64,000 bases of DNA from Bacteroidota bacterium (GTDB lineage Bacteria > Bacteroidota > Bacteroidia > NS11-12g > UBA955): contig JAZKEQ010000030.1 in assembly GCA_040386935.1 (NCBI GenBank), forward strand, positions 600 through 64,599. Reading direction: 5' to 3'. The position numbers and the translations under genes are program-made. This document shows, piece after piece, positions 1-64,000 of this stretch. The notes under the pieces are model-generated. The model did not search any database. It saw nothing but the letters and a program-made list of their open reading frames with translations, and was not told the origin of the DNA. The first letter of the stretch is position 1. Each line of letters begins with the position of its first letter.

Positions 1-264
1 GCGGAGCAGGTACTTGAAATAAGTTTTAAGGGAAGATATTTTGCGATTCACCGATTTGGGGTCCGCTTTATTTACCATTTGGTCGGCCAACCAGCTTTTG
101 ATGTGCAAATGCTTCACCGATTGGATGTTCTGAATATCGAGTGTGGCCAGATAGCTGAAACACTGACTTAAATCGGTAAGGTAGGCTTTTGAGGTATGGG
201 GCGATACCTTTCTTTCGGATACCAGATAAGTTTCAAATTGCGATATAAAAAAAGCGTCCGACAA
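1..264 (-). CDS. tyrosine recombinase XerC/XerD-like, N-terminal part (runs off the left edge)
   Basis: My own minus-strand translation from the TTG at 264-262 gives LSDAFFISQFETYLVSERKVSPHTSKAYLTDLSQCFSYLATLDIQNIQSVKHLHIKSWLADQMVNKADPKSVNRKISSLKTYFKYLLR. This is the typical SAM-like N-terminal domain of phage-integrase-family recombinases. It is absent from the ORF track because no stop lies in the window. Confidence 0.6.
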   Translation of the reverse strand, partial: MSDAFFISQFETYLVSERKVSPHTSKAYLTDLSQCFSYLATLDIQNIQSVKHLHIKSWLADQMVNKADPKSVNRKISSLKTYFKYLLR

Positions 265-282
265 TGTTAATTATCGGACGCT
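244..282 (-). terminator. Rho-independent terminator downstream of rpsU
   Basis: Plus-strand arms AGCGTCCGA (253-261) and TCGGACGCT (274-282) form a 9-bp stem. On the minus strand it is followed by a run of 7 T (247-253). Confidence 0.6.
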
Positions 283-306
283 AATATAATATAATTTACT
301 TATCAA

Positions 307-501
307 TTAACTGCCTTGCTCATTTTGCATGAACTGGCGGTATGCTGCTTTTTTAATTTCCATTCTACGGGTAATAGATGGTTTTTCGAAAGCCTGACGA
401 GATCTCAATTCTTTCATGATGCCAATTTTTTCGTACTTCTTTTTGTACTTCTTTAAAGACTTGTCTAGGTTTTCGTTGTCTTTTACGCTGATATAAATCA
501 T
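307..501 (-). CDS. rpsU: 30S ribosomal protein S21
   Basis: 64 aa and basic. The motif KKYKKKYEKIGIMKELRSRQAFEKPS is typical of S21. Confidence 0.9.
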   Translation of the reverse strand: MIYISVKDNENLDKSLKKYKKKYEKIGIMKELRSRQAFEKPSITRRMEIKKAAYRQFMQNEQGS

Positions 502-529
502 GTTGCTATTTTTTTAAAATTAGGGATGG

Positions 530-537
530 CAAATATA
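530..537 (-). promoter_or_regulatory. candidate Bacteroidota -7 box (TAnnTTTG) for rpsU
   Basis: The minus strand reads TATATTTG about 29 nt upstream of the rpsU ATG, with a TTG about 20 nt further upstream. Confidence 0.35.
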
Positions 538-604
538 GCACTGGTTTTTGAAATTTGCAAGAAATTTTGAATAATTGTCAAAAGGGGTGCTAAATGCCTG
601 TTGT

Positions 605-1747
605 TTAGTCCTTCAGAACGGCTCTGGAAATCACGAGTTTCTGTATTTCTGAGGTGCCTTCGCCAATGGTACATAATTTACTGTCGCGGTAGTATTTCTC
701 CACCGGAAAATCTTTGGTATAACCATAGCCGCCAAATATCTGAATGCCTTCGGTTGCCACTCTTACACAAGTTTCGCTGGCGTAGTATTTTGCCATGGCC
801 GATACCTTGTTAACGTTCTTGCCGTTATTTTTCAAATGGCAGGCTTCGTTAATTAACAATTCAGACGCTTCAATTTGTGTCGCCATATCGGCCAGTTTAA
901 AGCCAATGGCCTGGAAATGGGCAATCGGTTGACCGAATTGTTCGCGTTCTTTCGCATATTTTACTGATGCTTCGTAAGCGCCTTTTGCAATACCTAAAGA
1001 TAAAGCAGCAATAGAAATTCTTCCGCCATCCAAAATTTTCATGGCCTGAATAAATCCTTCGCCTACTTTACCCAATAAATTGGCTTCAGGAATGCGACAT
1101 TCCTCAAATATCATTTCTGCGGTTTCGCTGGCGCGCATACCGAGTTTGTTTTCTTTTTTTCCTGCATTAAAACCGGGTGTACCTCTTTCTACTACGAAAG
1201 CTGAAATACCATGTGAATCGAGCAGGTCGCCTGTTCTGGCCAATACTACTGCAACATTGCCAGTAATACCATGAGTAATCCAGTTTTTAGCACCATTCAA
1301 TACCCATTCGTTGCCTTCTTTGCGAGCTGTTACTTTCATGCGCAAGGCATCGCTGCCGGTATTAGCTTCAGTCAAGCCCCAGGCACCAATCCACTCGCCA
1401 CTGGCCAGTTTTGGTAGCCATCTTTTTTTCTGTTCATCGTTGCCGAACATCATGATATGACCGGTACACAAACTGTTATGTGCCGCCATACTCAAGCCGA
1501 TAGAGCCGCAAACTTTAGCAATTTCTACAATCGCTTCAACGTATTCATAGTAGCCTAAACCGGCTCCACCGTATTCTTCTGGTACCAGTATTCCCATCAG
1601 TCCCAATTGGCCCATTTCTTTGAAAAGATCAATCGGAAATTTCTGAGCCTCATCCCATTCCATTACATGTGGGCGGATATTGCGCTCTGCAAAATCCCTG
1701 CAGGTTTGTCTAATCATTAACTGACTCTCTGAAATCTCGAAATTCAT
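605..1747 (-). CDS. acyl-CoA dehydrogenase (short/branched-chain type)
   Basis: 380 aa. ACAD motifs are present (GAWGLTEANTGSD, FGGYGYTKDFPVEKYYRDSKLCTIGEGTSEIQ). Confidence 0.9.
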   Translation of the reverse strand: MNFEISESQLMIRQTCRDFAERNIRPHVMEWDEAQKFPIDLFKEMGQLGLMGILVPEEYGGAGLGYYEYVEAIVEIAKVCGSIGLSMAAHNSLCTGHIMMFGNDEQKKRWLPKLASGEWIGAWGLTEANTGSDALRMKVTARKEGNEWVLNGAKNWITHGITGNVAVVLARTGDLLDSHGISAFVVERGTPGFNAGKKENKLGMRASETAEMIFEECRIPEANLLGKVGEGFIQAMKILDGGRISIAALSLGIAKGAYEASVKYAKEREQFGQPIAHFQAIGFKLADMATQIEASELLINEACHLKNNGKNVNKVSAMAKYYASETCVRVATEGIQIFGGYGYTKDFPVEKYYRDSKLCTIGEGTSEIQKLVISRAVLKD

Positions 1748-1799
1748 ATTGTAGTAAACTGCAAAAATAGCATTATTCCCGAACCTAAAAATACTTGTT

Positions 1800-2717
1800 T
1801 TAGAATTTTAGATAATTTTTAAGTTTACTTAAAGTTAATTCATCAATCAGTTTAACTTTTAAGAGATCTTCGGGCGATGAAAAATTGCCGTGTTGGGTTC
1901 TGTAATTTACGATTACTGCCGCTAATTTGTATTTGATATACGGGTGTTGACCCAACTCTTCGGCTGTAGCCGTATTTATAGCAATCATGTGATAGGGTTG
2001 CAATTCAGTACTGAGTTTGGGTGTAATGTCTGCAATCACTTCAGGACTTAAACCATATACTTCAGCCAATTGAGCTGTGCTGTAAAAGCCGCCCAGTTTT
2101 TCGCGGTAGTTGACGATGCGCTGTGATAGTTTATGGCCTATGCCTTTTAATCGGTTGAGTGTAGCTGTGTCGGCCGTATTCAAATTGATAGGGGCATATT
2201 TTTTTGGCGTGAAATTTTCCTGTTTGTTTTGAGCAAAGGTTGGTTGAGTGGCTGTTGAATATTGCTCAGGTAAATCAATGTAGGGCTGCAACTGTTTAGC
2301 AAATCCTTCATCGATGCCATAAATTTTTGAGATGTCGGATTTGATTTTAAAGGCACCACCGGCATTTCTGTATTTTATTATTCTATCGGCCAAATAAGGT
2401 TTGAAACCCAATTTTAAAAAGGTCGCCTTGTCGGCAGTATTCGGATTAAAGAGGAACAAGTGCTGCTCACCCGCCTCTGAATGATTATAAGTATAGTTGT
2501 TGGGCTTTTTCTCATCTGCTTCGCTTTGCATTGAGTCTAATGCAGCGAGTTGTTGCAGTGTTGAGAAGTCAGTGGGTTGGGGAGTTTGTTGCCTGAAACT
2601 AATAGCAGGTAGAATGGCTATTATTAATGCAACAGCCGATAAAACGAAAAAAGCATTTCTTTCGCCTTTGGTAAAGTTGAAATAATTACGCAAAAGGTTT
2701 TGAAATGCTTTTTTCAA
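1800..2717 (-). CDS. ComEA-like helix-hairpin-helix DNA-binding protein with an N-terminal membrane anchor
   Basis: It has one N-terminal TM segment and repeated HhH modules (NLNTADTATLNRLKGIGHKLSQRIVNYR, INTATAEELGQHPYI). Confidence 0.7.
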   Translation of the reverse strand: MKKAFQNLLRNYFNFTKGERNAFFVLSAVALIIAILPAISFRQQTPQPTDFSTLQQLAALDSMQSEADEKKPNNYTYNHSEAGEQHLFLFNPNTADKATFLKLGFKPYLADRIIKYRNAGGAFKIKSDISKIYGIDEGFAKQLQPYIDLPEQYSTATQPTFAQNKQENFTPKKYAPINLNTADTATLNRLKGIGHKLSQRIVNYREKLGGFYSTAQLAEVYGLSPEVIADITPKLSTELQPYHMIAINTATAEELGQHPYIKYKLAAVIVNYRTQHGNFSSPEDLLKVKLIDELTLSKLKNYLKF

Positions 2718-2736
2718 GTAAAAAGTCTATGAAATA

Positions 2737-3990
2737 CTATCTGATAGCGGCATTCATCAGTTTTTCCTGATTGTAAACGCCCGCTGCTAATTTGTCTTTT
2801 ATTTCAGTAAATGCTTTGATGGTTCTTTCCACATCAGCCATAGTGTGCACAGCTGTAGGAATTAAACGCAAGATAATAATGCCTTTAGGAATTACCGGAT
2901 ATACAACGATAGAACAGAAGATATCGTAATTCTCTCTTAAATCGTAAGTCAAGTGAGTTGACTCAGCAACTGTACCATTCAATACCACAGGTGTAACCGG
3001 GGTAGTGGTAGAGCCGATATTGAATCCTGCAGCTTTCAAACCTGATTGCAAAGCATTCACAATGGTCCATAAATTTTCTTTCAATTCAGGATGTTTTCTG
3101 ATCAAGTCAAGTCTTTTCAATGCACCTATTACTAATGGCATTGGCAACGACTTAGCGTAAATCTGTGAACGCAGATTATAACGCAGGTAGTTCAAAATAT
3201 TTTTTGGTCCTGCAACAAATGCACCGATGCTGGCCATTGATTTTGCAAATGTAGAAAAGTGCAGATCAACACCATCAACAACACCTTGTTCTTCGGAAGT
3301 ACCGCTGCCTTTAGCACCCATGGTACCAAAACCGTGTGCATCGTCAACGAATAATCTGAAGTTGTATTTTTCTTTCAAAGCAACAACGCCTTTCAGGTCG
3401 CCCTGATTACCGCTCATGCCGAATACACCTTCAGTGATAACGAAAATTCCACCACCTGATTTTTCAACCAGTTTAGTAGCGCGTTGCAATTGTTTTTCGC
3501 AACTTTCCATATCGTTGTGTTTGTACATGAAACGCTGACCCATGTGTAAACGGGCACCGTCCACTATACAAGCATGTGATTCTGCATCGTACACGATTAC
3601 GTCATGTCTGTCGACCATTGCATCTATAATAGATACAACGCCCTGGTAACCGAAATTCAATAAAATGGCATCTTCTTTACCAACAAATGCAGCCAATTCT
3701 CTTTCTAATTGTTCGTGAGGATTGCTGTTACCGCTCATCATGCGGGCACCCATCGGGTAAGCCATTCCGTAAGCTGCAGCTGCATCGGCATCCGCTTTTC
3801 TTACTTCGGGGTGGTTGGCCAATCCCAAATAGTTGTTTAAACTCCAGTTTAATTTCTCTTTGCCGTTAAAAACCATTGAAGGGCCAATTTCACCTTCCAG
3901 TTTTGGAAATGTAAAATAACCGTGAGCTTCATTGATGTGGGTGCCTAATGGCCCCATGTTTTTAATTACTTTATCAAATATATCTGCCAT
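2737..3990 (-). CDS. PLP-dependent alpha-oxoamine synthase family acyltransferase (Kbl/BioF/serine-palmitoyltransferase-like)
   Basis: 417 aa. It carries DDAHGFG and the PLP-lysine context FSTFAKSMAS. Substrate cannot be decided from the sequence alone (glycine, serine or cysteate). Confidence 0.85.
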   Translation of the reverse strand: MADIFDKVIKNMGPLGTHINEAHGYFTFPKLEGEIGPSMVFNGKEKLNWSLNNYLGLANHPEVRKADADAAAAYGMAYPMGARMMSGNSNPHEQLERELAAFVGKEDAILLNFGYQGVVSIIDAMVDRHDVIVYDAESHACIVDGARLHMGQRFMYKHNDMESCEKQLQRATKLVEKSGGGIFVITEGVFGMSGNQGDLKGVVALKEKYNFRLFVDDAHGFGTMGAKGSGTSEEQGVVDGVDLHFSTFAKSMASIGAFVAGPKNILNYLRYNLRSQIYAKSLPMPLVIGALKRLDLIRKHPELKENLWTIVNALQSGLKAAGFNIGSTTTPVTPVVLNGTVAESTHLTYDLRENYDIFCSIVVYPVIPKGIIILRLIPTAVHTMADVERTIKAFTEIKDKLAAGVYNQEKLMNAAIR

Positions 3991-4115
3991 TTATAAGAAT
4001 GTTTAAAGGTGCAAAGGTAGTTATTTGACCAAAGAATAACAAAATCTGTACTGAGATGCCTGATATTAATAGTCATCACACTTTTTGCAAAACTCAATTT
4101 GCCTAATTTTTTAAC

Positions 4116-4123
4116 TATATTTG
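4116..4123 (+). promoter_or_regulatory. candidate -7 box TATATTTG
   Basis: It matches TAnnTTTG and lies 34 nt upstream of the ATG at 4157. Confidence 0.35.
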
Positions 4124-4156
4124 CATCACTTTTAGGATAAACACCTAACCCTATTT

Positions 4157-5689
4157 ATGCCATTCGAAACAGAACTTAAAGTATTGCCTGCCATCGCTTT
4201 TGATGCGGTTAAAATTCAGGAACAATTTCTCAAACAATTTCCCGACACCGATTTACAACAGTTAGAAATTATTAAGCGCTCAATTGACGCAAGAAAGAAA
4301 CCCATTCTTTATGTTCTGAAATTAAGGGTTTGGCTGAAGGGTGATACAATCACCAAGGAAGTTAAACAGTTTACATTTTCTAATCAGCAGGTGAAACGCG
4401 TAGCGGTGATAGGTTTCGGTCCTGCGGGAATATTTGCCGCTTTTCAATTATTGGAGAAAGGGTATTTACCTATAGTGATAGAAAGAGGAAAAGCTGTTAA
4501 AGAACGCAGAAGAGACCTTGCAGCATTGAATAAAGAATTGCTGGTAAACCCTGATAGTAACTATTGTTTTGGTGAAGGCGGAGCCGGTACTTACAGCGAT
4601 GGTAAATTATATACCCGCAGTAAAAAAAGAGGTGATGTAGAAAAAGTACTGCAAACATTTGTGCAATACGGAGCCAATGAGGATATATTGGTAAATGCCC
4701 ATCCTCATATCGGTACCAATAAATTGCCCGGTATTATTGAAAATATGCGGGAAGCCATTCTGGCTGCCGGAGGACAGATTCATTTCAATACAAAATTGAC
4801 AGATTTTGTAACAGAAAAAGGAAGGATACAGCGCATTATTTGCAACAATGATTTGGAAATACATGTGGATGCTGTGATACTGGCCACAGGTCATTCTGCC
4901 AGAGATATTTTTCATTTATTGAACGATAAGAAATTAACAATAGAAGCAAAACCTTTTGCCATGGGTGTAAGAATAGAACACTCACAGGAATTGATAGACC
5001 GCATTCAATACAAACAAAATAAAAGAGACGACAATTTACCACCTGCAGCTTATAGTATAGTGACACAATCTGAAGGATGCGGAGTGTTTTCTTTTTGTAT
5101 GTGCCCGGGAGGCATTATTGCACCTGCCGCTACATCTATAAATGAAACAGTGGTTAATGGCTGGAGCCCAAGTAAGCGTAATGGCTTGTTTGCCAACAGC
5201 GGTTTTGTTGTTACAGTAGATCCTCAGCGCTGGCAGTCAACCATGGGTAATCATCCTTTGGCAGCCCTTGAGTTTCAACAGTTGTATGAACAAAAAGCCT
5301 ATAACGCAACAGGAAGTATCATTGCACCGGCACAACGCGTAGAAGATTTTATTATGGGACGTGTGTCATCTTCATTGCCCGATTGTTCTTATTTGCCCGG
5401 CATTAAAAGTGTAGACATGCGCAATATTTTACCCGGATTTATTACCACTGCCATGCGCGGGGCGTTGGTACACTTTGGTAAAACCATGCAAGGCTATCGC
5501 AGCAATGAGGCTTTATTAGTAGGTATTGAAAGTCGTACGTCTTCACCTGTGCGCATTCCACGCGATAAGGAAACATTACAACATCCTGATATTAGCAATC
5601 TTTTTCCATGCGGAGAGGGAGCAGGATATGCAGGTGGTATTGTAAGTGCCGCATTAGATGGCATGGCCTGTGCCAATGCTATTCAATAA
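4157..5689 (+). CDS. FAD-dependent oxidoreductase (uncharacterised dehydrogenase family)
   Basis: 510 aa. It has a dinucleotide-binding motif VAVIGFGPAGIFAA and a C-terminal GEGAGYAGGI motif. Confidence 0.8.
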   Translation: MPFETELKVLPAIAFDAVKIQEQFLKQFPDTDLQQLEIIKRSIDARKKPILYVLKLRVWLKGDTITKEVKQFTFSNQQVKRVAVIGFGPAGIFAAFQLLEKGYLPIVIERGKAVKERRRDLAALNKELLVNPDSNYCFGEGGAGTYSDGKLYTRSKKRGDVEKVLQTFVQYGANEDILVNAHPHIGTNKLPGIIENMREAILAAGGQIHFNTKLTDFVTEKGRIQRIICNNDLEIHVDAVILATGHSARDIFHLLNDKKLTIEAKPFAMGVRIEHSQELIDRIQYKQNKRDDNLPPAAYSIVTQSEGCGVFSFCMCPGGIIAPAATSINETVVNGWSPSKRNGLFANSGFVVTVDPQRWQSTMGNHPLAALEFQQLYEQKAYNATGSIIAPAQRVEDFIMGRVSSSLPDCSYLPGIKSVDMRNILPGFITTAMRGALVHFGKTMQGYRSNEALLVGIESRTSSPVRIPRDKETLQHPDISNLFPCGEGAGYAGGIVSAALDGMACANAIQ

Positions 5690-5712
5690 AAGTTTACCTT
5701 TGCCACACTCTT

Positions 5713-7032
5713 ATGAAAAACATTGTTTTGTTTGGGGCGGGGCGCAGCAGTATCTATCTGGTAGAGTATCTGCAGGCATGGTGTGTGAAAAACAATTACA
5801 TGCTGATAATTGGCGACAAGGATGTACAATATGTACAAGATAACGTCAAAGAAAAAGACAATTTACAGTTTCAAACCATTGATATTTTCGATCACGAAAA
5901 GGTAGAGGCATTGATAAAAATCAGTGAACTGGTTATTTCATTATTACCTGCTGCATTGCACATGCACATTGCCCATTTGTGTCTCGACAATCATAAGCAC
6001 ATGGCTACTGCTTCTTATGTATCAGATGAGATGAAAGCCATTCACGATGATGCGATAAATAAAGGACTGATATTTTTAAATGAATGCGGATTGGATCCGG
6101 GCATCGACCATATGAGTGCCATGCAATTGATGGACAACATCAAAAGCAAGGGCGGTATTATTAATAGTTTCGAAAGTTATTGTGGCGGATTGGTCGCCAA
6201 TGCCTGTGATGGAGACAATCCATGGAAGTACAAATTTTCATGGAACCCTCGCAATGTGGTAGTAGCAGGTCAAGGTGCACCTGCACAGTTTTTATTGGAT
6301 GGACAATTAAAGGTATTGCCTTACCATCAATTATTCGCTTACACCAAAGACTTTACAATTGGCAATCACGGTACATTCGAGGCTTACCCAAACAGAGATT
6401 CACTGAAATACCGACCATTGTATGGCTTGGATCATATAGCCACCATGGTAAGGGGCACCTTTCGCAAACAAGGCTATGCTTCGGCCTGGCAAGTACTGGT
6501 AGTGCTTGGTTTAACTGATGATACAACTAAATTGTATTACCCTCAGGGAACCACTATGCAGCAATGGCTGACGACTTATATGGTACATCCTTATCAGGAT
6601 TTAAAAAATGCGGTGAAAACAGCGACCCATTGTACAGATGCGGATATTGCTAAACTGGAATGGTTAGGATTATTTGGCAATGAGGTGTTACCTTTATATG
6701 AAGGTACATCGGCACAAATACTGGAAGAGATATTGAAAATAAAATGGCTGTTATTGCCCAACGACCGCGATATGGTGGTGATGCTGCATAAAATAGGGTA
6801 TCAATTGAATGGAGAAAATAAAGCGGCCACTTCAACTCTGGTAATAGAAGGGGAGAGCAACACACATACAGCCATGGCAAAAACTGTGGGACTGCCTTTG
6901 GCCATAGCCTGCCGACTGATATTGGAAAATAAAATCAGTCAACGCGGTGTAGTTGTACCTGTCGATTGCGAGCTGTACACACCGGTTTTAGAGGAATTGA
7001 AGGGATTTGGGATACATTTCATTGAAAATTAG
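5713..7032 (+). CDS. saccharopine dehydrogenase family protein
   Basis: I start it at the ATG at 5713 (MKNIVLFGAGRSS Rossmann motif). The track ORF from 5608 overlaps the upstream gene and adds a Cys/Arg-rich nonsense extension. LNECGLDPGIDHM is typical of the family. Confidence 0.85.
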   Translation: MKNIVLFGAGRSSIYLVEYLQAWCVKNNYMLIIGDKDVQYVQDNVKEKDNLQFQTIDIFDHEKVEALIKISELVISLLPAALHMHIAHLCLDNHKHMATASYVSDEMKAIHDDAINKGLIFLNECGLDPGIDHMSAMQLMDNIKSKGGIINSFESYCGGLVANACDGDNPWKYKFSWNPRNVVVAGQGAPAQFLLDGQLKVLPYHQLFAYTKDFTIGNHGTFEAYPNRDSLKYRPLYGLDHIATMVRGTFRKQGYASAWQVLVVLGLTDDTTKLYYPQGTTMQQWLTTYMVHPYQDLKNAVKTATHCTDADIAKLEWLGLFGNEVLPLYEGTSAQILEEILKIKWLLLPNDRDMVVMLHKIGYQLNGENKAATSTLVIEGESNTHTAMAKTVGLPLAIACRLILENKISQRGVVVPVDCELYTPVLEELKGFGIHFIEN

Positions 7033-7068
7033 TCGGTTCAATAGATTTGTATAATTAAAAAAATATAT

Positions 7069-7076
7069 TACCTTTG
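7069..7076 (+). promoter_or_regulatory. candidate -7 box TACCTTTG upstream of rpsP
   Basis: It matches TAnnTTTG and lies 40 nt upstream of the ATG at 7116. Confidence 0.3.
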
Positions 7077-7115
7077 CACCCCCGTGAGAAATGGAGAACT
7101 CATGGTTTTATAATT

Positions 7116-7763
7116 ATGGCAACAAAATTAAGATTACAGCGTCATGGACGCAAAAAACAAGCCTACTACTACATTGTGGCGGCAGATGCACGTGCTCCGA
7201 GAGATGGTAGATTCATTGAAAGAATTGGTGATTACAACCCTAACACTAATCCTGCAACAATTAACCTCAATCTTGAACACGCAGTTAAATGGTTGGACAA
7301 CGGAGCTATCCCTACGGATACCGTTAAAGCCATTCTTTCTTACAAAGGTGCAATGATGATGCACCATTTACACGGTGGAGTGCGCAAAGGCGCAATGACA
7401 GCGGAACAAGCGGATGTTAAATTTGCAGAATGGATGGCAGCTAAAGATGCTAAAGTTCAAGGCAAACGCGACAACTTAGCAAACAAAAAAGCAGAAGCTA
7501 ACGCTGCTAAATTTAAAGCAGAAACAGCCATTAAAGAAGCTAAAGCTGCAGCAATCGCTGCTAAAATAGCTGCTGAAGAAGCTGCAATCGCTGCTGCTAA
7601 TACACCTGTAGCTGAAGTAGTTGAAACGCCTGCTGTTGAAGCAGAAGTAGCAGAAACTCCGGTTGCTGAAGTAGAAGTAACTGAAACACCTGCTGCTGAA
7701 GCAGAAGTAACAGAAGCTCCTGCTGCAGAAACAGAAGCTCCGGCTGAAAACACAGAAGCTTAA
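7116..7763 (+). CDS. rpsP: 30S ribosomal protein S16 with a long Ala/Glu/Thr/Pro-rich C-terminal tail
   Basis: [42 protein letters not shown] is the canonical S16 N-terminus. The start is the ATG at 7116, not the track start at 7074. Confidence 0.9.
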
Positions 7764-7776
7764 TCAGCTTTTTGGT

Positions 7777-8280
7777 ATGACACTTAAAACAATCAATATA
7801 CATGATAAACCCACCCGCAAGGTGGGTTTTCTGTTAAAGCCACATGGCTACAAAGGCCATATTAAAATGGCAATAGAGGATGATGATTTTTATCCCGAAG
7901 ATTTTTTGCTCGTCAGTGTCAACGACAAATTTGTTCCTTATCGCATCGAAAAATATAATCAGGAAGCCGATATCATTAAATTGAAAAACATCAATTCAAT
8001 TGATGAAGCCACAAGTTTACTTGGTAGAGCAATTCTTGATTTCGTTAGTGATACCCCCGATGATTCACTCGATTATACAGATTATACATTAATAGACAGT
8101 GCTACCGGAACTCAATATGCCATAACAGCTGTTACAGAAATGCCGCAACAGGTATTTCTAGAATTCAGAAATGGTTTTAAAGACAGCATGTTTCCGTTTC
8201 ACCCCGATTTAATAGAAGATGTAGATCACGATAAATTAACCATCACGGTGCATTTTCCTGAAGGCTTACTCGACTTGTAA
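7777..8280 (+). CDS. rimM: 16S rRNA processing protein RimM
   Basis: The motif [17 protein letters not shown] is present, and the gene sits between rpsP and trmD. Confidence 0.85.
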
Positions 8281-8281
8281 C

Positions 8282-8950
8282 ATGAGAATAGACATTATCA
8301 CTGTTCAACCCGGATTACTGGAAAGTCCTTTCGCTCACTCAATGTTGAAAAGGGCGCAGGATAAAGGTTTTGCAAGCATCAATCTCATTAATCTCCGCGA
8401 CTTTGCCATCAATGCCCACGGGCAGGTAGATGATTACCAATACGGTGGTGGTGCAGGCATGGTGATGATGTGCGAACCCATTGCCAATGCCATTGAATCA
8501 CTACAAAAAGAAAGACAATACGATGAGGTGATTTATACTTCGCCTGATGGTGAATTATTAGATCAGCCCATGGCCAATACCTTATCGCTGAAAGAAAATA
8601 TCATTATTCTCTGCGGCCATTACAAAGGCATTGACGATCGCATCCGACAACTGTATATCACCCGCGAAATATCCATTGGCAATTACGTGTTGACCGGTGG
8701 AGAACTGGCTGCTGCTATTATTGCAGACAGTATCGTGCGATTAATTCCCGGTGTATTGGGCAATGAAGAATCAGCCCTTACAGATAGTTTTCAGGACGAT
8801 CTGCTAGCCCCACCTGTATACACCCGACCGGCAGAATTTAAAGGGTTGAAAGTACCTGATGTTTTGCTTTCAGGTAATTTTAAACTCATAGAAGATTGGC
8901 GCGCTCAACAAGCTGAAGAGCGCACCAAACAAAGACGCCCCAACTTATAG
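8282..8950 (+). CDS. trmD: tRNA (guanine37-N1)-methyltransferase
   Basis: TrmD motifs are present ([37 protein letters not shown]). Confidence 0.95.
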
Positions 8951-8985
8951 TTTTTCAAATTCAGCACCCCTAATCAACGACTCCA

Positions 8986-9756
8986 ATGAACCTGCAACTT
9001 ACTAAACCCCTTGTCATTTTTGACCTTGAAACCACCGGTATCAATACTTCTAAAGATCGTATTGTAGAATTGTACATGATTAAAATTATGCCCGATGGTG
9101 CCCGTCACGACATACATCAGCGGTTTAATCCTGAAATGCCAATATCTGCAGAAGCCACTTCAGTTCACGGTATTTCTGATGCCGATGTTGCCAATGAACC
9201 GACCTTTAAACAAAAGGCACATGATCTAAATCAGTTCTTAATGAATTGCGATTTTGCAGGATTTAACAGCAATAAATTTGACTTCCCAATGTTGGTTGAA
9301 GAATTTTTCAGAGTAGGTGTTGAGTTCGATACATTGAAACGCAAATTCATCGATGCACAACGCATTTTCCATTTAATGGAACCAAGAAATCTGTCGGCTG
9401 CTTTTAAATTTTATTGTCAGAAAAATCTTGAAAATGCCCACAGTGCAAAAGCTGATACTGAAGCTACCTGGGAAATTATTCAGGCCCAACTCAACCATTA
9501 CCCAACCCTCGAAAACAATATAGACTTCCTTCACCAATTCAGCGGTCAAAGCAATCTGGTTGACTTAGCCGGTCGTTTGGTATTCAATGAAAAGAAACAG
9601 GCTTGTTTTAATTTCGGTAAGCACAAAGGCAAAACCGTTGCCGAAGTATTGAAAGTAGAACCGAGCTATTACGAGTGGATGATGAACGGAGATTTTCCTG
9701 CCCAAACCAAAAAAGTGCTAACGCAATTGCGCTTAGAAGCAATTACAAGTAAATAA
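8986..9756 (+). CDS. DEDDh 3'-5' exonuclease (DnaQ-like)
   Basis: The Exo I motif FDLETTG and the Exo III motif HSAKADTEAT are both present. Confidence 0.85.
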   Translation: MNLQLTKPLVIFDLETTGINTSKDRIVELYMIKIMPDGARHDIHQRFNPEMPISAEATSVHGISDADVANEPTFKQKAHDLNQFLMNCDFAGFNSNKFDFPMLVEEFFRVGVEFDTLKRKFIDAQRIFHLMEPRNLSAAFKFYCQKNLENAHSAKADTEATWEIIQAQLNHYPTLENNIDFLHQFSGQSNLVDLAGRLVFNEKKQACFNFGKHKGKTVAEVLKVEPSYYEWMMNGDFPAQTKKVLTQLRLEAITSK

Positions 9757-9759
9757 AGC

Positions 9760-10962
9760 TTATAGTTTTTCGTAAACAATCGCCAGTCCCTGACCAACAC
9801 CGATACACATTGTTGCCAATCCGTATTGTAGGTTGCTGCGTTTTTGCATTTCGTGAATCAATGTTGTACTGATACGCGCACCGCTACATCCCAATGGATG
9901 ACCAATGGCGATAGCACCACCATTCACATTCACGATATCGGGATTCAATCCCAACTCGCGCATAGAGGCGATACTCTGACTGGCAAATGCCTCATTCAAT
10001 TCTACCAAGCCTAATTGTTGTACTGTTAAGCCGGCTCTTTTCAAAGCCTTGCGCGATGCTTCAACCGGTCCTATACCCATTATTTGCGGATGTACGCCAC
10101 TGGCTGCACTCGATACCACACGGGCCAAAGGTTGAATGTTATGGGCCTTCACAAAACTTTCTGAAGCCAATGCCAATGCACTTGCACCATCATTCACACC
10201 ACTTGAGTTACCGGCTGTTACGCTGCCATCTTTTTTAAAGGCAGGTTTTAATCCGCCCAATATTTCCATACTGCTCATACGGGGTTGTTCATCTCTGTTA
10301 AACAGCAATGCTTCCCCTTTTTTCTGAGGTATTTGAACGCCTACTATTTCGTTGGCGAATTTATTTTGTTTGTCGGCCTCCTGCCATTTCAATTGCGAGT
10401 TGTAAGCAAATGTATCTTGCTCATCTCTGCTTATTTTCCATTGGTCGGCTACGTTTTCTGCCGTTTCGCCCATGGTATAAGGGTGATATAGTTTTGATAA
10501 AGCAAGGTTGGTAAAACGCCAGCCTATGGTCGTATCGTGAATTTCAGGTGCACGGCCGAAAGCTGTATCAGATTTTGCCATTACAAATGGTGCACGGCTC
10601 ATGCTTTCAACGCCACCTGCTATATATAAGTCGCCATTGCCTTGTGCTATTTCCATGGCTGCATTGGCTACAGCCTGCAGTCCACTGGCGCAAAGGCGAT
10701 TCACTGTATAGCCTGCCACGGTAACCGGCAAGCCTGCTAATAGCAAAGCCATACGCGCTACGTTTCTATTGTCTTCACCGGCCTGATTGGCAGCGCCTAA
10801 TACCACTTCCTCTGTTTGATCAAAGGGCAGGTTGGGGTGGCGGTCCAGTAATCCTTTGATGGCAATAGCAGCCAGATCATCAGGACGAACAGAAGATAGC
10901 GTGCCGGCATATTTGCCTATGGCTGTTCTAACAGCATCGATAACATAAACGGTTTCTTTCAT
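9760..10962 (-). CDS. acetyl-CoA C-acyltransferase (thiolase)
   Basis: It has the active-site context NRLCASGLQAV and the C-terminal motif NGGAIAIGHPLGCSGAR. Confidence 0.9.
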   Translation of the reverse strand: MKETVYVIDAVRTAIGKYAGTLSSVRPDDLAAIAIKGLLDRHPNLPFDQTEEVVLGAANQAGEDNRNVARMALLLAGLPVTVAGYTVNRLCASGLQAVANAAMEIAQGNGDLYIAGGVESMSRAPFVMAKSDTAFGRAPEIHDTTIGWRFTNLALSKLYHPYTMGETAENVADQWKISRDEQDTFAYNSQLKWQEADKQNKFANEIVGVQIPQKKGEALLFNRDEQPRMSSMEILGGLKPAFKKDGSVTAGNSSGVNDGASALALASESFVKAHNIQPLARVVSSAASGVHPQIMGIGPVEASRKALKRAGLTVQQLGLVELNEAFASQSIASMRELGLNPDIVNVNGGAIAIGHPLGCSGARISTTLIHEMQKRSNLQYGLATMCIGVGQGLAIVYEKL

Positions 10963-11112
10963 GGAGCCGCAAAATTACTAAATTGTAAGGTGATACCGCA
11001 TAGGGTTTCTTGATTTGTTTATTGACATTGTCCTTTTAGTTTAAAAAAGTCGGGAAATAAAAAAAGAGCTACCGCAGTAGCCCTTTTTATTGAAAACATG
11101 AATCAACTATTC

Positions 11113-11526
11113 CTATCGGGCGTAATTGTAATTATTTTTTGTAGTACCTGACATGAATTCTGTTTGAAGATTCTTGTCATCGAGTTTCAGAATTTTCCAA
11201 GTGTAAGGAGTCATGACACCTGTTAATGTCACTTTTAATTCATTAGAATCTGTCGTAGTAAATTTATAGGTGCCGATGTCTTTAAATGTGCCACTGATTT
11301 CAGCTCTGAAATTGCCATAGCGATTGAATTCATAACGGCCTGTACCATTGGTGGTTTTTTGCATGCCGTTTTCGAAGGTTTCTTTTAATACCCACACCTG
11401 ATTCAGTAGTTCTTTTTTAGATGGTGGTCTTGTAGATTGAGGAGGGTTTTCTGTTTCTGTTTTTTTACAAGCAGTAAAGGCTGCAAGGGCAGCGACTAAA
11501 ATAAATAGTTTGATGTTGTTTTTCAT
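11113..11526 (-). CDS. small lipoprotein, function unknown
   Basis: It has a signal peptide with a lipobox (LAAFTAC). I recognise no other motif. Confidence 0.5.
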   Translation of the reverse strand: MKNNIKLFILVAALAAFTACKKTETENPPQSTRPPSKKELLNQVWVLKETFENGMQKTTNGTGRYEFNRYGNFRAEISGTFKDIGTYKFTTTDSNELKVTLTGVMTPYTWKILKLDDKNLQTEFMSGTTKNNYNYAR

Positions 11527-11674
11527 TTGAATGATGAGATTTAATGTCTCTATTAAACGATTAATTGATAGCTGAGGTTGCTTGCTAATACGGCGTTATG
11601 AGCCTATTGTTGACCAATGGTAGACAGGTGTTGACGAACGACAGAAAACATAGGATGAATGTAAAGTGTTAAAT

Positions 11675-12379
11675 TTACGAGCGGTTAAATAACAGCGAGT
11701 GAATGTTCGATTTGTAAATACGGCCAACGGGTACTTCACCCATTCCTGAAAGTTTGATTTGATTAGCGGATACAGAGTCTATGAAATCGGTATTCACGAT
11801 ATAGGATTTGTGTACCATGATAAAGCGTTGGGAATCGAGTTGGCGGTAAAAGTTTTTGAGTGTTGAATGCACAGTATGCGAACGACCGTTTTGCAAATGC
11901 ACTTTTACATAATTCTGCATACCTGAAATATAGACCAACTCCGACAGATTGATTTTTTGAAGACGTCCATTAATTTTTATGAGGAAAAAATCTTTTTTAC
12001 CTGAGGCTGCATTGGTCATTATATTGAATTGCTTCAGGGCTTTTTCAGCGCTGTTTTCAAATTGGCTGAGTTGAATAGGTTTCATAAGCGTGTCAAGGGG
12101 TTTAAGTGTATTGTTTGATTTGGATGTCGAAGTTTGTAATAGGACAATAGCAGGTGGGCGACCGGCAGCGTTACGGATAACAGCTAAAGCGGAGAGGCCG
12201 GGAAATTCATCGCTTACAAACAGCACATCAATGCTATTGGTACTCATCAATTCAAGGGCAATTTCAGGGTTGGGCGCATAACCTGAAAAGTAAAGGTAAC
12301 CTACAATTGCAATGAATTCACGAATCTTCTCACCCACCACAGGGTCGTTGTCTGCTACAGCACATTTAATAATTGGCAT
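11675..12379 (-). CDS. LytTR-family response regulator
   Basis: It has a receiver domain (DVLFVSDEFPG, LMKPI) and a C-terminal LytTR domain (ISGMQNYVKVHL...HKSYIVN). I start it at the ATG at 12379. The track start at 12454 adds 25 atypical residues. Confidence 0.8.
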   Translation of the reverse strand: MPIIKCAVADNDPVVGEKIREFIAIVGYLYFSGYAPNPEIALELMSTNSIDVLFVSDEFPGLSALAVIRNAAGRPPAIVLLQTSTSKSNNTLKPLDTLMKPIQLSQFENSAEKALKQFNIMTNAASGKKDFFLIKINGRLQKINLSELVYISGMQNYVKVHLQNGRSHTVHSTLKNFYRQLDSQRFIMVHKSYIVNTDFIDSVSANQIKLSGMGEVPVGRIYKSNIHSLLFNRS

Positions 12380-12652
12380 AAAATAGTATAAGTGTAAAAT
12401 GCACTTCGATTCGAGGCAAAAAAATTTCCGCTCCGGCATTTGGCCGACAGTCATATCTCAATACAAACTGATTGTAGTAGGGTGTTTAAACCTGAACTAG
12501 TGTTAAACGGTAGTTTTTCTTATCAAATGGAAGTTATTTGTCTATTGACAACACGAGTTTTAAAAATGTTGCCTGACAATTAAAGGTTTTTGATGAACGA
12601 CAGGGAAAAGGGGGGAGGGAGAGAGTATTTGTGGTGAGTGGAAATTCACCTA

Positions 12653-12961
12653 TTAAATTTTTATTGATAATTCTAAATGGCCACCAAATCCAAGCTCAAC
12701 AATTTTTTGAAGTGTCGAAATTCGTACTTCTTTAATGTCGTTTTCTATTTTTGAAATATATGACTTTGTTGTACCAACTTTTTCAGCAAGCTGTTCTTGT
12801 GTCATACCCAATTCAATACGGGTATTGTGAATTAAAGCTCCCATTTTGAAATTATCATAACCGGCTTCAAGTTCATCGCGTTTTTTTGAACCACGTTTAC
12901 CATAATTTTTTTCTTTGAAATCTTCAAGAGAGGTTAGATTCTTATTTTTTAATTCGCTCAT
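12653..12961 (-). CDS. XRE-family HTH antitoxin (HigA-like)
   Basis: 102 aa with the HTH segment MTQEQLAEKVGTTKSYISKIEN. It lies 26 nt downstream of the toxin-like gene. Confidence 0.8.
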   Translation of the reverse strand: MSELKNKNLTSLEDFKEKNYGKRGSKKRDELEAGYDNFKMGALIHNTRIELGMTQEQLAEKVGTTKSYISKIENDIKEVRISTLQKIVELGFGGHLELSIKI

Positions 12962-12987
12962 GATTTTTATATTGGTGGTGCTTATTG

Positions 12988-13335
12988 TTATTTTTGAAGT
13001 TCGTATTCTGCCTTTATTCTCAAGGCTAATTCAATTTCTTTTTTAGGGGTCTTTTGTGTTTTCTTTTGAAATCCATTTGCGACTATTATTAATTGTCCAT
13101 GATCAAAAAAGCAGAAAATTCTAAAGATATCACTGCCAATTTGAACCCTTATTTCATAAAGTCCATCAGTGCTTTCAATGTGTTTAAGGTACGTTTCAGG
13201 AACTCTTTGTAAGTCTTCAACCAAGTTTAAAGTCCATATAATTTTTGCTTTAACCTTTTTTGATTGCTTGTCAAAGAAGACTTGAAAATAGTTTTTGAAA
13301 AAAGTAACACTTCTAAACTTCTTGTTTTCAGCCAT
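12988..13335 (-). CDS. type II toxin, Gp49/HigB (RelE/ParE superfamily)-like
   Basis: 115 aa. The pattern LKHIESTDGLYEIRVQIGSDIFRIFCFFDHGQLIIVANGFQKKTQKTPKKEIE is typical of phage-derived Gp49-like killer proteins. The toxin-first gene order also fits. Confidence 0.75.
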   Translation of the reverse strand: MAENKKFRSVTFFKNYFQVFFDKQSKKVKAKIIWTLNLVEDLQRVPETYLKHIESTDGLYEIRVQIGSDIFRIFCFFDHGQLIIVANGFQKKTQKTPKKEIELALRIKAEYELQK

Positions 13336-13370
13336 CTAAATTACAATTATGCAAAGATAAGAAAGTTTCA

Positions 13371-13466
13371 CTAAAGTGCAACTATGAAATTTATTTTTTC
13401 TTCAATGTTTTGCAAATCGGCCAGCTGCTCCCGAATGCGGTTTGCTAAATTATCGTTGTATGCCAT
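13371..13466 (-). pseudogene. truncated TfoX N-terminal-domain-like remnant (31 codons)
   Basis: My translation gives MAYNDNLANRIREQLADLQNIEEKINFIVAL-stop. The first ~23 residues resemble the start of ~110-aa TfoX/Sxy N-domain proteins, and then the frame ends. This rests on my recollection of the family consensus only. Confidence 0.4.
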
Positions 13467-13547
13467 ACAAGTATTTTTAGCGAAGATAAAAACTTGCAGG
13501 TATATAACAAGCAAGTTTCGTGTATTCAGGAGCGTTATCCAACTGTT

Positions 13548-15182
13548 CTACTGATTCAATAATTTAAGTTCTTCTTTGAGTTCTGCCAGGGTCAGTGATC
13601 TAAACTCAACCGGTAGTGTTTTATTTGAGATTGATGTTGACTGAATGTATACAAAAGGCTTACCTTCTTCATATTTAATGGCCACCACCCATGCAGTATC
13701 TCCCCTGGGAACATTTTTGAATACATATTGATTGCCTTCGCGACTTGCAGGTAATATAATGCGCCTGTTTTTGAACACCAGTTTGCAATCTGTGTTGGAT
13801 TCTGCTTTCAAATCAACTTTCAAAGTAGTCAGTTGGTCGTTCATGAATTTTTGAAATACATCAATATTAGCCCAACCCATATTGGTAATATTAAATACAT
13901 AATATCTGTAATCATCATACGACAGTGATTTGTTTAAATACGCTAACTCTACTTTTTGAGTGTTGATTTTTTTTATAGTATCCTGAAGTTCAGCATAGGT
14001 TTTTACATTGTATCGGTCGAGCAGTGGCTTGTTCACCGCATCTATTAAAGCTGTCAAGTTATTCACCCCATAGTCTTTATATAATTTGTCGAGCGCACTA
14101 CATTTATTTCTCATTTCTCTGCTTAATTGACCATTGCTTTGACTGCGACTTCTGAATAATAAGTCATTGATAAAATACCTGATTTCGCAAAAGAATAGTG
14201 GGCATTGACTACCGCCTCCACCACAAAGAAATGATGCACAAATATTTAATTCCTGGAGTGAGAAATTGGCCAATACTGAGTTGTTGTTCACTGTCCAATT
14301 CAAAATATTGTCGTGGCCGGTGCGCTTACCTTGAAAAATTTGCTCATTCCTTTTAACCAGGTTAGTGGGTATCATGGCAATGATGTTTTTTTTATTGTTT
14401 ATTGAATTAATGGATTTGCCGCTTAATTCATTTGCTTCTGTGTATATCATGCCACGGGTTTCAATGATTTTATTGTCAGATGTTGTCGATAAATTGTCCA
14501 ATAGCATATCAGATTTTAAAAATGCTTCCTTTACTGAAAAGCGAATTGTAGATGAAGATGTCCTAAATGAATTGGCTTTTACGTAAACAATTGTACCGCC
14601 TTCACAACGCAATGCCGTATCTCTTTTAGTGTTGATTTTGAATACCTGAGCTCTGCACGACAGTTGGTTATATAGTTCATCAATAGAGGGCAATTCCTTT
14701 GCAATTGGTTTTGCAATAGTAGAGTTGCGAGTAAAAGCAATGGCAATGTCTACCCTTCGGTTTTTTTGTTTGCCTGCATCGGTGGTATTGTCTGCTATGG
14801 GTTTGTCTTCACCAAATGCATTGGTCGTAAATACTTTCGCATTAATGCCTTGGGCTATCAAGTATTGTTGAGCGGCCAGCACCCGTTGTTCCGATAATTG
14901 TTTGTTATAACTGCTGTCGCCAATATTATCGGTATTGCCTTTTATGAAAATTTTATAGGTCGCATAGCTTTTTAAACTGTCGCACTGTTGGTTGAGGGTC
15001 GCTTTGCTATCAGCGGTAAGGTCGAATTTTGCCGACTCGAAATAGATACTTTGTTTAAGCGTATTTTTTTGTCCATAACCTGTTGTATTTAGCAGTAGGA
15101 ACAATGAAAGGAGTAGTGTAAGCCTGTAATAGCAATTGGTACTTTTGCAGTTACAGATTGGGATATTGTAAATCATATCCAT
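13548..15182 (-). CDS. OmpA-domain protein with a large uncharacterised C-terminal region
   Basis: An OmpA-like peptidoglycan-binding module lies near the N-terminus (FESAKFDL...GNTDNIGDSSYNKQLSEQRV...NRRVDIAI). Confidence 0.75.
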   Translation of the reverse strand: MDMIYNIPICNCKSTNCYYRLTLLLSLFLLLNTTGYGQKNTLKQSIYFESAKFDLTADSKATLNQQCDSLKSYATYKIFIKGNTDNIGDSSYNKQLSEQRVLAAQQYLIAQGINAKVFTTNAFGEDKPIADNTTDAGKQKNRRVDIAIAFTRNSTIAKPIAKELPSIDELYNQLSCRAQVFKINTKRDTALRCEGGTIVYVKANSFRTSSSTIRFSVKEAFLKSDMLLDNLSTTSDNKIIETRGMIYTEANELSGKSINSINNKKNIIAMIPTNLVKRNEQIFQGKRTGHDNILNWTVNNNSVLANFSLQELNICASFLCGGGGSQCPLFFCEIRYFINDLLFRSRSQSNGQLSREMRNKCSALDKLYKDYGVNNLTALIDAVNKPLLDRYNVKTYAELQDTIKKINTQKVELAYLNKSLSYDDYRYYVFNITNMGWANIDVFQKFMNDQLTTLKVDLKAESNTDCKLVFKNRRIILPASREGNQYVFKNVPRGDTAWVVAIKYEEGKPFVYIQSTSISNKTLPVEFRSLTLAELKEELKLLNQ

Positions 15183-15232
15183 TGATAACCAAAAAGTAAA
15201 AAGGTAAACCGAATTAAAAGTAAAAAGTAGTT

Positions 15233-15733
15233 TTACTGCCCTGCAACTTGCTTGCTCTTGAATTTGGCAATTCCTTTGCTAACCACTGTTGTCAATACAT
15301 ACAGCCAAACGGTAAAAAAAACAGAGCCAAATATGAGTTGCCATAAAACATCTCTACGCATGGAGTAATTTCTGAATTCTGAAATCTTTTGATAGTCTTT
15401 GGGATTGTTGCTTTCGTAAATAACTGAATCTATTGGCAAATACATATTGATTTCTTCAAGAACATCAGTGTCATAGGCCCAGGTGTTTTTGGTAAAGTCG
15501 AAGATGGTATCACCTTTGGTAGTAACGAAATATATTTTAGCCACCTTGGTGTATTTAAACTTTTGGGCAAATGTCGTTTCATGCTTTCTCAAACCTTTTA
15601 CAAACAATACCTGTGTAATGCCGTTTGTTTGAAAGTTGTTATGCGTTGTATACTGACTGATAAAAATACCAGTATTAATGATGAAAGCAATGCTGATGCA
15701 GTATAAAAGTCTTCGTTTGTTAATGGGTTTCAT
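15233..15733 (-). CDS. membrane protein (TM, soluble domain, TM layout)
   Basis: I start it at MKPINKRRLLY (ATG at 15733), which gives a 4-nt overlap with the upstream gene. It has hydrophobic segments at both ends. Confidence 0.5.
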   Translation of the reverse strand: MKPINKRRLLYCISIAFIINTGIFISQYTTHNNFQTNGITQVLFVKGLRKHETTFAQKFKYTKVAKIYFVTTKGDTIFDFTKNTWAYDTDVLEEINMYLPIDSVIYESNNPKDYQKISEFRNYSMRRDVLWQLIFGSVFFTVWLYVLTTVVSKGIAKFKSKQVAGQ

Positions 15734-16188
15734 GTTTGTTGATTGTCCCTTTCTATATAGTTGTTGTACATTATGTAGCAACCTAGTGAACAAATGCTTA
15801 ACAGAATGAGTAAAGTTAATGTTATTGATAATACGAATCCGTTTTCATGATCATGATTGCCAATATTGGCGAATAGCCTTACAAGGACAAGCAAACTAGA
15901 AAAAAATAAAATGAACCCATACATATAAGATAAGAATCTTAAAACAATATTTAGCAACCTTATGAATAGCTGTTTTTGAGTTTTGAGTAATTCATAGGTA
16001 ATAGCCATTAAGCCTAATACAATAACTGCAATAAGAAAAGGGATAAACAATGTTTCTTCGTGGTCTTCAACTAAATCCGGGTCGGGCCATACAAGTGTAC
16101 CTTTTATTTTATACTCTTGATAAAGTGGATTTATTGAAAATACTACGATAATGACATTTAATATTATTAGAATGATTCTTTTTTTCAT
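15730..16188 (-). CDS. polytopic membrane protein, function unknown
   Basis: 152 aa with about 4 hydrophobic helices. Confidence 0.5.
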   Translation of the reverse strand: MKKRIILIILNVIIVVFSINPLYQEYKIKGTLVWPDPDLVEDHEETLFIPFLIAVIVLGLMAITYELLKTQKQLFIRLLNIVLRFLSYMYGFILFFSSLLVLVRLFANIGNHDHENGFVLSITLTLLILLSICSLGCYIMYNNYIERDNQQT

Positions 16189-16268
16189 TGATTCTATTAT
16201 AATTAGTCTAAACGCTGTAGGAATGAAAAAATTATATCGATTGCTGAATGTTGTTTGAGCTCTAACAT

Positions 16269-16991
16269 TTAATTCAGCTTCATTCGTTCAGCCCAATTTA
16301 ATGCCGGGGGCAATTCAATATTAGAAAATTCAATGTGTATGACCCTGCGTTTTTTGTTGTTGGTAGTTCTGCTTGAACTGTGCAGCAATAGGGGTTTCAT
16401 AATCATTGCACCGCCCTTTTCTACCTTACAGATGGCTTCTGTTGCTTGGGTATGGTCTATCGTCTCTGGTCTGTAAATGTTCTTTAAATGCGAACCGGGA
16501 ATTACTTTTAATGCACCATTGTTTTCATCCGTATCATCCAAATGAATGCGTATGGTGTAAATGTTTTTGAGAATGTCTAATGGCGGTTGTACGGCAAACT
16601 GGTTTTGTTTAACGGTCCATGGACCAAAGCCCTCAAGCGCTAGTTTTTTATCAACTGATATGGTGAGGTCCTGATGATAGGCAACATACCAATTGGATGT
16701 TTCAGGTTTATCGAAATAAATGCTTTTTACTACAAAAAAATCATGCCCCATTATTTCACTGATTACCGCCTTTAATTTCTGATTCATTAGCAATTCGAAA
16801 ACACCCGGCACTTCTTTTAAAAACTGCCTGATGGCAAATAAATCGCTTGATTTTCTGAAAGTATCTTTTGTAGTATCGGCTTGTTGAATGAGGTCTAAAA
16901 TTTGCTCAACTTCAGCAGACGAATAAATAGCAGGGATGGTGGTAAAACCTTGAGAGGAGAGGGATTGACTGTGTTGGGAGTAACTGGTCAT
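16269..16991 (-). CDS. phytanoyl-CoA dioxygenase (PhyH) family protein
   Basis: The context WYVAYHQDL...ALKVIPGSH...HSSS is typical of PhyH-type 2OG oxygenases. I chose the ATG at 16991 over the TTG at 17036. Confidence 0.8.
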   Translation of the reverse strand: MTSYSQHSQSLSSQGFTTIPAIYSSAEVEQILDLIQQADTTKDTFRKSSDLFAIRQFLKEVPGVFELLMNQKLKAVISEIMGHDFFVVKSIYFDKPETSNWYVAYHQDLTISVDKKLALEGFGPWTVKQNQFAVQPPLDILKNIYTIRIHLDDTDENNGALKVIPGSHLKNIYRPETIDHTQATEAICKVEKGGAMIMKPLLLHSSSRTTNNKKRRVIHIEFSNIELPPALNWAERMKLN

Positions 16992-17081
16992 TTGATTAAA
17001 GTAGTGTGCAATGATACTAAAATGAGTTGATTTCAAAACTTAGCATGTCTGTTTGATGAAAAAAGTGATAATCATTATCTT

Positions 17082-18011
17082 TTATTTTGTCCACTTTTGA
17101 TTTTCTCTTAATTCAAATAGTAATTGATACACTCTATCAAGGCCGAATGTTCCTATTAAGCCATAGTCATAAATTTTTTTTACTTTGCCATTGTCATAAG
17201 TAATTTCTAAAATTGAAGCTTGGTCATCTGTCCAGTTAACAGCGTATTTGTCTTTCAGCGTTTCAAAGTTAATATAGTTGAGCAAATCAATTATTTCGTT
17301 GAATTTATCGTCACTTACTTTTGTAATTAAATTTCCGGTCACTTCATTGTTGTCTATGTTGTTATACCTTTTAGCTTCCCATGTTGCACTTTTGTCAGAA
17401 TTGATTGTCAATTTAAAAATTGGGCATGATCCATAACACCCTGTAGTTAAATATTGAATTTTTTCAATTTTGTGGTTAGCCGGGTTTAGATTTTCTTCAA
17501 TGAAGTCTCCAAATTGATAGGTTAAAGTAATTTGTTTGAGATATGAAGGCTCAAACCACTTATCAGGATCTTCTTTACTTTCAAAATAATATTTTATTTT
17601 ATCATTGGAAACTACAGGCAAGGTACAGTATTGAAAAACATATCTTGTAATTCGTTTGATTTGATATCCATTCCCTTTATCCAGAATACAAATTATGGGA
17701 TAGTTATAACTACTAGGACTGGTGACTAAAATATCTGTCAGACCATTTTTGTCAAAATCTGCTTTTGCCCAAGGCTTAACTTTTAAACTATCGCTTAAAT
17801 GTTGCCAATATTTATTGCGGTATTTAAGAGTGTCATTTACATGAATTTCGTAACAGTTGTTTTCAATTCTTGAGATTAAGTCATTAATTTGTTTTTCGGT
17901 TTTAATATTGTCTATATAATTACGCTTGCGCGAAACTTTATTTGCTGTTTTTTCCTTACAAGAAAGAAAGAGTGTCAATATAATAACTATTTTTAGATGA
18001 GTTTTAAGCAT
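17082..18011 (-). CDS. lipoprotein, function unknown
   Basis: It has a signal peptide with the lipobox LFLSC and an FG-GAP-like segment ADFDKNGLTDILV. The gene is AT-rich. Confidence 0.5.
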   Translation of the reverse strand: MLKTHLKIVIILTLFLSCKEKTANKVSRKRNYIDNIKTEKQINDLISRIENNCYEIHVNDTLKYRNKYWQHLSDSLKVKPWAKADFDKNGLTDILVTSPSSYNYPIICILDKGNGYQIKRITRYVFQYCTLPVVSNDKIKYYFESKEDPDKWFEPSYLKQITLTYQFGDFIEENLNPANHKIEKIQYLTTGCYGSCPIFKLTINSDKSATWEAKRYNNIDNNEVTGNLITKVSDDKFNEIIDLLNYINFETLKDKYAVNWTDDQASILEITYDNGKVKKIYDYGLIGTFGLDRVYQLLFELRENQKWTK

Positions 18012-18066
18012 GATGTTTTGTGTGGTTTGTTAAAATGGGGCTTTATACACTCCTCCAATGTATGAG

Positions 18067-18429
18067 TCATTTTTTTTCTTCAGTTAGCCCAAAATACCTG
18101 CCCTTAATTTGATCACCTTCAATTGACAATAAGCAAGGGTATTTCATTACACCGGCTTTTCTTACAGTTTTTTCAAGTAGTTTGAAATTGATGGCAGTTA
18201 TATCTCTTGAAGCAATATTGATAATTTCAATCGGGTCATACTTTGCTTTATCAATAGTAGCGGTCAACTCTTTGGTTGATTGGGCATCATTGCAAACAAG
18301 GATATGGTTCAATTGTCTTGATTTGAAATAATTCTTAACGGTCTTCACTTGATAGTAATTCTTGCCCTGAGCAACTGCCAGCAACACGAAAAATGCCACG
18401 ATGAAATATAAAGCCAAGCCCATGTACAA
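18067..18429 (-). CDS. hypothetical membrane-anchored protein
   Basis: 120 aa with one N-terminal hydrophobic helix. I recognise no motif. Confidence 0.4.
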   Translation of the reverse strand: MYMGLALYFIVAFFVLLAVAQGKNYYQVKTVKNYFKSRQLNHILVCNDAQSTKELTATIDKAKYDPIEIINIASRDITAINFKLLEKTVRKAGVMKYPCLLSIEGDQIKGRYFGLTEEKK

Positions 18430-18523
18430 TAATAATTAAAATAGTTTAAATGTTAGGTGTACCTGTTAAAAGGCCGCAAATGGTTTTGTAGTGAACATAA
18501 AAAAATAAACGGAGAGAACCTTT

Positions 18524-19420
18524 TTACTGCTTTGCTGCAACTGCCTGATCAAGAAAATTCTCAATCAACTCAATCATAAAATCGCTGTTTTTATACCCCG
18601 GTTTTAGTGTAGTAATTTCACCAATGTAAGCGCCATGACCACCGGGCAAAATGATCAGTTGACTGTTAGCTACCAGTCGCGACATGGCAACAATGTGTTC
18701 CGATGTGGCCACATCCTCATTGCCATTAATGAATAACACAGGTGATTGAATCGCTTTTATTTGTTCATCCGGAAAGTCTTTGAAATGATTCATTCTGTCT
18801 GCACATTTCTGAAACATGTTCATCAGTTTGGCACTGTCGGGATTTACTGCCTTAAATGCGTCTTTGTATGGCTGGGGCATTTGATCGAAAGTGCCGTTTT
18901 TCATGAACTCCCAAAACTGTGGGAAGGTGCCATCTCTTTTCAGTAACACTGATGCAGCTATTATTTTATTGCAAACTTCAGGATGTCTGATGGCCATTTG
19001 CAGCGCAGTATTGCCACCATTACTGAATCCCAATATATCTGCCTTAGCAATACTTAAATTTTTGAGTAAAGCCACCACATCATCGGCATCCTTTTCAAAT
19101 GAAATAGCTGTATTCCTGTCACCCGTACGACCGTGAGCCTGCAACTCCACACATATCAATTGCCTGTGTTGGGCCAGTGTTGGTATTACCCTGCCAAAGC
19201 TTGTTTGTATAGTAGAGCCACCACCGTGTATCAAAACAAGGGGCTTGCCCTGTCCATATATTTCGTAATACATGCTGATGCCATTCACATCTGAATAGCC
19301 TTTAGTAGGAATTAGGGTGTCTTTTGCTGTTGGGTTCATTGTAGTTTCGGTTTGAGGTGCGTTGTTGCAGGAAGAGAGTATTAGGAATGCTAATGCGATG
19401 GTAAGGAAAAGGTGATTCAT
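18524..19420 (-). CDS. alpha/beta hydrolase lipoprotein
   Basis: It has the lipobox LILSSC, the oxyanion motif HGGG, the nucleophile elbow GFSNGG and a late GGHG. Confidence 0.85.
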   Translation of the reverse strand: MNHLFLTIALAFLILSSCNNAPQTETTMNPTAKDTLIPTKGYSDVNGISMYYEIYGQGKPLVLIHGGGSTIQTSFGRVIPTLAQHRQLICVELQAHGRTGDRNTAISFEKDADDVVALLKNLSIAKADILGFSNGGNTALQMAIRHPEVCNKIIAASVLLKRDGTFPQFWEFMKNGTFDQMPQPYKDAFKAVNPDSAKLMNMFQKCADRMNHFKDFPDEQIKAIQSPVLFINGNEDVATSEHIVAMSRLVANSQLIILPGGHGAYIGEITTLKPGYKNSDFMIELIENFLDQAVAAKQ

Positions 19421-19429
19421 TGTGATAGA

Positions 19430-19876
19430 TTATTTTTTAGTTTTTGCTAGCCAATCTTCATTTATAGAAATAAAATGGTCTAATGTGTCACAGCATTCTG
19501 TATACTGGCAAGTGTCTGACCATTTCAAAGATTTTTCTAAATCTGTTGTACTATCGCGATTCAATCCGGTCAAGTCGCGATAATCAAATTTGACAATATT
19601 TCTTAGTTGGTCAATTTCTACTTTAAGGGTCTTTGAGTAATTTACTTTATTGTCAATCGGTAGTGAAATCAACAAGCTGAATAATGACGTTCCCGGAAAG
19701 TAATAATTATTATAACCTTTTTCAATGATATACTTAACCAAAATACTAATTGGGCGAAGGCTGTTGCACTCTGATATCAGTTGGTCGTAAAATGAAAGGG
19801 TTTCAGCCCACTTTTCTTTTAAGTTAGTTGCTGTAGCCTCTGTGCCTTGGGTTATATCTTTGGAGTTAAGGGTCAT
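19430..19876 (-). CDS. hypothetical cytoplasmic protein
   Basis: 148 aa with no signal peptide. It lies 9 nt from the upstream gene. Confidence 0.45.
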   Translation of the reverse strand: MTLNSKDITQGTEATATNLKEKWAETLSFYDQLISECNSLRPISILVKYIIEKGYNNYYFPGTSLFSLLISLPIDNKVNYSKTLKVEIDQLRNIVKFDYRDLTGLNRDSTTDLEKSLKWSDTCQYTECCDTLDHFISINEDWLAKTKK

Positions 19877-19964
19877 AGGTTATAGACTATAGAAGAGTAA
19901 ATCAAAATTAGGTTTTCTAAGTGAGGTATCATAAATGGAGTTTAATTGAATTACTAATCCAGTA

Positions 19965-20936
19965 TTATTTAGACCCTATTTTTGATATGCCATTTTTGGA
20001 TAATATTTCATTGATTATATCATTTTTTCTGTCACTATAGTCATATACAATCCGAGCTTTTTTTAGATTTTTCATCTCTTCAAAAATCTCAAATTTTTCC
20101 GGTTCTAATTTTTTTATTTGGTAGGCTATAAAGCTACTTAAGTTTTTTGCAGTTTTTAAATTCTCAATATTCTCTAACTTATTCAGCACATCAATAAAGA
20201 TGCTTTTCAGTGACAAGCATTTACTAAAATTAGGGAGGCATTTTAATTTAGAAAGCATAATTATACTTAAATGTTCTATGGAAGTGAGATCACTAACAAA
20301 ATGTATGTTTTCAATTGATCTTAAAGCGGATAATTCAAGCCTTTTTAATTTATTAAGTTTTGTAAGCTTTGACAAGTCTTTTATACCACCATACCCTAAA
20401 CTAAGGTCTTTTAAATTTGGAAGTTGAATTAAAACATCTAATTGGTTTTCTTTAATAGATGAAACATAAAGGTTTTCAACGGTTGATATTTTTGCAATTT
20501 TTTCAAAATCATTGAATTTTGCACTAGTATAGAGGCTAACTAGGTGGTTTAATTCTAAAAGTGGGGTTAATGATAATTTAGGGTTATTTGATGAAAATGA
20601 AAGAGATTTTAAATTATTGAGATAGCGGATATTGTTTAAGTTTTCTGCTATATTAAAATCCAATGTTAAATGTTCTAAATTGTCCAAGTATTTAAGAAAA
20701 CTCAAGTCTGACCAACTACCATCGTTGAAAAAAGTAAAGAGTCTTAATTTGATATTTGGCTTTAATTTGAAGAGTTTTTCATTTAATTTTTTGAAAGCAG
20801 AGTCATGAGGTTGTTTCTCAAACTGTATATCCTCAAGCTCTGTATTCTGACAAAGCCATTCAATGTTATCATCTGTAATATTAGGGTACAGGTGAAGTGA
20901 TTTTTTATTCAGTAAATAATCCTTTGTGTTTTCCAA
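19965..20936 (-). CDS. leucine-rich-repeat protein without a signal peptide
   Basis: It contains repeated LxxLxLxxN/L modules (NLEHLTLDF, NLKSLSFSS, NLKDLSLGY, KLKRLELSA, SIEHLSII, SLKSIFID). Confidence 0.7.
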   Translation of the reverse strand: MENTKDYLLNKKSLHLYPNITDDNIEWLCQNTELEDIQFEKQPHDSAFKKLNEKLFKLKPNIKLRLFTFFNDGSWSDLSFLKYLDNLEHLTLDFNIAENLNNIRYLNNLKSLSFSSNNPKLSLTPLLELNHLVSLYTSAKFNDFEKIAKISTVENLYVSSIKENQLDVLIQLPNLKDLSLGYGGIKDLSKLTKLNKLKRLELSALRSIENIHFVSDLTSIEHLSIIMLSKLKCLPNFSKCLSLKSIFIDVLNKLENIENLKTAKNLSSFIAYQIKKLEPEKFEIFEEMKNLKKARIVYDYSDRKNDIINEILSKNGISKIGSK

Positions 20937-21034
20937 ATTTTTTAATTGGGTTTTATTAGTTCAAAATTATATACTAATGCAAATGGAATGTTGTACATAA
21001 ATTAAAAAGTGCGCTTTGAGATCCAGTTGTTAAT

Positions 21035-21541
21035 TTACTGCTTTTCTTTAGTCAAGGTGTCCAATTTCTTTAAGGTTGTAGGAATTCTATTTTTACCACT
21101 CATGCTATTTATTAATTCACTAGCTTCATTAAGCTTAATTCCAATTGCAGTTATATAAAGTGGATTTATACTTTGGCCTCTTAAAAGTTTTCTTTTGTTT
21201 ATTTTAATAGTAGCAAAGTTTGTTTTTGCTACACCAATTACAGGGATTTTCGAATTTAATTTTTCGTATAAGTGTCCACCTAAGCCTAATTTTCCATTGT
21301 CGTCTAAATATACAAAACCATCAATTATAATCGCTTCTATATTATCAAATTTTATTTTTTCATACAAGCTCATAATACAAGGCAATTCCCTTTTATAAAA
21401 TTCTCCAGAAATATAGTCTTCGATGTTTTCGAGAATTTCAGTATAGATTTCATATTTTTCACAAGTATTCCAACTTTCAAATGCCAAACAAACAGTTTTG
21501 GCTTTATTTCCAAAATAATGAGTATCAAACGCTAAAATCAC
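21035..21541 (-). CDS. endonuclease V-like protein (compact, 168 aa)
   Basis: AFDTHY, YISGEFYKRELP, IIIDGFVYLDDNGKLGLGGHL and PVIGVAKTNF parallel the EndoV blocks (D, PYIPG..FRE.P, DG.G..HPR..G.A.H.G and IGVAK). The C-terminal RIPTTLKKLD parallels RLPEPTR.AD. Confidence 0.7.
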   Translation of the reverse strand: MILAFDTHYFGNKAKTVCLAFESWNTCEKYEIYTEILENIEDYISGEFYKRELPCIMSLYEKIKFDNIEAIIIDGFVYLDDNGKLGLGGHLYEKLNSKIPVIGVAKTNFATIKINKRKLLRGQSINPLYITAIGIKLNEASELINSMSGKNRIPTTLKKLDTLTKEKQ

Positions 21542-22350
21542 AATATATGTTCTATAGGGTCCTTTGGCAATAATAAGTCAGCATAACTAATTGTGTAATT
21601 TAAGAAAGGGTAAACAAAATTCAAACTTTTATTCTCTTCTCCTCTAAGTTTGAAAAACTCCTTTTCCTTTTCTTCACTTGCTAGTTTTAATTGTTCTCCA
21701 TTTTCAAAAAATGGTAAATTGTTTTTAAACTCGAGATATGTCTTTGAGGTCCTAAATGTCATGCCTAACCATCTATTTTCTAATTCAGGAATATTTAATT
21801 TAGTGTCAATGTCTAAAACTATTTTATGTTGAAATTTCATATTGGTTTCTGTTGAAAATAGAATTACTGAATTATGAGTTAAAAATAGTTCAGATTCTTC
21901 ATTCGTTATTTTGTCTTTAATTTTTAGCTTTCTTGTGTTGTGTTCTGTTAGCTTTTCAGGATTTTCATAACAAGAAAATAGCCCAATAAAGGAATTGTTT
22001 TCTAAGTCTAAACTTTGGTCGGAATGAAAGTTCATTTTCGAATACGTAGATTCATATATTTCAATTAGCGAATTATTGAATTGTAGATAAGGAATGTTTT
22101 TAAGGTTGTTTTTTATAACAGTTTGATTTATTGTACTGATTACAAAATTGTGGATTTTGGAAAATTTTTGTGCAGGTAAATTGTACTTGCTTGTCGTTCT
22201 AATAATTGGAACAAGGGTTTTTTCAATACGAACTAAATGATTGGCAATTCTACCATTGGTTATTTTTTCAAATTCAATTGAATTGGATAATTCTTCGAAT
22301 AAATTATCCTCGAACGGAAGAATGACTTTATAAAATTCCAAATCGTTCAT
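21538..22350 (-). CDS. AlkB-like 2OG-Fe(II) dioxygenase
   Basis: NNSLIEIYESTYSKMNFHSDQ...SFIGLFS, LTHNSVILF...KFQHKI and RWLGMTFR match the AlkB pattern (N.Y...H.D, distal H, R....TFR). Its stop overlaps the EndoV-like start by 4 nt. Confidence 0.65.
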   Translation of the reverse strand: MNDLEFYKVILPFEDNLFEELSNSIEFEKITNGRIANHLVRIEKTLVPIIRTTSKYNLPAQKFSKIHNFVISTINQTVIKNNLKNIPYLQFNNSLIEIYESTYSKMNFHSDQSLDLENNSFIGLFSCYENPEKLTEHNTRKLKIKDKITNEESELFLTHNSVILFSTETNMKFQHKIVLDIDTKLNIPELENRWLGMTFRTSKTYLEFKNNLPFFENGEQLKLASEEKEKEFFKLRGEENKSLNFVYPFLNYTISYADLLLPKDPIEHIL

Positions 22351-22358
22351 TGTAATTT

Positions 22359-23585
22359 TTAATATATTGGTTTTTCATAGTCGCCTAAATTCATGCTAAA
22401 ATGGACTTTTCCATATTCAACTAAATTTTCTGTTTTATTTTCTTCGGCATAAGAAGTTCTCAAATTTTCGATGGACTCCATGCTCATTGGTTCAAGTTTA
22501 ATTAAATTATCATTTTCTTTAATGAAAGTTTCACCATTCGTATACAATGCTTCTAAATTAGAACATCTTACTACATATCCCATTCTGATTGGAATTCTTT
22601 CAATATTTAGCATTGAGGGCCTAATTTCATGAGTATATAATCTGTTGGTAGAAAGTGGTATTATGAATACAGAATTTGGATATAATGTTACACTAAATTC
22701 TTTTTCTAAAGTATCATCAGTAACTGTATTTTTCAGTTTAAAGTGAAGCTTTGTTAACCCAGTTATTTGTTTATAACACCAGTCAAATCTATCCGAATTT
22801 GACGGCTCTAAATGTTTAAAATGATTTGTGTCATAAAATGTACAAAACGCAATAACGCCATCTTTGGGCATGTCTTTAGTTTTGTCAGAATGGGCTTTGA
22901 TTTTTGCTTTAATTTCCTTTCCGTTTTCTTCTGGTTTTATTGTGTTTTCATATATTTGAGCTAATACATGATTCAATTTTGTTTCTTTTTCAAAAATATA
23001 CTTCATTGAATCATTCAGGGTATTTAAAATAATATGGTCTGTATTTCTTAAATTATCAGAAGGTCCAGTAAAATTGCTAGAACATCTTAGGAGATGAAAA
23101 TGCAATGTTTCATTATTCTCATAGTCTTCTTTCTTTACTTCGGTTATATAAATACCTTTTCTGAATGCTTTAGTATCTTTGTTTGATTCAGTTAGTTGTT
23201 GAAATTCATGTTCTGATTTAATTTTATTGAAATAATCTTCCTTGTGAAAAAGGTTTCTAAAATATACACCAGCATTATGAATAATAATAGGAACCTCTCC
23301 AAGTGTGACCAGCGTGTTTTTGTTAGTAATCCAATTTTCGAAATTGTTAGATAATTCTTGAATTAAATGAAAAGAGTGATTAATTATTTTAGTATTTGAA
23401 AAATTTCCACAAGCATAAATTTTAATATCATTTTGAATACCCTCTATCTCAGAAAGACTATTAACGACTTTTCCGCAAAAATTTTGAATTAGATATTGTA
23501 GGTCTAAGTTCTCTTCTCCATCATTCTGTAAAACGACAAGTATATTTTTTTCTTTAGTGATTTGATTTTCAAATTGGGGTTTCAT
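22359..23585 (-). CDS. AlkB-like 2OG-Fe(II) dioxygenase with a ~200-aa uncharacterised N-terminal extension
   Basis: The C-terminal half carries LNHVLAQIYEN...KIKAHSDKTKD...GVIAFCTFY, LYPNSVFIIPL...LYTHEIRP and RIPIRMGYVVR. This is the same HxD...H...R.....R arrangement. Confidence 0.6.
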   Translation of the reverse strand: MKPQFENQITKEKNILVVLQNDGEENLDLQYLIQNFCGKVVNSLSEIEGIQNDIKIYACGNFSNTKIINHSFHLIQELSNNFENWITNKNTLVTLGEVPIIIHNAGVYFRNLFHKEDYFNKIKSEHEFQQLTESNKDTKAFRKGIYITEVKKEDYENNETLHFHLLRCSSNFTGPSDNLRNTDHIILNTLNDSMKYIFEKETKLNHVLAQIYENTIKPEENGKEIKAKIKAHSDKTKDMPKDGVIAFCTFYDTNHFKHLEPSNSDRFDWCYKQITGLTKLHFKLKNTVTDDTLEKEFSVTLYPNSVFIIPLSTNRLYTHEIRPSMLNIERIPIRMGYVVRCSNLEALYTNGETFIKENDNLIKLEPMSMESIENLRTSYAEENKTENLVEYGKVHFSMNLGDYEKPIY

Positions 23586-23710
23586 TATTTTACTAATAAC
23601 TTATTTTATTTATGCAATATACCAATTTTCCCAATCCCTCATTCCATTTCTTCAATAAATTCACCAAATAGTCAAATTGTAAGTCCTGTAGCCTTATAAT
23701 TTTCCCAAAA

Positions 23711-24005
23711 ATCGAACTCTGGTTCGAAATTCAACGAACGCAGTTCGAAAAATAGCGAAAGCAGTTCGAAAAGTAGCGAACGCAGTTAGAAATTCAGCGA
23801 ATACAGTTCGAAAAGTAACGAAAGTAGTTAGAAATTTTGCGAAAGCATTTCGAAATTCGAGGAACGGAGTGAGATATCTAGCGAAAGCAGTGAGAAATTT
23901 AGGGAACGCAGTGAGATATTTAGCGAAAGCAGTTAGAAAATCAGCGAAAGTAGTTAGAAATATTTCGACTGCGATGTGCTCAATTGCCAGCGCAGTTAGT
24001 AATAT
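23711..24005. repeat. head-to-tail array of 12-14 copies of a 21-bp unit, consensus AGCGAAAGCAGTT(C/A)GAAAWWT
   Basis: I parsed the units by hand. Exact 21-nt register holds from 23733 to 23963 (units start at 23733, 23754, 23775, 23796, 23817, 23838, 23859, 23880, 23901, 23922 and 23943). A 22-nt unit lies at 23711 and two decayed units at 23964-24005. Confidence 0.95.
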
Positions 24006-24056
24006 CAGTTGTCACCATTTTTTTTCGAGATGACAAGACAATTGTCAACGAATGAA

Positions 24057-24124
24057 AAAGCACACACATTCAGCAGCTTTGGTTTTTTGCATGAATTTGC
24101 AGGGCTGTTAAAAGTGTGTGCTTT
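24057..24124 (-). terminator. long-loop hairpin downstream of the carbonic anhydrase gene
   Basis: AAAGCACACAC (24057-24067) and GTGTGTGCTTT (24114-24124) form a perfect 11-bp inverted repeat. On the minus strand it is followed by TTTTT. Confidence 0.45.
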
Positions 24125-24147
24125 GTGGTACCGATTTGTTTGATTGG

Positions 24148-24792
24148 TTATGCACCCAAATTCATTGTGTCAGAATAAAAGGTAACATCTCCTGTCGCAA
24201 TATCGTGAGTGCCTCCAATAATTCCGATTTGTCCGCTTTCAATCATTTCTTTTAGGATTGGACTGCGTTCCATTATTGATTTAACGGTTCGCTTTACATT
24301 GATTGTCGCTACTTTTTCAACAAATGCAGGGTTGGTAGAGTTGCGATTTTCCGTTGTTGTATTTTCATCATCAACTGCAGGTCGTATTTTGGTGAGCAAC
24401 GCTGTGAGGTTACCCATTTCTACATGGTCGCAGGCCCCTTTTACAGCTCCGCATTTTGTATGACCTAACACTACAATGATTTTGGAACCTGCTACTTTAC
24501 AAGCAAATTCCATACTGCCTAAAATATCCTCATTGATAATGTTGCCGGCAATACGAACACTAAAAATATCGCCAAGTCCTTGGTCAAAGATGAGTTCAGC
24601 AGAGGTACGACTGTCGATGCAACTCAGAATTACAGCAAAAGGGTGCTGTCCGTCTGAGGTTTCATTTGCTTGTTGCAAAAGGTTGCGGTTCACTTTCAGG
24701 TTGTTTACAAACCTTTTATTTCCTTCTTTTAAAAGTTCTAAAGCCATTGAAGGAGTGATGGCTGCTTGCATTTCTTTTGTTAACGTTTTCAT
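24148..24792 (-). CDS. beta-class carbonic anhydrase
   Basis: It has CIDSR, the GDIFSVRIAGN context and HTKCGAVKGA (the Cys-Asp-Arg...His-x-x-Cys zinc site). Confidence 0.9.
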   Translation of the reverse strand: MKTLTKEMQAAITPSMALELLKEGNKRFVNNLKVNRNLLQQANETSDGQHPFAVILSCIDSRTSAELIFDQGLGDIFSVRIAGNIINEDILGSMEFACKVAGSKIIVVLGHTKCGAVKGACDHVEMGNLTALLTKIRPAVDDENTTTENRNSTNPAFVEKVATINVKRTVKSIMERSPILKEMIESGQIGIIGGTHDIATGDVTFYSDTMNLGA

Positions 24793-24819
24793 TTTTGATT
24801 TGATGTGATTTTGATGGGG

Positions 24820-25713
24820 TTATAATAAATAAAAATTGTCAGGTTGAAGCGGTTTTGGGATGTCAGTTTCTTTTAAGAGTTGCTTTATGTTTATTTCTAT
24901 AGTTCTTGCTATCGCTGTCATAGCGGTGTCTGTTGGTCTGTTTTCAAATGGGTCTTGCATGTGCATGGCTGTTTTTTTCAATAAAAGGAATGCTGCTGAA
25001 ATTAGAAGCAGTAATGGTATCTCAAACATACCGCCAATATCTTTTAATGAAATAGAAAGTGTTACGATGAATAGATAAATAATGGCGTGCAAAAAAAGGC
25101 GGTATGTAACAGGAAATACAGTTGTTTTTATTCTTTCAGATTTTCCTTGTGAATCACAAAGGCGCACCAGGGTATTGTCTAATTGTATTTGCGAAAAAAT
25201 GTCTAATTGATTGTTTTCCTTCAGTGCCTTTATGTCTTTTCCATGCAAGTGAAGCAGTGCTAAAGGTTTGTTGTTGTGTTGCTGTATTTCTTCAAGGTCT
25301 TCCTTAGAAAGAAATTGATCTAAATTTTCAGTTGGGTTCAATCCTCTGAGCGATTGACCTAATGAATAACACCAAGCAATTTGTCTGAATGCGATTTTTT
25401 TCACTATTGGGTCATTGCCTTTGGCCGTTAGGGTTTGCAATTGAATTACATAACTGCGGGAGTCGTTCACTATGGCACCCCATATTTTTCGTGCTTCCCA
25501 CCATCTATCGTAAGATTGACTTAGCTTAAAGGAAAGTAGAATTGAAATAGCAGTACCTATAAATGCAGGAATTGTCAACGGCATATCGGGTAAAAGTTCC
25601 TTAAAACTGTCGGTAATGAATAGTACCGATAAGGATACAATAAGCACATATACAAGGTCATGCTTTACCTTGTTAAATATGTAGGTTAGCGGTATTCGAT
25701 TGTTAAGCAGCAC
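24820..25713 (-). CDS. bestrophin-family (UPF0187/YneE-like) ion channel
   Basis: It has the SYDRWWEARKIWGAIVNDSR signature and four hydrophobic helices. It uses a GTG start. Confidence 0.85.
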   Translation of the reverse strand: MLLNNRIPLTYIFNKVKHDLVYVLIVSLSVLFITDSFKELLPDMPLTIPAFIGTAISILLSFKLSQSYDRWWEARKIWGAIVNDSRSYVIQLQTLTAKGNDPIVKKIAFRQIAWCYSLGQSLRGLNPTENLDQFLSKEDLEEIQQHNNKPLALLHLHGKDIKALKENNQLDIFSQIQLDNTLVRLCDSQGKSERIKTTVFPVTYRLFLHAIIYLFIVTLSISLKDIGGMFEIPLLLLISAAFLLLKKTAMHMQDPFENRPTDTAMTAIARTIEINIKQLLKETDIPKPLQPDNFYLL

Positions 25714-25843
25714 GGTCTATTGTTCAATGTTTTGGCAAAGATAGTAATAGTTTTTAAAATGATAGCAATACTATCATAAAAAATTGTAAAAATATTTTTC
25801 TTAGCTTTGTCGCTTTATTCAAAGGAAGTAAAAATTATCTAAA

Positions 25844-26521
25844 ATGAAGTTACAGTTACAGATAAAAATGAATGAAGCATTGTTTCTTCGCAATCCGGAA
25901 AGTTCGGAGTTAGGAAAGAATATTTTAAAGCATGGTATTCAACTTATCTATAAAGGAGGCTTTGAGGCATTTACTTTTAAGAAACTTGCTGAAGATATTG
26001 GAACAACTGAGGCCGGTATTTACCGCTACTTTGAAAATAAACATAAGCTATTGGTGTACCTAACGGCTTGGTATTGGGGTTGGCTTGAATTTCAGATCAG
26101 TTTTCATACCAATAATATCGCGGACCCATCTGTTAAGTTAAAAAAAGTAATAAAACTATTGGCAACAGCCGTTGAAGATGATGAACAAACCAGTTATATC
26201 AATGAAAGTTTGCTGCATCAAATAATTATAGCAGAAGGCTCAAAGGCCTACCTTACCAAACAAGTTGGCGAAGATAATAAGCAGCAGTTTTTTAAACCAT
26301 ACAAAGACCTGTGTGCAGTTATTGGAAATATTATTTTAGAATGCAGTCCAAAATATAAGTACCCCAAGTCGTTAGCATCCACTATTATCGAAATGGCGCA
26401 TTTTCAAAATTTCTTCATGAACAATTTGCCTTCACTTACCGATTTCGGCAAAACAAAGGAGGAAAGCGAAATAATAGCTTTTCTGAACGATTTGGTTTTT
26501 ACAAGTTTTAAGAAAGTTTAG
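25844..26521 (+). CDS. TetR/AcrR-family transcriptional regulator
   Basis: The N-terminal HTH is FTFKKLAEDIGTTEAGIYRYFENKHKLL. Confidence 0.85.
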   Translation: MKLQLQIKMNEALFLRNPESSELGKNILKHGIQLIYKGGFEAFTFKKLAEDIGTTEAGIYRYFENKHKLLVYLTAWYWGWLEFQISFHTNNIADPSVKLKKVIKLLATAVEDDEQTSYINESLLHQIIIAEGSKAYLTKQVGEDNKQQFFKPYKDLCAVIGNIILECSPKYKYPKSLASTIIEMAHFQNFFMNNLPSLTDFGKTKEESEIIAFLNDLVFTSFKKV

Positions 26522-26651
26522 TTGTCACTAATCGCAACTAAGTGAAAGTCGGTCGATTTAAAGACCTGAAGGTATAAGAATGTGCTGGTATTTTTTGCCC
26601 TTTTGCTCCCTGCAATATACCATTTATTGAAACTCACTCGCGCAAATTTTT

Positions 26652-26724
26652 GCCATTTTAACCCCAATATAAGACAAAATGGCTTATATTTTAAAATAAA
26701 ATTCACAAAATAAGACAAAATGGC
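26652..26724. promoter_or_regulatory. repeat cluster upstream of hsp20 (candidate operator)
   Basis: ATAAGACAAAATGGC occurs exactly twice (26669-26683 and 26710-26724). GCCATTTT (26652-26659) is the inverted partner of AAAATGGC. Confidence 0.3.
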
Positions 26725-26788
26725 CTAAAAATAGGCATTGGTCTTTCTTTTGAAATAGGATGTTCATCAATTTAAAACAATTACAATT

Positions 26789-27226
26789 ATGGTACTTTTA
26801 AAATCAAAACCCGGCTTAATAATGAATGATGCTTTTATCCCTTCTTCTTTTCATTCATTGATCAACGACTTCTTAAACGAAGGTAAAACTTCTGCTACTG
26901 CTACCGGCTTTACACCTCATGCCGATATCATCGAAAAACAATCTCACTTCGAAATTCAAATGGCATTGCCAGGCTTGAAAAAAGAAGATGTTAAAATCCA
27001 TGTTGAAGGCGATCAACTAACCGTAAGTGGCGAAAAACAAACAACAGCTTTGGCTGAAAATGAGAAAGTGCACAAACGCGAAATTCACTTCGGTAAGTTT
27101 TCGAGAACATTTAATTTGGGTAAAGTGAATAAGACCAAAGTAGAGGCGAAATTCGAGAATGGCGTGTTGACATTAACACTTCCAAAACTTGAAGAGGAGC
27201 AACCGCTTACAATAGATATCAAATAG
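26789..27226 (+). CDS. Hsp20/alpha-crystallin small heat-shock protein
   Basis: An alpha-crystallin domain is present (PHADIIEKQSHFEIQMALPGLKKEDVKIHVEGDQLTVSGE...GVLTLTLPK). Confidence 0.9.
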   Translation: MVLLKSKPGLIMNDAFIPSSFHSLINDFLNEGKTSATATGFTPHADIIEKQSHFEIQMALPGLKKEDVKIHVEGDQLTVSGEKQTTALAENEKVHKREIHFGKFSRTFNLGKVNKTKVEAKFENGVLTLTLPKLEEEQPLTIDIK

Positions 27227-27256
27227 TTTTTTTCATAAGTATATATAGGTAGGAGA

Positions 27257-27300
27257 AAGGGTTTATGACTGCAAGGTTATAAACCCTTTTTTATTTTTTT
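27257..27300 (+). terminator. Rho-independent terminator of hsp20
   Basis: AAAGGGTTTAT (27257-27267) pairs with ATAAACCCTTT (27279-27289), followed by a T-rich run to 27300. Confidence 0.75.
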
Positions 27301-27967
27301 AATTTTGAATTTATGATTTTTTTGATTTGGAAGCTCGTTTGCTGGAAATAAGCAAGCATTTCATTTTAAACTTGTAGATTTTATTTTCCCTTTACTTTTT
27401 TGCATTGCGAAAAAAGTAACAAAAACGCTAGCCTCAGGATGATATTTTTGAGTTTTCTACACATGATTGGAGCCCACAACAAAAAAACTCGCCCAACGCA
27501 CATCCCACTCTGCGCTCAAGCAGCTTTTGTTTTGCCCCCTGCCGCACAATCCTATGCTCCCTCTGCATTCGCTCCAACCACGTTTGAAAATTAACAAAAA
27601 TCTCATTATGAGGCATCACACACCCGAGCACTTATAGGTAATTTAATGGCATGGAATCCTAACTAAATTTTTGATAAAAATGCTATTTCCATTTCAGCAA
27701 AAACTAGTCATTATCTTATAACAACAAATTTTAAATCATTTTGAAAAAATGTTGTTATGAAAACGAATCTGCGGGTTGAGTCCACGAAAGGTGTGAAATT
27801 TCTCTTGGCCGGCCCGAGTGGAGGTTGGCTGCGCGATAGGCCATTGAAATTTCTCTTTCGTGGTGGGCTTTTTGCTCCACTTTTTGCCCAAACAAAAAGT
27901 GGAAAAAGAAATAATTTATAACCAAACTAGAGAAAAAAATCTACTAAGCAATAAAAGGGGCTATGAG

Positions 27968-28133
27968 TTTTACTTTCGTTCAATTTAGCGATATCCTGTC
28001 CTGATTTTCATCAGGATGACTCGTCAGGATGACTCTATCCGTTTTGTTTGTTGTGGTTTAGGGAAGTGTCTTTTTGTTTGTGAATCCTCTTGCGTTGGGT
28101 TTAATAACCTATTAACTCAATAACCAATAACTT
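27968..28133 (+). repeat. partial, diverged copy A of the R1 dispersed repeat plus an AATAACC-type 8-bp periodic tract
   Basis: TACTTTCGTTCAATTTAGCGATATCCTG...TCAGGATGAC matches copies B and C, and the hairpin region is duplicated. The tract TAATAACC/TATTAACT/CAATAACC/AATAACTT lies at 28102-28133. Confidence 0.7.
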
Positions 28134-28276
28134 TATTTCCAAGCTGTCAGAGCGAAGAATGAATGAACCCGTAAGTCAATATAACCGATAGCGATTACAT
28201 TTCCAAATGTCATATTTTCAAAATGAATGACACGTTTTTCAATTAAAATCAGTCTAGTAAAAAGGAGGGTATTGAT

Positions 28277-29593
28277 ATGAACAGTTTTACTATTATCGGG
28301 GCCTGCTTTACTATAGTATCTGCGGCCGATGCACAGTCACTAAATTTTAACCTGCCTTCAGACAAACATTTTCCGGCCTTTTGTCTGCACCACACGTCCG
28401 TTGCCATTATGCCATCATTGAATTATCAATTGAATGCAAAAGGGCAGCTCTTTAATTCGGAGTTAATGCAAAACACGCAAACTTCCGATTTTTTAAAAGT
28501 ATTGTTATATGAAGGTCGCCATGTCAATTACCTGTCATTTAATATTACTTCTAATATTTTTGATATCAGAAAAAATCACAACAAGTACGAACTGGGTTTT
28601 AGTATGGGTATTAAAAGTGGTGGCATTTTAAAAACACTGGTAGATATTCCCGATTTAACACCCACTGAGTCGGGGCCACTGAAACTCACCAGCGATCCCG
28701 GTTTTAAAATTGCCATGAACGGTTATGCGGCCATGTCTTATTCCTTTTCATACTTAAGAAAAATAAGCAACCGCAATTTGCAAACCGTTGGATTTAGAAC
28801 CGAATTGCTTACGGGACTAAATGCTGTTAAAGGTAAAATTCAAACACGAGGGCTTACGGTTGTAGACACCAATACCGTGAATTTAACGGTGGAGAGCAAA
28901 GGGTATATTGCCCGTTCCAAAAAACGCCTGCACAGAGATGAGTTGATACCGGTGTACAACAACCCCGGTTTAGCTGTTAGTTATGGCATGCAATGGCAAT
29001 TGAGTCACAATCGGCAACTATCGTTCAATGTTATGAATCTCGGTTTTATTTATTTCAACAAAACCAACCGCTATCTGGCGCATCGTTTCGATACACTGAA
29101 TATTCGCTATGGCTCTGATGTGTATGGTCGCTACTGCGATAGCATACAAGCCTATGCCGATAAAGGGGGCAGTGTGGTATATTGCCTGCCGTTCGACTTG
29201 CGTATGGATTACGAATACAACATTAAACCAGGACATAATTTAATCATGATGGCGCAATACAATCCCATTTTATCGAATGTGGCAATGTCGTTAACCTTCT
29301 GCAGAAAAATAGCATCGTACAGAATTAGTCCATCGCTGAGTCTAGTAAATTTTAATACGGTGTTAACGGGATTAGGTGTTACAAAAACCGGCCGTCACAT
29401 CAGTTGGGGCATAGGGATGAAGTATCTGAAACCAAGTATGACGCTGTATCAACAGACCATCAATGAAAATGTGATTTTAAAAAATAACAACAATTGGCAA
29501 ACCACTTGTTATGTGTATTATCACATTATATCAGACACCAAACGACTGACGAGTAAGAAACATAAATTGGTGAGGACTTTTATTAGGAACTAA
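28277..29593 (+). CDS. hypothetical protein (possibly secreted or outer-membrane)
   Basis: 438 aa with a short hydrophobic N-terminus ending AADAQ and Gly/Tyr/Asn-rich, beta-strand-like composition. I recognise no motif. Confidence 0.4.
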   Translation: MNSFTIIGACFTIVSAADAQSLNFNLPSDKHFPAFCLHHTSVAIMPSLNYQLNAKGQLFNSELMQNTQTSDFLKVLLYEGRHVNYLSFNITSNIFDIRKNHNKYELGFSMGIKSGGILKTLVDIPDLTPTESGPLKLTSDPGFKIAMNGYAAMSYSFSYLRKISNRNLQTVGFRTELLTGLNAVKGKIQTRGLTVVDTNTVNLTVESKGYIARSKKRLHRDELIPVYNNPGLAVSYGMQWQLSHNRQLSFNVMNLGFIYFNKTNRYLAHRFDTLNIRYGSDVYGRYCDSIQAYADKGGSVVYCLPFDLRMDYEYNIKPGHNLIMMAQYNPILSNVAMSLTFCRKIASYRISPSLSLVNFNTVLTGLGVTKTGRHISWGIGMKYLKPSMTLYQQTINENVILKNNNNWQTTCYVYYHIISDTKRLTSKKHKLVRTFIRN

Positions 29594-29887
29594 TGATAAT
29601 TTGATAATTGGTTGATTTGGTGATTTGGTAATTTTTTTTCGTCCGTTTTTTTTGTAGAGGTTGATTAATGGTTTAATTTGGTTAAGGAACGTAATGGCAC
29701 AACCCTTAAGCACAACAAATAAGACGGGCCTGTCATCCTGACGAAAGTCAGGATACCGCTAAATTGAACGAGAGTATTGCTAAATCAATATTAAGTCGTC
29801 AAAAAAAGTATTTGATAACTAACAACGAACCCCATCAACAAATCATCAAATCACCAAATCACCAAATCATCAAATTTTCAAATCAAC
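29594..29887 (-). repeat. MITE-like composite element, copy B (R1 core 29641-29812 flanked by inverted 8-bp periodic tracts)
   Basis: The reverse complement of 29641-29812 aligns by eye with 49343-49512 at roughly nine positions in ten. The tracts 29594-29633 (TGRTRATT units) and 29834-29887 (ATCAnCAA units) are reverse complements of each other in type. Confidence 0.8.
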
Positions 29888-30557
29888 CGCTAACTTTATT
29901 ATTCTCAATCTTAATAATCCTTGCGGGATATTTTTCGAGTAGGCGGTGTTCATGGGTGGCCATTAGAACGGCAGTGCCTTCTTCTATAGCAATGAGTTGA
30001 AGCAGCTTGGTGATGTCTTCAGAGATTTCAGGATCGAGGTTACCGGTTGGTTCATCTGCTAAAATAATTTCGGGCTTATTGAGCAATGCGCGGGCTATTA
30101 CCAAACGCTGTTGTTCACCACCACTCAACTGATGCGGCATTTTGTAATCCTTGGTTTCAAGACCGACAATATTCAATACTTCACCTACACGCTTGGCCAT
30201 TTCCATTTTATTTTTCCAGCCTGTTGCTCTGAGAACAAACAATAAATTTTCTTTCGCGTTGCGGTCGGTTAGCAATTGAAAGTCCTGGAAAATAATGCCC
30301 AGTCTTCTGCGCAGTTTCGGTATTTGTCGTCTGCGGAGTTTTAGTAAATCAAATCCTGCAACGTGGCCATTGCCCAGTTCCAATTTCAATTCACCGTACA
30401 GTGTTTTGAGTAGTGAACTTTTGCCACTGCCTGTTTTGCCAATCAAATAGGCAAACTCACCTTTTGCAATATCCAGATCCACCTGATGCAGTACCAGATT
30501 TTTTTCCTGAAAGATATCAGCGGTTTTTAATTGAATGACAGAAGCTTCACCTTGCAT
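29883..30557 (-). CDS. ftsE: cell-division ABC ATPase FtsE
   Basis: It has Walker [10 protein letters not shown], the signature LSGGEQQR and Walker [13 protein letters not shown]. Its size fits FtsE. Confidence 0.85.
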
Positions 30558-30572
30558 AGGGCAAAGCTAACA

Positions 30573-31268
30573 TTACAATGGCAATTGCCAATCAATAACA
30601 GGCAACCCTTTTTCAACAAAATAAGCATTCACCGATGAAAAATGTCTACATCCGAAGAAACCGTTGTAGGCCGAAAAGGGTGAGGGGTGAGCGGCCATTA
30701 ATATTTTGTGTTTGTTTTGGTCGATGAACAGGCGTTTGTTTTGGGCGTATTTCCCCCAAAGAATAAAGACCAGGTTTTCTCTTTTTTCATTGAGTATGCG
30801 AATCACTTCATCGGTAAATGTTTCCCAGCCTTTTTGCTGATGACTGCCGGCTTCGTTGGCTCTAACAGTAAGTGTGGCATTCAGCATGAGCACACCTTGT
30901 TCGGCCCAAGTTTGTAAATAACCGTGAGATGGTGGTGTAAAGCCCACATCGGTTACCAGTTCTTTGTAAATATTTTTTAACGAAGGTGGGATAGGCACCC
31001 CCTTGTTGACACTGAAACACAAGCCGTGGGCCTGTCCTTCACCGTGGTAGGGGTCTTGACCGAGGATAACGACTTTTACATTTTCAAAAGGTGTGGTGTC
31101 GAAAGCTGAGAAAATATCGGTCCCCTTGGGGTATATGACATACCCCTTTTGTTTCTCTTCATTTAGAAATTGTTTTAATTGAGAGAAGTACGGTTTTTCG
31201 AATTCATGCACCAATTCCCTGTACCACGATGCATGGATATTCACCAATTGATTTGACATAGTTAGCAT
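30573..31268 (-). CDS. ung: uracil-DNA glycosylase (family 1)
   Basis: It has GQDPYHGEGQAHGLCFSV and HPSPFSA. The start could instead be the second ATG at 31259. Confidence 0.9.
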   Translation of the reverse strand: MLTMSNQLVNIHASWYRELVHEFEKPYFSQLKQFLNEEKQKGYVIYPKGTDIFSAFDTTPFENVKVVILGQDPYHGEGQAHGLCFSVNKGVPIPPSLKNIYKELVTDVGFTPPSHGYLQTWAEQGVLMLNATLTVRANEAGSHQQKGWETFTDEVIRILNEKRENLVFILWGKYAQNKRLFIDQNKHKILMAAHPSPFSAYNGFFGCRHFSSVNAYFVEKGLPVIDWQLPL

Positions 31269-31338
31269 TGCAAAGAAATAGAAAAATTTGCATTGAGTCG
31301 AATCATTTACTACTTAATGCGGAAAGCATTCTTTGCAA

Positions 31339-31551
31339 TCAGGATCTTTTCAGTGAAACGCTTCGCGATTTTTTTTGCCATATGGTCCAATGACCAAGCT
31401 TTAATCTGCGTTTCATTAACTTAATAATTTCTGACTCGCTTAACCCGAATTGCGCTTGTATTATTTCAAACGGAGTGCGGTCATCCCATGCCATTTCTGA
31501 TGCACGGTCTATATCTTGCTCACTTAAATCTTTTATTTTAAGCGCATTCAT
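31339..31551 (-). CDS. small DUF2805/TIGR03643-like protein
   Basis: 70 aa. MAWDDRTPFEIIQAQFGLSESEIIKLMKRRLK matches my recollection of that family. Confidence 0.65.
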   Translation of the reverse strand: MNALKIKDLSEQDIDRASEMAWDDRTPFEIIQAQFGLSESEIIKLMKRRLKLGHWTIWQKKSRSVSLKRS

Positions 31552-31553
31552 AA

Positions 31554-33620
<2,067 letters not shown>

Positions 33621-33638
33621 ACTAACTTTGAATCGGAT

Positions 33639-34157
33639 TTGAAACTGAATGCCCTCATAAAAAAAAGTAAGCAAAATGCAGGAAAGCGTTTGGCAAAAAA
33701 TATTGATATCATTGAATCAGTATTGATTGTGTGGGATGCCACCCAACCGAAAACAGAGATTGAAGAATTGAAAACTTTTGGACATGAGTTCAGACAAAAA
33801 GGGAAGAACATCACATTTCTCGCTTATCATCCCATCAAAAAATTAGCAGCCGATATGCAGCCGAATGATTTATACCGTTTGTGTTGCAAATCTGATTTCT
33901 CATACTGGCAAACGCCTAAAAGCAATGATTTGAAAAAAATTCTGGAAGAACCTTACGACTTGTTCATTAACGGTTGCTTGCAGGAACACAAAACAATGCA
34001 TACACTGGCGGCATTTACCAAATCGCGTTTTCGCATCGGGCCATACATTACACCCAATGACGAAAATTTTTACGAACTCATGGTGCAACCCAATGGGGCC
34101 GATCCATGTGAAAATTACCTGATTGAAATAGGCAAATATCTCAAGAAAATACATTAG
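33639..34157 (+). CDS. hypothetical protein
   Basis: 172 aa with a TTG start in the track. I recognise no motif. Confidence 0.45.
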   Translation: MKLNALIKKSKQNAGKRLAKNIDIIESVLIVWDATQPKTEIEELKTFGHEFRQKGKNITFLAYHPIKKLAADMQPNDLYRLCCKSDFSYWQTPKSNDLKKILEEPYDLFINGCLQEHKTMHTLAAFTKSRFRIGPYITPNDENFYELMVQPNGADPCENYLIEIGKYLKKIH

Positions 34158-34159
34158 CA

Positions 34160-35059
34160 ATGGCACATATCATATCACAAAAGTTCAGAGGAACAGGTGT
34201 TGCACTCGTAACACCATTTAACAACGATAACAGTGTAGACTTTAACGGGCTGAAGAAGCTGGTTAATTTTCAGATAGACAACGGTATTGACTACCTGGTG
34301 GTGATGGGTACTACAGGCGAGAGCCCAACAGTATCTTCATCAGAGAAACAACAAATCATTGATTGTGTAAAGGAAGCCAATAACGGTCGTTTGCCATTGA
34401 TGCTGGGCATGGGAAGCAACAACACTTTGGAATTAGTAGAAGCATTGAAGAAACAAGATTTCTCAGGGTTTTCAGTGGTGTTAAGTGTGAGTCCTTATTA
34501 CAATAAACCCAATCAAAACGGTATTGTAGCACATTATACAATGGTAGCAGATGCATCGCCATTGCCGGTATTGCTGTACAATGTACCGGGTAGAACGGGT
34601 AGCAATATTTCAACTGAAACTACTTTGAAACTGGCCGCTCACCCAAATATTTTTGGAACAAAAGAAGCCAGTGGCAATTTTAACCAATGCATGGAAATTA
34701 TTCAACAACGCCCTGCCGACTTTGCAGTTATCAGTGGCGATGATGCCTTTACACTGCCATTTATTGCCATGGGCATGGATGGGGTTATCAGCGTAATGGG
34801 CAACGGTTATCCGCGTAAATTCAGCAGCATGGTAAAACTGGCGCTTGAAGGTAAAATTGAAGCAGCCCGTGTATTGCATTACGAATTACTAGATGCCATG
34901 AATCTGATATTTGCTGATGGCAGTCCGGGTGGTATTAAAGTATTGCTAGAAGCGCAAGGAATATGCGGCAAAACAGTGCGCATGCCTTTGCACGATGTGA
35001 GCGAAACTGTGAAACAGCAATTGTTGAAGACAATGGATAACGCGAAGGCCAAAGCCTAG
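34160..35059 (+). CDS. dapA: 4-hydroxy-tetrahydrodipicolinate synthase
   Basis: It has GVALVTPF, GTTGES and YNVPGRTG, with the lysine in the GTKEASG context. Confidence 0.9.
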   Translation: MAHIISQKFRGTGVALVTPFNNDNSVDFNGLKKLVNFQIDNGIDYLVVMGTTGESPTVSSSEKQQIIDCVKEANNGRLPLMLGMGSNNTLELVEALKKQDFSGFSVVLSVSPYYNKPNQNGIVAHYTMVADASPLPVLLYNVPGRTGSNISTETTLKLAAHPNIFGTKEASGNFNQCMEIIQQRPADFAVISGDDAFTLPFIAMGMDGVISVMGNGYPRKFSSMVKLALEGKIEAARVLHYELLDAMNLIFADGSPGGIKVLLEAQGICGKTVRMPLHDVSETVKQQLLKTMDNAKAKA

Positions 35060-35161
35060 GAATTATCATCTTAAAATTTTTTAAAATGGATTGATAATTT
35101 TTGTCAATCCATTTTTATTTTCTCTGTAATTTAATAAATTGCATCCAAAACTATAATCTAT

Positions 35162-35794
35162 ATGAACAACGATTCTACAGGAATAATGACTTCTAAATCT
35201 GATCAGGATTTGGTAAAAATTTTAGCTTTTGACAGAGATTCATACAGCTCAGCAACGATAGCAGCTGCTGAAAACGAAGTGCAGAAAAGAGGCATCGATG
35301 TGATGCAATATGAAGCGCTGAAAAAAGAAATCATCAACGATAATGGTACTCCTTTGGCATTTAGTGAATCTGCCAATGGTTTTCACCGCCTGATGCATTG
35401 GGTAACGGATACCATCTTTGTTATCATATTTGATATTTTAGTATTTGTGATAGCGTTTTATTTTTTGGAAGGTGTTTTATCAGAAAATGATATGCTGACA
35501 TATGCCATGGTGTTCTTTTATCTCAGTTTTCCATTGTATTACATCATTACGGAAGCCGTCTTTCAGCGAACAATAGGAAAAATGTTTACAGGTACAGTAG
35601 TGATTACAAATGCCGGAAAAGCGCCTACTGTTGGCGATGCTCTTGCAAGAACTTTTTGCCGTTTAATTCCTTTTGATGCCATTTCATTTCTATTTACACG
35701 CCATGGTTTTCACGACAATTTATCAAGTACAAAAGTGGTGTACGGCAAACCGCAAAAGGCTGGCGAAACACAGGCAGAAGTATTACACGATTAA
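35162..35794 (+). CDS. RDD-family membrane protein (paralog 1)
   Basis: It has an N-terminal soluble motif, two TM helices and the RDD-type core FQRTIGKMFTGTVV. Confidence 0.7.
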   Translation: MNNDSTGIMTSKSDQDLVKILAFDRDSYSSATIAAAENEVQKRGIDVMQYEALKKEIINDNGTPLAFSESANGFHRLMHWVTDTIFVIIFDILVFVIAFYFLEGVLSENDMLTYAMVFFYLSFPLYYIITEAVFQRTIGKMFTGTVVITNAGKAPTVGDALARTFCRLIPFDAISFLFTRHGFHDNLSSTKVVYGKPQKAGETQAEVLHD

Positions 35795-35838
35795 GTTATT
35801 TAACTTTAATACATTGCAAACCTAAAAGAAGAAAGCGT

Positions 35839-36468
35839 ATGGTGAATGATTTTACAAAAGTAATGGCTAAAAAAACCGACCGAGAGTTGGCCAAAATAGT
35901 GAAGTATGACAAGTTGAGTTATCATGAAGATGCAATAACAGCAGCTGAAGCAGAGATTCAACAACGGGGTATTGATATTCATAATTTACCGCTTGTTGAA
36001 GTAAAAGATGTAATTGAAGAAGAAGTAATTAAGGATGATAATCTTGTAAGAAGTATAGTTCGCTTATTGCATTTAATAATAGATATAGTAATCATCTATT
36101 TTTTCAATGTAATAGTTGGTATTGCAGTCGTTTTTTCATTTGGTAATAGCATCAGCGATAGTGATTTTGAAATTTACTTTTTAGTTTTCTTTTACCTAAC
36201 ATCCTTTATTTATTATGCATTTTTAGAATATAAATTTCAACGAACAGTAGGGAAGTTTGTAACGGGTACAATAGTGGTGACCTCAACTGGCGATGCACCT
36301 ACTTTTGGTGAAATTATGCGAAGAACATTTTGCCGCCTAATCCCATTCGATGGTTTTTCCTTCATATTTTCTCGCAATGGTTTTCACGATAAATATTCGG
36401 ATACCAGAGTGATTAAAGGCAAACGAACGACTGATAAAATAGCTCCGGCAGATATTTTACACAATTAA
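35839..36468 (+). CDS. RDD-family membrane protein (paralog 2)
   Basis: It has the same architecture and is collinear with 35162-35794 (FQRTVGKFVTGTIV, RTFCRLIPFD, GFHD). Confidence 0.7.
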   Translation: MVNDFTKVMAKKTDRELAKIVKYDKLSYHEDAITAAEAEIQQRGIDIHNLPLVEVKDVIEEEVIKDDNLVRSIVRLLHLIIDIVIIYFFNVIVGIAVVFSFGNSISDSDFEIYFLVFFYLTSFIYYAFLEYKFQRTVGKFVTGTIVVTSTGDAPTFGEIMRRTFCRLIPFDGFSFIFSRNGFHDKYSDTRVIKGKRTTDKIAPADILHN

Positions 36469-36469
36469 T

Positions 36470-36510
36470 AAAAAAGCCCCTTGCGAATTAACACAAGGGG
36501 CTTTTTGTTT
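36470..36510. terminator. bidirectional Rho-independent terminator
   Basis: AAAAAGCCCCTTG...CAAGGGGCTTTTT has A/T runs on both sides. It lies between the convergent genes ending at 36468 and 36523. Confidence 0.7.
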
Positions 36511-36522
36511 TATAAATACAAT

Positions 36523-37650
36523 TTACAGATTACCTCTCAATTCCTGCTCGCGCTCAATGGCTTCGAACAAGGCTTTGAAATTGCCGGCACCGAATGAACG
36601 GGCGCCTTTTCTCTGGATAATTTCTATGAATAATGTGGGACGGTCTTCCAATGGTTTGGTAAACAACTGCAACAGGTAACCTTCATCATCGCTGTCGACC
36701 AATATACCCAACTCTCTCAATGGTTCAATGTCCTCTTCAATTTTACCCACTCTTTCGAACAGGTCATCGTAATATGTTGAAGGCACTCTTAAGAATTCAA
36801 CACCACGCGCCATCAGTAATTTCACGGTGCTTACAATATCTGCAGTAGCTATGGCGATGTGCTGTACACCTTCACCTTCGTAAAATTCCAAATACTCTTC
36901 AATCTGTGATTTCTTTTTGCCTTCAGCAGGTTCGTTGATTGGGAATTTAACATAACCGTTGCCGTTGCTCATTACTTTACTCATCAAGGCAGAGTATTCA
37001 GTCGAAATCATCTTGTCATCAAAACTCAGAATGTTTCTGAAGCCCATTACATCTTCATACCATTTCACTGTTTCGTTCATGCGGCCCCAACCCACATTGC
37101 CTACGCAATGGTCGACATGCAATAAACCCGTAGGTTCAGGATTGTAAGTGCTTTCCCATTTCTTAAAGCCCGGCATAAATGCACCTTTGTAATTTTTGCG
37201 CTCTATGAACATGTGAATGGTTTCGCCATACGTATAAATACCGCTCATCTTTACTTCACCGTGTTCATCTGTAAGGGTTACAGGCTCCATGTAAGATTTA
37301 GCACCTCTTTTGGTGGTTTGTTCGTAAGCATCATAGGCGTCTTCTACCATCAATGCCATTACTTTTACACCATCACCGTGTTTCTTGATGTGTTCAGAAA
37401 TTGGGTGATCCGATTTCATAGGGGTGGTAAGCACCAGTCTGATCTTGTTTTGAACCAGTACATAGCTCGCACGATCTCTCACACCTGTTTCCGGTCCTGC
37501 GTAGGCAAGGCTCTGAAAACCGAAGGCTGTTTTGTAGAAGTGGGCCGCCTGTTTGGCGTTACCAACGTATAATTCTATATAGTCTGTACCTCCCAATGGA
37601 AGAAAGTCGTTGACTATCGGTGTTTTTATTTCTGAAATTAAAGTATCCAT
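36523..37650 (-). CDS. hppD: 4-hydroxyphenylpyruvate dioxygenase
   Basis: 375 aa with tandem VOC domains, the GVQHIA context and C-terminal GNFKALFEAIEREQ. Confidence 0.9.
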   Translation of the reverse strand: MDTLISEIKTPIVNDFLPLGGTDYIELYVGNAKQAAHFYKTAFGFQSLAYAGPETGVRDRASYVLVQNKIRLVLTTPMKSDHPISEHIKKHGDGVKVMALMVEDAYDAYEQTTKRGAKSYMEPVTLTDEHGEVKMSGIYTYGETIHMFIERKNYKGAFMPGFKKWESTYNPEPTGLLHVDHCVGNVGWGRMNETVKWYEDVMGFRNILSFDDKMISTEYSALMSKVMSNGNGYVKFPINEPAEGKKKSQIEEYLEFYEGEGVQHIAIATADIVSTVKLLMARGVEFLRVPSTYYDDLFERVGKIEEDIEPLRELGILVDSDDEGYLLQLFTKPLEDRPTLFIEIIQRKGARSFGAGNFKALFEAIEREQELRGNL

Positions 37651-37853
37651 AACTTTTTTGTGCTAAATGATTTAAGAATGCAAAGATATTGAACCCCCTT
37701 TAATTTTTAAAACAAATATCGACAGATGTTAAACAATTGGTATCTCTTGTAATTTCATGCATCCACATCATTTTACATCATTTAAGCGTCACAAAATAGG
37801 ATGCACAAAATAAATTCTGTTACTTTGCGTTAGAACCGTAATTTTAAACCGTA

Positions 37854-40115
37854 ATGACCCGTATTCTCACCGCAATTTTTGTTTTATTAACCCTTAATCT
37901 TTTCGCTGATAATAAGCCCGTACCGGTTGGTAATTGGCGAGTGCACTTGAATTATCAGGATGTCAGACAGATAGCAGAAGTTGGCACAAAAATATATTGC
38001 GCTTCAAAAAATGGCTTATTTGTTTACAATAAAGATGGTGGCGCTACCGAAAGATTGTCGCCCATCAACGGATTTTATGGTTATGCAGTAGATGCCCTGC
38101 ACTACAGCGAAGCACAACAAACCCTTCTGATTGCCTACAGCGATGGCGTAGTGGAAATGCTAAAGGGCAATACCATTACCCGCAATATGGACATTAAACG
38201 CAAAACCATTGTTGGCGATAAAACTATTTACAGCATTAACAGTTCAGGCAGTTTTGCCTATTTCAGTACGTCTTACGGTATTTTGGAGTACAATTATTTA
38301 AAAAATGAGTTCAGAAACTGGTATGAGAACATTGGTCCGGGTGGGTCAAAATTACCTGTTTTCAGTACCGCAATTTTACATGATACGTTATTTGCAACCA
38401 CGACTATCGGCATCTTACAAGGCTCTTTATCACCCAGTGTTAATCTCTCTAATTTCGGCAGCTGGACAATGTCGCGCACCTCTCTCATCAGAAGTAAACA
38501 CATTGCTTCGTTCAACGATAATTTATTTGCTGAATCCGATAGTTTACTGTTGAAATACAGCAATGGCACCTGGTCGCTGTTTGAACCTGATTCAGGCTAT
38601 ATCATTTCCAATATCAATGTGATGCACGATAAATTGATAGTGGGAGTTTATGGCAAGCACATCATTACCCTAGATAAGAACAATGCCAAAACATATACCA
38701 ATGTCAATGAATTGAACCAATGTCTGCTTGATGCCGACAATGGGTATTGGCATGCCCATAAAGCCAATGGTTTGGTGGCCATGGCTCCGGGGGGCAATAT
38801 CAATTTTTATCCCAATGGTCCGGGAGCGCCTGATAACTTTGCGTTTCTGAATGCCTATGGCAAATTATACTGTACGGCCGGTGCTTTCTCTGTTACCACG
38901 TATGCCCCGGCATTTAACAATAACAGGTATTACAGTTTTGATAATTATAACTGGGAAAATTGCCCGCGTCTGGAACTCACGGATACACTGTATGACTTTA
39001 CTTACATGGCCTATAACCAAAACAACAAGCGCCTGTATATTGCAACTCATAGTAAAGGGCTGGTGCAACTCGACAATGGGGTAGCAACAAAAGTTTACAA
39101 TAATTCTAATTCACCTTTGGCCAAGCGTGCCAACTTATTTTGTATCGTTTCAGGTTTAGCGCTCGATAAAAACAATAATTTATGGATGAGCAATTACGAT
39201 GTCGACAGCCCTATGCTCCAGTTGAGCAACAAAGGGGTATGGTCGCGGTACAAGTTGCCGAGTCAGGCACCGGGAGCTATTCATGTAGACAGTAAAAACA
39301 ACAAATGGATCATTACACCCCGAAGCAATACGGGCATGGTATTTTTGAATGATAAAGGAACACCAACCAAGGCCGATGATGTAATACTGCCCATCACAAC
39401 ATCAAAAGGAAATGGCAATCTGCCTTCGAATTTTGTTACCGCTATTGCATTTACTAAAGGCGGTGAAATGGTTGTCGGTACTGACTTGGGTTACGGCCGC
39501 ATTCGCACTCCCGGGAATATTGCCACAGGTGGTAATTTTGATTTCGAACGCATCATTGTTTCTGTAGAAGAAGGTACCAGCTTGGGCGGCTATCTTTTAG
39601 AAAAGGAATACATCAATTGCATCACCATTGACGGTGCTGACAGAAGATGGATAGGCACGAATAACGGAGCCTGGCTGCTCGACAGTGACGGTGAAACTAT
39701 CTTACAACATTTTACAAAAGACAACTCACCTTTGTTGTCGGACAATGTGTTGAGTATTGGCATTATGGAAAGCAGTGGAGAGGTGTTTTTTGGCACCGAT
39801 CTCGGTATCATTTCATATCGCAGCAACGCCCTGAGTGAAAGCAAAAATTTAACGGAGATTAAAATTTACCCCAATCCGGTACGCCCTGATTTTGATGGGG
39901 ATATCGCCATTACAGGATTGAAAGACAATACACTTGTTAAAATTACAGATATCAACGGATTGCTGGTATACCAAACCTATAGCAATGGCGGTATGGCCAC
40001 ATGGAACTGCCGTACATTTGACGGAACACGACCTGCGACAGGTGTGTACCTGGCTTTTTGTGTAACAGAGGACGGAGGAGAAACGGGACTTGGTAAAATT
40101 TTATTTATTAAGTAA
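37854..40115 (+). CDS. beta-propeller protein with a T9SS C-terminal sorting domain (PorZ-like)
   Basis: It has a signal peptide, two-component-regulator-propeller-like repeats and the C-terminal IKIYPNPVRPDF...GVYLAF...KILFIK. It sits next to recO, as in many Bacteroidota. Confidence 0.6.
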   Translation: MTRILTAIFVLLTLNLFADNKPVPVGNWRVHLNYQDVRQIAEVGTKIYCASKNGLFVYNKDGGATERLSPINGFYGYAVDALHYSEAQQTLLIAYSDGVVEMLKGNTITRNMDIKRKTIVGDKTIYSINSSGSFAYFSTSYGILEYNYLKNEFRNWYENIGPGGSKLPVFSTAILHDTLFATTTIGILQGSLSPSVNLSNFGSWTMSRTSLIRSKHIASFNDNLFAESDSLLLKYSNGTWSLFEPDSGYIISNINVMHDKLIVGVYGKHIITLDKNNAKTYTNVNELNQCLLDADNGYWHAHKANGLVAMAPGGNINFYPNGPGAPDNFAFLNAYGKLYCTAGAFSVTTYAPAFNNNRYYSFDNYNWENCPRLELTDTLYDFTYMAYNQNNKRLYIATHSKGLVQLDNGVATKVYNNSNSPLAKRANLFCIVSGLALDKNNNLWMSNYDVDSPMLQLSNKGVWSRYKLPSQAPGAIHVDSKNNKWIITPRSNTGMVFLNDKGTPTKADDVILPITTSKGNGNLPSNFVTAIAFTKGGEMVVGTDLGYGRIRTPGNIATGGNFDFERIIVSVEEGTSLGGYLLEKEYINCITIDGADRRWIGTNNGAWLLDSDGETILQHFTKDNSPLLSDNVLSIGIMESSGEVFFGTDLGIISYRSNALSESKNLTEIKIYPNPVRPDFDGDIAITGLKDNTLVKITDINGLLVYQTYSNGGMATWNCRTFDGTRPATGVYLAFCVTEDGGETGLGKILFIK

Positions 40116-40124
40116 GGAGTTGTT

Positions 40125-40832
40125 TTGCTGACCAAAACCAAAGGCATAATTATTAAAACCATTCGCTATGGCGATGCTTCAGCGATTACTAAAATCTATA
40201 CCGAAGAGTTTGGATTATTGGGTTATCATTTGCCATCTGTCTATAAGAATAAGGGCCGCATCAAACCTTCGCATTTGCAACCGCTGAATTGTGTTGAATT
40301 GTCTTTTATTTACAGCACTACCAAAAACCTTTCATCCATTAAGGACTTTACTTGTCACTCACATTTTAACAGCACTCTTTTTTCGCAACAAGCCTATTAC
40401 AATGTGATAGTTGAATTGTTGACCCAAACACTGAAAGAACATGAACAAAATAAAGTACTGTTCAACTATATTCATGATGAATTAATCCCCTCTTTGGATA
40501 CACCACCGGGGTTTTGGCAATTGCCGACAGCTATGCTGGAAGTATTGTATCATTACGGTTGTGCACCCAATATTGATTTTTATGAAAAAGGCGCAGCCCT
40601 TGATTTAAGGGATGGTATTTTTATTCATGCCCCTACATCAAAATACATGGCATTACCTGATGTTAGTGATACCATCTATACATTGCTCAGGCATGGTGCG
40701 GATGAGTTACCCAGTGACAGCAATTTGCGCCACAGGGTGATAGAAGACATCATTAAGTATTGCCAATGGCACATCAGTGAGCAATTCGATTTGCGCAGTC
40801 GCGATGTGTTATGGCAGGTAATGAAAGGGTAA
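40125..40832 (+). CDS. recO: DNA repair protein RecO
   Basis: The N-terminal OB-fold pattern TKGIIIKTIRYGDASAITKIYTEEFG is present and the size fits. It uses a TTG start. Confidence 0.8.
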   Translation: MLTKTKGIIIKTIRYGDASAITKIYTEEFGLLGYHLPSVYKNKGRIKPSHLQPLNCVELSFIYSTTKNLSSIKDFTCHSHFNSTLFSQQAYYNVIVELLTQTLKEHEQNKVLFNYIHDELIPSLDTPPGFWQLPTAMLEVLYHYGCAPNIDFYEKGAALDLRDGIFIHAPTSKYMALPDVSDTIYTLLRHGADELPSDSNLRHRVIEDIIKYCQWHISEQFDLRSRDVLWQVMKG

Positions 40833-40834
40833 TA

Positions 40835-41845
40835 CTAGGCTGTAGTGGCCGCTCCCAACATCGCTTGTACTTGCTCCACCATTTCTTTTGAACCGATATA
40901 AATCGGGGTTCTCTGATGCAGTGATTCAGGTTGAATGTCCATGATGCGGATTTGACCGTTGGTAGCTGTTCCACCTGCTTGTTCAACAAGGAAAGCCATT
41001 GGGTTACATTCGTACAACAAACGCAATTTACCATTAGGCGCCTTAGCTGTTGAAGGGTATAAATAAATACCGCCCTTTAGTAAGTTGCGGTGAAAGTCTG
41101 CGATTAATGAACCGATGTAACGCGCTGAATAAGGTCTTTTTTCATCTTTGTTATTGCCTTTGCACCAGGCCACATAATCAATCACGCCTTTCGGAAATTC
41201 ATTCAAATTGCCTTCGTTTAATGAGAAGATAGACCCTTTTTCAGGTGTTTTAATATCGGGGTGAGACAGGCAGAACTCTTGAATAGAATCATCCAGTGTA
41301 AAGCCATTAACGCCATTGCCAGTTGTGTACACGAACATGGTGGCAGTACCGTAAATAACATAACCGGCAGCTACCTGACGATTGCCCGGTTGCATGATGT
41401 CTGCCTTGTCTACAGGTTTATCAGGTGAAATGCGTTTGTATATTGAGAAAATTGAGCCAATAGATGCGTTCACATCAATATTGGATGAGCCGTCAAGCGG
41501 GTCGATGGCCAGAATGTATTTGCCGTCTTTGCCATCAGGGCACCAGTGAATGTCATCGTTTTCTTCCGATACCACACATACACAGTCGCCACCCATGTCC
41601 ATCAGGTGTATGAACACATCATTGCTGATAACATCCAGCTTTTTCTGCTCTTCACCTTGTACGTTGGTTTCACCGAAATTACCCAGAATATCAATTAAAC
41701 CGGCTTTGCGCACATCGCGGTTAATCATCTTAGCGGCTAATTGTATATCTCTGAAAATACGTGAAAGACTACCCTGTACATAGGGGAAAAGATTTTGCTG
41801 GTCGGCAATAAATTGATTTAATGTGGTGATGGAATTTTTTTTCAT
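40835..41845 (-). CDS. fbp: class 1 fructose-1,6-bisphosphatase
   Basis: It has DPLDGSSNIDVNASIGSIFSIY and the GKLRLLYE context. Confidence 0.9.
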   Translation of the reverse strand: MKKNSITTLNQFIADQQNLFPYVQGSLSRIFRDIQLAAKMINRDVRKAGLIDILGNFGETNVQGEEQKKLDVISNDVFIHLMDMGGDCVCVVSEENDDIHWCPDGKDGKYILAIDPLDGSSNIDVNASIGSIFSIYKRISPDKPVDKADIMQPGNRQVAAGYVIYGTATMFVYTTGNGVNGFTLDDSIQEFCLSHPDIKTPEKGSIFSLNEGNLNEFPKGVIDYVAWCKGNNKDEKRPYSARYIGSLIADFHRNLLKGGIYLYPSTAKAPNGKLRLLYECNPMAFLVEQAGGTATNGQIRIMDIQPESLHQRTPIYIGSKEMVEQVQAMLGAATTA

Positions 41846-41858
41846 GCTGTCGCTCGTT

Positions 41859-41866
41859 TACTTTTG
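41859..41866 (+). promoter_or_regulatory. candidate -7 box TACTTTTG upstream of lysC
   Basis: It matches TAnnTTTG and lies 18 nt before the ATG at 41884. Confidence 0.3.
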
Positions 41867-41883
41867 CAAAAATAAGCAAAAGA

Positions 41884-43149
41884 ATGAAAGTCTTTAAATT
41901 TGGTGGTGCTTCAGTGAAAGATGCTGATGCAGTAAGGAATGTAGGTAAGATTATTGCGCAATTTTCGGGTGATAAATTACTGGTGGTGATATCGGCTATG
42001 GGTAAAATAACCAATAAGCTGGAAGAATTAGTGGATGCATTTTGGAAGGGAGACAACAAAAAGAAGCAGGAAATCATCAATGACTTAAAAACTTTTCATT
42101 TTGATATTGCCGGTCATTTAATCAGCGATAAAAAACACCATATTTTCTCTGACCTTGAAGATTTGTTGATGGAGTTGGAATGTCTGGTAGAAAAAAAATA
42201 CAGCAATGTGTCGTATGATGAGATATACGATGGCATTATTTGCTACGGTGAATTGTTGTCTACTAAAATTGTAAGCGATTATTTGCAAAGCATAGAAACA
42301 AAAAACAAATGGGTAGATGCCCGTAATTTCATACAAACCGATAGTAATTTCAGAGAAGGGCGTGTGAAATGGAATGAAACTGAAGAAACCGTGAAGCGCA
42401 TACTTAAACCCTATATCGACCGCAGTGTCGTAATTACACAAGGTTTTGTAGGTAGAGATGAGCAAAACAATACCACCACTTTGGGTAGAGAAGGGTCTGA
42501 CTACAGTGCCGCTATTTTTGCCTATTGCTTGGATGCGCAGGATGTTACCATCTGGAAGGATGTAGCGGGTGTGATGAATGCCGATCCTAAGCAGTTCAGC
42601 GATGCTGTGAAACTGGAGGCCATCAATTACAATCAGGCCATTGAGTTGGCTTACTACGGTGCATCAGTGATACACCCAAAAACCATTCAGCCATTGAAAA
42701 GCAAAAACATACAGTTGTATGTGAATTCATTCATCAATATCAATGCGCCCGGAACCATTGTCAACAATAAAGCGGAAGCATTGACTCACGAATGTTACAT
42801 CATTAAAGACAATCAAACACTGTTGTCAATTTCAACAAGAAATTATTCCTTTATTGCCGAAGATAATCTGAGTGCCATATTCGATGCATTTGCAAAATAC
42901 AAAGTGCGTATCAATGTGATGCAAAATTCAGCCATCAGTTTTTCTGCCTGCTGCGATACCAAAGAAGACAAGATCACTGAAATGGTGAAAGCGTTAGAAG
43001 GGGAGTACCAGATAGAACAATTGCCGAATTGTACTCTGCTAACGATTTACAATGCCAAAAAAGAAAATGCTATTCCTGAGTTTTTAGCAAAACGCAAAAC
43101 CTTATTGAATCAGGAATTGGGTATGGCCCGACAAGTGGTGTTGCAATAA
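41884..43149 (+). CDS. lysC: aspartate kinase
   Basis: It has MKVFKFGGASVKDA, VVISAMGKITN and a C-terminal ACT region. Confidence 0.9.
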   Translation: MKVFKFGGASVKDADAVRNVGKIIAQFSGDKLLVVISAMGKITNKLEELVDAFWKGDNKKKQEIINDLKTFHFDIAGHLISDKKHHIFSDLEDLLMELECLVEKKYSNVSYDEIYDGIICYGELLSTKIVSDYLQSIETKNKWVDARNFIQTDSNFREGRVKWNETEETVKRILKPYIDRSVVITQGFVGRDEQNNTTTLGREGSDYSAAIFAYCLDAQDVTIWKDVAGVMNADPKQFSDAVKLEAINYNQAIELAYYGASVIHPKTIQPLKSKNIQLYVNSFININAPGTIVNNKAEALTHECYIIKDNQTLLSISTRNYSFIAEDNLSAIFDAFAKYKVRINVMQNSAISFSACCDTKEDKITEMVKALEGEYQIEQLPNCTLLTIYNAKKENAIPEFLAKRKTLLNQELGMARQVVLQ

Positions 43150-43165
43150 AAAGTCGCTTTGTTTA

Positions 43166-44248
43166 TTACTGTTTGCGATAGCTTATTCTGGTTTTTATTT
43201 CAGCTATAAGCGCATCTATTTCTTCTTTTCTGCCTCCTTCAATACGTTTGATAATATTGCCATTGCTGTCGATTAGAAGTAAAGTAGGAAAACTTTTGAT
43301 TTTGTAAAATGTGGTATACCCAATACTATCCTTTTCTAATTGGAAGGTATAGGTGTTTTTCGATTTGAAAAATGCAATATTTTCAACACGATCAACAGGA
43401 TTTAAAGCCTTAATATTCAAAAAGTCGGTTTGAAAAGAATCTCTAATTAACTGAAGTTTTGGAAATCCAGCTAAGCAAGGTTTGCACCCAATGAACCAAA
43501 AATCAAGTAGTGTCAACTTGTTATACTGCTTTAAAGTATTGTTAATTTTTAAAGTGTCTTCAATATTTCGAGTAACCGGTAGACTTTTTAAAATTGTAAC
43601 CAAAGAATCAAATGAATGATTGAAACTTTGAATTGAGGAAGTTTTTTTTGTGCGAACGATATTTGAGTATTGGTAATAAATTCTCTTTTTTAGTGTTCCT
43701 GCGGTGTAATAGATGCTATCTACAAGTAATGTATGTTTGTTTATCCAAATTTGTTTAACAAAGCCTACATAAGTAGACTTCATTTCATAAAAATAATGGG
43801 TTGTTGCATCAGTCAGAATTGCATTGTTCGCCTTTTTTTCAGTGTGATAAAAGCAATCTGAAAAGGGGTTTTCAAAGCCTGAAATATTGACGCCAGTTAA
43901 TTGATAACAATCCATTATTTCTTGTTTGTTGATATCAAAGTATTCAAAACTGTCAACAAAGCGATTGAAATATTTGATTTTGTTTTGTGTGCTTTTATTC
44001 AATAAGATACAAGTAGATGCAGGATCGAAATATACTAAATCAAAACTTTTAGCACTCAATCTCTGCATTTGTAAATGGCATTTAAAAGTGTCAATATTTA
44101 ATTTATTATCATCCTTTACTTTTTTATGAGCATACATAGTCATTTCACTCATGCTCATGTATTGTTCACGTATATCAGATAAGGTAATTGATTGCCCCTT
44201 CAAACTCATAAACAAAAGAAAAACTACAATCAGTAAAGAAAATTTCAA
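43166..44248 (-). CDS. secreted protein with a C-terminal TlpA/thioredoxin-like domain
   Basis: It has a signal peptide and DFWFIGCKPC (a CxxC redox motif). Confidence 0.65.
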   Translation of the reverse strand: MKFSLLIVVFLLFMSLKGQSITLSDIREQYMSMSEMTMYAHKKVKDDNKLNIDTFKCHLQMQRLSAKSFDLVYFDPASTCILLNKSTQNKIKYFNRFVDSFEYFDINKQEIMDCYQLTGVNISGFENPFSDCFYHTEKKANNAILTDATTHYFYEMKSTYVGFVKQIWINKHTLLVDSIYYTAGTLKKRIYYQYSNIVRTKKTSSIQSFNHSFDSLVTILKSLPVTRNIEDTLKINNTLKQYNKLTLLDFWFIGCKPCLAGFPKLQLIRDSFQTDFLNIKALNPVDRVENIAFFKSKNTYTFQLEKDSIGYTTFYKIKSFPTLLLIDSNGNIIKRIEGGRKEEIDALIAEIKTRISYRKQ

Positions 44249-44310
44249 AATACTTACTGTTTTCTGTTTAAAATGCCAGGATTTAGGTGGTGTTGCAATA
44301 AAAGTGAACG

Positions 44311-45621
44311 TTAGAGTTTAATAAATTCCACCCTTCGGTTATTGGCCTTGGCCTCAACAGTTGTGTTGGTTTCTGCCGGTACTGATTCTCCTTTGCCATC
44401 TGTTTCCATGCGTGAGGCATCGATACCAAATTCTTTTATCAGCATATCTTTTACAGCCTGGGCTCTTTTTTTGCTGAGTTCAAGATTGGCCTTGTCATCA
44501 CCATCGCTATCCGTATGACCGACTATTTTTATTTTAACGGTAGGATTTTCTTTCAATACATTGGCAATTTCTTTCAATGCACCATAAGATTCAGGTTTGA
44601 TGGTGGCACTGTTCACATCGAATAAGATACCACGACTCACGTATTTGCCTTCTGTAATTAATTTATTTCTTGTATCGGGTGCACCTATGGCCAGTTTTAA
44701 ATTGCTGATGAGATAGCGGTCGTTTGGCTCGTGCATGTTGCCCAATGAAAATACAATTGCGTTGTATTTGATTAGTTTTTCAAATGCACGGGGCAGATCC
44801 CATATTTTTTCTTCGTTGATATACACCCTTACACGTTGACCTTGGCGCCATACCGCCACATGCACAACAGTGCGGTTATCAAATGCAGACAATTGATTCA
44901 CGGCTACATTATTGTCAATGGTAGCCTGATGCGTGGTGGATGAAAAATAATTGATTTGAGAACGACCTGAATTATTGCCGGCAGATGTTGGGTGTAATTT
45001 TAATTCTAATCCCGTTCTGTTGCCGCTGTATTGCATCCAGTCGGTGTAGTTGTCAGGTGTTTTTAATGCACAAAAGTCGATGCTCAATTCTGTAGAGTAA
45101 AAACTGAATTGCGGATTGACCGCCAAATCAAATTCGTAGGTAAAGTTTTCGGGTAATTCAGTGACAAATTCAGGCATAAAAACACCCTGTTTTGAAATTT
45201 GCAACCACTTGCCTGTACGGCCTTCCAGATTCACAATTTCACCTGATGAATTGGTATTCCATTTGCCGGGAAAATCGCCAAGCGCATCCTGACTGAAATC
45301 CTCAATTGATTTTACTTTTTCGCCACTGATGAAATCGTATTTGGTATAGGTTTTAAAAGTTGCTTCCTTATTAGCATTATCGGTTGTGCTGTTTTCAGTA
45401 GTACCAGCTGCAGCTTTGGCAATTGAGTCACTTTTCTTTTTCTTGGCAGCCGCTTCAGCATCGTCCAAACCCTTGTCAATGGTGTTGTCGATTTTGTTGT
45501 TGATGCGGTCGTTCACTTTTCTTTTAAGCACACTACCCGGATTAATGACTTGTGCTTTTACAGAGAAAATAAATAGCAAAGTGAGGAGTGTTGCAACTGA
45601 TTTAAAGTTGGTTGTTTTCAT
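44311..45621 (-). CDS. OmpA-family protein (C-terminal OmpA domain)
   Basis: It has a signal peptide and the C-terminal GHTDSDGDDKANLELSKKRAQAV...NRRVEF. Confidence 0.8.
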   Translation of the reverse strand: MKTTNFKSVATLLTLLFIFSVKAQVINPGSVLKRKVNDRINNKIDNTIDKGLDDAEAAAKKKKSDSIAKAAAGTTENSTTDNANKEATFKTYTKYDFISGEKVKSIEDFSQDALGDFPGKWNTNSSGEIVNLEGRTGKWLQISKQGVFMPEFVTELPENFTYEFDLAVNPQFSFYSTELSIDFCALKTPDNYTDWMQYSGNRTGLELKLHPTSAGNNSGRSQINYFSSTTHQATIDNNVAVNQLSAFDNRTVVHVAVWRQGQRVRVYINEEKIWDLPRAFEKLIKYNAIVFSLGNMHEPNDRYLISNLKLAIGAPDTRNKLITEGKYVSRGILFDVNSATIKPESYGALKEIANVLKENPTVKIKIVGHTDSDGDDKANLELSKKRAQAVKDMLIKEFGIDASRMETDGKGESVPAETNTTVEAKANNRRVEFIKL

Positions 45622-45707
45622 GTCAATGTCAGTTTGATTTACACAAACATAATTAAAATTGAGATGAAATAAGAAAGGGTTTTTTGTAGGGTATAAAATT
45701 CAGGTGC

Positions 45708-47345
45708 TTACATTTCCGTTATTTTAAACTCCACTCTGCGATTGTTTAAACGGCCTTCTTCAGTATCGTTGGTATCGATGGGTTCAGTTTGACCCGCACC
45801 GCGATAGGTCATGCGACTTTCATCAATGCCCAATTCCATCAGATACATCACCACTGCATAGGCTCTGCTATTTGAAAGTGTTTCGTTAGCTTTTACACTG
45901 CCCTTGTTATCGGTATGTCCGCTTATTTCTACTTTCATGGCCGGGTAATTAAGCATCAGGTCGGCTATGCTGTCAAGGATTTCTGTTGATGTTGGCAATA
46001 ATTCCGATTTGTTGGTTTCGAATTGTATGCTTCGCAATACCAGTTTTTGTCCCACTTTAGGAGAAGTATAAATACTATTTTCTTTAACAGGAATAGTCAT
46101 GGTATCAGTCATGGTATTATTGTCGAGCATGCAGCCGCTAACAGTGCATGGACAGATGGTGCCTTCTTTTTGTTCGATTAAAACTACATCGTCAATGTAG
46201 TAGTATATCTCCTCAATAAATTTATTGACAACATTGTCGAGATAGGTGAGTCGGATGCTGGTGTCTTTAGCGAAATTACCGATGTATAAAAACTTTTCAC
46301 CACCATTGGCTATAAAGCTGCCTGATACAGTCATCCACTGTTCGCGACAGGCCAATGGCAATAAACTATGGGTTTGCATGACAACACCATTGTCGATGGC
46401 TTCTCTTGGTGTTTTAAATGGTCGGGGTTTATCAGTCAGCGTTACGGAAACACTATTAATGGCGACATCATTTGTTTTTTTGAGTTTTAGTCTGAACTGC
46501 AGACAATAAGTAACACCTTCTTTTAGGGGTTGTTTTAATTCATTGCGCAGTACTTCATAGTTCACACCAAATACGCGGTAACCGCCATAGCAATTGTTGT
46601 CTTCATAAAAAATATCGGGTGTTTCATTGGCACTTCCCCAGAATTTAGCATAGGTGTCACCACCGGGTTTTATCTGACTTGAATGACCGGGTTGCATGCG
46701 TTCACGCTCCATTTCAAAGTCGGGATTGTTAATTAAATTCAAAGGCGTATTCACGGCCCATCGTCTTGCTTTCACCATGAGTGTGATGTTTGGATACTGC
46801 TGCATGATTTCAGCATCTGTGAAGTGGATCCTTTCCAAATCAAAAGCTTTTTTCTTTTCGGCAATGGCGAATATCGAAGGGTCGCCTTTTAAAATTTGCT
46901 GAGGTGTGGCGCTGTAATGGTAATTGATTTTGCCCTTTCTTTCTTCAATATTAAAGTTACCCATGCTATCGGCTATTATGATGATGGTATCACTTTCGTG
47001 TGCAAAATATCCTGAGTCGAGATAAGCGGTTTTTTCTACCCGCCCATTGTTGTACCAACGTTTGAACAATAAGATGTTGTCGTCAGAAAAGTATTGCCAT
47101 TCGCCATTCTTCATTGATGACTCATAACTGCCACTCGCTTTTTTTACACCGTCTGTATTGAACAATACCCATTCGCCATCTCTTACAATTGTGATGTTGG
47201 TGCTGCCGTAAGTTGTTTTTGATTTAATGGTTTTTGTTTTGCCTTTGCCAATGCAATTGCCTTCAGCATCAAACGCACAATCTTTTTGAGCTTCTGAGAA
47301 GAAAGGATGGATGATTAATAAAAGAAGTAGTAAGCGTTTTGCCAT
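45708..47345 (-). CDS. OmpA-family protein (C-terminal OmpA domain, MORN-like N-terminal repeats)
   Basis: It has a signal peptide, GEW...G motifs and the C-terminal GHTDNKGSVKANETLSNSRAYAV...NRRVEF. Confidence 0.8.
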   Translation of the reverse strand: MAKRLLLLLLIIHPFFSEAQKDCAFDAEGNCIGKGKTKTIKSKTTYGSTNITIVRDGEWVLFNTDGVKKASGSYESSMKNGEWQYFSDDNILLFKRWYNNGRVEKTAYLDSGYFAHESDTIIIIADSMGNFNIEERKGKINYHYSATPQQILKGDPSIFAIAEKKKAFDLERIHFTDAEIMQQYPNITLMVKARRWAVNTPLNLINNPDFEMERERMQPGHSSQIKPGGDTYAKFWGSANETPDIFYEDNNCYGGYRVFGVNYEVLRNELKQPLKEGVTYCLQFRLKLKKTNDVAINSVSVTLTDKPRPFKTPREAIDNGVVMQTHSLLPLACREQWMTVSGSFIANGGEKFLYIGNFAKDTSIRLTYLDNVVNKFIEEIYYYIDDVVLIEQKEGTICPCTVSGCMLDNNTMTDTMTIPVKENSIYTSPKVGQKLVLRSIQFETNKSELLPTSTEILDSIADLMLNYPAMKVEISGHTDNKGSVKANETLSNSRAYAVVMYLMELGIDESRMTYRGAGQTEPIDTNDTEEGRLNNRRVEFKITEM

Positions 47346-47390
47346 TCAAAAATTCTTAACGTTGAAATTTTGAAAATAGTATGTATACAA

Positions 47391-48356
47391 TCAATTCATC
47401 CTGTTTTTAAGTGAAGGGCGCATGGATTGCAATTGAGCATCATCGATTAAAAATTTAACACCTTCTAGAGCTAACTCAGTATGTTCAAATACTGTTTTTG
47501 CTTCCAATAATAATGGCTCCAAATTATCATATCGCGAAGAAAAATGACCGATGATTAATTTATGAACGCCTGCGTGTTTGGCAATGGTAGCGGCTTGTAT
47601 AGCGGTGCTGTGATATCTGTCCGAAGCCTTTTCTATCAATGCTTCCATATAAGTAGCTTCGTGGTAAAGCAAGGTGCTTTCGCGAATATATTCTACAATG
47701 TCTAAATCAAAAATAGTATCGCTGCAATAAGCATAACTTTTCAATGGTTTGGGGTCGAAAGTCAGCTCATTGTTCATGATGGTTGTACCCTTTACATCAG
47801 TGTAATCATTGCCGGTTTTGATGCTTCTGTAATACGCCACAGGAATGCTGTGATGTTCCATTGCGTTCATGTTCAGCGGTCGGTCCTTCTTGCCTTCTTT
47901 AATTAAAAAACCAGTGCAGTGTATGCGGTGTTTCAAAGGGAAGGTGCTCAGTTCAAACGAAGGGGTTTTAACGACAAACTCCGGACTATTGGGATTGGTA
48001 GGATGAAATACAATATCAAAATCGGGTGGGTGACCACCGTGCAGCAATTGCAGGTCGATAATTTTTTTCAAAGGGGGAGGACCAATCAGGTGCAGGGGTT
48101 GTTTTCGTCCCATTAAACTCATGGAAGACAGCAAGCCGATTAATCCGAAATAGTGGTCGCCATGCAGGTGACTGATGCAGATATAGTCGAGGCCGGTGTG
48201 GCGTATACCCAGTTGCATGAGGCGCATTTGCGTACCTTCTCCGCAATCGATCAGTATTTTTTCACTGCCGATTCTAAGCAACTGGCCACTGGGGTGCCGG
48301 TCTCTTGTTGGGGTTGCGCTGCTAGAGCCTAATATGGTTAATTCCGGTACCGACAA
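47391..48356 (-). CDS. rnz: ribonuclease Z
   Basis: It has the metallo-beta-lactamase motif SHLHGDH, and its size and end motifs fit RNase Z. Confidence 0.85.
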   Translation of the reverse strand: MSVPELTILGSSSATPTRDRHPSGQLLRIGSEKILIDCGEGTQMRLMQLGIRHTGLDYICISHLHGDHYFGLIGLLSSMSLMGRKQPLHLIGPPPLKKIIDLQLLHGGHPPDFDIVFHPTNPNSPEFVVKTPSFELSTFPLKHRIHCTGFLIKEGKKDRPLNMNAMEHHSIPVAYYRSIKTGNDYTDVKGTTIMNNELTFDPKPLKSYAYCSDTIFDLDIVEYIRESTLLYHEATYMEALIEKASDRYHSTAIQAATIAKHAGVHKLIIGHFSSRYDNLEPLLLEAKTVFEHTELALEGVKFLIDDAQLQSMRPSLKNRMN

Positions 48357-48439
48357 AAATTCACTACAAGTCTACCATTATTAATACAATTTTTAATGTT
48401 TCATCCCCCAAAAAAATTTAACTTATTTTTGCCCGGTTT

Positions 48440-49204
48440 ATGAATCAGCAAAAAATAGCCCTCATTACAGGTGCTACTTCCGGAATAGGAAGAGCCTGTG
48501 CGGAATTACTCGCCAAAAACGATTATAATTTGATATTGGTCGGCCGAAGAACAGAAAGGTTGCACGCAGAAAAGGATTTCCTCGAAAAAAATAATTCCAT
48601 TAAAGTACATGTAATTACTTTGGATGTAAGAGACCGCGCAGCAGTTGAACAGGCTTTTGCATCAATACCGGCAGAGTGGCAAGCCATTGATGTGTTGATC
48701 AACAATGCCGGATTGGCCATGGGTTTATCATCAGTTGAAAACGGCAATGTCGACCATTGGGATACCATGATTGATACCAATTTAAAAGGCTTATTGTACG
48801 TTACTAAAAATATATTGCCCTACATGATAGCGCGTAATGCCGGTCATATTGTGAATGTAGGCAGCATAGCGGGCAAGGAAGTGTATGCCAATGGCAATGT
48901 GTATTGTGCCACTAAGCACGCTGTAGATGCATTGAACCGCAGCATGCGCCTTGACTTAAGTAAATATCCCATCAAAGTTTCGGCCATTCATCCCGGAGCA
49001 GTAGAAACGGAATTTTCTATTGTGCGTTTTGAAGGCGATGAGGCAAGAGCGAAAGTGGTATACGAAGGATTTGAAAATCTAGTGGCCAATGATGTAGCAG
49101 AAGGGGTGTGGTTCATGCTCAACCGTCCACCACATGTTAACATCAATGAAATGACGATTATGCCGACTGCCCAGCCTATGGCAGGAGTGATTAATAGGAA
49201 GTAA
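48440..49204 (+). CDS. SDR-family NAD(P)-dependent oxidoreductase
   Basis: It has TGATSGIG, NNAG and YCATK motifs. Confidence 0.9.
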   Translation: MNQQKIALITGATSGIGRACAELLAKNDYNLILVGRRTERLHAEKDFLEKNNSIKVHVITLDVRDRAAVEQAFASIPAEWQAIDVLINNAGLAMGLSSVENGNVDHWDTMIDTNLKGLLYVTKNILPYMIARNAGHIVNVGSIAGKEVYANGNVYCATKHAVDALNRSMRLDLSKYPIKVSAIHPGAVETEFSIVRFEGDEARAKVVYEGFENLVANDVAEGVWFMLNRPPHVNINEMTIMPTAQPMAGVINRK

Positions 49205-49236
49205 ATATTTTAGATTTTTTATTTTTGTTTTTCTTA

Positions 49237-49285
49237 TAGTCCCGACCCTTCGGGATGATTTTTTGATGGTCTCGACTCTTCGGGA
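49237..49285. repeat. two REP-like hairpins (AGTCCCGACCCTTCGGGAT type)
   Basis: At 49237-49255, TCCCGA-CCCT-TCGGGA forms a 6-bp stem. A second copy at 49267-49285 has one stem mismatch. Confidence 0.8.
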
Positions 49286-49288
49286 TGA

Positions 49289-49560
49289 TGGTTATTAGGT
49301 TATTGAGTTAATGGTTACTTATAGCAACTCCGATACTTAGGAACTAGTTTTTTATCACAGGACTTATATTGTTTTAGTAATACTTTCGTTCAATTTAGTG
49401 GTATCCTGACTTTCGTCAGGATGACAGGTCCGTCTTATTTGTTGTGCTTAAGAGTTGTGCCAATACGTTCCTTAACCAAATGAAAACATTAATCAACCTC
49501 TACAAAAAAAACTGACAGTTAAATTATCTAATCATCAAATCACCAAATCATCAAATTCCT
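49289..49560 (+). repeat. MITE-like composite element, copy C (R1 core 49343-49512 flanked by 8-bp periodic tracts)
   Basis: The tract GGTTATTA/GGTTATTG/AGTTAATG/GTTACTTA lies at 49289-49320. The core contains the hairpin ATCCTGAC-TTTC-GTCAGGAT. The tract AATCATCA/AATCACCA/AATCATCA lies at about 49529-49556. Confidence 0.8.
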
Positions 49561-49814
49561 ATTCCCTTATTCCCAACCCCTTTCCCCAAAATTAAATTAT
49601 TATTTTTTATCAGTAGGCTTTAATATATTTGTTTTTGAAACTTTCGGTATTGCATATAGTGAAAAAAAATGGGAGGACTCAAGCAATTTTGTTTGTGCTG
49701 TTTTTTCTTTGTTTGATTTCTTGTACAAGGAGATTTAAAAAAATGTAGAATGCTTATAATACAACAAAAAAAGCTGAACAGCTTAAAAATCAAACTATAA
49801 ATACAAATTAAAAA

Positions 49815-50330
49815 ATGAATAAATTGTTTATTATTATCTTATTTTTATTTGGGTGTGATTATAGAGTTGGAAATAGAATTAAATTAATAAATTTAGGAAT
49901 TAGATCAAATATTGAAACATCCTTAGTTTTTCAGTACTTGGATTCTGCTGAAGAAATTAAAGAGAAATATGGGTTGCCCAAAAAATACCAATTTCTTAAA
50001 GATGATTCGGATATTAAATACTATTCAGATCAGATAAAATTAGTTTATTTTTCAGAAACACCTCAAGAAGTTTACAAAATAGAATTAAATGGTTATACAA
50101 TGCTACTTGATGTTTTTAATTCAACAATTGACAGTAGTTGGTTTCTTATGAAGCGTGAAAAATTAAACGATGCAGATTATGATAGAATTGAAAGAAGAAT
50201 TGATAGTTTTTATAGAGATATAATTAGGTTAGCTAAAAAGAATGAAGTAGATGATACAAATATTTTCAGTTGGAATGCAGCTAAACCGTATCATTTGCAT
50301 TTAATGAGGCCAAATGAAAAAATTAAATAA
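49815..50330 (+). CDS. small lipoprotein, function unknown
   Basis: It has the lipobox LFLFGC and is very AT-rich. Confidence 0.45.
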   Translation: MNKLFIIILFLFGCDYRVGNRIKLINLGIRSNIETSLVFQYLDSAEEIKEKYGLPKKYQFLKDDSDIKYYSDQIKLVYFSETPQEVYKIELNGYTMLLDVFNSTIDSSWFLMKREKLNDADYDRIERRIDSFYRDIIRLAKKNEVDDTNIFSWNAAKPYHLHLMRPNEKIK

Positions 50331-50384
50331 TAGAATAATTGTGAATATAAATAGGGTTAAATGGTTGAATTTAAATTATATAAA

Positions 50385-52880
50385 ATGAAAAATCTATTAA
50401 CTTTATTTCTCCTAATAATTCCTATGAAATCTTTGGATGCACAAACAGTTGTTTCAACTGGGAATGTATCAGGAACGTGGACAAAAACCGGCAGCCCCTA
50501 TAAAGTTACTGGAGAGATAATTGTACAAAAAGGAAGTACACTAACAATCGAACCTGGTGCTGTAGTAGAGTTTCAAGGGGCCTATAGCCTAACAGTAGAT
50601 GGGCAGTTAAAAGCAATTGGCAAAAAGAATGATAGCATTACTTTTAAAGCAAGCCAAAGCATAATTTGGACAGGTATACTTTTTATAAGAAATACACAAA
50701 CAGATACTATTCGCTTTAATTATTGCAGATTTGAAAATGTAGGGCAGCAATGGAAAAGCTATAAAAACACTTTCCCTTATCTATGGCAAAAGAATAATGT
50801 AATGGTGAGTAAGGCTTTATTCTGTGTTTATTCTTCCCCTTTAGTTATTAAAAATTGCAGTTTCTATTTTAATCGACCCAGACTCAATCAAGCTAATCTA
50901 GTGTACGTTTTTGGTAATGTGTTAATTGCGGATAGTTTATACATAACAAGTTCTTCTGATACAATTTCTAGCAGTACTGGCATGATTCAGGTTGATTCAG
51001 CAAAATACTATTCAATAAAAAATATTAAAGCAAATTCCATAAAAGATTTTAATACATTAATTAGGGCTGCAGATTGTAATGGCATAATGAGTAATTTATC
51101 AATTATTGAGAATGTTACAGGAGATAAATGTCTGAAAACTCAATTTGTTGTCATACGCGACTCAGATATTGGAATAGTCAGAAATATTAATCTTTCAAAT
51201 GGTGGCAGGTTTGGCATAATATTGTCAGGAGCTACTAATTATCAAGTGAATAATTGCATTTTCAGAAAAGTATCAAATGCTATAGGGAGTAGTGGAACTT
51301 GTACAGGAAGTATTGTTAGTAATATTTTAATTGAAAAGTGTGGATTGTTTGGTGTCACACAGGCTACTTTTTTTCAAAGTTCTGGGTTACTAATTCGCGA
51401 TTCTAAATTTATTGATAATATCATTGGATTTGCAGTTACTCAGGAATTTGGAAATGGCACACCAATTTTTTTAAATTGCAATTTTCAGGGAAATAATGGA
51501 GCTGGCAGGATTGAGGCTTATCCGGTTTTTATAAATTGTAATTTTCAAGATAATTTTAGTTACAAAACATTACCTGAAGGAAATGGCCCCAATATTCCTT
51601 ATACTTCCGGTATTATAATTACAAGAGAGTTTTATAATTCTCGCCCCTATTTTTATAATTGTCTGTTTTGGGGGAATAAAGATAGTTTCGGACATGGTAA
51701 CAATAATATTATGTATGTAGATAAAATTGTTAAAGGTGATTTTACAAAATGTATTATACAAGGGGATAGTAGCGATGGAATTGTGGGGTATGATGAAAAT
51801 ACTTTTTCAGAGTTTTCTGTTCCTAAAGCCAATCTCACCTATAACAATAGTAACGGTCAAAATCCGGGTTTTATAGATTCAACAACCGGCAATTATCAAC
51901 TCCTCAATACCTGTAATAAAACAGCCTATGCAATCAATAAAGGAATGTCGGGCAATTTACTCATCCAGTATCCCTACAATATCCTCTTGTCTCAGTATGG
52001 AGTCAATATTTACAATACAACAGATTTGCTAGGCAACCCCCGCATAGCTGATGATACCATTGATATTGGTTGTTATGAGAGCATAGGTAATAAGAAAGTA
52101 CTTAAACTTAAAAATACTTATAATGATACGACAGTGTGTTATGGGGCAGGGGCTAATTATAATGTCAAAACAATGGGAGCAGTACAAAGTTACTTATGGC
52201 AACATAAATCAGGTTCAGCAGTCAGTACTGTTGCCTCAGGTTCATCACTCACACTAGTCAATCAGAAAAGCAAAGCCAATCAGTACCGGTTGATGGTTAG
52301 TAATAACGAGTGCTTGCCATTAAAGGATAGTAGCAGATGGTTTACCTTCAATGTCAATAATCCTGTAAAGAAAGGTATTACAAAGAATCCCAATAGAGAC
52401 AGTATCTACCAAAATGAAACGATGCAATTAACTACCAATGCCACAGGATATGCTAGCTTGCTATGGAATACCGGAAGTACAGCTGCAGGTATTAGTTTTT
52501 TAGGGAGCAGTTTGGGAGCCGCAGGTAAGTATAGATTTAGTGTTGAAGGAAGAAAGACAACCGGATGTTTAGAAACGGATACGGTTTACATCATCACTAA
52601 ATCAGGCAATAGCAGTATTCAAACACCTTTTGCAAATTCTCAACTAACGATATATCCTCAACCTGCCACAGATATATTAAATATTTCAGGGTTTGATATA
52701 GAAGGAAAGACTCTTGTCATGCAGATTTACACCCTGGATGGTAAGTTACTCCTCACACAAGGTATCGAAACTAATGAAGTCGAAATAAATACTGCGCATT
52801 TACAACAAGGTATTTATTTAATGACAATTGCAGATCAGAGTACTGGTGAAATGATTGTAGTGAAATGGGTAAAAGGGTAG
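50385..52880 (+). CDS. secreted beta-helix-like protein with a T9SS C-terminal sorting domain
   Basis: It has the signal peptide MKNLLTLFLLIIPMKSLDAQ and repetitive N/G/I-rich segments. The C-terminal LTIYPQPATDILNI...GIYLMTI...VKWVKG is typical of a type A sorting domain. Confidence 0.75.
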   Translation: MKNLLTLFLLIIPMKSLDAQTVVSTGNVSGTWTKTGSPYKVTGEIIVQKGSTLTIEPGAVVEFQGAYSLTVDGQLKAIGKKNDSITFKASQSIIWTGILFIRNTQTDTIRFNYCRFENVGQQWKSYKNTFPYLWQKNNVMVSKALFCVYSSPLVIKNCSFYFNRPRLNQANLVYVFGNVLIADSLYITSSSDTISSSTGMIQVDSAKYYSIKNIKANSIKDFNTLIRAADCNGIMSNLSIIENVTGDKCLKTQFVVIRDSDIGIVRNINLSNGGRFGIILSGATNYQVNNCIFRKVSNAIGSSGTCTGSIVSNILIEKCGLFGVTQATFFQSSGLLIRDSKFIDNIIGFAVTQEFGNGTPIFLNCNFQGNNGAGRIEAYPVFINCNFQDNFSYKTLPEGNGPNIPYTSGIIITREFYNSRPYFYNCLFWGNKDSFGHGNNNIMYVDKIVKGDFTKCIIQGDSSDGIVGYDENTFSEFSVPKANLTYNNSNGQNPGFIDSTTGNYQLLNTCNKTAYAINKGMSGNLLIQYPYNILLSQYGVNIYNTTDLLGNPRIADDTIDIGCYESIGNKKVLKLKNTYNDTTVCYGAGANYNVKTMGAVQSYLWQHKSGSAVSTVASGSSLTLVNQKSKANQYRLMVSNNECLPLKDSSRWFTFNVNNPVKKGITKNPNRDSIYQNETMQLTTNATGYASLLWNTGSTAAGISFLGSSLGAAGKYRFSVEGRKTTGCLETDTVYIITKSGNSSIQTPFANSQLTIYPQPATDILNISGFDIEGKTLVMQIYTLDGKLLLTQGIETNEVEINTAHLQQGIYLMTIADQSTGEMIVVKWVKG

Positions 52881-52947
52881 TGGAGGTCTTGTTTATATTC
52901 AAGAGAATTCTTTTTCACTAATCCCTAAAATTGAGCACCGCAAATCA

Positions 52948-52966
52948 ATCCCAAAGGGTCGGGACT
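52948..52966. repeat. REP-like hairpin copy (opposite orientation)
   Basis: ATCCCAAAGGGTCGGGACT is the reverse complement of the AGTCCCGACCCTTTGGGAT type. Confidence 0.75.
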
Positions 52967-52994
52967 AAAATCCAAAATCTTAAAATCCCAAAAT

Positions 52995-53022
52995 CAAAAA
53001 TAAAAAGGGCCCTTTCGGGCCC
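52995..53022 (-). terminator. Rho-independent terminator for the minus-strand metal locus
   Basis: GGGCCC-TTTC-GGGCCC lies at 53007-53022. The minus strand reads GGGCCCGAAAGGGCCC followed by TTTTTATTTTT. Confidence 0.6.
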
Positions 53023-53091
53023 CCTTCCAGGATCTTCATATTTCGCTGTATGTTGGTCCTTTGGAAGTATCTTTATAATGTCTGTTTTCTA

Positions 53092-53110
53092 ATCCCGAAT
53101 GGTCGGGACT
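53092..53110. repeat. REP-like hairpin copy
   Basis: ATCCCGAATGGTCGGGACT has stems TCCCGA and TCGGGA. It is followed by the period-8 tract TAACCCAA/TAACCAAT/AACCTAAT at 53116-53147. Confidence 0.75.
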
Positions 53111-53141
53111 TGCAGTAACCCAATAACCAATAACCTAATAA

Positions 53142-54200
53142 CTATTCCCTAAACTTAGGATTATTCACAAATTCAAAATCGGTTAATGTATTAAGGAAAG
53201 CAATAATGTCCTGCACATCCATTGGATTCATGCGACCTTTTTGAGAGTTACCCAAATTAGGGTCGATGTTTTCAGCGTATTTAAAACCAATGTTGTAGTG
53301 CTGTATGCATTCTTCCAGTGTTTTAAATCTGCCATCGTGCATGTAGGGTGCTGTTAAGGCAATGTTGCGCAATGATGGAGTTTTAAATTTACCATCGTCA
53401 TTGTTGTTAAGTGTAATTAAACTGCGACCCTTGTCAACAGGAATACTGTCGAGGCCGGTGTTGCGGTATTCAAAATCGCTGAAGGTGCTGCCAATGACAT
53501 GGCAATGCCCACAGTCGCCTTTATTGATGTCAGTATACCATTGCAAACCTCTTTGTTCCTGAGGAGTAAAACTTGCTAATCCTTGTTTCACGCGATCGTA
53601 TTTGCTGTTGCCTGAAATTAAAGTGCGTTCGAATTGTGCAATGGCTTTCATCACCATTGGTGTTGTAATTTTATCGCCACCAAATACTTTCTTGAACAAT
53701 GCAGGATAATCTGCGTGTGCATTCAATTCACTCAGGGCATTTGTCAAACTCTCGTGCATTTCTACCGGATTTTGTATGGGTCCAATTACTTGTGATTCAA
53801 GATTAGCCGCACCACCATCCCAAAAGAATTGTTTCTGATAACCCAGATTTACAATCGGCATAGCATTGCGTGTGCCGGGCAGTTTATCGATGCCTATACT
53901 GAATTGAATGGTGCTGTCTGAAAACGAAAAGTTAGCTTTATGACATGAGCCACATGATTGCGTATTGTCGCCTGATAAAATAGGGTCATAAAACAATTGT
54001 TTACCCAATGCCACACCCTCAACAGTCATAGGATTGTCGGCAGGTATTACCATTGGTGGCAAGCCCGGAGGTATTACCAGTTCATAAGGTGTCAGTCCTT
54101 CTTCTGTTTTCAGGTCGTTGTCTTTCGCACAGCCAATAAAAATTATAATGGCACTTATGCATGCCATGATATACAATAATAACTGCTTCATATCTGACAA
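53142..54200 (-). CDS. di-heme cytochrome c peroxidase family protein (MbnH/MauG-like)
   Basis: It has two CxxCH motifs (CGSCH, CGHCH) and a signal/lipoprotein N-terminus. It lies 3 nt downstream of the MbnP-like gene. Confidence 0.85.
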   Translation of the reverse strand: MSDMKQLLLYIMACISAIIIFIGCAKDNDLKTEEGLTPYELVIPPGLPPMVIPADNPMTVEGVALGKQLFYDPILSGDNTQSCGSCHKANFSFSDSTIQFSIGIDKLPGTRNAMPIVNLGYQKQFFWDGGAANLESQVIGPIQNPVEMHESLTNALSELNAHADYPALFKKVFGGDKITTPMVMKAIAQFERTLISGNSKYDRVKQGLASFTPQEQRGLQWYTDINKGDCGHCHVIGSTFSDFEYRNTGLDSIPVDKGRSLITLNNNDDGKFKTPSLRNIALTAPYMHDGRFKTLEECIQHYNIGFKYAENIDPNLGNSQKGRMNPMDVQDIIAFLNTLTDFEFVNNPKFRE

Positions 54201-54203
54201 GTA

Positions 54204-54971
54204 TTACTGGATTTTGTCAAATATAAAAGCATCAGAAAAACTCAGCTTCAAATTGTCAATCCATGCAAAATCAGCACTGCTGCTCGACTGGCGGTTGTTG
54301 TCTACATTAAAATCAACATTAGTAGGCGTAGTGTATAAATTATTGAGGTTGAATTTTAAATGCAATTGTTTGGCAACGCCTTCAACTTTCAGTGAAGTAG
54401 TTAATGGTAACTCAACATCAGTTAGGGCTCTGTCAGTTGCAAAGTGAAAAGTCATTGATTTGGTAACACCTGAAGTATTTTTGTATTTGCCTTCGTGTTT
54501 GAAGAATACATAACCGGTGTTCCAGTCCCATATCATGCCCATTACCGGATCTAAGTCACCGTCTTGCGCACCATTGTGGTTGCGGTCGTAAGGTAAGCCA
54601 ACTTTAAATTTAATTTTTGTATAAGTGCCGTTTGGAACTTTTAACGCATCAACTTTGCAGGTACTGATATCGGCTGCGTTGATTAAATCGTAGTTGTCGA
54701 GTTTCAATTCTGTGTTGTCGTCTTTTACCAGTATCACATTGGTGATGTAGTATTTCAATAGGTCAACCTGATAGTTGTTGCCGGCAGCATTGGTGTATTG
54801 CATTTTGCCCAATTCAAGTGGCATGCCATCTACTTGATTGTTAAAAAGAATGCTAACATCAGCAGATGTTTCTGTATTGGTTGTAGCCGGTGGTGTTACT
54901 TCTTTGTCTTTGCAGGCAACAAGCATTACCATGGCAGTAAATGCCATTAAAGTTTGTTTGATTATTTTCAT
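54204..54971 (-). CDS. MbnP-family periplasmic protein (putative copper-binding partner of MbnH)
   Basis: It has the lipobox LVAC. FNNQVDGMPLELGKMQYTNAAGNNYQVDLLKYYITNVIL and MIWDWNTGYVFFKHEG match my recollection of the MbnP family. It pairs with a di-heme peroxidase. Confidence 0.7.
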   Translation of the reverse strand: MKIIKQTLMAFTAMVMLVACKDKEVTPPATTNTETSADVSILFNNQVDGMPLELGKMQYTNAAGNNYQVDLLKYYITNVILVKDDNTELKLDNYDLINAADISTCKVDALKVPNGTYTKIKFKVGLPYDRNHNGAQDGDLDPVMGMIWDWNTGYVFFKHEGKYKNTSGVTKSMTFHFATDRALTDVELPLTTSLKVEGVAKQLHLKFNLNNLYTTPTNVDFNVDNNRQSSSSADFAWIDNLKLSFSDAFIFDKIQ

Positions 54972-54992
54972 TTAATATATTGTAAAGGGTGT

Positions 54993-55037
54993 AAATAAAA
55001 AGTACGGATTCCCCACATTTATGAGGAGAATCCGTAC
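54993..55037 (-). terminator. Rho-independent terminator directly after the Cys-rich mini-protein gene
   Basis: GTACGGATTC (55002-55011) and GAATCCGTAC (55028-55037) form a perfect 10-bp inverted repeat. The minus strand continues TTTTTATTT. Confidence 0.6.
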
Positions 55038-55051
55038 AATTGTAAGATTAA

Positions 55052-55246
55052 TTATTTGCAGCAAGTGCAACCGCAATCGCAATTGTCGCCTGAGCAAGAA
55101 TTGTCGCAAGTACAAGCAGTTTCACATTTGTCAGTGCCGCAGCATGAGCCGTTGCATTTTGAAGATGAAGAACTGTTGATAGCGTAAAGTGCACCTGAAG
55201 TAGCAAGGACGGCTATAGAAGCCAATAAAATTATTTTCTTTTTCAT
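55052..55246 (-). CDS. secreted Cys-rich mini-protein (64 aa; 12 Cys in the last 35 residues)
   Basis: I start it at MKKKIILLASIAVLATSGALYA (ATG at 55246). The mature part is INSSSSSKCNGSCCGTDKCETACTCDNSCSGDNCDCGCTCCK. The longer track ORF adds a non-signal leader. Confidence 0.6.
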   Translation of the reverse strand: MKKKIILLASIAVLATSGALYAINSSSSSKCNGSCCGTDKCETACTCDNSCSGDNCDCGCTCCK

Positions 55247-55375
55247 GATATTTTTTGTTGTTAAAATTTGATTTTTGTGTTCAACATTTGAGCCTGTTGA
55301 GGGGCGTGTGTTTTCATAGTTCCGTTCACGGAATGAATTCATAAATAAATGGAATCACTTATTTACTACACGAAA

Positions 55376-55777
55376 TCAAATTTGCAGGACGCGTTTCTTC
55401 AACAAAATGGGGACGGGAAGCTCCCTCTGGTCGAAAGTATTGAAAGCCAAAACATCATCAACAGAATAGTTGAAAACGCTAGGCTGAATGAGATCGAATT
55501 TAATAGGTGCTTTTACTTGTTGTTTAGCAGAAAAAGCAATTGTTTTTTGTAAACCCAAAATAGGGTTAATCACTGTGCTAATAGATGAGGTATGGCAGCA
55601 TGAAGATTTATTTGGAATCTTTACACAGGCGCAGCACTCATCACTTACCTGAACACCGTTGTCTTTTAAACTAAGGCCTACACCTGAAAATACATCGCAG
55701 CACGTAGATACTTCTATCTTAATTCCGCTACCTGTGAGCAGAAAAATAACAGATAATATAATGGCTTTGATTTTCAT
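55376..55777 (-). CDS. secreted or membrane-anchored protein with three Cys-Cys motifs
   Basis: It has a signal/anchor segment and then STCCDVF, DECCACV and SSCCHT. It lies 16 nt downstream of the CDF gene. Confidence 0.55.
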   Translation of the reverse strand: MKIKAIILSVIFLLTGSGIKIEVSTCCDVFSGVGLSLKDNGVQVSDECCACVKIPNKSSCCHTSSISTVINPILGLQKTIAFSAKQQVKAPIKFDLIQPSVFNYSVDDVLAFNTFDQRELPVPILLKKRVLQI

Positions 55778-55793
55778 GGCACCAAATACAAAG

Positions 55794-56747
55794 TTAGTGA
55801 TTTTCTTCTGATTTGCAATTTTTGAACTCCATTTCTAATGTAGCATGATGAATATTAAGGGCATATAAATATTTCTTGAGCCTATCCTTTACTGCATCTG
55901 ATTGTTCTGAATTCATATTGTCTTTCATTAGTACATGGGCTGTTAATGCATTGCTGTTGCTGCTGATGGGCCATATATGGATGTGGTGAATGTCCACAAT
56001 ATTATCATCAATGGATTGTAATGCTTTGATATCTTTCATACTGATGTTTTCAGGCACCCCATCGAGGAACAAGCGCAATGTTGATTTTAAAAATCGCCAG
56101 GTGGACAGTAATAGAAATGCCATTACTAATAAGCTCACCAATGGGTCGAGCCAGTACATGCCGGTGTAATGCATGGCAATACCGGCCACAACAACACCTG
56201 CAGATATCAATGCATCGGCCAGTAAATGCAAATAAGCGCCTCTTACATTCACATCGTTTTTATTTTCTCTCATGAATAACCAGGCACTGAAACCATTGAT
56301 GAGTATCCCAATAAATGCGACCTTCGATACAGTAAATCCTTCGACAGCATGTGGATCCATTAAGCGAGTAATGGCAGAATAGCCAATACCGCCAACAGCG
56401 ATTGAAAGAATGATGGCATTCACCATGCCGGCCAGCACTGTGGCTTTGCTGAATCCGTAAGTAAAACGTTCGGTCGGTTTTACTTCTGCCAGTTTAAAAG
56501 CCAGCACAGATATCAGTAAACCTCCTACATCGCTGAGATTATGACCTGCATCAGATAGCAAGGCCAATGAATCAGTCATTAAACCCGCAACAGTTTCTAC
56601 AATTACAAAGCCGGCATTAAGTACAATACCTATAATAAAGGCACGGGTAATATTTTTTGATTGCAGTTGCCCATGACCGTGATGGTGGTGATGATCATGA
56701 GAATGATGATGGTCGTGCGAATGTTCGTGAATCATTACTTCAAACAT
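55794..56747 (-). CDS. cation diffusion facilitator (CzcD/ZitB-like) with a His-rich N-terminus
   Basis: It has HEHSHDHHHSHDHHHHHGHG, six TM helices, SDAGHNLSD and HLLADA motifs, and a C-terminal cytoplasmic domain. Confidence 0.9.
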   Translation of the reverse strand: MFEVMIHEHSHDHHHSHDHHHHHGHGQLQSKNITRAFIIGIVLNAGFVIVETVAGLMTDSLALLSDAGHNLSDVGGLLISVLAFKLAEVKPTERFTYGFSKATVLAGMVNAIILSIAVGGIGYSAITRLMDPHAVEGFTVSKVAFIGILINGFSAWLFMRENKNDVNVRGAYLHLLADALISAGVVVAGIAMHYTGMYWLDPLVSLLVMAFLLLSTWRFLKSTLRLFLDGVPENISMKDIKALQSIDDNIVDIHHIHIWPISSNSNALTAHVLMKDNMNSEQSDAVKDRLKKYLYALNIHHATLEMEFKNCKSEENH

Positions 56748-56794
56748 ACATTATTTTTTTTCAACTAAATTTGCATTCAATTGTTCTATAAGAA

Positions 56795-57664
56795 ATGAGT
56801 ACAGAAGTTAGGGTTGGAGGTGTTCCCGAACATTTTAATCTGCCGTGGAAACTGGCAAATGAATACGGGCTTTTTGAAAAAGATGATATTAATTTTCAAT
56901 GGCAGTTTTACAGTGCTGGCACCGGTGCTATGGTAAAAGCATTGGCTGACGATGAACTGGATATGGCAGTGTTGCTCACTGAAGGTGCTGTGTCGGCTAT
57001 TATTAAAGGATTAAAAGCGCGCATTGTTAAACAATACATTGCATCACCTTTGATATGGGGCATTCATACAGGTTGTGATTCGGGATTGGAAAATATCGGA
57101 CAATGCGAAGGAAAAAAATATGCCATCAGTCGCTTCGGTAGCGGCAGTCATTTAATGGCCATGATAGATGCAGAAATACGTGGCAAAAAAATTGAAGAAT
57201 CGGATTTTGTATTAATTGAAAATATGCAGGGCGCTTTACCTTCTTTGCAGAACAATCAGTCTCAGGTTTTTTTCTGGGAAAAGTATACCACCAAGCCACT
57301 GGTTGATAAAGGCATGTTGGAACGCATCGGTGAGTTTATAACACCGTGGAGTTGTTTTCAAATTGTGGCCACTGAAAAAGCATTGGCGACTAAACGCGGA
57401 GCCATTGAAAAAATATTGGCTTCTATGAATTTTATCTGCAAACAATTTATGAGGGCAGATAACAGCATCGATATGGTATTGGAACATTTTGAAATGAAAC
57501 CTGAAGATGCTCACTCATGGTTTTACAGTACAGAGTGGAATACGGATTATCACATCAGCGAAAAAATGCTGGAGAATGTGATGTATTCGCTAAAAAAAAT
57601 CGGCAATATCAGCAGTGAAGTGAAACCTGAAGTATTGGTTGACGAAGTGGTTGAGCTGGTTTAA
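56795..57664 (+). CDS. NMT1/THI5-like substrate-binding-fold protein (no signal peptide)
   Basis: VRVGGVPEHFNLPW...GTGAMVKAL resembles the periplasmic-binding-protein type 2 fold of NMT1/THI5-like proteins. The assignment is weak. Confidence 0.5.
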   Translation: MSTEVRVGGVPEHFNLPWKLANEYGLFEKDDINFQWQFYSAGTGAMVKALADDELDMAVLLTEGAVSAIIKGLKARIVKQYIASPLIWGIHTGCDSGLENIGQCEGKKYAISRFGSGSHLMAMIDAEIRGKKIEESDFVLIENMQGALPSLQNNQSQVFFWEKYTTKPLVDKGMLERIGEFITPWSCFQIVATEKALATKRGAIEKILASMNFICKQFMRADNSIDMVLEHFEMKPEDAHSWFYSTEWNTDYHISEKMLENVMYSLKKIGNISSEVKPEVLVDEVVELV

Positions 57665-58179
57665 GACTGCGCCTGTCTTTTCTTAGGCGATATCAAACTG
57701 TCTGCAGGGTATTGGGCTTTCATGCTGTCGCGTATTTCACGGGTCCAGTTGATGAGGGCTGATTTTTGCGTTTCATCTAAAATGGCATCTCTGTGAATAA
57801 TGGTATAAGATGACAATGGCATTTCATTCTCAGTAATTACCTCTTCAATTTCTTCCAGTTTGTGGTATTGACGGTATAAGCGGTAACTTGTAAACTCATT
57901 GAAATTTAATTCATGTTTGCCTTCATCAATGTGATTGGCTAACCAACCCGCAACAGGTTGTATTTGGGAGTACCAAGGGTATTTAGTGGTATTGCTGTGG
58001 CAATCATTGCAAGCAGTTGCCAAAATAGTTTTGACATTATCCGGCATTGGCCATTGCTTCGTAATATCGTTTGTAACATTACCGGAATTATTTTTATCAG
58101 GTCTTATGAATTGTATCAATACAAGTAAAACCAGCAATATTTTACCTGTAAGTTTAAGGATTTTTTTTAATTTGGACAT
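57661..58179 (-). CDS. heme-binding-domain protein (membrane-anchored)
   Basis: CNDCHSNTTKYPWYSQIQPVAGWLANHIDEGKHELNFNEF carries a CxxCH motif typical of the putative haem-binding domain family. The start is the ATG at 58179. Confidence 0.7.
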   Translation of the reverse strand: MSKLKKILKLTGKILLVLLVLIQFIRPDKNNSGNVTNDITKQWPMPDNVKTILATACNDCHSNTTKYPWYSQIQPVAGWLANHIDEGKHELNFNEFTSYRLYRQYHKLEEIEEVITENEMPLSSYTIIHRDAILDETQKSALINWTREIRDSMKAQYPADSLISPKKRQAQS

Positions 58180-58224
58180 GGTCCAAAAATACAAGATTTA
58201 TTTGAATGTCAAATTAATGTAATA

Positions 58225-59697
58225 TTACCCTTTTGAAATAAAGACTTTTGCTTTAAGCAATATGGGCGACAGGTATTCATCTTCAGTTGAAGGTTGAACC
58301 GCTGTATGGTAGTTAGCTAATAACTTTTCTACGGCTGATGATGAGCGCGATGGTCTTCTGTATTCAATAGCGCGTGCTGCAGTAATTAATTCAATGGCAA
58401 TGACCTGCCAAACATTTTCACAAACTCGGTACAGTTTTGTAGCGGCATTTGCTCCCATGCTCACGTGGTCCTCTTGTCCGTTGCTGCTTACAATGCTATC
58501 GATACTTGCAGGTGTACACAATTGTTTATTCTGACTCACGATACCGGCAGCGGTGTATTGGGCAATCATCAATCCACTTTCGAGTCCTGCATTTTTTGCA
58601 AGGAAAGGCGGAAGACCTCTTAAACCACTGATCAATTGATAGGTTCTGCGTTCAGAAATATTAGCGAGTTCAGCAAGTGCCATGGCTGCAAAGTCTAAGG
58701 CAAGGGCAAGTGTTTGTCCGTGAAAATTACCGGCACTGATGATCATGTCTTCATCTGCAAATACATTCGGATTATCGGTAACCGCATTTATTTCATTTTC
58801 AAAAATAGTATTGGCATAGTTGATGGCATCTCTGCTCGCTCCGTGAACCTGAGGAATGCAGCGGAAAGAGTAGGGGTCCTGTACCTGTGTTTTGGTTTGT
58901 TTGATGATTTCGCTGTCATTCAAAATGGCGACAATATCTGCCGCTGTTTGTATTTGCCCCGACTGGTTGCGAATGGTATGCGTATAAGGCAGAAAAGGTT
59001 CTATCCTTGCATCAAATGCATCAATACTTAAAGCCGCAGTGGTATTGGATTGTTTGATAATTTTATCGGCTTCCCACAAACAAGCTACCCCATAAGCACT
59101 CATGAATTGTGTGCCGTTAATTAAAGCCAAACCTTCTTTCGGTCCCAGTGTTACCGGTGTTAAACCATGCATGTCCAATACAGTTTTTGCATCAGTAATC
59201 ATGTTGTTATGCCACACATGTCCTTCACCAATCAATGGTAAGCAAAGATGGGCCAATGGGGCTAAATCGCCCGAAGCGCCTAATGATCCTTGCTGATAGA
59301 CCACAGGCACAATGCCGTAATTATAAAAATCAATTAAACGTTGAACAGTTGAAAGTTGCACACCCGAGTAGCCATAAGAAAGAGACTGTGCTTTTAATAA
59401 CAACATCAGGCGAATGATAGGTGCAGGTACATATTCACCAGTTCCACAGGCATGTGAACGCAACAGGTTGTATTGTAATTGCGCCAATTGATCATTCGGT
59501 ATTACAGTATTACAAAGTGAGCCAAAACCTGTATTGATGCCATAGATGACTGCCTGCTCTTTTGCCAGTTTTTGTTGCAGGTAGTTGTATGATTTTTCTA
59601 TGTTGGCTTTTGCTCCTTCTGATAATTCGAGCTTGGCCCCTGAATTAACAAAAGTTGCGAGCAACTGAAGTGTAATGGGATGACCTATTTGAAACAT
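58225..59697 (-). CDS. hutH: histidine ammonia-lyase (aromatic amino-acid lyase family)
   Basis: It has the MIO-forming triad context GSLGASGDLAPLAH. Confidence 0.85.
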   Translation of the reverse strand: MFQIGHPITLQLLATFVNSGAKLELSEGAKANIEKSYNYLQQKLAKEQAVIYGINTGFGSLCNTVIPNDQLAQLQYNLLRSHACGTGEYVPAPIIRLMLLLKAQSLSYGYSGVQLSTVQRLIDFYNYGIVPVVYQQGSLGASGDLAPLAHLCLPLIGEGHVWHNNMITDAKTVLDMHGLTPVTLGPKEGLALINGTQFMSAYGVACLWEADKIIKQSNTTAALSIDAFDARIEPFLPYTHTIRNQSGQIQTAADIVAILNDSEIIKQTKTQVQDPYSFRCIPQVHGASRDAINYANTIFENEINAVTDNPNVFADEDMIISAGNFHGQTLALALDFAAMALAELANISERRTYQLISGLRGLPPFLAKNAGLESGLMIAQYTAAGIVSQNKQLCTPASIDSIVSSNGQEDHVSMGANAATKLYRVCENVWQVIAIELITAARAIEYRRPSRSSSAVEKLLANYHTAVQPSTEDEYLSPILLKAKVFISKG

Positions 59698-59725
59698 GGG
59701 TTGAAAAGATTATTTGATGAATGAA

Positions 59726-61075
59726 TTAGAGCCAATGAAAATTGGTGATATCGTTTTGACTGATGGTGGATTGTTCACCGCTGTTTAAATTTTTAACGGT
59801 AACCTGCTGTTGTGCCATTTCGTTGGCGCCTATTATTACAGCCCATTGAATGTTTTTGGCATTGGCATAATCCAGTTGTTTTTTTAATTTAGAAGTGTCG
59901 GGATATACTTCGGTTCTTACACCTTTTAAACGCAGTGCATCGGCAAATGGCATGCAATATGGAAAGGCTTCCTTGTCCATACAACAAAATAAAACATCTG
60001 TAAATTTAGCGCCTTCAGCAGGGAATAAATTCAACTCTTCCATCACATCGTAAATGCGGTCGATGCCAAAAGAAATGCCTATGCCTGAAATGCCTTTTAA
60101 ACCGAATACACCTGTCAAGTCATCGTAGCGCCCACCGCCACTGATGCTACCCATTTTTACTTCGGTAGGAATGACTTCAAAAATACAACCGGTATAGTAG
60201 TCGAGGCCGCGGGCCAGACTGCCATCCAGGAATACCTGAGTAGTTTGTCCATTGAGCAGATTAAGCAATTCAGAAAGGTCGGCAATGGCTTTGCGCGCAT
60301 TGTCGGTGTCGGGTAATGAAGCGGCAATATTATTGAGAGTGTCAGTCGTAAATTCTTTTTTCTCGAGCAATGAAAGGATGATATTGCATTGATGACTACT
60401 CAATCCCAGGGTAATTAATTCATTTGTTACGCCATCAAGCCCAATTTTATCGGCCTTGTCAATGATGACTGTAATGGTTTTAAAGTGTTGCGAAGCGTTG
60501 GCTTTTTCAACTACCGCTTCTAAAAGTTTGCGGTGATTGATGCGGATTTCGTAGCCGGTTAATTTCAGTGCGGCAAATACCCTTTGGTATATTTTAACAA
60601 AGTCGGCTTCGCACATCAAAGAGGCTGTTCCCAGTACATCGGCATCGCATTGCCAGAACTCGCGGTAACGACCCTTTTGAGGGCGGTCAGCACGCCAAAC
60701 AGGTTGCATCTGGTAGCGTTTGAAAGGGAAGTGCACTTCATTTTGATTCATGACAACATAGCGCGCTAACGGTACTGTTAAGTCGTAACGCAACCCTTTT
60801 TCAGAAATATGTGAGGTGAGTTTTTTAGATTCAAAATTATCGCTGGAAATATCTTTTAAATAATCACCACTGTTCAGAATTTTAAAGATTAACTGATCAC
60901 CTTCATCACCGTATTTTCCTGTAAGGGTACTCAGGTTTTCCATGGTAGGTGTTTCCAATTGCATAAAGCCGAACGACTGATATACCTGCTCGATGGTCGA
61001 CAGGATATACTTGCGTTTGGCCATTGTATTGGGGCCAAAATCTCTGGTGCCTCTAGGTATGCCGGGTTTACTCAT
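59726..61075 (-). CDS. hisS: histidine--tRNA ligase
   Basis: It has PRGTRDF, the YQMQPVWRADRPQKGRYREFWQCD context and GGGRYD. The start is the ATG at 61075. Confidence 0.95.
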   Translation of the reverse strand: MSKPGIPRGTRDFGPNTMAKRKYILSTIEQVYQSFGFMQLETPTMENLSTLTGKYGDEGDQLIFKILNSGDYLKDISSDNFESKKLTSHISEKGLRYDLTVPLARYVVMNQNEVHFPFKRYQMQPVWRADRPQKGRYREFWQCDADVLGTASLMCEADFVKIYQRVFAALKLTGYEIRINHRKLLEAVVEKANASQHFKTITVIIDKADKIGLDGVTNELITLGLSSHQCNIILSLLEKKEFTTDTLNNIAASLPDTDNARKAIADLSELLNLLNGQTTQVFLDGSLARGLDYYTGCIFEVIPTEVKMGSISGGGRYDDLTGVFGLKGISGIGISFGIDRIYDVMEELNLFPAEGAKFTDVLFCCMDKEAFPYCMPFADALRLKGVRTEVYPDTSKLKKQLDYANAKNIQWAVIIGANEMAQQQVTVKNLNSGEQSTISQNDITNFHWL

Positions 61076-61145
61076 GGATAGGGGTTTAAAACGATGCAAA
61101 AGTAAGCAAAATGGGTTAATAGTTATTGAGTTATTCGTTATTGTA

Positions 61146-61327
61146 AGTCCCGACTCTTCGAGATTAAATTACTAAGCTAACAGCAAATCTCACTAATTCC
61201 TAATCCCTCAATCCTAATCCTGTTATTAGTTAATAGTTATAAGTTAGTAAAGTACCAGTACTTTGGGATTAAATTACTGAGCTAACAGGAAATCTCACTA
61301 ATTCCTATCCCCTCAATCCTAACCCCT
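61146..61327. repeat. direct duplication (period ~105 bp) of a hairpin-plus-tract unit
   Basis: The segment 61146-61222 recurs at 61251-61327: GGGATTAAATTACTRAGCTAACAGSAAATCTCACTAATTCCTAWCCCCTCAATCCTAAYCC. Confidence 0.8.
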
Positions 61328-61392
61328 AATAACTAAATCAAATATGGATTTTTTTAAAATTGTAATATATTCGCTTTTAAAATTTAATCAAT

Positions 61393-61812
61393 ATGGGATA
61401 CGAAGTACATGTAGTAAGAAAAAATGATTTTGAAAATGACGAAGAAGAATCGAACATTACCATGGAAGAATGGAAACATTTGGTAGAATCAACACCCGAA
61501 TTAACCTGGGAACAGTTTGCAGGAGATACTGCAGAACTTGATTATAAATACTGTTATTGGTTAGCGCATCCTGAGCAAGATGAAAGCAATAGACCGTGGT
61601 TTGATTTTTTCGGAGGCTCTATCAATACAAAGTGGACAGACCCTGCCTGCATGAAATTATTGTTGGGTATTGCTGAGCAGCTCAATGCCAAGTTGATAGG
61701 TGATGATGGTGAAATCTATACCATGAAAGAAATTATTGCTATGGAAGATTACAACAATCAACCAACACCCTCGCCAACTCCTGAAAAGAAACCCTTTTGG
61801 AAGTTCTGGTGA
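61393..61812 (+). CDS. hypothetical acidic cytoplasmic protein
   Basis: 139 aa. I recognise no motif. Confidence 0.45.
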   Translation: MGYEVHVVRKNDFENDEEESNITMEEWKHLVESTPELTWEQFAGDTAELDYKYCYWLAHPEQDESNRPWFDFFGGSINTKWTDPACMKLLLGIAEQLNAKLIGDDGEIYTMKEIIAMEDYNNQPTPSPTPEKKPFWKFW

Positions 61813-61964
61813 TTGTCATAACAGGGGAGTAAGTACCCTGATCTTAGCTTAGTATATCGCCATTCCATTAATCTGCACACAAATTTTTATTTGTGGATTT
61901 GTAATTGATAATTGTAATAAATAAACTGCTGCTTCGTTTTAATTTTGCCTTTTAGCATATTTAC

Positions 61965-64000
61965 ATGGCCACCAAAAAAAGTAATAGTTTCAGGAATGCG
62001 GCAGATGACTTTACTCCCGATGAAAAAGTCAAACAAAAACCTATTGCTTTAAGCAAGTTTGAATGGGTGAGGGACGAGCGCACTCACAAAATTCTGGGCG
62101 CGTTTTTTATTCTCTTTTCTCTGTTTTTATTTGCAGCTTTCACTTCTCACATCATCAACCTTTCCCGATTCGAAACCGATCAGGATATTTTGATGAGCAG
62201 TAACTGGAAATGGTTTAAAGCCAATAATGAAAGAGGTGCTGCCAATATGATGGGGTATTTGGGCGCTTGGTTCAGTCATTTGTTTATTCACAAATGGTTT
62301 GGTGTTTCATCTTATATTTTATTGTTGACATTTTTCACCATTGGTACGCGACTGCTGTTCAAATGGCAGGTGTATCCAATGACCAAAATATTGCGTTACA
62401 GTTTCTTCACCATTGTTTGGGTATCGGTATTAATGGGATTTATTTTTCACAACAACAATATTTTCATGGGAGGTGGATTTGGTTACTTCGGTTTCATGTG
62501 GTTGAAAAGTTTAGCAGGTACTTTTGGTGCAGCCATTATTTTACTCATGTATGCTTTGGTGTTCCTTATTCTTGTTTACAACATCGATTTAAGATTCGGT
62601 AAAAACATCAAGTCGAATATTGAAGAAGATGATGCCTTGAAAGTGCCTTTCTCTGATCACGAAACAGAAGCTGAAAGTATTAAGCAGCATTATCAGGAAC
62701 AACAGGAGCAGGTAGCAGAAGAAATAGTACCTGATTTAGCCAACTCTAATTTAGTTGAAGAAGAAGATGGCATACAATTGCATACCATCAGTGACAATAT
62801 AGAAGATGAAGTAATTGCTGAAGCCATTGATGAAATAGAAACAGGTGCCAATATTACTGAAGATATTGTGCCTGCAGTTATCAGTTTTAATGTTGAACCG
62901 GTAAAAGAAAAGAAAGTTGAAAAACCTGCTGACTTTGAATTAAAAATAGAACAACACGAGGAAGAAGAATATGTGCCGGAAGTAGCAGCAACACCTTTAG
63001 TAGCTGAGCGCACAGCGAGTTTGGATGAACCGTATGACCCAACGCTTGATTTGCCGGGCTTTCAGTTTCCTACTATTGATTTGTTACAAGAATACGAGTT
63101 TACCAAAACTGAAGTTGACAGAACAGAATTGGAAACCAGCAAAAATCTAATTGTTGAAACACTTAAAAATTACAACATCGCGATTTCTGAAATAAGAGCC
63201 AATATTGGCCCAACAGTGACTTTGTACGAAATAGTACCGGCTCCGGGTGTTAAGATATCGCGTATTAAAAATTTGGAGGATGACATTGCATTGAGCCTTG
63301 CGGCTTTGGGTATTCGTATCATCGCACCGATTCCGGGTCGCGGTACGATTGGTATTGAAGTGCCAAACAAAAAACCGGAAATGGTGCCTATGCGCAGCAT
63401 GATTGCCAGCAAGAAATTTCAGGAATGCAATTTTGAGTTGCCGGTTATTTTAGGCAAAACAATTTCAAATGAACTGTACATCGCAGATTTGAGTAAAATG
63501 CCTCACTTGCTTTGCGCAGGTGCTACCGGTCAGGGTAAATCAGTTGGTTTAAATACACTGATTATTTCCTTGTTATATAAAAAGCATCCTTCTACCTTGA
63601 AGTTTGTATTGGTAGATCCAAAGAAGGTAGAGCTCACCTTATACAATAAGATAGAAAGACATTACTTGGCAAAATTGCCGGGCGATGGCGATGCCATTAT
63701 AACCGACACCAAGTTGGTGTGTAATACTTTGAATTCATTGTGCATGGAAATGGATGAGCGTTATGAATTGCTGAAAGCAGCAGGTAAACGAAACATCATT
63801 GAGTACAACGCTAAATTCAAGGAAAGAAAATTATTGCCTACCGAAGGTCACCGATTCCTACCATATATTGTTGTAGTAATAGATGAGGTAGCCGATTTGA
63901 TGATGACAGCAGGCCGTGAAGTGGAAACCCCTATTGCGCGTTTAGCTCAGTTGGCAAGGGCTATTGGTATCCACGTGATATTGGCTACTCAGCGACCATC
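61965..64000 (+). CDS. ftsK: DNA translocase FtsK/SpoIIIE, N-terminal ~678 codons (runs off the right edge)
   Basis: My translation from the ATG at 61965 gives MATKKSNSFRN..., then TM helices, an acidic linker, Walker A GATGQGKS and ...IHVILATQRPS at the window end. It is absent from the track because no stop lies in the window. Confidence 0.9.
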   Translation, partial: MATKKSNSFRNAADDFTPDEKVKQKPIALSKFEWVRDERTHKILGAFFILFSLFLFAAFTSHIINLSRFETDQDILMSSNWKWFKANNERGAANMMGYLGAWFSHLFIHKWFGVSSYILLLTFFTIGTRLLFKWQVYPMTKILRYSFFTIVWVSVLMGFIFHNNNIFMGGGFGYFGFMWLKSLAGTFGAAIILLMYALVFLILVYNIDLRFGKNIKSNIEEDDALKVPFSDHETEAESIKQHYQEQQEQVAEEIVPDLANSNLVEEEDGIQLHTISDNIEDEVIAEAIDEIETGANITEDIVPAVISFNVEPVKEKKVEKPADFELKIEQHEEEEYVPEVAATPLVAERTASLDEPYDPTLDLPGFQFPTIDLLQEYEFTKTEVDRTELETSKNLIVETLKNYNIAISEIRANIGPTVTLYEIVPAPGVKISRIKNLEDDIALSLAALGIRIIAPIPGRGTIGIEVPNKKPEMVPMRSMIASKKFQECNFELPVILGKTISNELYIADLSKMPHLLCAGATGQGKSVGLNTLIISLLYKKHPSTLKFVLVDPKKVELTLYNKIERHYLAKLPGDGDAIITDTKLVCNTLNSLCMEMDERYELLKAAGKRNIIEYNAKFKERKLLPTEGHRFLPYIVVVIDEVADLMMTAGREVETPIARLAQLARAIGIHVILATQRP

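Follow-up and report, generated by a model that had tools for sequence, protein, structure and literature searches.

On its reverse strand, the window (the whole stretch of DNA that was analysed, 64 kb long) carries a block of genes around a mini-protein of 64 amino acids, encoded at 55052-55246 with its stop codon at 55052-55054. On the upstream side lie a cation efflux transporter of the CDF family whose N-terminus is rich in His (55794-56747; TIGR01297, E 1.7e-70), a 133-aa HYC_CC_PP/DUF8199 protein (55376-55777; NCBIfam NF047658) and a structured leader (55247-55375). Downstream, a hairpin with a U-tract (54993-55037), which reads as an intrinsic terminator or attenuator, separates the mini-gene from the gene for an MbnP-like lipoprotein, a putative kynurenine-dependent Cu-binding protein (54204-54971; Pfam PF20243, E 7.5e-40). 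This is followed by the gene for an MbnH-like di-heme enzyme of the MauG/CCP family, the presumed MbnP maturase (53142-54200; TIGR04039, E 1.5e-71; PF03150, E 1.9e-58). The MbnP-like and MbnH-like proteins both score below the NCBIfam equivalog cutoffs. All these genes are read from the reverse strand, and the block is closed after mbnH by a terminator-like hairpin on that strand (53002-53027) with 11 pairs, of which 6 are G-C, and a T-run.

A small cysteine-rich gene conserved among uncultured Bacteroidota

The first-pass annotation described a Sec-type signal followed by a mature part of about 42 residues with 12 Cys, and the ORF translates exactly as it was quoted there. The N-terminus reads MKKK, followed by a hydrophobic stretch of 15-16 residues and a c-region of small residues, and as judged by eye this layout is conserved in all members of the family. 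The cleavage site, also placed by eye, divides the protein into the signal peptide MKKKIILLASIAVLATSGALYA (coding positions 55181-55246) and a mature peptide of 42 aa, INSSSSSKCNGSCCGTDKCETACTCDNSCSGDNCDCGCTCCK (coding positions 55055-55180). A longer in-frame ORF of 96 aa begins at 55342, but this start was rejected because the extension is not kept in the relatives, which begin at MKKK.

The 12 Cys occupy positions 9, 13, 14, 19, 23, 25, 29, 34, 36, 38, 40 and 41 of the mature peptide, with the spacings CC, CxC, CxxxC and CxxxxC, and lie 0-33 residues from the C-terminus. Their share is 29% for the mature peptide and 35% for a 34-residue core. The mature peptide has no aromatic residues, confirming the metallothionein-like, Cys-rich composition first noted, and it also lacks His, Met and Pro and has a net charge of -2. 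No other ORF in the 64-kb window has more than 8 Cys at a density of at least 10%.

The same ORF was recovered in more than 20 loci, all from uncultured Bacteroidota. Across 10 locus pairs dN/dS was 0.08-0.28, and the purifying selection spans the whole peptide, signal peptide included. Thus, the mini-gene is a genuine and conserved small gene under purifying selection rather than a chance ORF. The motif C-x3-C-x-C-x3-C-x-G-x2-C-x-C-G-C-x-C-C-[KEQ] is kept in nearly all copies, and the C-terminus, CxCGCxCC[KE], is almost invariant. Family members are 62-71 aa long with acidic mature peptides of 40-49 residues, and they contain 12, 13 or 14 Cys; those with 13 are L004, L011, L018, P0124 and P0126. 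The L012 copy has one Tyr.

Gene callers usually skip this ORF or predict an antisense ORF instead, and the 1.84 billion representative proteins include 5 cluster representatives of the mini-protein, which together suggest that such families are under-counted in protein databases. A word-indexed protein search with the mini-protein returned the self match only, and neither an exact-sequence look-up among contigs nor a tblastn search of plasmids with the mini-protein and its DUF8199 partner gave a match. A scan of metagenome contigs with the family pattern brought up at least one new locus among the matches listed.

Neighbouring genes, leader and hairpin

Wherever a locus extends upstream of the mini-gene, the adjacent gene there is HYC_CC_PP, which makes it the obligate partner. 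At its N-terminus the protein has an export signal or anchor. Three CC pairs are conserved in nearly all copies, the linker is of fixed length and the C-terminus, VPILLKKRVLQI, is near-invariant; in the 15 copies that fit the strict motif, the last CC and the C-terminal Pro are 60-63 aa apart. NF047658 matched 15 of 15 members tested (best E 1.2e-9); the copy in the window scores 21.6 bits, which is below the curated cutoff of 28. Homologues carry PF26622 as a precomputed assignment. A word-indexed search with the DUF8199 partner gave 3 close matches only, a PDB search with it gave none, and nothing on HYC_CC_PP/DUF8199 was found in the literature. The first-pass annotation had pointed to a linkage with metal genes, and MbnP-MbnH and the CDF transporter do adjoin, but the constant partner is HYC_CC_PP/DUF8199, which was not discussed there.

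A search for Cys-rich homologues beside MbnP/MbnH or CDF genes had been suggested as a check. MbnP-MbnH was found directly downstream of the mini-gene in about 16 loci. The CDF gene precedes DUF8199 in no clade but that of the window, namely in the window, L001, L002 (on the same contig as L007), L003, L008 and L010. Most loci are without any transporter. MbnPH is a facultative partner, missing downstream in four loci (L013-L015 and L024), and in L013-L015 the mini-ORF and its hairpin are retained though no same-strand gene follows. The flanks of related loci vary, with at least five genome contexts, and Omp85/POTRA-CBS-DUF5723 neighbours were rejected as obligatory partners because they are absent from the window and the window's clade.

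In the MbnP-like protein, C20 (the lipobox), H132, M146, W148-x-W150, H159 and H176 are family invariants, of which M146, W148-x-W150 and several His are the same in all of 35 homologues, and PDB searches with the single sequence and with a 35-sequence profile gave no match. MbnP is a copper protein that is matured by MbnH, and the known MbnH substrate is a Trp of MbnP (PMC11951088). The link of the mini-protein to metal rests largely on MbnPH and on the putative role of HYC_CC_PP.

The leader at 55247-55375 forms three small hairpins, and the last 35 nt or so ahead of the ATG are A-rich and unpaired. Its folding z-score is -2.9 in the window and at or below -2.2 in 9 of 12 loci; across loci the positions of the hairpins are conserved and their sequences are not. 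An Rfam search of 52900-57000 found no family. The 129-nt gap with a near-palindrome that had been singled out at first is present, the repeat being TTCCGT-N2-ACGGAA at 55320-55333. However, the palindrome is one of several small leader hairpins and is not conserved. It was rejected as an operator, since it is absent from the closest relative, L001, and similar 6-bp repeats occur in most intergenic regions. A sigma-70 promoter scan, a model that is not appropriate for Bacteroidota, found promoters no more often than in shuffled sequence. In the leaders, the -7 motif of Bacteroidota, TAnnTTTG, had a single match.

A terminator belonging to the mini-gene itself had been proposed directly after it, and a hairpin with a U-tract was indeed found there and proved to be a conserved feature of the family. 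The window hairpin (55002-55037, with the U-tract at 54993-55001) has 13 outer and 2 inner pairs and a free energy of -23 kcal/mol (z = -5.0; none of 200 shuffles folded as well), and it ends 30 nt ahead of the MbnP ATG. A simple terminator scan did not report it, probably because the scan did not tolerate mismatches inside a stem, and the 13-bp stem, taken without interruption, would enclose a 10-nt loop, above the limit of 3-8 nt. An equivalent hairpin of -15 to -23 kcal/mol begins 6-25 nt past the stop codon in 18 of 19 loci, with stem sequences that differ and are unrelated between loci. About half of the loci have a strong U-tract; in L004, L010, L018 and L021 it is poor, with 2-3 T among the 8 nt that follow the stem. 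The hairpin is located only 18-36 nt before the MbnP start codon across loci, an architecture that fits the early suggestion that the small product is made in excess of the downstream MbnPH. If the hairpin and U-tract end most transcripts, more peptide than MbnPH would be made, and MbnPH expression would depend on read-through. Alternatively, the hairpin may stabilise the mRNA instead of terminating transcription.

A small ORF that stops 6-25 nt before a hairpin preceding copper genes could also be a cis-regulatory leader, whose translation would control the hairpin and mbnPH through Cys-tRNA attenuation or CutF-like co-translational metal sensing, with the peptide as a by-product. CutF and CruR, exported Cys-bearing uORFs that regulate copper genes, provide a precedent (PMC9973294), and the C-terminus that is almost unchanged in the family would agree with such a role. 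We consider this reading very unlikely. Selection acts over the whole peptide, signal peptide included, L013-L015 keep the ORF and the hairpin with no same-strand gene to control, and the mini-protein has no Pro-rich arrest motif. In addition, at 62-71 aa the Cys region would still be within the ribosome or translocon at termination, so the mini-protein could not sense periplasmic metal. The upstream HYC_CC_PP fits the CutF/CruR layout much better. In Proteobacteria, DUF2946 regulators come first in operons that can include MbnPH and are followed by long intergenic regions (PMC9426467; PMC9973294).

The nature of the mature peptide

Database searches did not assign the peptide to a family. With E values of up to 10 admitted, the Pfam metallothionein HMMs matched neither the mature peptide nor the full protein, and NCBIfam gave neither bufferins nor any other RiPP family for the mature peptide. 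The DUF2282 and BUF_6/12Cys-type models (NCBIfam, Pfam) did not match the mini-protein. A weak lactococcin-972 match (E 0.02) covers the signal peptide only, and together with Mycoplasma matches that were likewise confined to the signal peptide it was set aside. A PDB sequence search with the family profile gave only a chance match to an EGF module (E = 6). AlphaFold2 predicted no fold and no secondary structure in the mature part, with a pLDDT of 48.5 for the single sequence and 49.3 for a 6-sequence alignment; this is weak evidence because the inputs were one sequence or a very shallow alignment.

CC pairs occur in knottin and conotoxin frameworks, and an exported peptide that contains them could be a disulfide-rich mini-protein with structural Cys and a non-metal role as a bacteriocin, toxin, signal or protease inhibitor. 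The export signal, the even number of Cys (12 or 14) in most members and the lactococcin-972 match over the signal peptide are in keeping with this proposal. However, some members have 13 Cys, and typical disulfide-rich folds are less dense in Cys than this peptide, which has about 35% and lacks a hydrophobic or aromatic core. A fixed disulfide framework agrees less well than a plastic thiolate cluster with a number of Cys that varies between 12, 13 and 14 and is odd in some members. The mature peptide is also acidic rather than cationic, AlphaFold2 gave no fold, and the linked genes are metal-related and include none for immunity or export. A disulfide peptide is thus an unlikely explanation, though free thiols in the oxidising periplasm would tend to form disulfides, which counts against a metallothionein.

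An attenuating hairpin after a precursor gene is typical of RiPP operons, and the mini-gene with its hairpin resembles this arrangement. The peptide could accordingly be a RiPP precursor, with the Sec signal as its leader and the Cys converted enzymatically to thiooxazoles or cross-links, giving a modified metallophore. The conversion would be carried out by MbnH, a haem enzyme that is nearby in most loci, or by an enzyme whose gene lies in another part of the genome. Bufferins show that small Cys-bearing precursors with a Sec signal can be periplasmic copper-binding RiPPs (PMC11626156). Against such a precursor, which had been put forward as an alternative in the first-pass annotation, no conserved enzyme gene (MNIO, DUF2063, radical-SAM or other) is linked in any of the more than 20 loci, and a scan of 20 ORFs in the window (214-360 aa, one of them unannotated) found no MNIO/DUF692 or DUF2063 protein. 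Neither the linked genes nor the NCBIfam searches described above supported the proposal. Trp and Tyr, on which an enzyme of the MauG type such as MbnH might act, are missing from the window copy, and the peptide remains under purifying selection in the absence of MbnPH (dN/dS of 0.08 for L013 versus L015, two of the four loci that lack it). We regard modification as improbable, and the RiPP, disulfide-peptide and leader-peptide readings are all weaker than the metallothionein reading.

Our best explanation, which we hold at about even odds, is that the mini-protein is a Sec-exported, unmodified metallothionein-like peptide that binds metal through thiolates, most likely copper. The protein is Cys-rich, has a secretion signal and is conserved beside copper-handling genes, and it is therefore probably metal-binding and located outside the cytoplasm; we infer the metal binding from composition and neighbours only. 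Metallothioneins can be delimited operationally by a mass below 10 kDa, a Cys content of about 15-35%, motifs of the CC/CxC/CxxC type and scarce aromatic residues, and the window peptide, with 12 Cys in 42 aa (29%), lies within each of these bounds.

The pre-protein would probably be exported by the Sec pathway after translation, since 64 aa is too short for co-translational targeting. Removal of the signal peptide would then leave an acidic peptide of 40-49 residues with 12-14 Cys and no hydrophobic core outside the cytoplasm. Such a peptide might fold only around soft metal ions, forming a metal-thiolate cluster, with Cu(I) as the most likely ion and Zn or Cd as possible ones. By analogy with single metallothionein domains, it would hold about 4 M(II) or 6-8 Cu(I). 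The peptide could buffer or store periplasmic metal and possibly exchange it with the copper-binding lipoprotein MbnP. The mini-gene belongs to a mobile block of HYC_CC_PP, structured leader, mini-gene, hairpin and, facultatively, mbnP and mbnH, in which HYC_CC_PP may be a cis-acting, nascent-chain metal sensor like the DUF2946 proteins CutF and CruR and may control the expression of the peptide.

Taken to its full extent, this would be a self-contained extracytoplasmic copper circuit of a previously undescribed kind. An arrest-type sensor, HYC_CC_PP, would act through the leader on the production of an unmodified metallothionein, which would be the first Sec-exported one known from bacteria and would buffer Cu(I) for the kynurenine-dependent MbnP or hand it over, and HYC_CC_PP may be, in that circuit, a functional analogue of CutF/CruR with an unrelated sequence. 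We see only a small chance that the complete circuit is correct.

If the peptide does bind metal, an exported, unmodified bacterial metallothionein would be unusual; none was found in the literature. Buffering by thiolate clusters has so far been treated as cytoplasmic (SmtA, MymT), enzyme-modified (bufferins) or scaffolded (Csp1), and it would move into the periplasm with neither modification nor a large scaffold. A metal-binding peptide would also provide a concrete partner for MbnP/MbnH outside methanobactin operons and for HYC_CC_PP/DUF8199, and would suggest a regulatory model for the latter.

Comparison with known systems

Like CutF, CruR, CopL and CzcI of the DUF2946 group, HYC_CC_PP is encoded by a small ORF for a Cys-bearing protein with an export signal that comes first in a putative metal block and is followed by a structured leader. 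The elements of the CutF/CruR architecture (export signal, CC motifs, fixed spacing, C-terminal motif and hairpin-rich leader) are all present in this candidate sensor, and HYC_CC_PP and DUF2946 have no detectable sequence homology. The C-terminal motif is VPILLKKRVLQI instead of RAPP or a Pro-rich stretch, and the spacing is about 62 aa instead of about 45. The mini-protein, in contrast, is itself too short for such a regulator and has no arrest-like Pro motif; at 64 aa, it does not have a Cys motif about 45 residues before a Pro-rich C-terminal motif.

Bufferins (BufA1/DUF2282 and BufA2/BUF_6/12Cys) are defined by an adjacent MNIO (DUF692) and DUF2063 and have folded cores of 60-70 residues with 4-6 (or 12) Cys (PMC11626156). 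The mini-protein shares with them its small size, the Sec signal on a Cys-bearing protein (as judged by eye), the Cys-based chemistry and the proposed buffering of periplasmic copper. It differs from bufferins in its core, which is about 35 residues long, contains 12-14 Cys and has no predicted fold, and an MNIO or DUF2063 gene is not linked to it in the more than 20 loci. The methanobactin precursor MbnA is likewise a short Cys-containing peptide encoded near MbnP/MbnH, but its leader is not of the Sec type and it needs MbnB (an MNIO) and MbnC, neither of which is found at the mini-gene, and the cores are unrelated.

Csp1, which leaves the cytoplasm by the Tat pathway, is a tetramer of four-helix bundles, each of about 120 aa, and stores Cu(I) as thiolates. 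The mini-protein resembles it in its predicted export and its richness in Cys, in its copper-handling context and as a putative Cu(I)-thiolate store, and differs in its 42-aa mature length, its Sec-type signal and its lack of predicted helices.

There is a further likeness to the metallothioneins themselves (SmtA/BmtA, MymT, PmtA and the fungal Cu-metallothioneins), which are small, with about 30% Cys arranged as CC, CxC and CxxxC, and which lack aromatic residues and a hydrophobic core and, in the absence of metal, have no predicted fold. The number of Cys in the mini-protein matches that of a single metal-thiolate cluster domain. Unlike SmtA, it has no His ligands. Its sequence resembles none of the Pfam metallothionein families, and its gene is found in the context of HYC_CC_PP/MbnPH. 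It also differs from them in its N-terminal Sec-type signal, by which the mini-protein would act outside the cytoplasm.

The mini-gene and its family

The mini-gene is a 64-codon open reading frame at 55052-55246 on the minus strand, and its product reads MKKKIILLASIAVLATSGALYA followed by INSSSSSKCNGSCCGTDKCETACTCDNSCSGDNCDCGCTCCK. Of the 42 residues of the mature part, 12 are Cys (35% Cys within a 34-residue core), spaced as CC, CxC, CxxxC and CxxxxC; the net charge is -2, and aromatic residues, His and Met are absent. No other ORF in the window matched this Cys density. The translation and the Cys counts bore out the first-pass annotation, which had described a 12-Cys mini-protein with an export-type N-terminus and a metallothionein-like composition.

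Searching 5.8 billion proteins with a word index yielded nothing beyond the window's own mini-protein, whereas scanning 1.84 billion cluster representatives exhaustively with HMMER gave five relatives (64-70 aa) that share its architecture. Further contigs were reached via homologues of the adjacent MbnP gene, and wherever a gap of ~400 nt separated DUF8199 from MbnP on these, it held the same mini-ORF. A pattern scan with one genome per species found 12 mini-gene loci, each of them from an uncultured Bacteroidota or Chitinophagaceae-like MAG, and a metagenome scan together with look-ups of two database members added further loci, at least those listed here (the related loci are numbered L001-L026, L001 being the closest relative). 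Judged from record titles, the distribution is taxonomically narrow, in uncultured freshwater-type Bacteroidota. Pairwise dN/dS across the mini-gene loci was 0.08-0.28, with synonymous change saturating. Across loci, selection has kept both the signal peptide and a Cys framework, C-x3-C-x-C-x3-C-x-G-x2-C-x-C-G-C-x-C-C-[KEQ], to which L020, where the first spacing is shorter, is the sole exception; family members carry 12, 13 or 14 Cys in total. Public gene calls either placed a spurious antisense ORF of 48-82 aa over the mini-gene (L001 4702-4950, L002 4800-4946 and L005 4716-4961, all minus strand) or left the gap empty (L004, L020 and L021), so that most of the family does not appear in protein databases. 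The mini-gene is a real, conserved, selected and mostly unannotated gene for a small pre-protein whose N-terminus is of the export type and whose Cys-rich mature part has no hydrophobic core.

Gene order and neighbours

The gene order on the minus strand begins with a CDF transporter (55794-56747), followed by a HYC_CC_PP/DUF8199-like protein of 133 aa (55376-55777), an intergenic leader of 129 nt (55247-55375), the mini-gene, a hairpin (55002-55037) continued by UUUUUAUUU at 54993-55001, an MbnP-family protein (54204-54971) and an MbnH-family di-heme enzyme (53142-54200), and is closed by a terminator 3' of the latter. Only 17 nt separate the CDF gene from the HYC_CC_PP gene, which suggests that the two are co-transcribed in the window's clade. 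The N-terminus of the CDF transporter is unusually His-rich (HEHSHDHHHSHDHHHHHGHG). The CDF gene is flanked by an NMT1/PBP2-like binding protein (56795-57664, plus strand) and a Haem_bd (PF14376) protein (57661-58194, minus strand), both syntenic in L001, L002 and L010. The window, with a GC content of 38%, also encodes a beta-helix protein of 839 aa carrying a C-terminal T9SS sorting domain (50361-52880, plus strand), which confirms that the window derives from Bacteroidota.

Neighbours were surveyed by mapping the window genes onto all loci with tblastn and by inspecting called genes. HYC_CC_PP/DUF8199 lay directly upstream of the mini-gene in every locus with upstream sequence, including the divergent L024-L026, and no mini-ORF was found at MbnP loci without DUF8199 (L022 and L023). 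MbnP-MbnH followed the mini-gene in ~16 loci, so a search for homologous Cys-rich peptides near MbnP/MbnH, proposed earlier as a check, had a positive outcome. The metal-gene neighbourhood that had been claimed stood for these loci, but not for L013-L015 and L024, which lack MbnP-MbnH and have a convergent rho gene (L013-L015) or an SDR gene (L024) after the mini-gene; CDF was a neighbour in the window's clade only. The linkage of the mini-gene is thus obligate to HYC_CC_PP and frequent to the copper-protein pair MbnP and MbnH (MbnPH). The block was found in at least five genome contexts, flanked by NMT1/CDF and SDR, CBS-Omp85 and Rho, Omp85 and GNAT, PurS/HI0933 and RsfS, or DEAD helicase and SDR. 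Given this range of contexts, the block moves as a unit whose core is formed by HYC_CC_PP and the mini-gene.

In L004, L005, L011, L012, L013-L016, L019 and L020 the block adjoins an Omp85-family protein (~461-528 aa) that contains a POTRA domain and usually comes with DUF5723 and a CBS-domain protein; L012 retains it across the block, on the opposite strand. This set is absent from the window. The Omp85 neighbour might reflect a functional link, e.g. outer-membrane export, or merely shared neighbourhood ancestry. In one locus, L020, an arsenic-resistance-type cluster (4498-6878, minus strand; ArsR-like HTH_5, DUF6428, GNAT, LMWPc arsenate reductase-like and MIP channel) directly borders the HYC_CC_PP-mini-MbnPH block on its downstream side, in convergent orientation.

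RNA structure and the HYC_CC_PP partner

The hairpin after the mini-gene folds at -23 kcal/mol (z = -5.0; 0 of 200 shuffles fold as well), and the next gene's start codon comes 30 nt after its end. Hairpins of -15 to -23 kcal/mol were present in 18 of 19 loci, starting 6-25 nt past the mini-gene stop codon, with stem sequences unrelated between loci; a T-run followed in roughly half of the loci, and several others had A/T-flanked stems. The 3' hairpin is a conserved feature of the family, which upholds the first-pass annotation of a mini-gene with its own terminator-like element. Where MbnP follows, its ATG lies 18-36 nt from the hairpin (68 nt in L011), a distance that hardly accommodates a promoter of its own. 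Transcription of mbnPH would presumably rely on read-through or on a promoter that overlaps the mini-gene's 3' end. An excess of peptide over the downstream proteins, as had been suggested, is supported by the hairpin and the short spacing, though these do not amount to proof. The ORF-hairpin geometry would also fit a leader peptide or a CutF-like cis regulator, but selection covers the entire mini-peptide, the ORF and hairpin persist in L013-L015 although no same-strand gene follows, and a peptide of this length could not sense periplasmic metal while nascent, which makes this explanation very improbable.

The region between HYC_CC_PP and the mini-gene spans 109-206 nt and, in 9 of 12 loci, carries more structure than shuffled sequences (z -2.2 to -4.8; the window at 55247-55375, minus strand, and L002, L004, L005, L011, L012, L014, L015 and L021). 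It forms three to four small hairpins, the first 6-9 nt past the upstream stop in the loci checked, with unpaired, A-rich sequence between them and the ATG. The hairpin positions are conserved and their sequences are not, and no Rfam family matched. A near-palindrome previously singled out here lost its special standing, being one of these hairpins (5-bp stem, UGAA loop) with a sequence not conserved even in L001.

All 15 HYC_CC_PP partners aligned (A4) share an N-terminal export signal or anchor. They have three CC pairs, except in L020, which has two and a CG at the middle site; most copies have a T[VQ]IN motif, and the linker is poorly conserved. The C-terminus is near-invariant, [VI]P[ILV]L[IL]xKRxLxI directly before the stop (VPILLKKRVLQI), with 60-63 residues from the last CC to the Pro and exactly 10 residues after it in the 15 copies matching the strict C-terminal motif. 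NCBIfam HYC_CC_PP matched 15 of 15 and DUF2946 none of the 15, and a literature search found no paper describing HYC_CC_PP/DUF8199. The DUF2946 proteins CutF/CruR are exported, have a Cys motif ~45 aa from a C-terminal arrest-like motif, stand first in metal operons that can include MbnPH-like genes, have a long or structured intergenic region downstream and work in cis by stalling the ribosome (PMC9973294; PMC9426467). HYC_CC_PP shares the export signal, the Cys motif at a fixed distance from a C-terminal motif and the structured leader that follows, whereas detectable homology is lacking and the spacing is 60-63 rather than ~45 aa. The resemblance to these nascent-chain metal sensors is architectural only, and we regard it as a lead rather than a result.

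Proposed function and known systems

The mini-peptide had no Pfam, NCBIfam or PDB match even at lenient thresholds, and database and literature searches found no curated family, structure or paper describing it. AlphaFold2 gave pLDDT values of 48.5 and 49.3 and a mature part without secondary structure. Bufferins offer a precedent for a RiPP precursor, in which the mini-peptide would be enzymatically modified, but a modifying enzyme was not linked in any locus: no MNIO/DUF692, DUF2063, radical-SAM or YcaO gene was adjacent. The modified metallophore put forward earlier thus found no backing, and we consider it quite unlikely. Among 20 window ORFs of 214-360 aa that were scanned, all were housekeeping or unrelated proteins, with one unannotated; a 323-aa ORF (19965-20936, minus strand) matched nothing in Pfam at E up to 1e-4. 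MbnH converts a Trp of the MbnP WxW motif into kynurenine to give a copper site (PMC11951088), and M146, W148-x-W150 and several His are invariant in the MbnP family here. With MbnP as an existing substrate, and neither Trp nor Tyr in the mini-peptide, MbnH is an unlikely modifier of the latter. The MbnP-like proteins had good Pfam MbnP scores but, at 51.9 bits, fell far short of the 140-bit cutoff of the NCBIfam MbnP equivalog, and had no PDB match even with a 35-sequence profile; the invariant lipobox Cys (C20) in their alignment (A3) indicates that those of Bacteroidota are probably lipoproteins.

At roughly even chances, we propose an unmodified exported metallothionein-like metal-thiolate peptide, copper being the most likely metal because of MbnPH and the CutF/CruR-like partner. 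At 64 aa the mini-protein is too short for co-translational targeting, so it would be exported after translation and cleaved after ...LYA; its 12-14 thiolates would then bind soft metals as a single metallothionein-like cluster, and it could serve as a periplasmic metal buffer or store, possibly as donor or acceptor for MbnP. A disulfide-rich peptide with another role would also be compatible with export and with the even Cys numbers of most members, but we hold it to be unlikely given the 13-Cys members, the composition and the metal neighbours. The odd Cys counts, extreme Cys density, acidity and absence of a predicted fold, none of them decisive, favour metal-thiolate chemistry over a fixed disulfide scaffold. 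The remaining probability covers functions outside these readings, for example thiol redox buffering or metalloid binding; the L020 block abuts an ars operon, in that one locus. The metallothionein-like reading is cheaply testable.

Bufferins are periplasmic Cys peptides with a Sec signal, defined by MNIO and DUF2063 and with longer, folded cores (PMC11626156), and the mini-peptide is therefore not a bufferin. Bufferin identity was rejected on the defining gene context, and membership of known metallothionein families on sequence. The mini-peptide may work like a metallothionein, from which it differs in lacking a sequence-family match, and like a bufferin, from which it differs in lacking adjacent MNIO/DUF2063 genes and a long, folded core. 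We rate it as a probable mini-protein of the Cys-thiolate metal-binding type, here exported and unmodified, that belongs to neither family.
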